Translations under genes and position numbers: made by a program
Origin: Octopus vulgaris
Taxonomy: Eukaryota
Assembly (NCBI GenBank): GCA_951406725.2
Contig: OX597814.1
Span: forward strand, 118,792,001 to 118,856,000
Direction: 5' to 3'
DNA length: 64,000 bases
The notes under the pieces: generated by a model
Databases searched by the model: none
What the model was told of the DNA's origin: nothing
What the model saw: only the letters and a program-made list of their open reading frames with translations
In this document: in pieces, positions 1 to 64,000 of the stretch
How the letters are laid out: every line of letters begins with the position of its first letter
Numbering within the stretch: the stretch's first letter is position 1

Positions 1-142
1 CGTCGCTTGACAACCGATGCTGTTATGTTTACGTCCCCGTAACTTAGCGATTCGGCAAAAGACCGATAGAATAAGTACTAAGCTTACAAAGAATAAGTCT
101 TGGGGTCGATTTGCTCGACTAAAGGTTGTGCTCCGTCATGGC
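1..142 (+). mobile_element. SINE family A, 3' half (truncated by window edge)
   Basis: Matches the 3' half of the full copy at 42157-42584 (cgcttgacaaccgatgct...gaccgatagaataagtact...gtcgatttgctcgactaaagg). Confidence 0.9.
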
Positions 143-244
143 TCCAAATATGTATTTTAGTGAATCATTGCCAGTTTAGTGCCGCAAGAGTATATATAAA
201 CGCGCACGCGTGCACACACACGAACATATACGCATATATATATA

Positions 245-2121
245 TATTATATAAAACTCAATATCTGTATATTCGTGTGTTCGTATGCTACTTATAGACT
301 CGAAAACTACAGGAGCGATCCTAATGATATTTGTGACACAAAATCCAAGCCTAGGGAGAAGGGTAATGCCGTATGTTTCATACAATTTTGAGTTGGCATA
401 AGGTGGGGAGCAGAACACTTGGGGAAAATTAACTAACTTCGGATTTCGGGGAAATTTGAACGATAAGAATTAGAAATAAATTTTAAAATATATCCAAAAT
501 GTCCATATTCTTGGATGATTCTAATTTTAGTCATTTTTCATGGACCAAAATTACTGAATGGATCCTTATGATATTTGGAACTTATATACAATGCATAAGG
601 ATAGATTCATACCCTCCTTTATGCCGTATGTTTGGTCTGAATTTCAGGTGGGCTTAAAAGAAGCAGAGCCCCCACCATGAAAATTCATAAATTTCCGATG
701 TTGATGCAATGTCAAACTTAAATAATTGAGAGAAATCAAGAATTATTCCCAATTTTTCCGCTTTTCATGAGGATTATCAGACGCCCTAATGGGGGACAAA
801 ACTCCCAAATTTTAGTTATTTTTATGATCCAAAACAAGGTCAAAAGTATTGAAATTTACTTTATGAAATTTTGAAATTATATTCCATGCATAAAGGCGGA
901 TGTAATGCAGTATATCTTTGAAAGTAACGGGGCATAAATGAGACCATAGCCCCCATGAAAATTTATATATTTTTATTGTTGATGAAATTGTAATAATAGA
1001 TATTAGACACAAATGAAGTAATGTTCATAAAATTTCAACTTCTTAGAAGGTTAGTAAAACCCTTTAATGGGTGCTTAATATTCACAATTTAGTTATTTTT
1101 CCTAAACCAAGGTGAATGCAAATGTATTCTTGAAAGCTGTAGAATCGCCCAAGAATACAAAATGAGCGTTAGTGTAATTCAATGGTACAACAGTGTAAGA
1201 GTTTTCGTTGAGATATACTTAGATTGTGATTTCTGCAATGTGGTGCATAAATTGTCAAGTAAAAGAGAGACAACTTTGTGTCCACTGATTCAGTAGCAAA
1301 GTGTTATTTTGAGTAAAGTTATTTGAGTCTTTTTATTATCTCTGGGTCAGATATAATCCCCAGAGGGTAACATTAATTTCAAAGCCTTTTGAGATAAGTG
1401 AATGGTCAGTTAAATAGATTCATAAATTGCAAATTTATTCTGTTCAGTTACCTATCGGTATAGTGATTATCGGCAAACTCCACAGGTGACACTTTCCTTT
1501 CCCCTTAGCCCTCACGTCACACTGTTTTTAATGTTTATTTGAGTGGGGCCACGCCTTTCCAATTGATATAGATCCGTAGAGCATCTTACGGCTGTGCCGG
1601 TCATCTGTATGGTGAATAATTCTACGTCTAGGTTAGCGTAGCTGACTGCTTATTGTGGCCATTCGTCTTGTGGCTTCCTCTAGCTTTCCTCTCTTTTACA
1701 AACCCTGTGATCATTCACATATTTTCGATTTCAAAGAAATTTCAACAAGAGATATAAGGCAGAAGTTAAAAGGATTCCAAACCAAAGAACTTCTGTGGTT
1801 GACTTTAAGACCCCCTCCTAATCGGTGTCATAACTTTTAGAGTTCTTTGTGCTCTGTGTGCTCCATTTTCCAGAGGAAATAACCTTTGAATGAGTTTTGT
1901 AAGATTTGGATTTTGGAATCTGGGCATAAAGATGAGTAGAGTGGGATAAATATATCAGGATTAAAATTTTTGTTAGGATGTGTAAAGAGGGCTGAACCCC
2001 ATAAAAATTCTTAATCTCAAATTTTGATGAAATTCGAATCATAGATATTCCAGTTTGTTACAGAAAATATAAAAGAGAATTCTTCAATTCCATGTGACAC
2101 GGTCAACGCCGTGTATCTTTG

Positions 2122-2125
<4 letters not shown>
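245..2125 (+). mobile_element. Putative non-autonomous Helitron-like element with internal subrepeats
   Basis: 3' hairpin ACACGG-tcaacg-CCGTGT (2097-2114) followed by atctttgCTAC-T, one mismatch from CTAG-T. The start tatataaaactcaatatctg resembles Helitron 5' ends. Three diverged subrepeats at ~300-430, ~545-690 and ~840-965. The 5' boundary is uncertain. Confidence 0.5.
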
Positions 2126-2159
<34 letters not shown>

Positions 2160-2529
2160 CTCTCTTTTTATATATATATATATATGGTTTAGTTGCAAAG
2201 TGTTCTTTTGAGTTAAGTTATTTAGTTGCAGACATCTTTGAGTCTTTTTTATTATCATTGGTTCAGAGATAGTCCCCAGATGGTAACAATAATTTCAAGG
2301 CCGTTCCAGATGAGTGACTGATCAGTGTAATATATTAATAGATTGCAAATTTTTTCTGTTCAGTTACCTATCGGCATAGTGATCAGAAGTGACATTTTCA
2401 TTTCCGCTTAGTTCTCACGTCAGGTATATATATGTGTCTGTGTGTGTATACGTGCAGATGTGTATGTTATGTCAATGCATCTCTTCTCATGCATGTACTT
2501 ACATACCTAGACATACTCATAGGTACTTA

Positions 2530-2835
2530 AATCATAAATTTCTCAAAGGGTTTACAAATTTGTACAGTGCCAGTGTAGTCTTCAAATCAGCTTTCTCCTT
2601 TCTGCTTTCGAGAAGCCTGATTTCCCAAGATTGGTATTTATGCAGTGGGTTAAATATTTCAGCGCCCAATAATGACAGATATAAACATGAAGCTATAATG
2701 TAGATAGCGTACATGCAGCTTACTCAATAGTGCAGCCTAGGTATTATTCTTTTTCAATGACCTTCAGCTTTATGTTAGCATCTGCAGGGCAGCTGGTTGC
2801 CACAACTCTATTGAGTTTCTCTCCACTGTCCCGTA
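2530..2835 (-). pseudogene. Degenerate LINE ORF2 C-terminal fragment (CR1/Jockey-like)
   Basis: Minus-strand peptides SWEIRLLESRKEKADLKTTLALYKFVN and NSIELWQP resemble the LINE C-terminal motifs RL..LE.RR.RADL...YKI and ..VWSP. Contains stops and frameshifts. Confidence 0.45.
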
Positions 2836-2895
2836 CCTATGTATGTATATATACGTATGTATGGGTGTATGTACGTGTGTAGTTATATGTACGTA

Positions 2896-2899
<4 letters not shown>

Positions 2900-2973
<74 letters not shown>

Positions 2974-3005
2974 TATACATACGTATGTATATATATATAT
3001 ATAAT

Positions 3006-3066
<61 letters not shown>

Positions 3067-3318
3067 ATTGGGTCTTTCGTTGTTCCAAAGAATAGTTCAT
3101 GTTCCATGTACTCATGCTTCGTATTTTATTGCTATACATGTTTCATAATATCCTCTGCAGATGTATGCTTATATATACGTATAGATGTTGGTGTGTACAT
3201 ACACGTATGTATATATGCATATATAATAAATTTATTCGTTCTGTTATTTGATTTAGCGCCACGCATCATTTTCCAAGCAAGTCTTCTCTATCTATCTATC
3301 TATCGATTTATCTATCTA

Positions 3319-3383
<65 letters not shown>

Positions 3384-3395
3384 GTAAATACACAA

Positions 3396-3443
<48 letters not shown>

Positions 3444-3673
3444 ATATTTATATACATATACATACAAACACACATACACACACATACACATCCACACATA
3501 AAACACGTCGCTTAATGCAGAGTACTTTTCCTATGTAAAAATCAACCTTATATTCTAAAATATGTACGTAAATAGCCCGTCTTTAAGGCGTTACTTACGT
3601 TAATGGAAACAAGAGTCATTCTTGTCATAAATAACATTCTAATCAATACTCACGAATAATAAATATAGTCTAT

Positions 3674-3708
<35 letters not shown>

Positions 3709-4038
3709 ATCACGTATAGGAACCGTTGTTTATATACTTATGTCTCACTCAATAATACAGATCGTTTAGAGAGCATATATATATAATTTATCCTATTTAT
3801 AAAGGATATTACTATCGTCACACATTTACATAATTGATTCGATGGTAGTTATTCTACTTAAACATTGTAGACATTATCAGGGGAATATCAAGGAGAAAGA
3901 GATAGTAGTATGTCTTAGTACTTACCAACTAAAACTTTACATGATCCTTTTAGTATTTAATTGGTATCTTGTAACACTGTGCTATAACTTACACATTTTA
4001 TACATATATGCATCATTAATTTCATTTGTATATATTTA

Positions 4039-4095
<57 letters not shown>

Positions 4096-4184
4096 GCAGT
4101 CATATATGTATTTGTATACATACATATATATTGATATAAAATAATACATACATGTATATATTTATATATATATATATGTATATA

Positions 4185-4230
<46 letters not shown>

Positions 4231-4333
4231 TACATATACGCATATATGTATATATGCATACATATATATATATATACATATACATATATATACATATATA
4301 TGCATATATATATATATATACATATATATACAT

Positions 4334-4401
<68 letters not shown>

Positions 4402-4838
4402 AATTTTGCTAAAGATTTTCAAGACTTTTATAAAGAGGTCTTACAGCTGTTTCCGGAATATTTTAAATATCCTTTCATACGAGACTTTGTGAGAAAGTGG
4501 CTAAGCAATCGTTATTCTAGAGAAGATATGATATACAGTGTGAAGTGGAGGAATGAAAACAGAAGGGAAATATCCAAGGATATTGTATCTGCAGTTCCAT
4601 TATTATTCAGACTATTTCCTGTTTTTGATTTGAAATGTTCTGAAATCTTTCACAGCCTTGGCTTTTTATCTCATTCTGTTAATTTGTTTTATATATATAC
4701 GCATGCTGATATGTGGCCGACGTTGGGCTCCTCATTTGCGTAATCACCGAACTTAGAGCTTAAGAATAGTCTGTCCATAGTACTCACTCAGCTTTACCTG
4801 ACACCTTTGGGTCTTCTTGTCACCATTACCTCTCATAA

Positions 4839-4933
<95 letters not shown>

Positions 4934-5115
4934 GCTTTGTTTTAACGGTAAATTTCATAGGTTTTTTTTCGATGGCCCGATAGCTAAAGTGATGCCGGTG
5001 TGGACTTACACCCCGACATCCAAAACTCATTGTCACATATTATATTTACAGATAAATTCCCTATTTTCATAATATCGAGGTCCCTTTCATTCTTTTCTTG
5101 CCTTGCCATTTCTAT

Positions 5116-5179
<64 letters not shown>

Positions 5180-5250
5180 ATATGTATGTATGAATGTATG
5201 TATGTATTATTATGTATGTATGTATGTATGTATGTATGTATGTATGTATG

Positions 5251-5282
<32 letters not shown>

Positions 5283-5310
5283 TGTATGTATGTATGTATA
5301 TATATATATA
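2900..5310. repeat. Cluster of (TA)n, (TATG)n and (CA)n microsatellites
   Basis: Directly visible at 2900-3062, 3320-3500, 4040-4400, 4840-4930 and 5120-5310. Confidence 0.95.
4400..4830 (-). pseudogene. Highly degenerate Penelope-like GIY-YIG remnant
   Basis: Minus-strand translation [19 protein letters not shown] weakly resembles C..YIGQT.R. Flanked by (TA)n like the other PLE pieces. Confidence 0.3.
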
Positions 5311-5316
5311 TTTTTT

Positions 5317-5448
5317 TTTATTATATAGAAGGAGCTTCTACAGGACTAGAACTGTTTCATTCAAGAGAAATCATCAGGAAGCGCTTCCTGATGATTTCTC
5401 TTGAATGAAACAGTTCTAGTCCTGTAGAAGCTCCTTCTATATAATAAA
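5317..5448. repeat. Perfect 132-bp palindrome (66-bp arms, no spacer)
   Basis: Base-by-base self-complementary around aggaagc|gcttcct (centre 5382/5383). Confidence 0.97.
5383..5431 (+). ncRNA. Type I hammerhead ribozyme, canonical core (mirror copy on - strand at 5334-5382)
   Basis: GCTTC-CTGATGA-tTTCtcttGAAt-GAA-ACAG-ttctagtc-CTGT-A-GAAGC. Stems I and III pair and the site is GUA. Stem II is short with a U-U at 10.1/11.1. Confidence 0.75.
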
Positions 5449-5514
5449 TTAATTTTACTCTGCTATGTATTGAGTACCTTATTTACTGTGGTTAACCCCG
5501 AATCAACCCGGGAC

Positions 5515-5555
<41 letters not shown>

Positions 5556-5559
5556 AGTA

Positions 5560-6690
5560 TATGAACCACAGTCAGATGTATTCATTTCACACTCGGGAAA
5601 GTGGCTCTTCAACAGATAGGAATACGAGAAAATAATTAGAGGAGGAATAAAAACACTTGTGGATTTACCAAGGCGACAGGTTAGGGAAAAAAGACTTGAC
5701 AGGAAATGTAGAAAGAAGGCGACAATGAAGAAAGAAGGTGGGTAGTGATGAAGGGAGGAAGTAGGTGTCAGAGCAAGTGAGGAGAGGAGATGTGGGCTGG
5801 AGTGAAGAGATGTAGTTTCAGATGAGGGGAGGAGAGGAAGGGCGTGAAATGAGGAAAGGACGGGTGTCGAGCCCATGTGGCACAAATGAGCGAAGAGAGA
5901 AGATTAATTCCTGTTCAGGGTAAAGGCAAGAGTCTGGATGGCCACTGTGCAAAGACAACCTGAAAACAGACAAGTGTTGCAGGGAATAACCAGTAGAGCA
6001 GAAATGGCACGAGACTGGGGTGTCATCGCCGAGTCTGATGTCTCGGAGATGCTCCGTGAATCGGTCAGCCAAGCGGCGTTCCGTTTGTCCAATGTTCAGA
6101 GAAAAGCAGAATGTATAGTAAATTGACGTTGCTAGAAGTGCAGGTAAAGGAGTCGGAGATATGATAGGGGCGATGATGAGTGTGTGTGCGGATAGTAGTG
6201 TCGAAGGGGCAAGTCCGACAGTTGAGCCTGAGCAAGGGAACGAGCCAGGCTGGGAGGTGGGGTTAGGGAGAAACTGTGGACCAGGAGGTCTAGCAGGTTG
6301 TGGGCTCGTTTGTTGGAGCATGGATAAGTTGGGGAAGATGTGCGAGGATTAGGGTATTAGACTGGAGTCGCTGGAAGGCTTAGGGAATGATGTGCTGTAG
6401 GGATAGTGTGGAGGGGTGGTAGGTGAGGCGAAACGCGAGTTGGGCAACGGCAAGGCGGTGTCGGGGAATGAGTGCAGGTACACAGTCCAAGGATTGTGCT
6501 CTGGCAATTGCTCTGTGCATAGTGGTGAGGGGATATCCACGAAGGATGAAGTGGCCAGCCATGGGTTAAGACTGAGTCTCAAAATTATTGTTGTCATTGC
6601 AGAGCCTGCGGAGACGGAGAACATGGGAGTAGGAGATGGAGAGCTTGGTGTGGATAAGATGGGGGGAGGAGAATATAATGCAGGCGTGTA
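5560..6690 (-). mobile_element. Penelope-like retroelement, 5'-truncated (RT C-terminus, linker, GIY-YIG endonuclease, 3' UTR)
   Basis: Peptides GHFILRGYP..MHRAIARAQ, LTYHPS and CFSLNIGQTERRLADRFTEHLRDIR..TPVSCHFC..EQELIFSLRSFVPHGL are typical PLE RT-linker/GIY-YIG motifs. Frameshifted. Confidence 0.9.
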
Positions 6691-6856
6691 TATATAATGC
6701 AAACCCTCAGATGCATATATATTCACATATATATACATACTTATCTTTATTTATAATCGACGATAAAATCTTATCTATCCAGAAAAACAATATGACCAGC
6801 TAATTGTTTTCGTGAAGTATAAATAATATTGCTAATGCTGAAGCATTTAATGTGAT

Positions 6857-6908
<52 letters not shown>

Positions 6909-7299
6909 GCATACATACACATAAACTTATAGAAATATTCACACACACATGCATACATACACATACGCATCTGCTTGTATAAATATTAATTCAAATCATA
7001 TATTTATTTTCTTTGTTCTTATGCTCATGTGTTACATCTTGTAGGAATCTCTCTCTTATAACACAACGTAAAAGCGACGTTATCCACGGCTGTGAGAATA
7101 ACAAAACTACTCTTATATTTAGAAGTAATTGTCGTTAAAATACCAATATGAATTACATTTACAATGTTTGAGGCTTCCGAAGATTCCAGAATTCCGGCTT
7201 TTTGATCTATTATTATGTTCAACGTTTGTGTCGTTATAGTTAAAATTCAACTTGCACAACACAAGGTTCGTGCAAAATCTCCTAAATTGGAACTAAAGT

Positions 7300-8300
7300 T
7301 ATCATAATTTAATTTCATTCAAATATTTTCAGCCTCCATAGAAAAAGTTGTTTAGAAAAAATTCACTTTCACTCAGATTACATACAACATTGATGGCGAG
7401 TTCCATAAATTGAATACAGGAGTCAGGAGAGGAGAAAAAATAACCAGAACGGTAAATAAGTTCGAACTGATATAATTATCAACAATTATAATACAGTTTA
7501 TTATTCCCACTTATACAAATGGTCAAAGAAATCATAAAACAGTAAATTAATTTGGTCTGGGAAACCTTTGAAAGTAAGTCTAAATTTAACTGAAGAATGA
7601 TCATTGATATTTCCATACTGGTTGCCTTGTTGCTAATTTCAATTTATAAACTCGGTTGTTCATTGCTAAATCAAATATTCTTTTAATTCTTCATAGTTTG
7701 ATTGTTAGATCCTTGTGAGGTTTCAGGCGTCATTACTAAATAAAATTGTGGGGATAATTCAGTAGTTGTGCAACTCAAACTTAATTGTATCAAAAGTTTG
7801 AAGACGAGTATGGAGTATTTCGTCTGAAAGACAACCAACAAAAATGGAAGTAAAGGAGTTAGAATGGTATTCGGAAAACTGAAAAGGAAACAAATGCCAA
7901 TAATAAAATATATAGGCGAGACTGATATAATTTTGATAAGGATATAGAATCTGAGAAACGTAATCTGCATGTTATGAAATGGAATATTTAATACCTTTAT
8001 TTAATACTTAGGGAAAATGGGATATCTGAATGATATACACAGCAAATGAAATGGGAGAAACGATAATAGTAAATATACAAAGAATATTCAATGTTAAATT
8101 TTTAGATGTTGCAATTTTTAAATACTTTGAAGTTATCGATTACATCTTCAAAAAAAGATATAAAATTTATTTCGTACCTGGATCTCATTGATAAATTGCC
8201 AAGCATTGCTGAGGTTCAGTGATAGATTTTGAAGTATACTATCAAATGTATTACCTGTTTTAGTTATTTTGAGAGCTATGTGTGAAATGAAGGTTGATAC
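7300..8300 (+). pseudogene. Very degenerate LINE RT remnant (RTE-like)
   Basis: DGEFHKLNTGVRRGEKIT (~7391-7445) resembles GVRQGD.LSP. Later LLDPCEVSGV and VRMVFGKL occur in the expected order. Many stops. Confidence 0.3.
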
Positions 8301-8673
8301 CGTAAATTCTAAGGCATATTCCTAAATTTTCATCTACTTATCACTCATAAAGTGCATCTATAATTCGACGTGAAAGCAGGATAATAAACTTTTATACCCA
8401 ATATAAACACCTGAATAGCTAGTAAGAGCGTTGAATTTTAATGAAATAGGTCAGTGTTAAACCGGCAAATACACCTCGTGTAAGCTAGACTGATGCGCAT
8501 TTTATTACATATATTTTATAATTCTTAATAGAGCAAGTACAGAGTTTTGCGGGAAATGCTGTATCAATACAACAGATATTCCACGGAATACAAATTCATA
8601 CAAGGCGAATTAGTTCTTTCTATGAAATGTTATATTGAACAGGTAAACAAACGAGAATTCGACATCATAACGG

Positions 8674-8733
<60 letters not shown>

Positions 8734-8756
8734 ACACTTCTGATTGTGTGCTTATA

Positions 8757-8817
<61 letters not shown>

Positions 8818-8854
8818 CATATATGGATATACATATATATTCTTTTATTATTTT

Positions 8855-9060
8855 ATTCATTTATTTGTTTCAGTCATTTGAATGCGGCCATGCTGGAGCA
8901 CCGCCTTTATTGGAGCAAATCGACCCTTCGACTTATTCATTGTGAGCCTAGTACTTATTCTAACGGTTTCTTTTGGCGAACCACGAAGTTACGGGGACGT
9001 AAATACACCAGCACAGGTTGTCAAGCGATGATTCGTGGAGTCAAAAACAGAAACGCAACC
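8855..9060 (-). mobile_element. SINE family A, 3' half
   Basis: ttgtttcagtcatttgaatgcggccatgctggagcaccgccttt... is the reverse complement of the family A tail. Confidence 0.9.
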
Positions 9061-9102
9061 GTATACATAAACACGTACATACATGCATATATACATACAT
9101 AA

Positions 9103-9189
<87 letters not shown>

Positions 9190-9229
9190 TATACAGAGGT
9201 ATATGTGTATTCTTTTGCCTGACCCCACT

Positions 9230-9600
9230 TTGAATACTGCTGTCTACTGGGGTCGACTAGAAAAGCTCACGCTTTATTCTTTCCAACGCGGCCGTAAGCG
9301 TTCCATCTGCATGATGTGGAAAATATTCCATCAACATTGCTCAAAAGATGTTGGTATCGCCTTTAAGATACAACCAAGAATTGGACTCCGTGGTACCACA
9401 CACAACATAAATTATATTCACATCATATATCAACAATGCGGCACAATTATTACACTCCAATTGGCCGCGTTCTCTTTAACATTACACCAAAATGCATTAG
9501 AGCAGAAACAGAACACATAAGTTTTATGAAGTCTTTGGACAAATACATTCAAAAAATCCCGGATAAACCTCCTACACCCAGAAAGGTCTCCCCGTGTGGA
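9230..9600 (+). pseudogene. LINE ORF2 C-terminal fragment (CR1/Jockey-like)
   Basis: [27 protein letters not shown] ... [13 protein letters not shown]...SFMKSLDKYIQKIPDKP. Homologous to the C-terminus at 31451-31850. Confidence 0.85.
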
Positions 9601-9875
9601 CCATGTTGTCAGATTGGTGATTTGAATGGCTTTACCAAGTTGTGGAAACAGGTCAGTCATGGTCTGGGCCAATACTGCCCGAAATTATCAAAGTATCAAG
9701 GTATATATCGGGATTTACCAATAGAATAGCAACTCCTATTTCAGGATAACCTTATTTTCTGGAATACGCATAGAAAGTTATATCAAATATAATAATAGAA
9801 CGATATAAGATATAAGCATTTCAAAACCTACTATAGAGTACAATAAAATTATTTAAAGAAATTATTTTTAAAATA

Positions 9876-9936
<61 letters not shown>

Positions 9937-10061
9937 TCTTAGTAGTTTGTGGGAAAGAAGATATTCTACATCAACACTACACGCGTTTCTGCACTGAGAG
10001 TTTGTTTATCCAAGCTAAACTTAGTACATAAATACACTAGTGTGTCCTCAGGCTATATATT

Positions 10062-10137
<76 letters not shown>

Positions 10138-10877
10138 AATCTACAAATCTACAAATGTATTTACATGTGAGCGTATGTTTGTGAGTGTTTGTTTGTGTGT
10201 ATATGAGCGTGAATGTGTGTCTGCGATTACGTTGACTATATCTATCTCTTCCTTTAAAAAGATGCATTTTATTATCATGTTCATATACCTATGGTCTGCA
10301 TTGTTTAGTGAAAGTTCACTAAACAATCCAGAACATTACTTTATTACTTTTCTAACTATAAACTTAATTATTCATGTCTCTTTTCAAAAGCCGGTTTAAA
10401 CAAAATTACTCGTGTACGACTAAATCTCGCTCCTCTTCCTATCTCATTTCTCACTCTCTCTTCCTAATACATTCCTCCACTCTCCCATATTCTCTTCTCT
10501 TGTCTTACTTAATTCTCGCTCACTTACTCTCCAGTCACTTAACAACAGTTGAATCTCCATGATATATGTTGAAATATGTTAATGGTCAAGTCACAGCTGT
10601 GCGTCCGAAGTTTTAACGCTTTCGATGCTTGCTAATGTAATCTTTTCTGATGAACTAAACGAAAAGTGATTATTACAAAATTCCCAGTTATCTAAGAGTC
10701 GAAATATCTGTGATTGTTTCTGTTTCAAAATACTGTATAGGAAGATATGACTTGTTTGCACATGCTGTTCTAAATGTCTGTAATCAACACACATGCACAT
10801 AATTATATACTCTCTCATTCCCCCTACACGCACATATAGATATATGTATTTTTATATATGCATATGTGTGTTTTGAC

Positions 10878-10964
<87 letters not shown>

Positions 10965-11212
10965 ATGTGTGTGTGAGTGTGTGTGTGTGCCTAGGTGTTT
11001 ATAAAGTAGATTGATAAATACATAGATAGATAGGAAAATAGACAGACAGGCAAAGACAGACAGACAGATAGAGACATAGATAGATAAGAATACAGACACA
11101 CAGACGGGCAGACAGACAGATGGGCAGATTGGCAGACTGACAGACCGACAGATAAGTAGGTAGGTTGATAGATACATACATACATGCATACATACATACA
11201 TACATACATACA

Positions 11213-11246
<34 letters not shown>

Positions 11247-11250
11247 CATA

Positions 11251-12070
11251 TGTTTCTTTATTAGTCACACAGGGCTGACCACACAGGGGACAAAATACAA
11301 AGAATAGCTTTTCGTTATGGCAAGGAAAGAAAAATATAAGTGGTGGTAGGTTTTCGATCAAAAGGGATCGTGAAGAAAAAAAGGAAAGCCGATCAATAGG
11401 TTTCTCTAGGAGGCGCGATAAACAGACTCGTCCCTCAAGCGATATCAGTCGTTCGACATAGGCCCACAGTTCGGAAATGGTTGGACACTGTACGAGTGCC
11501 TGCAGAACGGTCTCATCGCTATGACCGCATTTCGGGCAGGTCAGCCCCATGTTTCTCGAGCCATACCTGTAGATGTTATCTCTAACGGGTACGGTTCTCG
11601 ATAGCACTGCTAGGCCAGAGAGCTATGGAATTTGTCTATAGGTCCCGGCCAGAAAGCCGTCTTGATCAGGTGGGTCAGGTATTCTTCGTCGACGCCCAAG
11701 TGCGCCCCAAGATCGTCGTCGCTCCTCCTCTCCACTAATCCCCTATAGAATGCTTTGCTTGAGTTGCAGTCGCTCAAGGACGACCCCTGGACGGTATAAT
11801 TGCTCGAGAGCCACGCAACACACGCGGTGTCATTCGCCCTTCCGCTTACTCTTTTTGATCCACGACTGTAGCTCGGTCATGGAGACGAAGTGCGAGAAAA
11901 CGCGCCTCACAAAAGGCGATCACGCCTGTTCACCGTCGTCTCCACAGTGCCGGAGATGTCGCAGTCTCAGCGAGTCTGTGCATCATCAATCAAAACATGC
12001 CCAGTTCTCTGTTAGTGCGTATTGGCAGAAAACGGATCGCCTGACCATCGGAATGCATCGTTTCCACAAG
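11251..12070 (-). mobile_element. L1/Tx1-clade LINE 3' fragment (ORF2 C-terminal CCHC-type zinc-binding region plus 3' tail)
   Basis: VPVRDNIYRYG..GLTCPKCGHSDETVLQALVQCPTISELWAYVE fits the zf-RVT CxxC...ET..H...C..W pattern (H replaced by Q). GC-rich body ending in aataaagaaac. Confidence 0.85.
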
Positions 12071-12680
<610 letters not shown>

Positions 12681-13369
12681 TAGCTAAGACTTGCTTATTT
12701 TACCATAAACTGAAAAGAAGTGTTGATAAGTTGTGCAGTAACTACACCGTACTTGAGAGAATATATATTACCTTACTCAATTACTGTTAGATATTGCTTT
12801 GAAATGATATTTATTGTGGCTAATTTGACGTGTTGTTCATTGAAAAGCATTCTATATTAAGCTACTAAATGATCAACCCGTTATTATGTCTTTTATTTAG
12901 CTAGAGGACAAACAGAAGTGTCGCTATATTCCTTATACACTTGGTGGATAATGAGAATTTACATGCCAAAGATGTAACAACACAAAAAGAGAACACTGCT
13001 TCATTAGTGTTAGAAGTATTGCGAATCATTATTGCTACACTAACCTAAGTTGTGTGTGATTGCTAGCGACGAATTTCAAACGTTTATGACTACATATGAT
13101 TGGAGACAAATTATTTGATCTTAAAAACCACTGATTATTGTATTCCACAAATGTAATTTATATATCAAAAACTGGAAAAAAGATGATACGGAATCATTAC
13201 ATATAGATACGACCCTTTAGATTTTATTTGATGCTTTCGAATGACATCTATATCTGATGATTCCTATCTGATCATTTTGCCTGTTTCAGACTCATTAAAA
13301 CTTCATATACACACAGACACAGACACACACGTAAGCATACGAGCACACACTCAAATGAATACATACATA

Positions 13370-13409
<40 letters not shown>

Positions 13410-13413
<4 letters not shown>

Positions 13414-13463
13414 CCAGCATGGCCACAGCTCATGAGCTGAAACTAGAATCAATCAATCAATCA

Positions 13464-13465
<2 letters not shown>
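13410..13465 (+). mobile_element. Isolated LINE 3' tail (family of 31375-32490)
   Basis: gccccagcatggccacagctcatgagctgaaactag followed by (aatc)n. Matches the LINE tail at 31383-31427. Confidence 0.75.
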
Positions 13466-13509
<44 letters not shown>

Positions 13510-13642
13510 CATATACATACACAGGCACACACACACACACGCACACACATATATATATACACACACAAGCGCGTACAGTCATATTCACACATAAATATAT
13601 ATAGTGATTGGTAGACACCACATAAACAAATATGTATGAATG

Positions 13643-13687
<45 letters not shown>

Positions 13688-14419
13688 AAATATTATTAGA
13701 GACAAAACCACTATTTTGCAAAACAAACAAGGAAAGACTCAATCAATACATAAAATTTTAATAAATAGTCAAATAAGTATACATATGTATATGTATATTT
13801 CAGAGAGAGATTGGAAGAGAGAAGGAGAGAGAGAGAGTAGGGCAGAAAGGTATTGTAATTGCCAGATAGATAATGAGTGAGGAACTGTGTTCAGATTCGC
13901 ACCAGTCGATTCATTTAATGTTCTCGTTTAATATATTGTCAATATATAGGTGAATGTAAAGAACATTGTTAGACTGAATAGAAATACTCTAAGCACATAC
14001 CTATAGCACGGTGCACAATTGTTGGTAGAAGTCACGTGACCATTCATTGTGTGGTTCCTTGATCGGTTCTACTTTGGATCTTTACTCTGTATCAGGAGTA
14101 TTCTATCATACATATATCGATACATTTTGTGTAATATGTCTGATCTCCTTTCCTTTCCTCCAACATTATAGTCTTCGATGATTTTATACAAACTTATACA
14201 TCCTTATCTCTCTTGGAAATTTTCTTGGAAATGCAACAAAGGCAAATAAAATAATTACTTATTATTGTCTATTGTTTTAAGGAATTGATGTGTTGCTCGA
14301 GTTGATTTCTCTAGCTATCAAGTTACAATTTGCAGATTAGGATGAAAAATATTTCCTATTTCCTCTTACGTTATTCTCAGAAATTCGACCTGAGTTGTCA
14401 AGATCACACTCACGTGTCT

Positions 14420-15460
14420 TTCCACTTTATCCATTTCGTTAACCACAGCCGGATGTCCTTGCCGTCCTTCATTACCTAATTTTATTTCCTCTTTTCTATA
14501 CTTCTCTATTTTCTCTTTTGAACTTCTGTCTATTTTGTAAATAGTCCTTTATTACTTTATTTTTAACAGATGGTTCATTCTTCGCCTTGTAGGTAAGGCA
14601 CTTGACATTTCTTTTCTACACCTACTATCACTTGACACCCTTTAACCCTTTTCTTCTTTACACTTTTACCCAATATAACAGGTCCACATCCCAGACGTGA
14701 CTTCTCAATTGTTGACCCATTCTTTATTTTCTCATCGGTATCCTTTAGCTCGTGCATTTTTTCCATTCCAATATTCACAGATGTTTATACGATTCTCATC
14801 ATTAGGTTGATCATATTCCAGTTCATCAGGAGTGATTTTCCTCACTCATCAATATCATAACACATTCAACGATTCCGAAAGTCACCATAATGTTGCTAGT
14901 AGTAGTTTTACTCTTTGCATATATTGAAGATGGCTCATTTACACCAAATTTTTATTCAAGAGCATTCTTCCTTAGTTTGTGGATTATAATTGACAAAGGA
15001 GTCTCATTAATTACATGGACGTGGGTTTAGATACTGTTCCATAAATAGATTCCTGTACTGAATTTACGCCTGTTAATCCTCCTCTGTCTCATATTTGTTC
15101 TACCCTCTGTGACGAGTTGAATTTCTAGCCGATTCCCCAAAATTTCTCCACATCTTGAAGTATTTTAGGCAGCTTTTGATCCACGTACATAGAACTTTTC
15201 CTTACGCTTGAGTATATTCCATAGGCATAAATTTACCGATTTCTTTCTGCAAATTCTTAAGACCATATAGTCTAACATCATTTAACTTGCCGTTTACCTC
15301 TAATTTTTGACAATGTTCCTGTTAATCGGATGTTTGTTGTTTCTCATATAGGCCCTCGTATATTTCCTTTGAATTAATTGGGCATTCTTAGGGCAACGGA
15401 TCGTCTCCAAATCTCCGTTGACAGGTATTAGTGGCTATGTGGCAGATGTGTGCTGAAATT
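14420..15460 (-). pseudogene. Highly degenerate RTE-like LINE remnant
   Basis: Minus-strand IEKSRLGCGPVI..VKGCQVIVGV resembles RTE RLRW.GHV...VKKC. RFGDD resembles YADD. Weak. Confidence 0.3.
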
Positions 15461-15559
15461 TTAAACATTTTTTAAGAAACTTAGACAAGGATGTTTTAAC
15501 TCAATATTCCACAAGCTAATATTTTGACTTTATCAGCTTCGAGTTCTATCGTTAAAATT

Positions 15560-15765
15560 CTTTTCTACTCTAGGCATAAAGCCCGAAATTTTGGAGGAAG
15601 GGGCCAGATTAGATGGATTGCTGTACGCAACTGGTACTTGATTTATCGACTCCGAAAGGATGAAAGAAATAGTCAATAGCGGTGGTATTTGAACTCAGAA
15701 CATAAACACAGACGAAATCCCACTATGCATTTCGCCCGTTGTTGTAACGATTCTGCCAGCTCACC
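15560..15765 (-). mobile_element. SINE family B, alternative (B2) tail
   Basis: Reverse complement begins ggtgagctggcagaatcgtt, has the B box gagttcaaat and ends aaaatttcgggctttatgcctagagtagaaaa. Confidence 0.85.
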
Positions 15766-15871
15766 AACCCTCTATCGTTAGAATTGAACGGAGTCTCTGC
15801 ATTCCTGTGACGTGAAAATTCCTACAATTCTCAGTGGCAAGTTCAAGGCTTCTGAAATACAAGAATTCGAA

Positions 15872-16106
15872 GGTGAGCTGGCAGAAACATTAGCATGCCG
15901 GGCGAAATACTTATCAGTATTTCGTCTGCCGTTACGTTCTAAGTTCAAATTCTGCCGAGGTCGACTTTGCCTTTCATCCATTCGGGGTAGATAAATTAAG
16001 TATCAGTTACGCACTGGGGCCGATGTAATCGACTTAATCCTTTTGTCTGTTCTTGTTTGTCCCCTATATGTTTAGCCCCTTGTGGGAAAAACAGAAATAA
16101 GAACAT
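15872..16106 (+). mobile_element. SINE family B, full length, with probable target-site duplication
   Basis: tRNA-like head (gagctggcagaaacattagc...aagttcaaattc) and tail tttgtcccctatatgtttagccccttgtggg. The direct repeat aattcgaagg flanks it at 15864-15873 and 16107-16116. Confidence 0.92.
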
Positions 16107-16749
16107 AATTCGAAGGATTATTTGGTTTAATGGCAGCACAACATCTGAGAAGTTTCTGAAAATTTGATCTCACATCCTATGGAAAGTACTGAAACTTTTG
16201 TTTTTCCATTCAAATGCTTTTAAACCCAGTTTTTTTATACGTTATTATTATAATTCTATCTAGTGCAAAACAAATTTCACCAACAAAAACTTACTCATTT
16301 CTTATCCCTCAATGGTTCTAAACACTTATAGCGCAACTACACTAACACACACACGTGTGTGTGTGTGTGTTGATAGACCGATATATTACACATTTATTTT
16401 CATATGCATAAGTGCATTTTAATTCAGAGTGTCTATTAATGTTTAAAAAATGTTATATATTACTATACTATCGATTATAATATCTAGCAATTCTTACGTT
16501 TTATTGAACCCGCTACACAAACAATCGAAAAACCCAAAATTCATTTTGACTCCGTGAAGTGAATCAGAAAATATCACCCGACAGAATTTAATAAGTATTG
16601 TCTACAATATTTATGGTGTAAATTCTTTTCTGTTTGTTCCACACCACGGAATATGTTTGTATATGCATGCATATTTAGATCTATCTATCAATTTATCTAT
16701 CTATCAGTCTGTCTGCATGTATGCATGTACGTCTGTGTGTTTATGTATA

Positions 16750-16806
<57 letters not shown>

Positions 16807-17925
16807 ATATATATATGTATATATATATATATATATGTATATACACATACACACATATATATATATATATATAATATATATACGTACACACACATATATA
16901 TATATTCGTATTATTCGTATATTTAGTGATACAGAACAAACGATAGAGAATGTATACTACATATACTACACACGCACACACACATACACACAGAGAAACA
17001 CACCGAGCCACACGCGCGCACACATGTTTATATAAAGGTATTTGCTCATATGTCTATTTATCAAAATGCTTTATAAACTTGTTTGTTTTACGAATTATAT
17101 AAATAATATTAATCCAACCAAGTCTTCTGTTATATTGCTATATTTATTTAGTATATATTGAAATCGAAAATATCATAATTTTATACCTATAGGCAACAAA
17201 AACTATATCAAACTATTAAATATCCTATTTTTAATGTCTTCAAGGTCTCACGATGCATACAAAGGATAATGCAATTAAATTTTCCATGATTCCATTCATA
17301 TCAGACATGCGTTGTATTGTATATTATGTTTCGGCAACTTTATTGCTATTTAGAATATTTTTCACCGCACAATATCATCACGTCAAATGTGAGTGAGAAA
17401 TATTTTTCATGAATAAATAAGCCATCACTGGCAACTAATCAATATGGCGCGTGGCTTATTTTGCATGACAATAAGGTAATAATGGGAAATAAATCTGAAT
17501 AGAAAATTCCTAGAAGAAAAACATAAACTTATGCTAGGCGTCAAAACACGCACGCACACGGACACACACACACTGATATATGTATCTGTATATCTTATAC
17601 GTACATATACATATGAACAAGCTGCAACATGATATATCTTTTTTGTAAATAAATACATAGATATATATACATACATATACATACATAAATGCACACACAC
17701 ATACGTACACATATATGTATGTATATATATATGTATATATACATATATGAGTGTGTGTGTATGTATGTATGTATGTATATATATTAATTTATTAACTTTC
17801 TCGTATATTCTATTTGCAGGCTCTATCATTTGCTATATATTCAACGAACATTGAGATATTCCTGAGATAGCTCCGGCAACAATTGTGTAAATACTTACAG
17901 GGAACATACCCAAAACTTTAAAAAT

Positions 17926-17956
<31 letters not shown>

Positions 17957-18001
17957 TTATATATATATGTACATATGTATGTATGTATATATGTAAGTAT
18001 G

Positions 18002-18087
<86 letters not shown>

Positions 18088-18729
18088 TACATAGAGAGAA
18101 AGAGAAAGAAGTAGTATATTTGCTATGCAAGATGCTTTCCGAAAAATCGTGTGTTGCAACGAAATGTTATTGTGTCTTGAGAGAGTCATACTACATTAAT
18201 AATGACACAAAGCACACGTTCAATTCGACTGCTTTGAACCCAATAACAAGTCGATCGTTTGTTTTACGTGTTGGTCTAACAATCAGCCGGTGGTTTGTTT
18301 GTGCATCCTATTTCTTTGATGTGCAGAACCCGTGTCTCCAAAGTCGACGTTATATACACGTCTAACCAACAATGTTGGTTAAATTCGTTACGACCATTAT
18401 ATTAGCTCACCTGATAAAAAAAAAAATTTCTTGAGAGTGGTGGACAATATATTGTGATGTAATTTATGAATATATCATTGTCATTCTACCAAAATTTAGT
18501 TCTATAAATTTTAAACACCATTTCTGATGTCATTTTAATACCTATGCTACACATGGACCCAACTCTAGAGTGAGGTCTTCGATTTAAATTGTACTTACAT
18601 ATCTATAGTGTTTTATCAACGCTTAATACCTTCCTGGCTATTTACCTCACTGTGAAATCCCTCTGACTCGACCTAACTGTTTGTGGATATTTAGTGTTCA
18701 TGTGCCTAGATTCCACTGTCTCCTGTAAT

Positions 18730-19190
18730 TTTTTCATATAAACGAAAGAAATAGTTTTATTATTAATAATTCGTTTGTAATGTTTGTGGGTAGGGTATTT
18801 GAGCAGGTTATGGGAATTTCAATGGGTTGCAATTGTAGGCCCATGTTGGCGAACGATTATCTTTCTTCATGCGAGTTCCTTTTTCTTAAAGACCTATATA
18901 CTACGAAAGAGATGGTTTGGCTTAAACAACTTGATGGATGCGGCAGATACTTAATTCATATATATAATTATGGTTTCTTTGAATTTTTACTCAGAAATAT
19001 ATATCCCTGTAGGCTTATAGTCACCAGAAATGGTAATAAGAAATATTAATTATTTGATTGTCGATCTAGTAATTCAGGATAACAATGAAATGTGTACTGA
19101 CATTTATCACAAAACAGAAGGTTTTGGTTTCTAAGTGACTTCGATGCCATGGTTCAGTAGTAAAACTTCTACTTTTATTGGTTAGATAGT
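18730..19190 (+). pseudogene. Penelope-like reverse transcriptase fragment
   Basis: FVGRVFEQVMGISMGCNCRPMLANDYL..CE...RY...NIYPCRL matches PLE RT Q..GIPMG..P.LAN.YL, RY(I)DD and IYP..L. The DD is lost. Confidence 0.85.
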
Positions 19191-19224
19191 TTAATATATG
19201 TTTTAATATAATTTATATTGTGTT

Positions 19225-19257
19225 TGTCGACCGGTTTCACTTTCAATAATCATGACA
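19225..19257 (-). ncRNA. Hammerhead-like motif, possible A3-U8 core, defective stem II
   Basis: Reverse complement TGTC-ATGATTA-ttgaaagt-GAA-ACCGGT-C-GACA. Confidence 0.4.
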
Positions 19258-19589
19258 CGGAAAATGTTGTAATTCCGTATTTTTTTAAGAAGATTTTAGT
19301 CCATGTTGGGTGTGGAGAATTTTATGAATGGATGATATATATAAAATTAGTAAACATGCATAAAGTGGAAGAAGTAGATGCCTACAAAAAGTAATTGGAA
19401 TTCCTCCTCTCCACAATACTGGATTAACCAACAGCACGACATGAGGTACAGGCGAGGGCAGCGAAATCAAACTGCTTTGAACAAAAATGGGCCAAACCCT
19501 GGGACAAAGTCACATACAGGTGTGGTGGTGTGAACATTTCAGACAGAGACAATCAGATAGAGAGAGAGAGAGAGAGAGAGACTTATATT

Positions 19590-19830
19590 CTGTTATTCTT
19601 TTAATTGTTTCAGTCATTTGACTGAGACGATGCTGCTAGAGCACCGCTTTCAAGGTTGCTAGTCGAACAAGTCAACCACAGGGTTTATATCGTAAGGCTA
19701 GTACATAATTTATCGTCCCTTAATCCGAACTGTTAAATTATGGGCAGATATACACTCCAACGCCGGTTGTCAAGCGGAGACTGAAGACAAACACAAAGAC
19801 GCACAACCATGGATATACGCCTATGAACAC
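19590..19830 (-). mobile_element. SINE family A, 3' half, diverged
   Basis: ttgtttcagtcatttgactg...gagcaccgc...ggttgtcaagcg. Confidence 0.85.
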
Positions 19831-19838
19831 ACACACAT

Positions 19839-19892
<54 letters not shown>

Positions 19893-19920
19893 ATTTAAAC
19901 ACAGATGTTATTCAAATTCT

Positions 19921-20015
19921 TTCACTTCCGACACATGTTTCGAAGATATCACTGGTATTATTCCAAAGGAATAAAATGGTGTAAAACAATGCAATCCTCT
20001 CTTCAGGGAAGTGAA
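19921..20015 (-). ncRNA. Type I hammerhead ribozyme, canonical core, extended stem II
   Basis: Reverse complement TTCACTTCC-CTGAAGA-GAGGAT...TTATTCCtttGGAATAA...ATCTTC-GAA-ACAtgTGT-C-GGAAGTGAA. 9-bp stem I, GUC site. Confidence 0.85.
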
Positions 20016-20117
20016 GAAATACATACATACATATATATCTTTATATATATATATTTCAGGGAAGTGAAGAAATACATATATACATACATATATATCTTCA
20101 TATATATATTTCTTTAT

Positions 20118-20240
<123 letters not shown>

Positions 20241-20555
20241 TGTGTGTGTATAATTATTTGAGGGAATATCATTCCTGACTTACAGGGAAAAATTCAATTT
20301 AGAAATACTAAATCAAATTTCACAAAATACAATATATATATATATAAAAATTAGAAAAAAAATATTTTATCAATTCAAAATGAACAATTAAATTACACCA
20401 TCTAGAAAATTACATATAATATAAATATTCAAAATAAAATAACAATAATATACCGATGTAAATTGCAAATTGATAATAAAAACGTATATATTTGGTGTAT
20501 ATATATACATACATTTATACATACATACACACAAATCACGACACATATATATATA

Positions 20556-20800
20556 CAGGGTGGCCCAAAAAGAGGTTTACAGTCATCATGTAGCCACATT
20601 AAATTTCTTTTAAAACATTTTATTTATGTACTCCAGCAGGCTGAATCTTACGAACTATATGTTATCATTTCACTACAGTTGTCAATTGTGAAACACGCCT
20701 GTCACTTCTACTAAATTATTGGTGGGGAAACTTTTGACCGCAGCGTGCAAAACTTTCCAAAGAAAATATATCTGCCGGAGGGTCACCAGTCCTAACTCAT
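20556..20800 (+). mobile_element. Tc1/mariner-type terminal fragment
   Basis: Starts TA|CAGGGTGGCCC after a (TA)n tract, a typical Tc1/mariner TIR start. The matching right end was not found. Confidence 0.4.
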
Positions 20801-21356
20801 ATATCTGTGTAAATCTTGCATATATCTATGTACAATTCGATATATATTAATAGAGATAAGTTTAACACATTAAATTAACGCGTAAGATCTTCAATAACAC
20901 CGCCACTAAATTTAGGAAGTTTATAATACTTCTGAGGTATTCTGTATTTTCTAGTTAAAGTGGAGCTGTGTCGAGTGCGGGGGATGGGTACTAACATAGC
21001 AATATGTGTCTTATAGTGATAACAACATTTCCATTCATGTATGTCGCAAATAGGCATACGAATATTGCATAAATTTAAAAATTGAAAAAATTACTATCTT
21101 TTGTACATACAAGTATATTAGCCTGCGGGCGAAGTTGTGCCCATAGGCGGTTTTTCCCCAGCTCTGTAATAAATAAACCTGATGATTGTACGATGTATCA
21201 AAGTAATAATTTTATCATAAGAAATATATAATATTCTATTATTACAATATTGTAAAAGTGTACAATTGTTAGCTAATACAACGTGAAAATAAAATTACAG
21301 TGGATCTTCATTGATTAACACGCACACATATGTATATACATATATATATGTGTATA

Positions 21357-21407
<51 letters not shown>

Positions 21408-21734
21408 CAAAATGTAGGTGGCATACGAATGGGTATGTAGTTATAAGAAGAGTTTGAAAACGCAACTATATATGATAAATTTTAATTTCCTTGGAGATTT
21501 TAGTTGTTTCGGTTCTTCTTGAAAAAACTAACCTCATCAAAAATATTTTTAAAAGTTAAGTGTAACAAAAAAAGTTTCTTACTAGTCTCAACAGAGTCCA
21601 CGTGGTGATTTGTGGGGGTAGCATAATGCTTGTCATATGCGTTGCCTAGAATCGTTGGCTGCAATTGTGAAAGTCTCCGATGGCCGTAATACCAGTAGTA
21701 GCAGAGACCGCTGGTCGTAGTAGTTGTGGGAGTA

Positions 21735-21785
<51 letters not shown>

Positions 21786-21787
<2 letters not shown>

Positions 21788-22065
21788 GGAGTAAACACAT
21801 AAATGTGAAACAAGGTGGAAAAAAGAGTACTCAAATACCAGGGGTAGAGTAATATGCTTTATTTAAAAGCAGCAGAAATTCAAAAAAACCTGTTACTCAG
21901 AGTTTCCCGTTCGTCGGACAGTTTTGTTAAAACGTGTTACTCGGACAAAACCTGTTACTCGGAGTTTCACGTTCCCGTTCGTCGGACAGTTTTGTTAAAA
22001 CTGTCCGACGAACGGGAACGTGAAACTCCGAGTAACAGGTTTTGTTGAATTTCTGCTGCTTTTAA

Positions 22066-22070
<5 letters not shown>
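21786..22070. mobile_element. PLE pseudo-LTR-type fold-back containing three hammerhead-like copies
   Basis: Inverted arms 21945-21993 and 21997-22045 with outer homology at 21858-21927. Flanked by (TA)n. A decayed relative lies at ~59390-59545. Confidence 0.8.
22001..22038 (+). ncRNA. Minimal type I hammerhead, U4C core variant
   Basis: CTGT-CCGACGA-ACGggaaCGT-GAA-ACTCcGAGT-A-ACAG. Confidence 0.7.
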
Positions 22071-22136
<66 letters not shown>

Positions 22137-22885
22137 GCACTGTTCCGTGTTGGTAAGATCAAGAAAAATGTAGTCCATCTGGTGAGATATGAATATTATT
22201 TAATAAACACAATATCTGATTCTTATGTGCTACTATTATTTTCATGTACTGTTTGCATGCTAAACACTGTTTTTAACGCACCTGGTGTCTCAGAACACTC
22301 TTCAGGTACAGCCCACATGGCTTAACAACCTGAATTTGGGACGACAGCATAACAGGAAAAGCGACAAAAGCCGACAAAATGTAAACCTAAAAGGTGGAAA
22401 AGGTACATAGAATGAAGCAAAGAGGTACCACGCAGTTTTTGTTTCCTTTTTCGTTTTCCTGTTTTTCCACGTTCTACCTTTGATATCTACGTTTGTCTCG
22501 TCTTTTTCCGCTTTTTCCCTCAGCTTATCGTTCCATTTTTACTTTATTCTGCCAAATGCGCAGTGCCTGAAATTTGTCCTGAGGCACCGTACTGTCTGGC
22601 ATGCTCTCTTCACATGAAGCTATAAGTAGCACATAAACAGTAATACTGCGCTTATTAAATTCGCACACACACACACAGACACACTCGTACAAACAGAGAC
22701 ACAGACACAAACACACATATGCATACACATATATATATTTATAAACACACAACCCACAAGTGTAAACATGAGAGACAGAGAAAGGCAGAGACAAGGAAAA
22801 TGCCAATTATATTTGTACACTATACAAATATTCTTTAAAAAAAAAATGTCTGTTAATTTTTCTAAATTTAATTATTTAATTGTTA

Positions 22886-22921
22886 CAGTTGAAAAGGTCT
22901 CAATGAGTGAAACCGGTACTG
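22886..22921 (+). ncRNA. Minimal type I hammerhead, U3-A8 core variant
   Basis: CAG-TTGAAAA-ggtctcaatgagt-GAA-ACCGGT-A-CTG. Combining it with the 49104-49140 copy suggests an ancestral stem II of GGTC-tcaat-GACC. Confidence 0.6.
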
Positions 22922-22996
22922 AAATGTTCTTTATAAAATTATTTTAGCATTTTCCATCCTGACTTGTTTTTTCATATATATATTTATATATATATG

Positions 22997-23064
<68 letters not shown>

Positions 23065-23399
23065 GAGAGAGAGAGAGATGAATAAAGAAATAAATGGAGT
23101 TGAACGAAAATGTTAATAAAATTCCCTTACCTTCGACATATGTTTCGAAGACAGCATGGTTTTATTCCAAAGGAATAAACGGTGTAAGATGCAATCTTCT
23201 TATTAGGAAAGAAAGAGTGTCTCTCTCAGCAACAAGACATTATAACATTAACGATGGCTGTCTACGTGATAAACAGAATGTTATTAAGCATTTAAAAAAA
23301 CCGTTAGTAGATTCGACGTCAAAGGCAGATAGGTGGAGGAGAAGGGTTAAAGGGATAGTAATTAGGGAGCAAATAGAGAGGGAGGGATACGTTGATTAA

Positions 23400-23850
23400 A
23401 AGAATCTTCAAAGCCTTAGGAAAAAATCATCTATTGAAGTGAAGTGCAAGTTAAACTAATTGTTCAAACTATAATGACTGGCGAAATCACTTATATGAGT
23501 AAAATGTATGTTTCTGCCACGGTTTACATTTGTACGATTTCTCTATGGGTGTGTTTACAAGGGGATTCTTCAAGAAGAGAATATGGAAGAGTTCAGAGTT
23601 GCAAATGTTACAAAATCTGTTGCTCTTATCGAAAGGAAAGGATACGGACAGAATGACCAAACCTAACTTGAAATCTATATTGTTGTCTTTAAGACGCTAA
23701 ACTAATTTACTTAGCCCTGTACTATGTCGCTTTTTGCTATCCCTAAATGAAGAATAATGATTTGAAATTCTCTTGGATAACGGGGAAGTGGAATTTTCCA
23801 TGTTAACGGTAAACAGAGGATAATTCATTCACACATCGAAATATATATAT
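23400..23850 (-). pseudogene. Penelope-like GIY-YIG C-terminal remnant
   Basis: DKSNRFCNICNSELFHILFLKNPLVNTPIEKSYKCKPWQKHTF resembles the PLE terminus C.LC..EK..I...LLN...E...CRH..K. Confidence 0.65.
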
Positions 23851-24060
23851 ATATAAGAAAAAACAAGTCAAGATAGAAAATGCTATAATAATTTTATAAA
23901 GATCATTTCAGTACAGGTTTCACTCATTGAGACCTTTTCAACTGTAACAATTAAATAATTAAATTTAGAAAAATTATATATATACATACATGCATATATG
24001 TATATATATATATATATATATTTATTTATTTATATATATATATATATAGTTATCTATTTA

Positions 24061-24102
<42 letters not shown>

Positions 24103-24146
24103 TATATTTATTTATTTATATATATTTATTTGTTTATTTATTTATT

Positions 24147-24224
<78 letters not shown>

Positions 24225-24243
24225 AAGTAAGATAGTTTGATAG

Positions 24244-24346
<103 letters not shown>

Positions 24347-25662
24347 TGTGCTTTTCAACTTATTTACAAATTCGTACGCTTCCTATACGTTTTACGTTCT
24401 AATAACGATTATGATAAATAGGAAAAAATTCGCATTTTGAAACACTTTAGGACAATCACCGAATATAGTAAATGCTGTGTCAATGTATAAGCATAATCGT
24501 GCGTGAGAAGCAACTGCAGTATGAACATCCTCATTTTTCTGACTGCAGAATAGAAAATATCATATGGATTTTCTGTAGATGATAGATTGTATAAAGATGA
24601 AGTGCATTTGTAAAAGGAGTTATATACTAGAACGAGCTAAGCGTCATTGAAAAATTTATTTAATTCAATGAGCCTGGAATATGTTTCTGTTTTCACCGAA
24701 ATGTTAAGAAAACATATTTGTTATTATTTGCAAGAAAGTCACTGTTACAAATTTCTGTCAGTTAATTTTATCTCAGCTAAGATGCTGAATATACGAAAAC
24801 GTATTTCAACCAAAATACTTCATCTAAACATTTGGAAAGGCATAAAAAAATTAAAGATTTTGAATAACTTATTTTGTTACTGTTTAACACCAATATGGTT
24901 CTGTTCTTTTGTCACGTGTGTATTCATATTAATTAACTTGCCGCTTTGTTAACCACCCCATACATAAAAGTAAAGTATCAAAGTGAACCTTTATTCTACA
25001 CGTGTTTAGGGTTAAATTCCACGTTAATGCGGTACCTTTTCCTTCACGTATTGACGTTTTTATTGCTTCGTCTATGTTGAGTAAAGCATGTTACTAAAGG
25101 AACATGATATTAAGTCCTTGTCATCCCAGAGCTGAGTAAACTGATTAGAGATTTCCCATTTACTTGCGATAACTTTATCTAATGTGAATGTCCATTTTTG
25201 AAACAGAATTGCGGTACACACACACAAACACACGCACTCACACATACACACGCACATACAGAGAAATACACGCAGGAACACACAGACGCACTCACAGACA
25301 GAGGCAAATATACACACACACATATATATATATAATTATAATTTATGGTATCTAAGAGATACCACTACGCTGGAAATAGCAGTCAAATTTGACTCTAAAA
25401 CTACATTAATCCCTAAATTATAATTTTAAATAATTACTACCTTTTATTCCCATGTTGGCCACCTGATAAAATCGGCATTTAAATATTGATCTTATCCTTA
25501 TATATATATATATATATATATATATTTACATACACACACGCATTTATACATACATACATACATATGTATATACATACATACATACATACATATGTACATA
25601 CTTACATACATACATGCATACATACATACATACATACATACATACATACATACATACATACA

Positions 25663-25693
<31 letters not shown>

Positions 25694-26074
25694 GTACATA
25701 TATACTTACATACTAGCCAGTATATTGATTTTAAGCAACTGACCTCGAATGGAAAGATCTGCAAACAGAACTCTGAATTGTTTTGGAAAATTTGTTGCAA
25801 TTGCTTCCTCTAGAGACACATACCAACGATGACCATATTTGTCGCAAAAACTTCATGCAAAAAGTCACGTAAAAACATCAGCGAAAAGAACCACCGTAAC
25901 GAAAACTTGGGGATCCAAAATTTCAGAATTATGGGTCCGGATTCGGCCCGAAATGTTTTTAATTTACTCACGAAGTCAGTCTGGTTCCAAAATGGTATGA
26001 TATATTGAGCTACGGCCAAGTTGAAACTGTGAGACACTGACATTCACATATATTATATTATTATATTATATTAA

Positions 26075-26465
26075 GGCGGCGAGCTGGCAGAATCGTCAGC
26101 ACGTTGGGCGAAATTCTTAACTGTATTTCGTCTGCCGCTACGTTCTGAGTTCAAATTCCGTCGAGGTCGACTTTGCCTTTCATCCTTTCGGGTTCGATTA
26201 AATAAGTACCAGTTACGCACTGTGGTCGATGTAATCGACTTAATCCGTTTCTCTGTCCTTGTTTGTCCCCTCTGTGTTTAGCCCTTTGTGGGTAGTAAAG
26301 ACAGGTATTTCGTCGTCTGCCGTTAGGATTTGAGTCCGAATTCTACCGAGGTCAACATTGCCTTTTATCTTTTCGGGGTCGATTGAATTAGTACCAGTTA
26401 CGTACTATGTAATCGACTTAATCCCTTCCCCCCAAATTTAAGTAATCGTGCTTCCAGTAAAACAG
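26075..26465 (+). mobile_element. SINE family B, full copy plus tandem partial copy with the B2 tail
   Basis: ggcggcgagctggcagaatcg...gagttcaaattcc...tttagccctttgtggg (to ~26302). The body restarts at ggtatttcgtcgtctgcc and ends ccccccaaatttaagtaatcgtgcttccagtaaaa. Confidence 0.92.
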
Positions 26466-27095
26466 ATTTATTAAAGTTGAAAACGTATGACACTAACATT
26501 CACAATTATTATATTAGACATGTTTAATTTTGGGGAAATTTTATTTCAATTAAAGTATATTTTATATATAGATGTTCGTGTGTCTGTGTCTATGCATTAA
26601 AGAAAGCAAAAAATAAAGCAAAAATGATATGATCAGTATGGTGGTGACAGGAATTTCTGTCAAACGGACATGGTTAAACAAAGTTGTACATCATCTCCCT
26701 CTTTCTCTCACATGCCCACAGTTCCTTTCTCTTTTCTTATTACTCCCAATGCCACCAACATCAATAATACTTTTAATAAAACATCAAATCTCCCTAAATT
26801 TCTTTATCTCTCTTTCTCACCTCTTTTTCTTTCTCTCTCTCTCTCTCTCTCTCTGCCTTCGCCACCGCCCTCATCGACTGTATGCCCTCTATTACTTGCA
26901 CCCCATCATGTGGAATAGTAGTGAGAGAGGGTCTAAGTGCGAAACACTGACACACACATTTATTATATATTATATATATACACACATACATATATATATA
27001 CAGGGATTGTATAAATACATGAAGGTAGAAAGGTAGATGGATAGATAGATAGATATATTGATAGACATATAAATAGATAGACATATAGATAGATA

Positions 27096-27194
<99 letters not shown>

Positions 27195-27201
27195 TAGATA
27201 A

Positions 27202-27261
<60 letters not shown>

Positions 27262-27267
27262 ATAAAC

Positions 27268-27341
<74 letters not shown>

Positions 27342-27520
27342 TTAACGGGAGGACTGCTGTGAAGAGAGGCAGATGTAGCAACCTTATGAGACTAACTTCC
27401 TCAGCAAATGAAGAACTGAAACTGTCGATATATATAAACATGTGTGTGTTTGTGCGCGCGCGTGTATGTATGTGAGTGTGTCTATCTGTATATACTTACG
27501 AATAGATATGTATAAGTGTA

Positions 27521-27555
<35 letters not shown>

Positions 27556-27586
27556 ACATATTGTGTATATGTGTGTTTGTGTGTAT

Positions 27587-27646
<60 letters not shown>

Positions 27647-28299
27647 TTATACTTACATATATATATATATAAGTATCTTTATGCATGTATATATGCATAT
27701 CAATGTGTGTGCGTTTGAGTCTGTGTTTGTGTCTCCAGGTTTGTGTGTGTGTTTGTGTGTGTGCGTGCGTGCGTACATTGAACGTTTTTATTTGCTTGAA
27801 GCATTGAAGTTTAGAAACGTAAAGCATAGTGCTGAGAAGATTAAACAAAAATATCAAGCGACAATCCTATAGAATTTTCAACTAAATTATATATTATGAT
27901 CCTGATAATCCAATAAGAATTTGTTTGCAAATTAAGAATACGACCGTTGTATGTATTTGCAGCTCTTTTGTGAGGATTGTTTAGTGAAATCTAATAGATT
28001 TACATTCGTTGAGCTGTGGTAACGTTAAGAAGAGAATATTTTCTGATTTCTAAGCCTTGCCCGTCAGATATAAAAATTATATACTTGTTCCACACATCTG
28101 GTGTGGACGCCGAAGCGAGAAGTTAACAGAAGACTATTAAACAGGATTCGACAGAGAGCACACGAGCCAAAATGTATCCACTGCACTCCACGATTTGTCA
28201 CGGGTCAACAGAAAAGAGGCTTGCAGTAGCCAAATGTGAATATAACTGCGAATATATGTTAGTTACAATATCGTTTGAAGCGAATTTGGTCGAATATTA

Positions 28300-28800
28300 A
28301 ATAATTATTATAGTTTTCAAATCCAATATCGCAGCATTGATTATGTATTCTGTATTTAACAACTCCCAGATTCTTTCCTTTCAATGTAATTAGAAAACAC
28401 GGCCCCGTTTCAAAGTAGTCCGTGGTATGCATTCTGAGTGGAATCCTTCTTCTTCGATGTAATAATGAGATCTCCGTTTTGTCCAATTTCATAGAGAAGT
28501 GGACAACACTAGAATGGAAAATGTCTTCATTTACTCCATGTTGCTTTGTTCCAACTATCTTCGTAATGCTTTCCTTTTACTACTCAAGAATCTGTTTCTC
28601 ATCACTTTTTTCCTATCCTACTGGAGTACTTGTTTACAATTATCGTTTGTCTTATTATTATAGTAATTGTTGGTGATGCTGCTTCTTGCTGTTCTTACCA
28701 GTAACGTTTTCATTATCTCTGTGTATATATTACATTACTCTAATTGGTAGAGAAAAATTTCATATTAAAATGGCATTTGTCATTTAAGAGAGACATTTAT
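28300..28800 (-). pseudogene. Degenerate RTE-like LINE C-terminal remnant
   Basis: EKSDEKQILE**KESITKIVGTKQHGVNEDIF resembles RTE KK.DE.RI..FE..CLR.I.G.......NEE. Confidence 0.4.
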
Positions 28801-30212
28801 TACATCATAATGATAAACTATTGTGGCAGCAAAGACCAGAACATGTCTGTTTTAATATCTTTTCTATTGCCAGTCCATGTCTGACAATTCAAATATTGAA
28901 TGATAGTGTTAAGGAGACAAAGTTTAATGCAGAGAGTATAGAATAAAGAAGAAAAATACGGAAACAGGTCCACGTATCAAGTGTGCACTGATAATAATGG
29001 AACAATGTAGAAATGATAACTTTCAAAGCATGGTGCCATTCAATGAGTTTATCGATTTCAATTTATTGTTATATTTCAGAAATAAAATATTCGTCCTTGA
29101 ATCGTTTTCGAACAACGTTATTACAACTGCATTAATTGTTTTATGAGTAGAGTTCCAAAGATTCTAAAACGCTATCATGTCGTTTTACTTTATTTTATTT
29201 ATCTTTTTCATCATTTGTCCATAGATTATATTCTTTTAAAATTTCATCTTTGAACTTCCTTATTTTGAAATTTATCATTTGTCTTTGCCACCAGAATTCC
29301 CTATTTTTAATGACACGTTGTAGTATATATGGAATCGAAAAAACACCGTTCATATCTTCAATCTTTACGCTATTCATATCATGTAATTTTCGAAAACAGT
29401 GCTGATAAATTCATTTTTGTTTTAATAAAACAAATGACACACCTTTCAATTCTTTCTTATAATTATTCATTTTCTTTAAAGAAACATGTAATTTCCTAAT
29501 TACAAATGTCATCGCTGTACCATTCTTTTCTCCTCCAGTATATTTGGCACCTCTCTCATCTTTAACTGTTGAAGTAATTTTTGTTGTAATTTTTTTTTCA
29601 AACTATTATTTACAACAAGCGTAAAATATTCATTTGACGCCTAAGTTATTTCTTTTCTCCAACTGACGCACTTTTTCAAAAGATTTAATTGAAACTAAAC
29701 AACACCAGCACTCTGTTCTATTATTGGTCGCAATCTGTTTGTTATGTTTAATAACAGACTGATTTTTTAATCGATAAATTGTTCTAAACGAATATTAAGT
29801 ATTGTCTCAAAAACTCCATTTCTTTTTTTTAATTGTCTGAGAAGAATTTCTTTTTTCTTTTTTTTTTTCGTGTTATTAACAAAGAATATTTTCTCGTTTC
29901 TGATTTCATTTTCCAGTGGCGCCATGTATAGTGGGCAAATAACTCTAGAATTTTAAGCTTCTCGATTTATGATTCCAACATGATAAAGAATATCTTATTG
30001 CAAATTTATGGAAAATAAAAACTAGCAGAAAATGAAAACAAAGCTCCTTAAGTAAAAATGCTACACAGATATTTCGAAACATAATTTGATTTTATAAAGG
30101 AGCACAAAAGTATTGTCATAGAAATCGCCTAATTACAATCTTCAAAAACGGTGAATTGACCTATAATGCAAACATAACAGAGACACCGATAGGAGACTAC
30201 TTTCTATAATTC

Positions 30213-30387
30213 ATTTCTTTATTGCCCACACGGGGCTAAACATAGAGGGGACAAACAAGGACAGACAAAGGAATTAAGTCGAATACATCGACGCCAGTGC
30301 GTAACTGGTACTTATTTGATCGATCCCGAAATGATGAAAGGCAACGTCAACCTCGGCGGAATATTTCGCTCGGCGTGCTAACGATTC
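30213..30387 (-). mobile_element. SINE family B (internally deleted)
   Basis: atttctttattgcccacacggggctaaacatagaggggacaaac...gtgctaacgattc. Confidence 0.9.
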
Positions 30388-30519
30388 GACGTCTTCGAAC
30401 TGTAAATGTTTTATTCAACGTATACTTAATTTTTCATCTAGTATTAGTATATTTATTAGTATATTTATTAGTTAAATGGAATTGCTCACGTGTAAATTTA
30501 CCGTATATCATACCTATAT

Positions 30520-31100
30520 AAGAACCTTCTCGTTCTGATAGATCTCTGAACGACATTGAAGAAGATTTGATGATGCAATACATAAAGCAATATGTTTTCA
30601 TCAGGAGAAATGGAGATAAGTTTTGACTATTATAAGCTGTATAACGTAAACACATCTTTGATTTGTAGGATTATAACTTAGTGATCCTTATTCACAATTT
30701 GATGTTGGATATATTTCTATTACAAATTCGTAGGCCGCTTTAATTTTCCATTGCTCATATTCAGTTAGAAATATTCTAGGTTCTATCTACAACATGATTT
30801 CGAATTAGATTTTATATATTGCGTGACTGACAATAATTGAAACTTGTAATGTATACAGTTCTCGCATTTATCTTTCAATAAAGCATTTTCCCAACAATAT
30901 TCATAATCTCTTCAACTGATTCAAACTACGTTTATCGTCTTCTCTCTTTTTTCATAATATTCCTTCATCTCTTACTTAGAGCCGACTTCGTTCATTTGTT
31001 AAATATTTTCATTTCATTCAAATGTTATATATCATTAAAACCCAATAAATATCTCAATCTTAGGAGTATAACTATTCTTAGTAAAAGTTGTTTACTTTTT
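30520..31100 (-). pseudogene. Very degenerate Penelope-like GIY-YIG remnant
   Basis: Minus-strand SYNPTNQRC and LGKC motifs occur in PLE order. Many stops. Confidence 0.35.
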
Positions 31101-31200
31101 CTCAAGAATATTCATACACCATACATCAACTAAACATGCTAATTGATGAGAAATATCTGTCTCTCTCTCGCTTTATGCGTGTTAGACTGTCTGTTTTTCC

Positions 31201-31299
<99 letters not shown>

Positions 31300-31374
31300 G
31301 AAAAGTGACAAGAAAAGAATGAAACATCCATATTAAATAAACATAGGTTTTATGTATATTTTTTTAATTTTTTT

Positions 31375-32490
31375 TATCTTATCAAGTTTCAGCTCACGAG
31401 CTGTGGCCATGCTGGAGCACCGCCATTTGCTGTAGCTACATGATTTTACTTCACCAATAATTTTTAGCAATTGCCATTTGGTGCATGAGAGAGTTCGATG
31501 CAGCTGCCCTCATCTGCACCTCCTGCCGTGAAGTTGGTTCATCTGGGACACCTGACTGGAAGAGATCCAGTTTTATTTTAAAGACATCTGCATCCACCCC
31601 ATGCAGGTCTCTCAGGTTCTTCGGGGGGATATTGAAGAGCTGTGGGCCTCTGAAGCCCAGTCTATCACAGTATCTTGTCCTACATCTTGATGACAACTTT
31701 GGAGTCCTTGGCACTATGCAGTGGCGCCCAGTTCTAGCATTTGTACAACTCTCGATGCCAAAATTTGGGACAAGTCCTTCTAGGATCTTCCAGATGTATA
31801 TTATGGCATATCTTTCTCACCTACGCTCTTAGGATAGAGTCTTAATCTCTTGAGTCTTTCCCACTAGCTTATATGCTGTACAGAGGCTATCTTCTTCGTG
31901 TAGCTTCGTTGGATCGCCTCAAGTTCTGTGATTAACTTGACACTGGATGGTGACCATAGCTGAGAGCAATAGTCAAAGTGTCTTAGGATAAGTGTCCTCC
32001 AGAAGACCATTATGGTTTCCTGGTCTCTTGTTCTAAAGGTTCTAAGAATCCATCCGGTCAGCCGCCTACATTTCATTGCCAATTTAGCAACATGCACATG
32101 AAAGGTTGCATCATCACTCACGTAAATACCCAGGTCTCGCACTGATTGTGTCTCTGGTATTGCAATCCCTCCAGGTCCCGTGTATTTATTGGGTATTGCA
32201 TTTAGATTTGCATGCTGATAGCATAAAGCTTGAAACTTTTCAGCATTGAACTGTATGCTATTCTTTTCAGCCCACTTGTATATTTTGTCCAGCTCACATT
32301 GTTGGTGCATAGTGTCTTCAGGGTTCTGTATCGCCTGTGAAACTTTTGTATCATCTGCATAACTTGTGATCGTGGCTCTCTGCGTGGGTGAGGGTAGGTC
32401 TGAGGGGGCCATTATGAACAGTAGTGGTCCCAAAACAGTGCCTTGCGGAATACCGCTCACTATTTGCGTGTTATTGGAGGTGTCCCCATT
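31375..32490 (-). mobile_element. CR1/Jockey-like LINE, 5'-truncated: RT domain, C-terminus and intact 3' tail
   Basis: SGIPQGTVLGPLLF...SYADDTK...FNAEKFQ...VRDLGIY...HFDYCSQLWSP...LEAIQRSYTKKI, then GPQLFNIPPKNLRD...FKIKLD. The tail is ggcggtgctccagcatggccacagctcgtgagctgaaac. Confidence 0.96.
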
Positions 32491-33814
32491 ATGTTATAAT
32501 TTAGAACAAACAATAAGAGGTTGTCCATTATAGTACTCGGAGTTTCGAATGTGTGTGTGGATATGTGTGTACGTATGAGTATGTACATACGCATATATGT
32601 TTGTGTGTGTGTATGTGCATGTACGTATACAAGTTCGTGTGATTGTGTACGTATGTAGAAGTTGTGAACGCAGGAAGTGTATTTCTATGTATTGTTTGAA
32701 TATGGTTGCGTGTATTTTTTTTATTTTTACTTATTTTCTTTTCCTACCTATTAGATTAACTTCCATTAACATTTAATGGCTTTTCATAGCATCTGCTGCC
32801 ATTAATAGCCGAAGAGAATGTACCGTAGATCTTCTATAATGACAACCTTTCAAAGTTTATTTAAAATTATAACATATAACCGAATCCAAAGACGAAATAT
32901 GTGTGTGTGTCTGTGTGTGTATCATTATGTATATCACGAGTGAAGGATCTCAGTATGCAATGCATGCACTGCATACCTTACTATTTTCCCACAACAAATA
33001 AATTTTGTGCAATATGCAACTAGATTCCTTGTAGTCATATTTAATGTTAATTCGCATTCCTTCATTTCTTAAAATAAATTGTAAATAATCAATATTTTTT
33101 AAATAAGTGTAAGTAGTGAAAGCTCCTGTTTGCTTAGCGAGAAATGAAGAAAAAGCTGTGAATTAATTGCTTTTCTATTCTTTTGTGGAGGGAACATCAA
33201 GAAGAAAGATCAAGCAAATGAGTAAGTGGTCAACGTAGAGAAAAGCTAATTTTTCTACTTACTTTCGGTCATAGTCAGTAATAGCAATCTATAAGTCCCT
33301 TCGTATTCTATTATTCTCTTAAAGAATGGAGCGTTGATATGAGGGACAAAATTAACGGGTATATGGTCAACAGAATGAAAGGCAACGGAATGCAAGTTTT
33401 TCTACTGCTTTGAGTTCAATCAAAGTAAGAGCGCTAGTGTTATTTTATTTTTCTTTTGTATTCCATTATTTTCGAGAAAGAAGCGTCGAAAACAAGGACA
33501 AAACAAAACAAATTAGTGAGTTGTCAAAAAAGAGATACACAGAGATAGTAAATATTTTGCTGTTTGCCTTTCAGTTGTGTTTAGCTAGCAGACACGTTGT
33601 CAACTTTATTTTTTCTCCTAACGTGTTTATGCCTGTACTGCCCTGCGCAGCAGAGACCAAAACTTACCTATTCAGAGGATTTTCTTGTGGCTTTTCTCAT
33701 TATCGGATAAATTTAGACGGGAAATGCATTTATTCAATTTACAAGTTTGTGTTATTGCTTTCTCATATATTTCGTACGATTATTCGGTAACGAAGAGTAC
33801 ACATTTTATCTTTT

Positions 33815-34110
33815 ATCTTTTACTCCTTTCACTCTGAAGATTGTGGTCATGCTGGGACACCACGTTAAGTAATTTTTACGCCAATGAATCTACCGCGGTT
33901 CTTTTTTAAAGCACGGTACTTATTATTTTGGTCACGTGCCGAACTGCTAAGTTACGGGAACATAAACACGCAAATGCCGGTTATCAAGCATTGATAAAGG
34001 ACCAACACAGACACAAAGACACGCACACTCAAACACACACACCCACACACACACACGCACACACATACACAAACATACGATGTTTTTTTTTTTTTTCAGT
34101 TTCCCTCTAT
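33815..34110 (-). mobile_element. SINE family A, diverged
   Basis: gtggtcatgctgggacaccac...gccgaactgctaagttacggg...tttcagtttcc. Confidence 0.8.
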
Positions 34111-34329
34111 AAAGTCCAATGACCCGGGAGGGAAATTCGCTTAGGAGCGTGCAAGCTCAGGTCCAATTTATTTTACAAACATGGCTGATTTGTAAAAATG
34201 TTAATATTAAATTAAATATGGGCATGATGATATTTATTATTATTATATATGTTAAAACTAATACTTCTGATTATTTCAAAGGTTTTCCTATAATCGCTCA
34301 ATTTGATGTTGAAGTTTTCCAAGAGGAGG

Positions 34330-36888
34330 CCCAAAAGTTTTGATGTACTTGCATTACAGCACAGTGTAAGACGGTGTTGCATCATTGTAGTAGGGAGTGA
34401 AGTCTTCAAACACTAAAATGTGCTGAAAATTCTCTTGCTTGAAGCAACATACACCGGCTTGCAACATAGCATTTTCATCACAAGGGCTGGTCCATAGTGC
34501 TTTCGGAAGAACGAGGATTTCGTGAACAAAGTTCAATGCACCAGTGACCATCGACATCTTAGATCTAATTTCTTGGAGGACAAGGTCCGGAGAATGGTTT
34601 CTGCAGTGTAGAAAGTATATTAGGAAACATGTCTTTTAATCTCCTTTTTTATGCCTGAAAAGTTCCTGCGCATAATACATGCATCATCAAAGACAAAAGT
34701 AGCATAATTTTGATCTTAGCTCAAAGAAATATTTAGGAAACACGAACATCCAGAATAGCCTTAGACACTGTATCTGAAGTGTAGTCAAGAGGGTTATAAA
34801 AACTGAGACAATCTTCGTGGACATCCTGGTTTCACAAAGATAACAAGAACTGTTCCCTGTTCCATGCCAGATCAATCACTTATAACATCAGTAAACATGG
34901 GAACATCAACCATTTTTCTGATCTAATGCTTGGTGATATGAGCATATACATATAAGATTTCATATTGTATTGTGTCAGGTAGGAAATTTACTCGTCGTTT
35001 AAGCTACTAAATTATTTCTTCAGCATAGTTTTCGGCAAATACTTTTTTGAGATTTACAATTTTCCTGTTACATGTGTTCAATTTCTTTTCAAATGGTGGA
35101 ACTAGTAACGTCTTTTATATTTTACCAAGTATATTCCATGATCCTTCAACAGTGAAACTGCAAACTTATATTATCTTTCACTAAGGATGTATTTAATTCT
35201 CTGATCATGAAAGTGCTAACCATTATTATCTTTCACTAAGTATGTTCTTTAATCATTCGATGAACTGGTAACTACTGATTTTTAAAGATATTCTTTTAAT
35301 TCTTTATTTTCAAGGACAGAATAGTTGGCTTACATGGAAATATTTGTTCAGTGATATATGATCCACAAGTTCAGTTATTCTAAGAACAACTGTAAGAGAC
35401 TTGACGTATTATTTCTTAATCTCGTATTTAATATAACTACCCTGAAATTATGTTTGAATTATAAATTATATGCTTTATTACTTATTCATCCCTCTTTCTA
35501 ATATATCAAGTCATCCCATAAGTATTGTCCGAAAATAGCTGTGGAAATGACCTGAACATTGTGAATGGGGTTGTATTGGTGGTAAAAACTAGGTCGAGTA
35601 TTTATTTCCCCTAGGCGGACGGATAGCAAATTGTTGCATGAAGAAGTCTTTAGTGCTCTCAAGAAGAGCACTCATGTCTCCCCTGTTCAGTTGTTTAATT
35701 TCAGATTGGATATAGCTCTCAGTACAGTTGAGACAAAAATTAAAATCCCCTGCTAAACGTCCATTGGTCTGTGGGCTGGGCACATTTGGGATTTGACTTA
35801 TGAGCGACAAAACGTCTTTGGAGTAATCTCCGTAGTTAGCTGCATCAGCAAGCCAGTAGGTAAATACCTATGATCAAATTGAGGCCAATCGCATCCATTA
35901 TTAGTGTATTGCACACCGTGTTGGAGAGGGAGAGGAGGACATTTGTTGCCAGGTCTCCTTGGATGAAGATTATTATTTCTCCTTCTTTCCATATTCTGTG
36001 TTCAATTTTGAGTAGTACATGATCTGACATATATACTTCCGCATCCAATTTGTCTGGGGTAAGGTGCGCTTCACTTTTCTCCTTTTCGCTGTGAAAGGTC
36101 TCTAAGATATGATACTTTTGTTTCATTTGTAAAGTGTGGAATACCTCGTAATTTCGGCGTTATTATTGGGTTGAGTTTGTCGGTTAATGACAGCAATGAT
36201 GTGATTGTACACTGGGTTAATATCAGTTGTTGGTGCTGTGTGAAGGCTAGACGGTTTTTCTTTTTGTTATTTCTATTGCCAGATTCATCATCGCTAAAAG
36301 CAAATTTTCTCGTTTTGGGTTGCACTTTTGATTATGGCTATAGTTATATTGTTTGCAGCTGTTGATTTTACTATTGAACCCAGTAGATATCTGGGTGACT
36401 TCTGGTTTTCGATTAGAGACTGTGGATTTGGTGGTAGTTTCGTGTCATGTTTTTAACTTGTGCATCGAATCACTGGAAGTTAGGTGAAGGGACGGTCGCA
36501 CATCAGAAATAATCTTTTCTGTTGAGAATAGCAATAGATTTTGAGATTCCGGGTTACATAAGTAGAAGTCATTAAGTGTGATTTAGCATATAGTGGTGGT
36601 GGTTACGGAAGTGGTGCTGTTGCTGCTTCCGCTGCTGGTGTCCTAAAATGTGTGGTTTGGCGTTGGTTGGATTTGCTTATACAAATTGTGCGTCTTGTGC
36701 CAGGTAAATGGCTGAAATTATAGTTACTGCGTATGCATACGCTATCGCATTGAGAACAGCCTCATACTGTGGGGTTTCCTGTTTTCATAATTTTGTTTTA
36801 GTTACAGTTGGCAGATTTACCATGGATTTGTCAATTATACATTCAGACTGAGACGAATAGTGGGGCGGGGTGATTCTTCACCAATTGC

Positions 36889-36961
<73 letters not shown>

Positions 36962-37140
36962 TAGTAGCAGTAGCAGCAGCAGCAGCAGCAACAGTAGAAC
37001 AGTATGTCGATACTGATGACGAATGTCCTTTGTTTTTCTGAGAAGAATTTTTAGTGACCTGACTCTGGAGATGAACTAGGGACAGTGCTGTTTAATGAGT
37101 GATCAATTGTTATAGTATTGAAGAGTGACTTCCAATGATG
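34330..37140 (-). mobile_element. Long decayed CR1/Jockey-like LINE (ORF1 remnant, APE endonuclease, RT remnant)
   Basis: AHLTPDKLDAEV...GEIIIFIQGDL..LLSLSNTVC and LAGDFN...FMQQF..PPRG (APE, 35590-36130). SGMEQGTVL (RT, ~34845-34875). CSQCDSVCIRSNYNFSHLPGTRR (ORF1 zinc-finger-like, ~36690-36765). Confidence 0.75.
36889..36993. repeat. (TAG)n/(CAG)n trinucleotide tract inside the LINE 5' region
   Basis: Directly visible. Confidence 0.95.
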
Positions 37141-37249
37141 ATGAAGATGATTATATATATATATATAAGGAAAGCCATAAACAGAAAAAAAACGGGTACC
37201 TTTTCCTCAATTCAACATTCTGCTAAAACGGACAGGTTAGTAAACAAAC

Positions 37250-37650
37250 TCGCCTTGAATTCATAATATTCTGTACTGACCCTGAGATGTATAAAATATT
37301 TATTTTAATAATTTTTTCTGCCAATTTTTCAAATATTCTCACCATACTGTTGTACTATGTCCTTTTTACCAACGACTGTATATATACATGTAATGTGACA
37401 ATTTGCAACAACCAATAATTAACGCAACCAAAACTTCCAATAATATATTTGTTTTATTCTTTTCTGCCCTTTTTTTTCAAATATTCTCATCACACTGTTG
37501 AACTTATTTATGCCCTTAACATGTCCCTGTTACCAAATACTATATATATACATGTAATGTGGCAATTATGTAAAAAAACGTTTTTGAATTCATAATATTC
37601 AATGTGGCAATTATGTAAAAAACTTTTTTGAATTCATAATATTCTATGTT
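37250..37650 (+). repeat. Diverged local tandem duplications upstream of a hammerhead motif
   Basis: ttttctgcc..caaatattctca..actgttg..tatatacatgtaatgtg occurs twice. aatgtggcaattatgtaaaaaa..tttttgaattcataatattc occurs twice. Confidence 0.8.
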
Positions 37651-37693
37651 ACTTTTGACAATCTTTTTCCAAAGAGTGAAACCGGTTAAGTAA
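37649..37693 (+). ncRNA. Minimal type I hammerhead, U3-A8 core variant
   Basis: TTACTT-TTGACAA-TCTTTttccAAAGA-gt-GAA-ACCGGT-T-AAGTAA. Two unpaired nucleotides precede GAAA. Confidence 0.6.
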
Positions 37694-38184
37694 ATAAACA
37701 TCTTTTAAATTGCATTTTCAAACCTTCTTTCGTATATAATTCCACTCGTGCGATACCCCACAACTCAACTTTGTTATATATATATATATATACATATATA
37801 TATACATATATATTATATGCAAAATTTTAATTTTCAGGAAGCTTTTAGTTCAGTAATATATCTTTCTAGTAATTTTGGTGGGGTTTTCTTTTTATTTAGT
37901 TCTTATTTTGTGAAGAAAGCTAACTTGAAATAACTTTTCTTTATATATTTTTCTAGACTCTGAAAATGGTGTCATTGCGCACTGCTATCTATTCACCATG
38001 ACAATTAGTTATGAAGTACTATTAAAAAAGTCCTTCAATATGTGTATGTGTATGTGAGTGTGTCTGTGCGCGTGTGTAGAGAGACAGACAGACAGACAAA
38101 CATAGACAGAAACAGACAGTCAAACAGACAGACAAATAGACACACACACACACACATACAGATAGATATATATATATTTTTTCA

Positions 38185-38400
38185 ATATTTTACTTGTTGC
38201 AGTTATTAGAATGTGGCCATGGTGGGGCACATACTGGACATTTTAGTCGAATGAATCGTCCGCAGTAATTAGTTATTTAAGCCTTGTACTAATTTTATCG
38301 GTCACTTTTGTAGCGCCGGTACCTTATGGGGTTGTAATCACAACAACACTGATTGTTAAGTGGTGGTTCGGGGACAAACGCAGACAGAAAGACACACAGC
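38185..38400 (-). mobile_element. SINE family A, 3' half, diverged
   Basis: tgtggccatggtggggcac...ttttatcggtcacttttg...gggacaaacgcagacagaaagac. Confidence 0.75.
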
Positions 38401-39504
38401 ATAGTTATACGTACATGCATATATGCATACATATGCATACCTACACACACACACATACACACACATATATATATATCATGCAACTACAGTAATACGTAGT
38501 TGAATATTATTATTAAGGACGCAATTTACTCGCAAGATCTTTCAGAGCTTGTCCCTAAATCGGTTCTTAACAAAATTGAGAACTGATAACATTTTTGAAG
38601 AGGACTGTTTCCTAGCTACTTTTTGGCATAAGAAAATTGAGATTTGGTCCCGTAGAAAAATATTTACATCAAAATTTGTAGCAATGTTATGGAAGAGTAC
38701 GTAACGCCTCCATTCAAGTTTAGAGCTAAATAACTTCTTTTTTTATTTCAAAAACAATCTATATTTATCTTAGCTTCAATGATAGAAAAAAATCATTAGG
38801 AACTTCATAGACTTGGCCCTATGGAACATAAGTTTTTATCAAAAAAATTGTGAGGTAAGATACCACGAAAAAATTATACGGCAAAACTGTACTTTAAGCT
38901 TAAATGATAGAGACCAATTCGTGAATTTCATGGTATCCATCTTAAGCAATGAGGTTTTAAAAGAAAAAGGTATTGAGTGTTTCTTTCTCAAATTTCATGG
39001 TGCTAATATAGTTCTATACCTTTTTTTTATGAAAATAGTTTTAATAAGGCATCATTGAGGTAAGGAAACAATTATCAACGACACCACTAATTTGCAATTA
39101 GTTTAATTACATCAACTGTATTAATTAATGCAATTATATCATGTAAACACAGACTCGTAATAATTATCCAATATTCTATACGGCAAAATCTTAAATTATT
39201 AAAATCATTAATTAGCATAATAGCATAGCCTGGAAAAAACATGGATTACATGTGAAAATGCGAGCAAGAGAAATAATATTCCTAGGAATACAAACCTGGA
39301 AAAGTACAGGACAAGTTATTACTTCTTGTAAGTGAGTTACTTGGTATTTATAAGAATGGGGAAGTTAAAGGTAAACTTAATTCATTCATACCTTAATGTA
39401 AATGGGGTTAATAGTTACTCAAATTCATTCCCACTGCATCGTGCGAGAGTACATTTATATTTGCGTGTAGGTATCATGAGAGTCTTTCAGAGATTTTATT
39501 AACG

Positions 39505-39780
39505 AGGTTCTTTCAATTTCCGTCTAGCAAATCCACTCGCACGTCTTTGGTCACCCCGAGGCTATAGTAGAAAACACTTGTCAAAGGTGCCAAGCAATGG
39601 GACTAATCACAGCCGGGCCTTCGAGTTCGCAATAGTCTTTCACATGCATTCATTCTTCAACGAGCTTGCTTTCCATGGCTCCGGGTTCAGTCCCACTATG
39701 TGCATCCTGGCAAGTGCAATCTACTTCAGCCTCAGTGCGACTAAAGCCTTGTGAGTTGAATTAGTTGACAGAAAAGTCTG
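39505..39780. mobile_element. Two SINE family A 5'-half fragments in opposite orientation
   Basis: 39505-39605 (-): aatccactc..ccgaggctatagtagaaaacacttg. 39660-39780 (+): gcttgctt..gggttcagtcccact..aaagccttgtgagt. Confidence 0.8.
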
Positions 39781-39800
39781 TTGTACACACACACACACAA

Positions 39801-39867
<67 letters not shown>

Positions 39868-40116
39868 AGAGAGAGCAAGAAATACAGGTGTGCAGTTTAT
39901 ATCCAACCAAACTTAACAATTTTCCTCATCTACCAGTGAATAGAAACAATTTCTGTACAAGCACATTTCAATAAAGAAATTTTATTCATCCAAAAATACA
40001 AAACAAGTCTAAATATGAGCACATAATCAACTTTGGTCTTAGTATATATTTTAATTCATGATCACATACCAATCACTGTACATATTTCTTCTCACTACTT
40101 AAGCATTTGAGTTTTC

Positions 40117-40181
<65 letters not shown>

Positions 40182-40402
40182 TATATATATATATCCCCTC
40201 CCCGAAAGATGAGCAATTACTTCCCTGTCTCCAATAATAACAATCACCAATCAGCCCCCTTTATATTTGTCTATTTGTCGAATCATTCACGTCTTGTTTA
40301 GCGAAAGCGAAATCGGTCGTTATACACAATGCAGTTTCACTTATAAAATAAATAAAACTAGATATATTAAAACTCAGTAAACTGTGTGTATTTTCTTTCT
40401 TT

Positions 40403-40479
<77 letters not shown>

Positions 40480-40481
<2 letters not shown>

Positions 40482-41240
40482 GGGTAGGTTGGTAACCAAC
40501 GCCCGGTTATTTACCTGAATAGCAGAAGTGAGGTGTTTAGTTTTTGCTCACATGAAAGGAGAACACAGTCAATGCAAACATAGATCCCCATCCTTGACCT
40601 TCTATCAATGCCTTCGGACCCGGCATATGGCACACACGTACACCCCTCTAAGGCAGACACCCCACAAAATAGATTTCTACCACCACCCCAACATATACTC
40701 TTTCACACACATTGTACCACCACACATATATAGACCACACATACACATTCATTACATACCGCCTGCTAAAATAAACCCCACCCCGGCACGACCTTAACGA
40801 ATACAGAAAGAAAACAGACCAACGAACACAATTATATATACCTATACCCCTGGAAAAATTATACATATGACACCACTATACATATCACAGTCCCCATCCC
40901 TACAGGAGCACTACGCTTAATAACGCAAATTTCCCCAGAAACAATTATCTCGAACCAACCTCACAGGAAACCCAATCAAGAGACGTAACTCGTAGACTAA
41001 TCCCCTGGCACTTTTTTCGTTTCACCTCCTTATACAGAGCAACAGCATGCTGGTTAAGTAATCGTCCTCCGACAATGGAGAGAGCAGTCACCATATTCAC
41101 TTCCACATCGGCTAACTCTGACGAGCGTAAGGATATGTAGTCGGATTCTTACTTAACACACCATTGCATTCCTTACGCGAAACGATCAATGTGGATATCC
41201 TTGATGGATATATACTACTATACGTTTCGAATAACTATAT
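40480..41240 (+). mobile_element. Probable PLE 3' end/pseudo-LTR between (TA)n tracts
   Basis: C/A-rich insert bounded by microsatellites and ending with a hammerhead-like core at 41118-41187. Confidence 0.45.
41102..41195 (+). ncRNA. Hammerhead-like motif with long stem II; stems I/III imperfect
   Basis: CTGACGA (41118)-GCGTAAGGA...TCCTTACGC-GAAAC (41179), a perfect 9-bp stem II. tccacat/atgtgga could close the fold. Confidence 0.5.
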
Positions 41241-41252
41241 ATATATATTTAT

Positions 41253-41324
<72 letters not shown>

Positions 41325-41610
41325 ATACATACATACATACATACATACATACATACATACATACATACATACATACATACATACATACATACATACATAC
41401 ATGGATAGATATACACTTTCTACGGTCGGATGTTCGCGTTACAATTTCTTACTGCACAAATGTTCAAAATTTTATCTTCAAAAAATTGCCTATCAAGATG
41501 GACACGTGTATCACACGTCAGAGGTTAAAATGGTCGCAGATAAATGCGACATTAAAGGTGTTGCTTAAGAACACTGGTAGACGCCGCCTAATCTGGAAAT
41601 CAAACACGTC

Positions 41611-41642
<32 letters not shown>

Positions 41643-42156
41643 GGTGGGTGTACTTCGTTTCTGGATTTGGTTTGTAACATTCTTTGTGTGAGTTCGCGTG
41701 TTGATGCATATTTTGTTGCGCTTGGGAAAGTTATTCTCTTTTTGTGCCTTATTATTTAACACACACACCAGTGCAGTTTCCAATTTTGTACTTATTTATT
41801 TCTTCTTGTCATTGCGTCCTACAACCTTTTCAATAATTCTTGACTCTCAACGGCTATTGACAATGTTGCGAGACGCAACGAAACTTTTAGAAAAACTAAT
41901 TAATAAGTAAATGAATGGAAACTGAACTGGTGAGTGTGTTAAATAATGAGGCACATAAAGAGAATGACGCCTCCAGGATACAATATATATATATATGAGA
42001 GCTTCCAACTCGGGCTGTGCCACATCATATAATCGTTGGTTTTCATACACACTTTCTTGTACTATTTTACAAAATAATATAATCTCTTAACAAAACAATT
42101 AAGAAGATAGCGTATAATCCATGCATTTGTATTTTTGTCACCATATACATACATAT

Positions 42157-42320
42157 GCGCAGGAGTGGCTGTGTGGTAAGAAGCTTGCTTACCAACCACA
42201 TGGTTCCGGGTTCAGTCCCACTGCGTGGCACCTTGGGCAAGTGTCTTCTACTATAGCCTCGGGCCGACCAAAGCCTTGTGAGTGGATTTGGTAGATGGAA
42301 ACTGAAAGAAGCCCGTCGTA

Positions 42321-42365
<45 letters not shown>

Positions 42366-42584
42366 ATGTGTGTGTGTGTTTGTGTGTCTGTGTGTGTCCC
42401 CCTAGCATTGCTTGACAACTGACGCTGGTGTGTTTATGACCCCGTTACTTAGCGGTTCGGCAAAAGAGACCGATAGAATAAGTACTGGGCTTACAAAAGA
42501 ATAAGTACCGGGGTCCAGTTGCTCGATTAAAGGCGGTGCTCCAGCATGGCCGCTGTCAAATGACTGAAACAAGTAAAAGAGTAA
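42157..42584 (+). mobile_element. SINE family A, full length (tRNA-derived head, internal TA/TG microsatellite, LINE-like tail)
   Basis: A-box-like tggctgtgtggtaag, B-box-like ggttcagtccc, core ccttgggcaagtgtctt, tail ggcggtgctccagcatggccgctgtcaaatgactgaaacaagtaaaagag. Confidence 0.96.
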
Positions 42585-42740
42585 TGTATCATGTGTGCGG
42601 GTGTGCGTGTGTGTGTGTGTAATCACTTACTTCATTTAGACTGCGGCCATCGTGTGGTAACACACGCGCACATTCACATACACACATATATATATAAATA
42701 AATATAATAATGAAACTATTATCTCACATATATATATATA

Positions 42741-43127
42741 CTAGCAGTATCGCCCGGCGTTGCTCGGATTGTAAGGGAAATAACTATATAAGCATTTTTA
42801 GAGAGTTATAGCCAAAAAATAGCATGCATTAAAAATTGAAAAAAAATTAAGGTAAATTTTTATTTAAATCGTTGACACATCGTAGATATTTTTAGAGAGT
42901 TACTTCCCTTATATAAAAGCGAAAAAAAAGCATTAAAATGGAAAAAATGATGGTAATTTTTTTTAAATCGTAGACTCATCGTAGACGCACGCTAATACCC
43001 AGAAGGGCTCGATATGAATCACGACTATAAGATACCCGCTTTTGGTTAAACTGCACCGCAAAATGTGGGAGTAGTTAGGAATCTAAATCGTAGGAGACAG
43101 ACACACAACTTCACTCTTATATAAAGA
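42741..43127 (-). mobile_element. Non-autonomous Helitron, 387 bp
   Basis: On the - strand: A|TCTTTATATAAG...ccgagcaacgccgggcgatactgCTAG|T. This gives a 5' TC, a 3' GC-rich imperfect hairpin plus CTAG, insertion in an AT dinucleotide and no TSD. Internal ~95-bp tandem duplication. Confidence 0.88.
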
Positions 43128-43572
43128 TGCTTTTTTTTTCAGTCATAGAGTTAGATTTATGAAGGTCTTCAGTAGAAAATCCTTCGAATTCTGACTCGCT
43201 GCTTGATATAATGAAATTCGTATCCATTTTTTGTCAGAATTACAAATTTTGAAAACACAATAGGAACAAATTTCGGAAAAAATCTCCCATAATTCATGGA
43301 ATTAAAATTACACTTCGATTTTTGTACAAAACTGTAGTTGAAGTGTTTACGATGTATAATACGTGTTTTCACGAATGTACTAAAGAGATTTGCTCTGATA
43401 TTCTCATTCCTCTATTTACATAATATTGAGGTCTCTTTCTTTCTTTTGTTATCTTGCTGTTTTTACCAATATACATATATATATATATATATATAATATA
43501 TATATATAGTTACAGAGATGTACTTGCATAGCAAGTGACTTGATCTGAGATCGTGTGCTGGAACGAAAACAG

Positions 43573-43831
43573 TTGCAGCGTTGAAGGTGTTTATAAGCCA
43601 TTTAAGAAACACACAAAAACCGTTAGATTCACTTCAACATTTAAATTTAATTTGTCAAAATATTTTCGTCGCTTTGAGACCGCGACCTGTTAACACGATA
43701 TTTTTGTCAGTGAACAGGTCGCGGTCTCAAAGCGACGAAAATATTTTGGCAAATTAAATTTAAATGTTGAAGTGAATGTAACGGTTTTTGTGTGTTTCTT
43801 AAATGGCTTACAAACACCTTCCACGCTGCAA
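43573..43831. repeat. Fold-back: 119-bp inverted arms with a 21-bp spacer (PLE pseudo-LTR-type)
   Basis: Arms 43573-43691 and 43713-43831 are near-perfect reverse complements. Confidence 0.95.
43703..43753 (+). ncRNA. Minimal type I hammerhead, G3-C8 core variant
   Basis: TTTGTCA-GTGAACA-g-GTCGCggtctcaaaGCGAC-GAA-AATATT-T-TGGCAAA. The other arm reads TGACAAA, a perfect stem I partner. Confidence 0.65.
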
Positions 43832-43899
43832 TATATATATACACACATATATATATATGTATGTATGTATGTATGTGTGTATATGTGTATGCATGTATG

Positions 43900-44125
43900 T
43901 GTGTGTGTGTGCGTGTCTGTGCTTGTGATTGTCCTCCACCACTGCTTGACAACGAATGTTGGTTTGTTTACATCCCTGTCACCTAGTGGTTTGACAAAGG
44001 AAACAGATAGAATAAGTACAATGCTTACAAAAATAAAACTGGAGTTGATTCATTAAACTACAATTCTTCAAGGCATTGCCCCAGCATGGCCACAGACCAA
44101 TGGCTGGAAAAAGCAGAAGAATAAA
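43900..44125 (+). mobile_element. SINE family A, 3' half
   Basis: gcttgacaacg...gatagaataagtac...gccccagcatggccacagaccaatggctggaa. Confidence 0.85.
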
Positions 44126-44196
44126 AGAATACATTCTCTGCTTTGGTCTTATGTTCAAGGCATGAGAAAGCTTGAGTTTACATGAGAAGGCCTAAC

Positions 44197-44443
44197 AGAC
44201 CTGGTAGAAACAGCAGCCAAATCTCCCTCAAATCACACCTTACTGTCTTATGTATATATATATATGAGCCAATGAGGGGGACCTCTACATGGTAGCTAGA
44301 CCTGGTACATGGTAAAATAGCAGCCAAATTTCCCTCAAATCACACCTTACTGTCTTATCTATGTATATGTATGTATGAGCTATGAGGAGACCACATGGCA
44401 GCAGACTGGTAGAAATAGCACATTCTCAAATCACCTAGTCTTA
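44197..44443 (+). repeat. Three diverged copies of a ~55-bp unit
   Basis: agacctggtagaaacagcagccaaatctccctcaaatcacaccttactgtctta at 44197, ~44298 and ~44403. Confidence 0.85.
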
Positions 44444-44954
44444 TCTTTCTGCTACTTGGATATAGGTGTTATATTCGTCGTAAAAAACTTTCCTCTCACA
44501 CACTCACGCACACGCACACACACACACACACACACACCCACACACACACACACACGCGCACACACACACACACACACACTCACACACACGCACGTTAGCT
44601 TACAATTTTATTTATATATTTGCGTGTCTATGTGTGGAAAGCGGAAGTGGGAGGCAGAGTGAAAGAATCACTCACTACAGTAAGGGAATTACTTTAATTT
44701 TATTCGTTGCCCACTGTGTGTGTGCGTTTGCGTGTGGTGTAAACCAGACTAAGAAAAGCATTTGACACACACACCAGAATGTGAGTTCTCTGTAAATTTT
44801 GCTTAATTGGAGTTTAAATTTTAAAAACTGGACCTGGCATGACGCGATGCATTGTACTCTTAAAAATGCTAGGTAAATTGTAATTGAAGAAATGCTATAT
44901 TGTAGATTTGTATAACTCCCAAAGGGAGGCAGATAAAATCTGCCTTTTATAATA

Positions 44955-45010
<56 letters not shown>

Positions 45011-45159
45011 CTGGAATGCGGTTTTACCGCTTGGATCGCTTTCAAGGCCACTACATCCCGTCGGATTCATTCCAAAATTTACAGCGACATGTAAAATCAG
45101 GGGACGATGCCCTTGGGCTACCTTAGAAATCCCTATCTTAAAAGGTGTTGTTGCTAGGG

Positions 45160-45550
45160 CCAAAAACCCACTTTGACAAGTCCACTCCCGTTCTTTAACG
45201 TATCTGTCTTCCTCAACTCACTCTCGCTATTTCCTCTCTTCCCAGCACTTTTTCACTCTATTTCATACATTCCCATTACATTCACTTCCTCAAACGGCCT
45301 TCTTTTATATATCTGTCTGCATTCATAGAGAGAATTACTATCGCCACCACCAACACACAATCATGACAACAAATATTATTAATCTCGCCATCGCACTCTA
45401 TCGCGTTCTTTTATGTATCTGTCTGCATTCATAGAGAGACAAAAACCCACTTTGACAAGTCCAATCTCGTTCTTTAATGTATCTGTCTGTATTCATAGAG
45501 AGAATTATCACCGCCACCACAACACACGAGCATGAGAACAAATATTTTGA
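45160..45550 (+). repeat. Nested direct duplications
   Basis: aaaacccactttgacaagtcc occurs at ~45163 and ~45442. gtatctgtctgcattcatagagag-like blocks occur at ~45310, ~45415 and ~45479. Confidence 0.85.
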
Positions 45551-46010
45551 ATCAGATATTTCTTGAGTTCATTTATATGTGTGTGTGTGTGTGTGTTCTA
45601 TATATAAATATGTATATATAATGTATATATACAAAGTGTATATATCTGTATTTATGTATATTAAACTTTTTAATACTTTTTCATAGTTATATATATTTTT
45701 AAACAAATTATAAATTTAATTTAATAATTTTTATTTTAAATTTAAATAATTTAGATTTTTCAATTTTATATTTTATATTTTCTATATTATATTTTTATTT
45801 TTATGTTTTTGTTTTTCGTTTTTCACTGTTTGATTTGCCTATTAGTGGTTTTATCTCTAATTTAATTTATACATATATATATACATATAATTTGTATACA
45901 TTTGTATATATAATGCGTGCACACACATACACACACACTCATATATATATATAATGTGTGCATTATGTGGTCGGTCGGTTCAGCTGAAAATATGCACACC
46001 TATGTTAAAA

Positions 46011-46456
46011 ATGGCGGTGGCCTCATGGAGCTGACCATGGCAGCGATTATTCTTATACCTATAAGAATGCCATATTAATATGGCGATAACAATTAACTTC
46101 CAGTAAACGCTGCCATAATCTCTTTTATAGAGACTTAGTCATTTTAATATTTCTATTATTGAAAACAAGTGGATGTATTCCACTGAAACTAGGTAAATAT
46201 AAGCCTTCGAACAGAGACGTCAGTGGCGACACCTGCGGGTCTGACTGCGCTACATTGACAAGGGGCAATACCCCGAAACGCGTCTGTAGCTGTCGGACTG
46301 GCAGTGTGAAGCGGCTGACCTCCCTTGTTCGAAGGTTATAATGGATACAGATCGTGTATCAATAGCTATCTTGATGGCGGTGGCGTCATGGAGCTGACCA
46401 TGGCAGCGATTATTCTTATATCTATAAGAATGCCATATTAATATGGCGATAACAAT

Positions 46457-46461
<5 letters not shown>
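46011..46461 (+). mobile_element. 363-bp tandem unit with 88-bp terminal direct repeats and a central hammerhead (retrozyme-like or PLE pseudo-LTR)
   Basis: 46011-46098 is nearly identical to 46374-46461 (2 mismatches). Non-coding and ends in (TA)n. Confidence 0.8.
46249..46290 (+). ncRNA. Minimal type I hammerhead, U3-A8 core variant, intact
   Basis: GCTACA-TTGACAA-GGGGcaataCCCC-GAA-ACGCGT-C-TGTAGC. Stems I and II are perfect, stem III is the palindrome ACGCGT, and the site is GUC. Confidence 0.85.
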
Positions 46462-46505
<44 letters not shown>

Positions 46506-48034
46506 ACACACATACAAATCTATTCATGTAGGTGTAAGTGTAAGTCTCTCTTTATATATTTAGCAAGTTTACTCTAATTTTAATATTCGGTCTGTTTGGT
46601 GATTTCCGATCTAGATCTATCACGACTGAAGTACATTCGTGGAAATGGTTTTAAAAACATGTATTTACAAATGACATGCACACTGGAAATATATTTTCAT
46701 CATGTTTTTTTTTAAATGATATAAATATTTTTGAAACATTAGGATGTACAATTAAACTGGTATTCTCTCTTTTCCCGTCGTTACTTCACAGACATACACG
46801 TTCATGACGTATCTTTTACGCTATGCTCTGGCTTTTGTTGTGGAATAAAAGAAAATTGTGTAAATTTAATGCATTTGACATTCTACTATTTATGGATCAA
46901 ATTAAACAACGTTTATTCAGAGCTTGATATATGTAAACGCTGGTAAATTTCTATAAAAAGATATATGTAAACGGTAGCCATTATTGGAGGATATTAAATG
47001 TCTCATACAATATAATATAAGTATTCTTCTTTTTATATCCTGTGACAGCATCTAAAGAAATGTCACGAGGAAGCATCATTAACAGGAAAGAGCACACAAT
47101 GGACATGAGAAATGAATATGAAGGATAAAATAAGAAGAGAAATGAATCTGAAAAAATATCCATTCATTTATTTAATTGTTTGTTTGTTTACTTATGTGTT
47201 GCTTGTTCATAGATTAAAGCAGTAGGTGACAGTTGAATATAATAGCTGATCTCATAGATAAAGTAACTTAAGTGACAGGAATATTGTTAAAGATTTTTTG
47301 TTTGTTTGGTAGTTATACAGTAACATTCGTATATATTTCGAACTTTTACATCAAGTATCACAAAGCCTTATGATATAGTTAAGCAACTGGTAATTAATTT
47401 CGTTGGGTAATATACTTAATACTTATTCTTATTTCTAATCCAAGTTCAAATTGAAAGTAATGCGATTTAAATCTATTTTGTAAGTAAACCTCTATGCAGT
47501 TATTCTATAGACGGGATTATGGAAGACTCTTAATGAATGCTATTTCCGAACAGTTATTTTGCTGCTAATTAAAGTAAACTTCAACATAACAAGTACAGCG
47601 TGCTGCCTAAAATTAGTTGTAATTATTAGATGCTAACGGTAATATTAATCATTTCTAATTTAGACATAATGCCACGAACTGTAACCGAATGATATGCGTC
47701 AATATCATCAAGCCAGTAAATGGCTGGTAACATATTATTTCGACAGCAAATGGGTGGAAGGCAAAGGCAAACCAGAGTTCGGCAGGACTTCAGCTAAACA
47801 TTTAAAGTACCGGAACAAATGGTGCATGACTTTTTACCAACAATCTGTTGATTCTCCGATTCTATAAGATCGCCGGCCAACGTTTTCCTAATAATACTGT
47901 CTACTATAGGCGCAAGGCCTGGAATTTTGCGGGAGTAATCTAGGCGATAATGGACTTCAACGTTCAAACTACACAAGTCAATGGGCGAAAAACAAAATTG
48001 GAATGTTGAAATAAGTGTGTAAAAAGTAAGATAT

Positions 48035-48128
48035 TAAGGATCAAATGGCTACGGGGGTCCAATAGACCAAACATAATAAAAGGAAATCAGCGGGGCCACT
48101 GTTCAAAAACTGTCCACAACCACTGGTT
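48035..48128. mobile_element. Possible hAT-type MITE end
   Basis: gggggtcca...aaaaactgtccacaaccactg resembles hAT MITE termini. The partner end was not found. Confidence 0.3.
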
Positions 48129-48189
48129 TAGATGCATCAGAATATGTTTCGGAAATCATATACCGTTTACTTTCATAATACTGTTTTAC

Positions 48190-48680
48190 TCTTCTACTTT
48201 TTTCAGTCATTTGACACCGGCCATGCTGGAGCACCGTCTTTAGTCGAGCAAATCAACCCCAGGACTTATTATTCGTAAGCTTAGTACTTATTCTTTCGGT
48301 CTCTTTTGCCGAACCGTTAAGTTACGAGGACGTAAACACACCACCATCTGTTGTCAAGCGATGTCGGGGGGGCAAACACAGACACACAAACACACACATA
48401 TACATACCAAATCCACTCACAAGGATGTGCTCGGCCCGAGGCTATAGTAGGAGACACTTGCGCAAGGTGCCACGCAATGGGACTGAAAGGCGACGAACTG
48501 GCAGAATCATTAGCATACCAGACAAAATGTTAAGTGGCATGTCATCCCTCAGTTCTTGAGTTCAAATTCCGCCAAGGTCGAGTTTGCCTTTCATCATTTC
48601 GTGCTCGATAAAATAAGAAACATTTGAGTACTGGGGTGACATAGCTCCTTCTTCGAAACTGCCGACCGTGTACGAAAACT
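48190..48680. mobile_element. SINE A (-, 48190-48485) abutting SINE B (+, 48486-48680)
   Basis: ...ggtgccacgcaatgggactgaa|aggcgacgaactggcagaatcattagc...gagttcaaattccgcc. Confidence 0.9.
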
Positions 48681-48903
48681 AATATTAATGTTGATATTAA
48701 TCGTAAAATATTATAAATCTCTAATTACATTAAAAACTAGTTAGCAAATATATCAAAATTTTCCATTCCTACTTTTGGAAGATTTATTCTGTAAGTAAGG
48801 AGATTAAGGAACAGAAAGAATTGAAATAAACACATACGCACACAAAAAAAACACACACACAGACACATGTATGCATACAATCATTCATAGATACATACAT
48901 CTT

Positions 48904-48971
<68 letters not shown>

Positions 48972-48994
48972 GTTTTAATGTATGTATGAATGTA

Positions 48995-49052
<58 letters not shown>

Positions 49053-49054
49053 TG

Positions 49055-49190
49055 GAAAAAAGTCAAGGTAGAAAATGCTAAAATAATTTTATAAAAACAT
49101 TTCGTTACCGGTTTCGGTCATTGAGTCTTTTTCAATTGTAAGTTTGGAAAGCAATTAAATTTGGGAAAAATTAAAAGAAAAGTTTTTTAA
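49055..49190 (-). mobile_element. Third copy of the 22854 pseudo-LTR/hammerhead family
   Basis: agtcaaggtagaaaatgctaaaataattttataaa..taccggtttcggtcattgagtctttttcaattgtaa. Confidence 0.85.
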
Positions 49191-49273
49191 CTTGTAGAGT
49201 ATTCAAATATAAGTGGCATTTACCTAGTTTCAGCCTGTTTTTTTTCTGTCTTCTTTACTCTTGCGTGTTCGAG

Positions 49274-49343
<70 letters not shown>

Positions 49344-49715
49344 ATATATATGCATACTTTCATAAATGCATACATACAATCATACATAACACTTCACTAT
49401 CAATAACTAATTAGGAAGAATCGAAAAATAGTTACAGCTATATCATTTTAAATTAATTGAAGCTTAATTAAGTCAAAGTTGATCGAACTGCAGACAAATT
49501 TGTGAGATGACAGTAAACTCTTTATATGTGAAATTAGTATAAAATTTTAACTGCTAGCCGTACTAAACTTTGATATGCCGCTATGTTTTCTGTAACTCAT
49601 ACGTAACAGTTCTAAGAAATTATCATAGTCTTTCTCCCTCATCATCAGCGCATACACATACACACATATACACACGCGCGCTCGCTCACACTCATACATA
49701 TAGATAGATAGGTAA

Positions 49716-49763
<48 letters not shown>

Positions 49764-49819
49764 ATATACACACACTATCATACATGCACCCCCGTATATA
49801 TATATATATATATATATAT

Positions 49820-50395
49820 AATCTTTCACTTGTTTCAGTTATAAGACAGCAGCCACGCTGGAGCATCACCTGCAATGTTTTAGGCGAACACAGGTAAATT
49901 TCTATACAAAAGATATATGTAAACTGCAGCCATTATTAGAGGATATTAAATGTCACTACCCAATTGCTAAAAAGCATTCGTAAAGTAAAATCATGTACGA
50001 ACACTGAATGGCGGTGCCCCAGCATGGCCACAGCTCGTGAGCTGAAATTAGATAAAATATAAAATATATAAAAAATATAAATATATACGTTGTTATATAT
50101 ATATATATATATTAGATCTTTTTGAAAAGCATGCTGCATATTTTATGTGTCTAGGTCTGCCACGAAGTTACGAGAACATTCACAAACCAACGCCGGTCTT
50201 CTAGTGGTGGTGAACAAGCACAAGCACACACAGGCATATATGTATATGAGTACAACGGGCTTTCATTGTCCGCTTGCCATATCATTCACAGGTCTCCCTC
50301 TACATCAAAAATCCTTCGCACATGGTGCCATGCTGTGGGACTGGACCGAGAACCCTGTGATTGGGAGGAGAGCTTCTTGCCACACAGCCACGCCG
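49820..50395. mobile_element. SINE A (-) interrupted by a copy of local DNA and a + strand LINE 3' tail (49955-50060)
   Basis: SINE tail at 49820-49890, SINE body and head at 50150-50395. 49955-50060 matches the reverse complement of 31375-31480. Confidence 0.8.
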
Positions 50396-50654
50396 GTGGA
50401 CTTATAACAAGATTATATGTATATATGTTTGTATGTATGTATGTAGATAGATGATGGATGAATGGATAGATAGATAGATATATACATATATAGATAGATA
50501 GATAAATAGATAGATGGATGGATGGATGGATAGATAGATGATTTGTCAGGATTCACATCTTGGGTGCTTGCATATATAAATCCATAGGTTAATGAAGTCT
50601 AGTGCAGTATTGGTGAGTTATTGAAACACCACACGACATTCAGAGACCCACATA

Positions 50655-50990
50655 TGCATTTCGTCTATCCTTACGTTGTGATTTCAAATTCTGCCGGGGT
50701 TGAATGTGCCTTTTTTCTCATTTGGGGACAAAGAGATAAATACCAGCAGAGCACTGAGGTGAAGTAATCGACTTAATCCCACCTACGAAATTGTTAGCCT
50801 TAAATAAGAAATTTCATGTCCACATCGATCCCAGGGATTATTATTTCTAAGTTAAGTACTTATTCTATCGGTCACTTTTTACGAACCGCAAAGTTACGGG
50901 GACGTAAACTCACCAATATCCGTTGTCAAGCGATGGTGGATGGAAGGACAAACACAGACACAAAGACTCGCACATAGCCATACATATATA
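50655..50990. mobile_element. Partial SINE B (+, 50655-50810) followed by partial SINE A (-, 50820-50990)
   Basis: atttcgtct..ttcaaattctgcc..gtaatcgacttaatccc, then agtacttattctatcggtc..gttacggggacgtaaac..gttgtcaagcg. Confidence 0.85.
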
Positions 50991-51025
50991 CCTACAAACA
51001 CACAGACACACACACAGACACACAC

Positions 51026-51063
<38 letters not shown>

Positions 51064-51079
51064 CACACACACACATCAC

Positions 51080-51850
51080 AACGTGGTTTAATAAAAGGAT
51101 ATACATAGAAGCTACCCAAAATGAAATGACACGAAGACTAGCCGCACACCAACACTCTTTCTGACATACAAATAAGATTAACTCGACTGGAGTAAGTAAA
51201 TACATTTGGGAACCTGAAGATAAAGATACCAGATTCGCTTTAGGAAGGAAAATCCTCGACTCCGCAACTTCGTACAATGTAAAAAACAAGAAATGCCATA
51301 TTTGCATTAATGAACAATTTTTCCTACTAGCGGTACAACATCCATTACTTAACTTGAGGGAAGAGAGAAACTAGCCAGCCTGCACAAGGATAAATTTACC
51401 TTCGCTAAATATAAATAGCATTAGCGACTCTTACAACATACCCAAAAATAACATCCAGAGCGCTCCACCGCAGAAATAATAGTTCTCGATTTTGAATGAG
51501 GGCATATATAAACTCCTAAATTTAGCAGGTTTAATATCATTACAATCATGGGTCCTTTATGGGTATTTCAATGGCAATATCCCTATCCCTAAACCAACAT
51601 ATCCGAATTTAAATCCCACCCCTCCCATAAAAATGAAATATATAATACATATATTTATTAAGCCATTTCTCGTTGATATAGACTGTTGATCCCCTTTGAT
51701 AAAACCAGTTCCTTCAATCATAAACCTAATTTGTAATAGAGGGCATCAGTACATAATCCCCAATCATTAAACCCCTTATAGGAGCCCGTACACGCTATCT
51801 GAGCTAAGGCTGTACTGGTAACTAATATTTTACTTAACTGAACCTTATAT
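51080..51850 (+). mobile_element. Penelope-like element 3' fragment (GIY-YIG domain plus 3' UTR)
   Basis: IYIEATQNEMTRRLAAHQHSF*HTNKINSTGVSKYIWE...ILDSATSYNVKNKKCHICINEQFFLL..HPLLNLREE. Confidence 0.88.
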
Positions 51851-51984
51851 ATATATATATATTGTTGAAATTTACAGAAAAAAACAAAAGACGAAGACAT
51901 GTGTATAAACAACACATAGGTGTATTAGTTTAACACTTGGGAAGGTAAGAAAGTCGTTTTACGTTTCGAGCCTATGCTATGACA

Positions 51985-52143
51985 TGCTTCTTTCAGCTTC
52001 CGTGTAAGAAATTCATTCACTGAGCTTTGGTCGGCATGAGGCTATAGTGGAAAACACTTACCCAGAGTGCCACGAAAGAGAACCTATCCCAGAACCATGT
52101 GGTTGGAAAGCAAGCTTCTTACCACACACCCACTCCTACGCCC
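51985..52143 (-). mobile_element. SINE family A, 5' half
   Basis: gcttctttcagcttcc...gaggctatagtggaaaacactt...aaccatgtggttggaaagcaagcttcttaccacacacccactcctacgcc. Confidence 0.88.
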
Positions 52144-52846
52144 ATTAGGAGATTTTTTTTCTTAATTTCAAATAATGTTGAAATGCGTTCTGTTAAATAT
52201 AACACGTGTATCTGGCATTAGTTATTGGCACTAGAATCTTCGGTAACATGTTCCCATACTTCAATTAACGTAAAGTAGCAATTCTTCATGCCGAGTCGGT
52301 CCAACTTGATTAGTTCTTGTTAAAGCTACAGAGATTATAATTAATAGTCTATTAGTGAGTAGTTTCTTTGTCACCAAATCTATTTAAAGTTCATTATTCC
52401 ATTCTCCACTGTCCAACATTTCTAGAAATATTTCCTTTATCAAATGGTTGTAGTTTTCTCATCTATGAACAAATAAAACATTTTTATTCAAGTTGTATTA
52501 AAATACAATGGCCATCATTATAATGTTAGAAAATCTTTGAATTTTCTAACAATGATTTTAAAGAAGATTTACAGCGTATTTTGGAATTCTTTACATGAAG
52601 ATAATAATAGACTCCATCAGTAAGTATCGATTAAACTTCGATGTTCTGTGAATAGACATACGAATATAGTGTCCCAAACAGAAAAATGCTGATGCTCTTT
52701 ATAATTATTTGTAATACAAGTAGTAAATATTTTTAATAAACTCATTAGCTCATTACCCAAAAAGATGTTGAGCGGGATATTGTTGATACATTTGAAATAA
52801 TAATGATTTATATACTTCTCTCCACTATACATACATACATACATGC

Positions 52847-52902
<56 letters not shown>

Positions 52903-53089
52903 ATAAACCCCAGCCTAGGACTTTGTTAATTTGTGTACCCTCCAGTGGGAACTAAATCCACAGGTAGTTGCACAATGGCAGCTGCAAATTGGGTACATGA
53001 TGACACGATCTTTTGAATTAATTATACCCTTCATTTCCACACGCTTTCCCCTTGACTAATAAATGTCATTCCTTTCCGTAGGTTTTTGT

Positions 53090-53520
53090 TCCCTTGCAGA
53101 TGGTTGACTCCATTTAGACATGTTTGTGGCCATGACTACTCATTGTTTTCATTAATGTCACATATCTGGAAGATTTGCCCGTCCTCTTGGTCGATTGCTC
53201 ACTATCACTGTAGAAGAGTTGCTTTGATAGTTTGTTGCCCTACATGTACACGAGATATCTTGACCATCTTAGCTGAGTCTCTGTTAGCACTGCATCTATG
53301 CTCGGCATCTTTATATCAAGAACTTTCGTATTCCAGACATACGCTATGGTGTTTAAGATGCGTCGTAGAGAATGCTGGCAAAAGTGATATTTTAACATGC
53401 TTGAGCTAAAGAGTCGCCGACTCGCATCCATACAACAATACACTCAGAACTACTCTCCAGTATACTGCGAACTCCCTCTTCAATTTCAAGGCCGTTTCAT
53501 TCCCTACATGCTTTTGGAGT
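53090..53520 (-). pseudogene. RTE-clade LINE C-terminal fragment
   Basis: HSLRRILNT...NTKVL...MPSIDAVLTETQLRWSRYLVYM*GNKLSKQLFYS matches RTE CLR.IL..N..VL...SI...L...QLRW.GH..RM...R.PK.LFY. Confidence 0.85.
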
Positions 53521-54001
53521 CAGCCATAAGAATCACTTGCCCGTGAGGCTTTCGGCATTGTAAAGGTCCTTGCCGTCTGTCATTATTTCGGACATTTGTG
53601 TTGTTTTACTAAGGCTATATGCTTTGTGTAGTGACTGTGGATTGCCTCTAGGTCCGCGATTAGTTTTGCTCTCTGTATAACCACAGTTGGGAGTAGTAGC
53701 CCAGACAGCTGAGGACAAAGTTTCTCCAAAGCAGAAGCATTGCGTTTTTGTTCCTGGTCTTCAAGGATCTAAGGAGCCAACCTGCCACCAGCCTGCATAG
53801 TGTTGCCATCTGAGCAATGTGTACACTGAAAGCTGCATCATTGCTCATGATGAGTCCTAGATTGCGCATCGACTCTAACTCTGGGATTACATTGCCTGCT
53901 GGTTCTGTTTACTTCCATTGTAGTTTATCTGTGGGCTGATAGTGAAGAGCTTGACATCTTTGGCATTATACTGCATATTATTCTCATCTGCCCGCTTATA
54001 T
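53521..54001 (-). pseudogene. CR1/Jockey-like LINE RT C-terminal fragment, cut by the assembly gap
   Basis: RNLGLIMSNDAAFSVHIAQMATLCRLVAGWLLRSLKTRNK...LWRNFVLSCLGYYSQLW is homologous to 31864-32150. Confidence 0.9.
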
Positions 54002-54101
54002 NNNNNNNNNNNNNNNNNNNNNNNNNNNNNNNNNNNNNNNNNNNNNNNNNNNNNNNNNNNNNNNNNNNNNNNNNNNNNNNNNNNNNNNNNNNNNNNNNNN
54101 N
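54002..54101. other. Assembly gap (100 N)
   Basis: Run of n. Confidence 1.
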
Positions 54102-54249
54102 CACAATATGGTATTAATGAACTGGCATTATTAATGCGGAATAGAGATTGCTGACACCACGTCAGGCATCTCTATTCCATATTAGTTATGTCAGATGATT
54201 AATATCGTATTATGGGTTACTGCCAAATCATCAGTGCGTTTCAGTTCTT

Positions 54250-54690
54250 TTCATCTTCTGTTGACGTTCGGAAATATCAAAAGAAATCATATAGGCTGTT
54301 AAGGAGCATGGTACATGTAGTAATATTAAAGCTTACCAGAATTTTGAGCAATAGTAGTATACACATACAATATCAAACTACAGACACGCAAACACACAGG
54401 TTGTCATATCAACACAAAACTGCATATTTCCAAAGGCAAACGTGATCTGTGAAAGCAGGAAGATACTAAATCGTCCAATTCCTATATAATACCTACTGGC
54501 CACCTGGGAAAATCGTTATCGGAACGCATGCCAGTACACCGGCAACAAATTAGAGCAACTAGTGACTGCCATTAAGCATTCATTTAGAAATATTTTGTAA
54601 TATAATATTTTCAAGACTTCGAATGTAAAATGTTACGGTTAAATTGAAATCAGAATAGTAAGAGAAATGAAAGTTTAAGGAGTTTGAACC
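54250..54690 (+). pseudogene. Degenerate Penelope-like GIY-YIG remnant
   Basis: GHLGKSLSERMPVHRQQIR resembles YIG.T..SL..R...HRQ.IR. Confidence 0.55.
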
Positions 54691-54707
54691 TAATCTCCAA
54701 AAATAAA

Positions 54708-54858
<151 letters not shown>

Positions 54859-54964
54859 ATAGCTATAGGCTCAAGACCGGAAATTTTGGTTGAAGTTGAA
54901 GCCAGAAGCATGTTACCCGTCGTGGCATCGATTCTACCAGTTCTCGTCTTATAAGGTATATTGA

Positions 54965-55147
54965 TTTCAAATTTTGGGACATTGCCACTAAAATCGAGGA
55001 AGGGGATAAAAGCGATTAAATCAGGCCCAGTGTTCAACTAGTACTTATTTTATCGACTCCGAAAGGATGAAAGGTAAAGTCGACCTTGGTGGAATTAGAA
55101 CACAGAATTTTCCGGTGTTCTAATAATTGTGCTAGCTCACCGCCTTA
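54965..55147 (-). mobile_element. SINE family B (B2-type tail), internally deleted
   Basis: gtacttattttatcgactccgaaaggatgaaaggtaaagtcgacc...gctagctcaccgcctt. Confidence 0.85.
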
Positions 55148-55348
55148 AACTATAACAATATTGACATTATTACTAATTCGTACGTGAATTAAATTTAATT
55201 TAAATGTATTTAACATGCGACTACTGTTTGGTGTATCATGTGTTTCTTAACATCTGACATACATATATCTATGTATGGCTACCTATCAATCATTCTCTCT
55301 CTTCCTCTCTCTCTCTTTCTCTCTCTCCTTCTCTCTCTCTCTCTATGC

Positions 55349-55485
<137 letters not shown>

Positions 55486-58271
55486 ACTCACACACATTCA
55501 GCGTTCTTTAACCCTCGGCATCGTGTAGGGAACTTTCTCAACACGCATTCTCGAAGCAAATTATTTTACAATCAAAATCACTATGTGTGCCGGACCGATA
55601 ATGTTTCCATTATTTGATCTGCTTTTAATTTGGTATGTTCATAAATTTGTGCGTATGTGTGCGTGAATATGTGTGTGTAGCCAGTGATCTATAAGTATAT
55701 ATATGCACGAGGAAACCCACGTTTCTCGAGCGAACTTAATTGTGTCATTAATTCCGGACATAGTTGCATACACACGCTCATAATATTTTACTATTTGAAA
55801 TGCAGTGAAATACTGACTTGCCCATTTGTCATGTGCAATGATCAGCCTTATTTTTCACCAATATTGATATATAATATACATAATATAATGCTTCTGTGAC
55901 AAGCGCTCATCCAGATAACTAAGAGTAGACGACACTCCAACATGTTATAGATCACTTTTGCAGCATTATATTGTCGTGTGTTATTAAAGCCTACAATTCA
56001 TTCTCGTATGATTCAATTATGTTCGGAAATTTCTACCTGAAAATGAGAAAAGTGGTATTCAATCCCGAAGTATAGATTGATATGTCGACCAAAATTTGGA
56101 GAGATTAAATGATCTGGGAATTATTTCACGCATATATGATATAAATAAATCAAACGAAAAAGACTTGACTGCTCATAAATTGAGGTATTCAACATTGGCA
56201 GAATTGAAATTGGTCAGGAGAATTGAAATTGCGAAGATCTTTCTTTTCTGTATGTCATTAACCGCACAATAGTAAGAACATACGGGGTTTGCATAAGTAA
56301 AATGTTACCCAACGTAGGTATTGAATTACGAATAATGTGTATTGAATGAAACGGAATGAAGTGGATGTATGCTGCTTGATGTGCAACGCTGCTATATAAT
56401 GAGAGCTGATTACAATTGAATTAAAGTGACAGAGCTAGTGTGAATCTCTTATTCAAATGCATGACAAGCTGGTTAAATTACATATAGGCAATTGAATCTC
56501 TGAAATAGATGGTTCACCCGCATTCCTGACCATAATAGTCAAATCAAAGAACACTGCTTACAACAAATATGACGATGTATGGTTAAGACAATGAAATAAT
56601 CGCTTTAATATATACAGGTAAACAAGCATATCTATTCAACATAGTCCAATGAAGAAACATAAATGTTAAGAATGAAGTATTCTTAAATTATATTCATTTG
56701 TTATTTGGAACAATAGTCGATCATGTGTATTGTGCATTATTCAAAATAAAAACGGAATTTTTCAATGGTGAACAGGAGAAATTGTGAGGTTGGTACAAAA
56801 TATGCAATGCTTGAAATATTATAGAAGGAAAGTTAGTTGAAGTTTCTTCGATGCAGAATAACGTTAACTGACAATAATTTGTTGAAGAAAATTTGCGAGC
56901 ACAGAGGATCGATCAATTAACAAAGTTATAGAACAAATGGATGATCATTGAACTTCATGGAACATTCGGTTGACGATTATAGCTATGGTGTTTATCGAAG
57001 GGAAGAAAAGATAAATGTGAAATTTCCACAGAATAGTTTATAGTTAGGGTAGAATCTTCCTACTAAGTTCTTTTATCAATATTTTAATGGAACATGCATC
57101 ACATTTCCTTGGATGTATGTGTTGATACGTTAAGGAAAGTGTGGTGCTGCAATTTAAAGTGTTTGCCGTGTCTAGGACACCATTGTTTCATGAGTGGTAC
57201 GTAGATATAAACGAGAACTCAAGAGGACATGTTCCATCTTACTTGAAAATGGCATTCACAAATAATATTCTTCACTCTTTATATGAACCACATACATACC
57301 TTGTGCGTTTGGTTGTGTATGGCGTGTGCATAAATATCATGCTAACTATTTTGATTGTTCAACGTTAGGTTGAAAGTCGGATCAACATTTATAGATTCGT
57401 GGTAAATATTCCTCTCTGGCTCAGATTGTTATAATGATTTCATAATTTGTCGTCTATCGATAGTTTCTTCCCGTGAGTTAATGGTGAATTATCAATTATT
57501 TATTAGATGAAGTTCTGGAACATTCTTCCACGAAGAAAGAAAAGTAGTCAATCAAGTCGAAATGGATAAATGTGAATTGTTTAGGCTTTTATTTATTTAT
57601 TCACTTATATATTTACTTATTTATTTATTTTAATTTCATTGAACTAATCAATTACCGAAAAAGGAATTCAATAAATCTATAATAGTTACGGCATTCATTC
57701 GTAAATTGCAATTTGTTGATTGTCCCGAGTCACGATTATTCAATCAAAGATACTAACTACTTCTAAATCACATTTGTCCGATTACATTAGTCCAAAATTG
57801 GAAGAATTATTAAATTTATTCAACAACTTTAATAAAAGCAGCGTTTTTCCTTTCCCTTTTCTTTCTTCATTCATTCATTCCCCCGTTTTATTTCCTTAAC
57901 GATAATGTGTTGCTCATTTGTTTTAATTACAATTATTGGAAAATAGAGTTATTTGTTTCAACAGACCAATCACTGTTTCATTTCTTATCTATGAAAGAGT
58001 TACAAAGAGTCACTGCTGCGTGATATCGCCATAAACATTCGTGGAAAGCACTGTATATTTTTCGGTTTTCGTTTCGATTTCTATCATACATTCGTATGTG
58101 TGTGTGTGCGTGTATGTGTGTGTGTGTATGTGTGTCTGTGTCTGTGTGTGTGCGTGCCTGTGTGTCTGTGTGTGTGTGCATACGCTTTTACAAGCACACA
58201 CAAACGCACACATGAACGGATGCACAAAAACACACACACAAAATACATACACTATGTGTGCGACGTGGATA

Positions 58272-58304
<33 letters not shown>

Positions 58305-58481
58305 GGCGTAGGAGTGGCTGTGTGGTAAATAGCTTGCTTACCAACAAATCACAAGGTTTGGGGTTCAGTCCCACTACGTGGCACCTTGGGCAAGTGTCTT
58401 CTACTATAGTCTGGGGCCGACCAAAGCCTTGTGAGTGGATTTGGTAGACGGAAACTGAAAGAAGCCTGTCGTATATATTTT

Positions 58482-58539
<58 letters not shown>

Positions 58540-58705
58540 ACATGTTTTTGTTTGTCCCCGCCCCCAAACATCGCTTGACAAAAGATGCTTGTATGTTTAC
58601 GTCCCTGTAACTTAATGGTTCGGCAAAAGTGATCGATAGAATAAGTACTAGGCTCACAAAGAATAAGTCCTGGAGTCGATTTGCTCGACTAAAGGCGGTG
58701 CTCCA
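58305..58705 (+). mobile_element. SINE family A, near full length (tail clipped)
   Basis: Colinear with 42157-42545. Confidence 0.95.
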
Positions 58706-58909
58706 AGGGGAATCGTTAGCTGACCTCATCCGTAGACGGGTTAATTTCTAAGAAATTAAACATTTTAGATCTCAACTGGATTATTTATTATTGCTGCCGG
58801 GAGCTGTTATGCCAAAGGTCGTAAATTTGATCGGTTGTAAGTCGGATAGGTCATAAGTTGACCTATACATATATAGAAAAATATATTATATATATATATG
58901 TGTGTGTGT

Positions 58910-59250
58910 GAAGGAGTATGGCTCAATGGTTAGAGCCTCAATCTTACGATCGTGTGGTTGTGAGTCGAATACCGGACCGGGCTGCGTGTTGTGTTCTTCA
59001 GCAAGACACTTTATTTCACGTTACTCAAGTTCACTCATCTGTAGAAATGTGTTGCGGCATCACTGGTGCCAGGTTCTATTGGCCTTTCCATTTCCCTTGG
59101 ATAACAGCGGTGGCTTGGAGATGGTATAACACTGGTGTCGTAGTATGCATGGGCGACTGCTGGTTTTTCATTATTAACCTTGCACGGACTTGTGCCTGGG
59201 AGGGAAACATTCTAGGTGGAATCCAATGGTCAGCCATGACCGAAGGGGGG
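58910..59250 (+). mobile_element. SINE family C (tRNA-derived)
   Basis: A-box-like tggctcaatggttagagc, degenerate B box gagtcgaatacc, then a tgtgttcttcagcaagacacttt conserved-core-like segment. Confidence 0.8.
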
Positions 59251-59256
59251 CTCAGC

Positions 59257-59319
<63 letters not shown>

Positions 59320-59389
59320 CAGAGAGACAGAGAGACAGACACAGAGAGAGAGACACAGAGAGACAGAGAGAGGGGAAAGATACACTTTA

Positions 59390-59545
59390 TTAACGCTGCA
59401 AAAACATCACAAAAACTATTAATCAGAGCTTCACGTTCCCGTTTGTCCGACAGTTTTGGTTTAGAATCTCACTCTAAAATATTGCTTTATATTATTACTC
59501 AACATCCGGTATTTGAGTACAGTTTTCTTCACCTTGTGTCGCAAT
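59390..59545. mobile_element. Decayed copy of the 21786 pseudo-LTR family, two pieces in opposite orientation
   Basis: cagagcttcacgttcccgtttgtccgacagtttt and tattactc..ggtatttgagtac..caccttg. Confidence 0.75.
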
Positions 59546-59963
59546 TATCTGCTCCCTTTGCTTTACCTTCCCCTCTCTCTCTCCCTCTTCCTCATCCTTC
59601 TCTCAGCCGCGTGTCTTCCTCTATCTATCTCTCTCTCTCTCTCACTCCTCCTCATTTTCGTCACTGCTAATCCTTTTGCACGTTGCTTTCAGGCCGTAAG
59701 GTCATGTTTCCATGCGCTCGCCAGTACCTCTTCCGTCCCAGCCAGAACAAAGGCCTTTCGTTTGTTTTTTTCGTTTGTTTTCTTGTTTATTTTGATTTCT
59801 CGTATTGTATTTTATTTCTCGTTTTGTATTTTCTTGTACATGTATTTTTATCTTGTATTTTATTGTGCTGTTCTATTGTTACGTCCCTTTTGTGTTACAT
59901 TTTTTCTTGCTTTTTTTTACCCCTCTGCGAGGTTATTTTATTTTAATTCTCTCGCAAGAAGGC

Positions 59964-60062
59964 CTAGTATTGACGAGTCGTGTCCTGTCTTGCCTTCGAA
60001 ACACGCTAAGTCTACTAGTGACAGCTGATGAAGGGGATTTTTCCTTGTGTAGCATGTCCTGT
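59964..60062 (+). ncRNA. Two adjacent imperfect type I hammerhead-like motifs in a pyrimidine-rich PLE-like 3' region
   Basis: CTAGTA-TTGACGA-g..c-GAA-ACacgctaaGT-C-TACTAG, then ACAG-CTGATGA-AGGGGattttTCCTT-gtgtagcat-GTC-CTGT (GAAA missing). Confidence 0.5.
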
Positions 60063-60922
60063 ACTTTGTTTTTCTGTTGTAAATAATGTTTTTCCCGTTT
60101 TCGTTCTCGTCCTGTTCCACGTCTCTATCTCTCTGTTGTAACAAAATGGCTTTTCCGTTTTCGTTTCTGTTGAGTTTTACGTCTTTTTGTGGTGTCCTGT
60201 ACGTATATATATTTATATATGCATGTATATATACATGTAGATGTCGGTACGTACATATATGTTTTTATGTATGCATATATTTTATTTATTACTCTGATAT
60301 ATATATATATATATGAATGGATATTCAACAGTTCAACACGTGCTGCATATGATTCAATCATTTATTTGCACGTAACGTGTTTGTTTCATCACTACTTTAT
60401 ATGCCAAATTGTCCGCCATCTGTGAACTATAATTATGAGCACAAACAAATAGTCATAAAAAACACTGAATAGTCCTAGTCCAAATAAAGCTCTGTACATA
60501 TTTATTTAATAAATTTGTGTATACTTCAATTCGGCAAGTTGTTCTGTCTGGTAACTGTCCCAGAAGACAAATTCTCTTCAGAGACATTATCAGGAAGAAC
60601 ATGAAGTGACGATATGATGGTGTTTATAACAGGTGTTTCTGTCCCTTTATTTTCGCCAGCCACGAATCCCGAAGTCTTTGTTCACAGTTCATTATGTACA
60701 GATTTTCTAAAAAAGAGATGTTATTCTGTGACATTTACGACAGTTTATTTATCCTGAGGAATTTGGTTCATTCACATTGCTTGACATAGGGCTTCCGTTT
60801 GTTAGTTATGTATTTATCTTTCAAAACCGCTTATTTAATACGTAACAGAGAAAATAAGACCGCCCTTGGTTGAATGCCTAGCCAAACTCTAATAAGTATT
60901 ACCTTCGGTTTCTGGCACTCTG

Positions 60923-61018
<96 letters not shown>

Positions 61019-61113
61019 AAATTAAATAAGGGTAGAAATTGATATTAATCAATAAAAACCAGTGGTCTAGTATATTTTAAAAAATCCGAAGATCAAAAAT
61101 TTTTTACATACAA

Positions 61114-61381
61114 AATTTAGAGGATTGACCACTAAAAGTGGACAACCTGTATACTAGAGATAGACGTCAAAATTGCCATTTTCCACGGAGAATGTGTTCT
61201 TAAGAACAAATTCAGCAAAATCGTTTTTTTTTTCGTATATTTTCATTTGTCTTGCTTATTTTTACGCTTTGGTTTTTTGCTGAATTTTTTCTTGAGAACA
61301 CATTCTCCGTGGAAAATGCTGATTTTGACGTCTATTTCTAGTATATAGGCTGTCCACTTTTAGTGGTCAATGATCTAAATT
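61114..61381. repeat. Fold-back: ~107-bp imperfect inverted arms with a ~54-bp T-rich spacer
   Basis: 61114-61220 versus 61275-61381. Confidence 0.93.
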
Positions 61382-61414
61382 CTCTCTCTCTCTGTCTCTC
61401 TCTCTCTCTATATA

Positions 61415-61452
<38 letters not shown>

Positions 61453-61456
61453 CATA

Positions 61457-63054
61457 CAGTGACGGCCAAAATGTTCAGAAAGGCATTGTTTTCGTCAGAA
61501 TAGTAGATATAATTTTTTATCAAAGTTGTTTTATATGCTATAATTTTCACAGACAATAGATACAATATCATTTGTTATTGCCTGAGATTTGGGTGTAATT
61601 TGAGAGGATAATACAAAAGTTATGGATGATTTAATGATTTACTGCAAAACCAATGGCGGTCAAATTGATCAGAACGGTTGCTTTTACTCCGTGTTTTAGT
61701 ATATTTAACCGGCGAACTCTAATGTTTTGAATTTGTTTACGTGACGATTCGTTTACTAAACATTAGTAAGAATATTTGCAGTGTACTTTGTTAATATAAT
61801 GCCACTTACTCCGTTACCAATTCGTCAGCAGATTATTAAGCTTTGAAGGAAGGATAATTTAAGTATTGGATCTATTGCAAATATTGTTAACAAATTGTAC
61901 ACGCTATCCTTAACGTCTACGATGATTGTGGTTCGTGTGAAGCAAGAAATTTTACAGGTAGGCCAAGAAAAACGACCAAGAAAGAAGATCGTGCTATGGT
62001 AAATTTGGTTAAAAAGGACAGATTTAAAACTGCTGTTGCTGTTTCTCGGAAAATCAGCATTGTATTAAAGTAAACTTTATCTCGAAAAACTGTGTCTCGT
62101 CGTTTAGTTGAACATGATCTACAACCAGAGCACCTGCAGTGAAGCCACTGATCAGCTCCAAGAATAAAAAGTGTCGTCTTACCTTTGCAACCAAACATGT
62201 GTTGTGGTTTCAAGAAAAATGGCAAACGGTGCATTTCAGTGATGAATCTAAGTTTATGTTATTTGGCTCAGATGGGAAAAGATACGTTCGTAGAAAAGTA
62301 GGTGAAAAATTGTCGACTAAATGCCTTAAAACTAGTGTTAAATTCGGTGGAGGAAGTATCATGGTTTGGGGGATGATATCTGGAGATGGTGTGGGCCCTT
62401 TGGTGCGATTACATGGAAAGGTAAATGCAGGAGTTTATAAATAACTTGTAAAAGATCATGTCTTGCCTGCGCTGAGAAATTCAACTAAGCGACCACCCAT
62501 ATTCATGCAGGACAATGCCCCATGTCACAAGGCTAAGGGGGTCATGAACTTCCTTAAGGCTGAAAAGGTTATTGTTATGGATTGGCCTGCTCAAAGCCCA
62601 GATCTCAATCCTATTGAAAATGTATGGAATATTCTAGGAGAACGTTCGAAAGCCAGAAACCCTAAAACAACCGAGCAATTATGGAATGCCCTTCAGGAAG
62701 TATGGAATAAGATCACCCAGCAAGAAATTGAAAATTTAATTTCCTCATGCAGTCAAAGATGTCAGAGTGTGATTGAAGCTAAATGGCTTCACACTAAATA
62801 TTAAATAATTCCAGTATTCTCTGTCATTTTTGATTATTTTGTTATGTTTTCAACCGTTCTGATCTTTTGGCCGCCATGGGTTTGCAGTAAATCATTAAAT
62901 CATCCATAACTTTTGCATTATCCTCTCAAATTACACCAAAATCGCAGACAATAACAATTAATATTGTATTTATTGTCTGTGAAAACTGCTTTGATAAAAA
63001 CTTATACTTATTTTTTTGACGAAAACAATGCCTTTCTGTACATTTTGGCCGCAA

Positions 63055-63057
<3 letters not shown>
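61457..63057 (+). mobile_element. Tc1-family DNA transposon, full length (1601 bp), IR/DR-type long TIRs, TA target
   Basis: TA|CAGTGACGGCC...GGCCGCAACTG|TA. TIRs at 61457-61680 and 62851-63057, each with outer and inner cggccaaaatgttcagaa-like direct repeats. Confidence 0.96.
61799..62804 (+). pseudogene. Tc1 transposase pseudogene (DD34E)
   Basis: MPLTPLPIRQQII.., GRPRKTT, FSDESKF, KFGGGSIMVWG, FMQDNAPCH...WPAQSPDLNPIENVW. There are 34 residues between the second D and E. In-frame stops and frameshifts. Confidence 0.95.
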
Positions 63058-63135
<78 letters not shown>

Positions 63136-63254
63136 TAAATAAGGGCAAAAGAAAAATCTCTTGCTGAAAATTAGACTTTAGAGCGTCTAACCACGTACAA
63201 TATTTTTCACTCTCAATGCACAGTGAGGAAAGCATGATAACAAAAGTTTTAAAA

Positions 63255-63760
63255 AAGTATAAATATTTACTTATGTGTGTATGTGTGCACATATATAATT
63301 ATGTGTGTGTATCAGTACACATCTTAATTTGTTTTCTGATTCATGACTTGATATTAATACCCTGTCTCTTTAAATGTAAGTTTTATCATCATTTTCTATA
63401 AATGCTTATCATTTACTATTATTACTTTGATATCCTTACCTATTGAACTCGTATACTTTACAATTGTTGCTCTTCTTAAACAGGAATTCTTCAGCTACTA
63501 TGTCTATGCAAGATGCTTATAATATATCCATATGAACGTATAAATATTTGCATATGTGTATATGTGCATATATGCATAACCTATTAACCTGTTAGACCTT
63601 ATAAATTGTTATCTTTCTTGTTCTTAAATAGATACTTTTTATTTACTTCAGTCTATGCGAGATGGTTATACTATATCCATATAAACGTATAAATATTTGT
63701 GTATGTGTGCATGTGTGCACATAGATAAATATGTGTGTGTATCTATACATATATTTATTT
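63255..63760 (+). repeat. Diverged local direct repeats
   Basis: gtctatgc.agatg.ttata.tatatccatat.aacgtataaatatttg at ~63502 and ~63652. tataaatattt..gtgtgcacata also occurs at ~63259. Confidence 0.75.
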
Positions 63761-64000
63761 TTTCCTAATTCTTGGGTTATTATTAATGTATAGATAGCAT
63801 GTTTATCTTTGCAGTTATTCCATAAGTAAATGCCCTGAGTAATAAGTAATTAATTAAGTAAATGAATGAATATTTAATTTATTCCTTGTAATCTTCCTTT
63901 TTTAAGGTTTATAATTGATATGTACACGCATTTATCTATTTTGGCTACGATATATTTTTTTAAAGACTTAAATTTTATTTTTATGCAACATAACAATATT

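What the first reader, a model, noticed from the sequence alone, without database searches (positions are those of the whole stretch)
43573..43831. G3-C8 inverted-core hammerhead in a 259-bp fold-back
Seen: 7-bp stem I, GTGAACA core, one extra G, 5-bp GC-rich stem II, GAA, palindromic AATATT and a predicted UUU site. The left arm stops inside the core, so only the + strand has a full motif. Established: G3-C8 swaps retain activity but are uncommon in nature. Inference: a motif invisible to canonical searches, combining three departures (3-8 swap, insertion after A9, A/U-only stem III).
Basis: partly seen in the sequence, partly recalled or inferred. Interest (0 to 1): 0.75.

Follow-up and report, generated by a model that had tools for sequence, protein, structure and literature searches.

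The report
Swapped-core Penelope hammerhead riding a Helitron
This fold-back is the end-piece of a Penelope-type jumping gene, carried as a passenger inside a second mobile element; it holds a hammerhead self-cutting-RNA motif whose key paired letters have traded places relative to sister families in the same genome, and it likely still cuts slowly in the parent element, though cutting is untested.

Summary
It is a minimal type I hammerhead from the pseudo-LTR of a Penelope-like element: 3,256 pattern matches in the genome, downstream of an RT/GIY-YIG ORF in longer copies. Sister families carry it at the same position with canonical C3-G8; pair 3-8 and pairs in stems I, II and III change on both sides, so the swap is a natural compensatory change. 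Only the swap is unusual: the extra base after A9, the palindromic stem III and U17 are ordinary for these ribozymes (PMC4209133). The fold-back is a routine inverted insertion (52 of 80 copies) that would bury the ribozyme, and this copy is a passenger in a non-autonomous Helitron (624 copies of the junction), so identical copies show no selection. Against activity: no pile-up of 5' ends at the cut (3 of 80), and a young sister family has A9C. Cleavage is untested. No natural G3-C8 hammerhead was found in nine paper searches; two key papers were unavailable. The scan noted this family before on other DNA.

The parts
43703..43753 (+). Minimal type I hammerhead motif with G3-C8 core (stem I, core, extra G, stem II, GAA, palindromic AATATT, U17)
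   Evidence: covariation with sister families
43710..43716 (+). Core heptamer GTGAACA; G3 = 43710, C8 = 43715, A9 = 43716
   Evidence: 81 of 100 listed copies keep it when the core is left free
43746..43747 (+). Predicted scissile bond (after U17)
   Evidence: inferred from hammerhead numbering; no genomic signature of use
43692..43831 (+). Right arm: short pseudo-LTR copy, 5' end 18 nt before G3, 3' end at the first of two family 3' ends
43510..43691 (-). Left arm: inverted, 5'-truncated pseudo-LTR copy with the 60-nt tail (second 3' end); truncated inside the core
43803..43831 (+). Likely start codon and first codons of the PLE ORF
   Evidence: peptide resembles the N-terminus of the intact sister ORF at the same distance from the motif; join to the ORF body not seen for this family
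42741..44959 (-). Non-autonomous Helitron-type element carrying the fold-back: 5' TC at 44959, 3' hairpin and CTAG ending 42741, between A and T
   Evidence: 624 copies of the arm junction
42741..43128 (-). Short Helitron-type unit that supplies the 3' end in this copy (81% identical to the unit in the other copies)

Best explanation
The motif is the pseudo-LTR hammerhead of a Penelope-like retroelement family in which the 3-8 base pair is G-C where sister families have C-G; in the parent element it likely still cuts slowly, helped by a second copy or by the element's protein, whereas this particular copy is likely an inert passenger. Shown: the motif lies about 1.1 kb behind an RT/GIY-YIG ORF and about 90 nt before the likely ORF start; short copies begin about 20 nt before G3, end at either of two sites 60 nt apart, often sit in or next to (TA)n and mostly carry an inverted partner; the window copy lies inside a Helitron-type element. 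Inferred: transcription starts just upstream of the ribozyme; in a pLTR-ORF-pLTR read-through RNA two motifs pair through AAUAUU (or the RT/EN protein folds one) and cut after U17, trimming the precursor; cutting is slow or late, so most RNA is reverse-transcribed uncut. The inverted arm arose during insertion, the Helitron later captured and multiplied it as DNA, and any transcript across both arms would form a 122-bp hairpin that excludes the ribozyme fold.
For: 3,256 matches, control 0; 0 with C3-G8 on this family's stem II. ORF-bearing copies L069-071, L073, L119, L120, L122; Pfam GIY-YIG E 9e-5. Sisters at about 53% protein identity have the motif at the same place with CTGANGA. On 10 hand-picked rows from 4 families 97% of cells pair, 5 of 11 pairs change on both sides including 3-8; slid controls 23-48%. 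Subfamily-level variation falls in loop 2 and flanks, not in core or stems. No alternative core base at 10% or more in contigs of four other organism labels. In the anole PLE hammerhead C3G and G8C each abolish cutting, the double partly rescues, and cutting needs the protein (PMC11167929). Helitron ends with A|T flanks in 27 of 31 loci. Stem II probability 0.84 in the right arm alone, 0.00 with both arms.
Against: No cleavage assay. 3 of 80 tail-selected copies start within 3 nt of the cut (about 1.5 expected from neighbouring density); 56 of 80 extend 5' of it. In that set only 31 of 47 core-spanning copies keep the heptamer and the core decays no slower than neighbouring non-CpG sites. A young autonomous sister family has A9C in all 9 loci examined, so this clade tolerates core damage. 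Ribozyme mutants did not impair insertion in vitro (PMC11167929). The 3-8 covariation is one evolutionary event and the alignment rows were chosen by me. No RNA evidence obtained.
Confidence: 0.6

Rival explanations
1. The motif is hammerhead-derived but no longer cuts to any useful extent; stems and core are kept as a protein-binding or promoter-proximal RNA structure, or just inherited, and the swap is the trace of relaxed selection.
For: No 5'-end pile-up at the cut and 56 of 80 copies come from uncut templates; sister family with A9C is young and abundant; a double transversion must pass through a mismatched intermediate; G3-G8 copies are common (48 of 100 listed C8 variants); cleavage dispensable in vitro (PMC11167929).
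Against: The two changes fall exactly on the pair that catalysis needs and restore it; G3-G8 copies are scattered over all subfamilies and 6 of 10 readable partner arms have C8, so they are not an amplified lineage; uncut templates also dominate for the anole element, whose ribozyme does cut with protein.
Confidence: 0.32
2. The 259-bp fold-back is itself the functional unit (a MITE-like element or a hairpin RNA in which the two arms act together).
For: Very stable hairpin; 624 copies of the same junction.
Against: The copies share about 2 kb of flanks bounded by Helitron ends; inversion points differ among independent insertions; the arms are on opposite strands, so they cannot form a tandem hammerhead dimer, and the left arm lacks G3-G5.
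Confidence: 0.04
3. Chance likeness to a hammerhead.
For: No Rfam hammerhead match; the core does not fit CUGANGA.
Against: Positional homologs in sister families are fully canonical and share stem II ends and the extra G; Rfam misses those too.
Confidence: 0.02

Closest known systems
Minimal type I hammerheads in pLTRs of metazoan Penelope-like elements (Cervera and de la Pena 2014, PMC4209133; read: main text parts 1-2 of 4, supplement file 2 parts 1-2 of 3; file 1 not searchable)
   Same: Type I layout, U-rich 5' side, unpaired base between 9 and 10.1, G10.1-C11.1, short palindromic stem III, U17 common, opposite-strand pairs 100-700 bp apart or closer, most copies truncated.
   Different: G3-C8. 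Of the 56 rows of Fig. S3, 53 have C3, 3 have U3, none G3. The extra base is G (their consensus says H; one row has G).
PAc hammerhead of the anole Poseidon element (Frangieh et al. 2024, PMC11167929; read: parts 1-2 of 4)
   Same: Ribozyme next to the ORF start; two reverse-transcription start sites that define a tail; AT-rich targets; no read ends at the cut; engineered C3G/G8C partly active.
   Different: There G3-C8 is a laboratory double mutant; here it is the wild type. Here the start codon lies about 55 nt behind the cut and the tail is 60 nt.
Natural U3-A8 hammerheads (Perreault et al. 2011, PMC3088659, passages; PMC4209133)
   Same: Natural covariation of the 3-8 pair.
   Different: Two transitions keeping pyrimidine-3/purine-8; here two transversions that invert the pair.
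Neptune/Nematis-type EN+ PLEs (Craig et al. 2021, PMC8557442; passages)
   Same: RT with C-terminal GIY-YIG, CX2-5CxxC linker, (TA)n bias, tandem and inverted insertions, tail.
   Different: Clade not resolved here; DKG motif reads DKS; pLTR-to-stop distance about 1.1 kb, microsatellite-rich.
Canonical non-autonomous Helitrons (definition in PMC4067079; passages)
   Same: 5' TC, 3' CTAG, 16-nt palindrome 12 nt from the end, A|T insertion, tandem copies, captured DNA.
   Different: Cargo is a PLE fold-back, a SINE-like piece and tandem repeats; autonomous partner not sought.

Membership tests
Minimal type I hammerhead of PLE pLTRs | Stems I and II around the core, type I order | tested here: met
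Minimal type I hammerhead of PLE pLTRs | Literal CUGANGA core | tested here: not met
   GTGAACA; 0 family copies with C3-G8. Filed therefore as a variant, not a plain member
Minimal type I hammerhead of PLE pLTRs | Watson-Crick pair between positions 3 and 8 | tested here: met
   C-G in 8 rows, G-C in 2 rows, none unpaired
Minimal type I hammerhead of PLE pLTRs | Unpaired base between 9 and 10.1; G10.1-C11.1; GAAA | tested here: met
   PMC4209133
Minimal type I hammerhead of PLE pLTRs | Palindromic stem III and NUH site | tested here: met
   AATATT then T; 15.2-16.2 covaries
Minimal type I hammerhead of PLE pLTRs | Located in the pLTR of an RT/GIY-YIG element, sense strand | tested here: met
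   family copies L069-071, L073, L119, L120, L122; the window copy has no ORF
Minimal type I hammerhead of PLE pLTRs | Self-cleavage (dimer or protein-assisted) | not testable with these tools
   indirect genomic test negative: 3 of 80 5' ends at the cut
EN+ Penelope-like element, Neptune/Nematis type | RT plus C-terminal GIY-YIG with CX2-5CxxC linker | tested here: met
   530-aa frame with YVDD, CX3CX2C and GIY-YIG hit; Pfam gave no RT family hit at E 0.1
EN+ Penelope-like element, Neptune/Nematis type | Tail, 5' truncation, inverted partner, (TA)n target | tested here: met
EN+ Penelope-like element, Neptune/Nematis type | Placement in a named clade by RT phylogeny | not tested
   no reference set on hand
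Canonical non-autonomous Helitron | 5' TC, 3' CTRR, subterminal palindrome, A|T flanks | tested here: met
   27 of 31 loci A|T, 3 G|T, 1 unread
Canonical non-autonomous Helitron | Empty sites without duplication; autonomous Rep/helicase partner | not tested
   not sought

The most novel reading that the evidence does not exclude
A natural, fixed and catalytically active G3-C8 hammerhead: an animal retroelement lineage inverted the 3-8 core pair by two transversions, kept it across subfamilies and several related species, and thereby escapes every CUGANGA/UUGANAA descriptor, so hammerheads in Penelope-like elements are undercounted and the swap may tune the ribozyme to a slower, protein-gated rate.
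Probability: 0.5. Interest if true: 0.62.

Novelty: new variant of a known kind. Interest (0 to 1): 0.45.

Why it matters
The C3-G8 pair was inferred from structure and mutant rescue; known natural covariation is U3-A8. A wild-type G3-C8 with canonical sisters in the same genome gives a matched natural pair for measuring what the inversion costs and whether surrounding sequence compensates, and argues for widening search descriptors. Together with the A9C sister it bears on an open question: whether PLE hammerheads need to cut at all. The case is also a caution: hundreds of identical ribozyme copies here come from Helitron hitchhiking, not selection.

Tried and rejected
Rfam at gathering and E-value thresholds: no hammerhead match for the window or for three canonical sisters; miRNA hits are generic hairpins. 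Identity among the 40 best copies rejected as evidence of selection (one insertion multiplied by a Helitron). First reading of the carrier as Helentron/HINE dropped: ends fit a canonical Helitron on the - strand. Eight copies with a shared downstream extension were an older composite, not the autonomous element. Idea that G3-G8 copies are an intermediate subfamily rejected. 5'-end pile-up at the cut sought, not found. Sequencing runs: no RNA holder listed; only contigs were laid. Look-up of earlier notes by sequence was blank. Papers not held: Lunse et al. on dimeric PLE hammerhead variants, Przybilski and Hammann 2007 on 3-8 exchanges, Arkhipova et al. 2017; any of these could mention a natural G3-C8. 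No full-length copy of this family joining the 5' pLTR to the ORF body was found.

Full report
Observation. The fold-back is real: arms 43573-43694 and 43710-43831, 96% complementary, folding z = -28. The + strand carries stem I (43703-09 with 43747-53), GTGAACA (43710-16), one extra G, stem II (43718-22 with 43732-36), GAA, AATATT and T at 43746. The left arm stops inside the core. A generic scan of the 64 kb on both strands gave only this motif and an unrelated U3-A8 one. Rfam gave no hammerhead match, nor for three canonical relatives.

The copy in this window is a passenger. The 40 best genomic matches were 100% identical over 132 nt, but the 30 fetched share about 2 kb of flanks. Read on the - strand this unit starts with TC (44959) and ends with a 16-nt palindrome and CTAG (42741); 27 of 31 loci lie between A and T, and several are tandem. 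These are the ends given for canonical Helitrons in PMC4067079 (passages). The arm junction occurs 624 times. These copies descend from one insertion and say nothing about selection on the RNA. In the window the Helitron's 3' end is supplied by a different short unit (81% identical) after 278 extra bases seen in no other fetched locus.

The parent is a Penelope-like element. A pattern of core, stem II and stem III matched 3,256 places, control 0; of the first 30, 24 were independent of the Helitron. They have two 3' ends about 60 nt apart, often lie in or next to (TA)n and show varied 5' inversions. In 80 copies chosen by the tail only (80 of the 100 listed; I left out the 8 fetched earlier as an older composite and 12 others) 52 had an inverted partner. 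Two 3' ends defining a tail, and inverted 5'-truncated partners, are described PLE traits (PMC11167929 parts 1-2; PMC8557442 passages). Of 100 listed copies, 27 continue upstream (counted by hand); of 20 fetched, four reach far into an ORF that ends about 1.1 kb before the motif. [quoted passage not shown] Homologs are widespread, the named ones from marine invertebrates. The linker points to Neptune or Nematis; I did not resolve the clade. No copy joining the 5' pLTR to the ORF body was found for this family.

The swap is a compensatory change. A protein search found the family, older subfamilies at 76-83% and sisters at 56-58% over the query. ORF-bearing family copies at 95% and about 80% have GTGAACA. 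Sisters carry, at the same place before a similar N-terminal peptide, CTGAAGA or CTGATGA with the same extra G and stem II opening GTC...GAC (2,540 matches to a pattern admitting both cores, controls 37). On 10 rows that I picked from 4 families, 97% of cells pair and 5 of 11 pairs change on both sides: 3-8, two in stem I, one in stem II, and 15.2-16.2; slid controls pair 23-48%. Relatedness inflates such counts and the 3-8 change is a single event, but its direction is clear: none of the 56 PLE hammerheads in Fig. S3 of PMC4209133 has G3. No family copy has C3-G8 on its own stem II. With the core left free, 81 of 100 listed copies keep GTGAACA; subfamily-level variation sits in loop 2 and the flanks (that set is partly selected on the core). 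Contigs from four other organism labels show no alternative core base at 10% or more.

Only one of the three departures stands. PMC4209133 (main text parts 1-2) lists the base between 9 and 10.1 and the palindromic stem III as regular features; its Fig. S3 has A/U-only stem III in several rows and U17 in about 24 of 56 by my reading. G3-C8 is known as an engineered rescue: partial activity in the anole PLE ribozyme and in earlier work cited in PMC8495972 (passages); PMC3884650 mentions a G3-C8 variant as a construct. Natural covariation reported is U3-A8 (PMC3088659 passages). Searches (one search was on Helentrons) gave no natural G3-C8, but three relevant papers were not held and one supplement file was not searchable.

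Evidence against activity. Of the 80 tail-selected copies 3 start within 3 nt of the predicted cut, about 1.5 expected; 56 extend 5' of it, and 23 start 18-26 nt before G3. So most insertions came from uncut RNA, as reported for the anole element, where mutants of the ribozyme insert normally in vitro. Among the 47 that span the core, 31 keep the heptamer; decay is like that of neighbouring sites, as expected for dead copies. A young autonomous sister family has A9C in all 9 loci examined. C8 changes to G unusually often (48 G, 42 T, 10 A in 100 listed of 206; background 10:37:10); these copies span all subfamilies and 6 of 10 readable partner arms keep C8, and Helitron- or composite-borne copies show 4 G of 8 variants, which favours a DNA-level hot spot over an intermediate lineage; this is unexplained.

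Likely mechanism. Of 40 short copies that begin at AGATG, the base before is G in 22, C (the templated base) in 12, A in 4, T in 2 (by hand; some G can come from the inverted arm). I infer a capped transcription start 23 nt before G3; a splice acceptor (CTAAC...TTTCTCAG) at the same place is the alternative. In a pLTR-ORF-pLTR transcript two motifs would pair through AAUAUU, or the element's protein would fold one, and cut after U17, slowly. The fold-back arms are on opposite strands and cannot form such a dimer; with both arms stem II probability is 0.00, with the right arm alone 0.84. I put 0.6 on slow assisted cleavage in the parent with an inert window copy, 0.32 on a non-cutting relic.

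Verdict. New variant of a known kind. The scan noted the same family on other DNA of this genome (e1-8667090, e1-9554188, e1-8670522, e1-8672697) and a similar swap in a protist element (e1-7369241); these are leads, not support. New here are the Helitron passenger status, the negative cut-site test, the A9C sister and the C8-to-G excess. Interest 0.45.

Noticed in passing
window 46249-46290 (+): A second type I hammerhead with a U3-A8 core, 6-bp stem I, 4-bp stem II and palindromic CGCG loop 3 (retrozyme-like); a similar motif occurs in L133.
   Followed up: no
L129-L137 (e.g. G000:C1:59389500-59399000): Young autonomous sister PLE family (ORF about 1,312 aa, copies 95-98% alike) whose pLTR hammerhead has A9C in all 9 loci; a natural test of whether cleavage is needed.
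   Followed up: partly
family-wide, core position 8 (window 43715): C8 changes to G about four times more often than the background spectrum predicts, across all subfamilies; cause unknown.
   Followed up: partly
window 43129-43406: 278 bases between the short Helitron unit and the captured segment, absent from all other fetched copies; the window may be an older form of the composite, before a younger short unit inserted at 43407.
   Followed up: partly
L061-L068: An older composite (about 80% identity between copies) also carries a fragment of this pLTR with the same G3-C8 core, so the fragment was captured at least twice.
   Followed up: partly
G000:C2:206158682-206176163: Tandem array of the Helitron composite, period about 2,183 bp, at least 9 units; such an array would place several motifs on one strand.
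   Followed up: no
L071 6150-6164 and related copies: CTAAC...TTTCTCAG just before the short copies' 5' boundary looks like both an initiator and a splice acceptor.
   Followed up: partly
window 42399-42584 and 43933-44124: Two diverged copies (76%) of a SINE-like repeat, one of them inside the Helitron cargo.
   Followed up: no
window 41730-41807 / 41891-41968: Another inverted repeat, 78-nt arms, 83% complementary.
   Followed up: no
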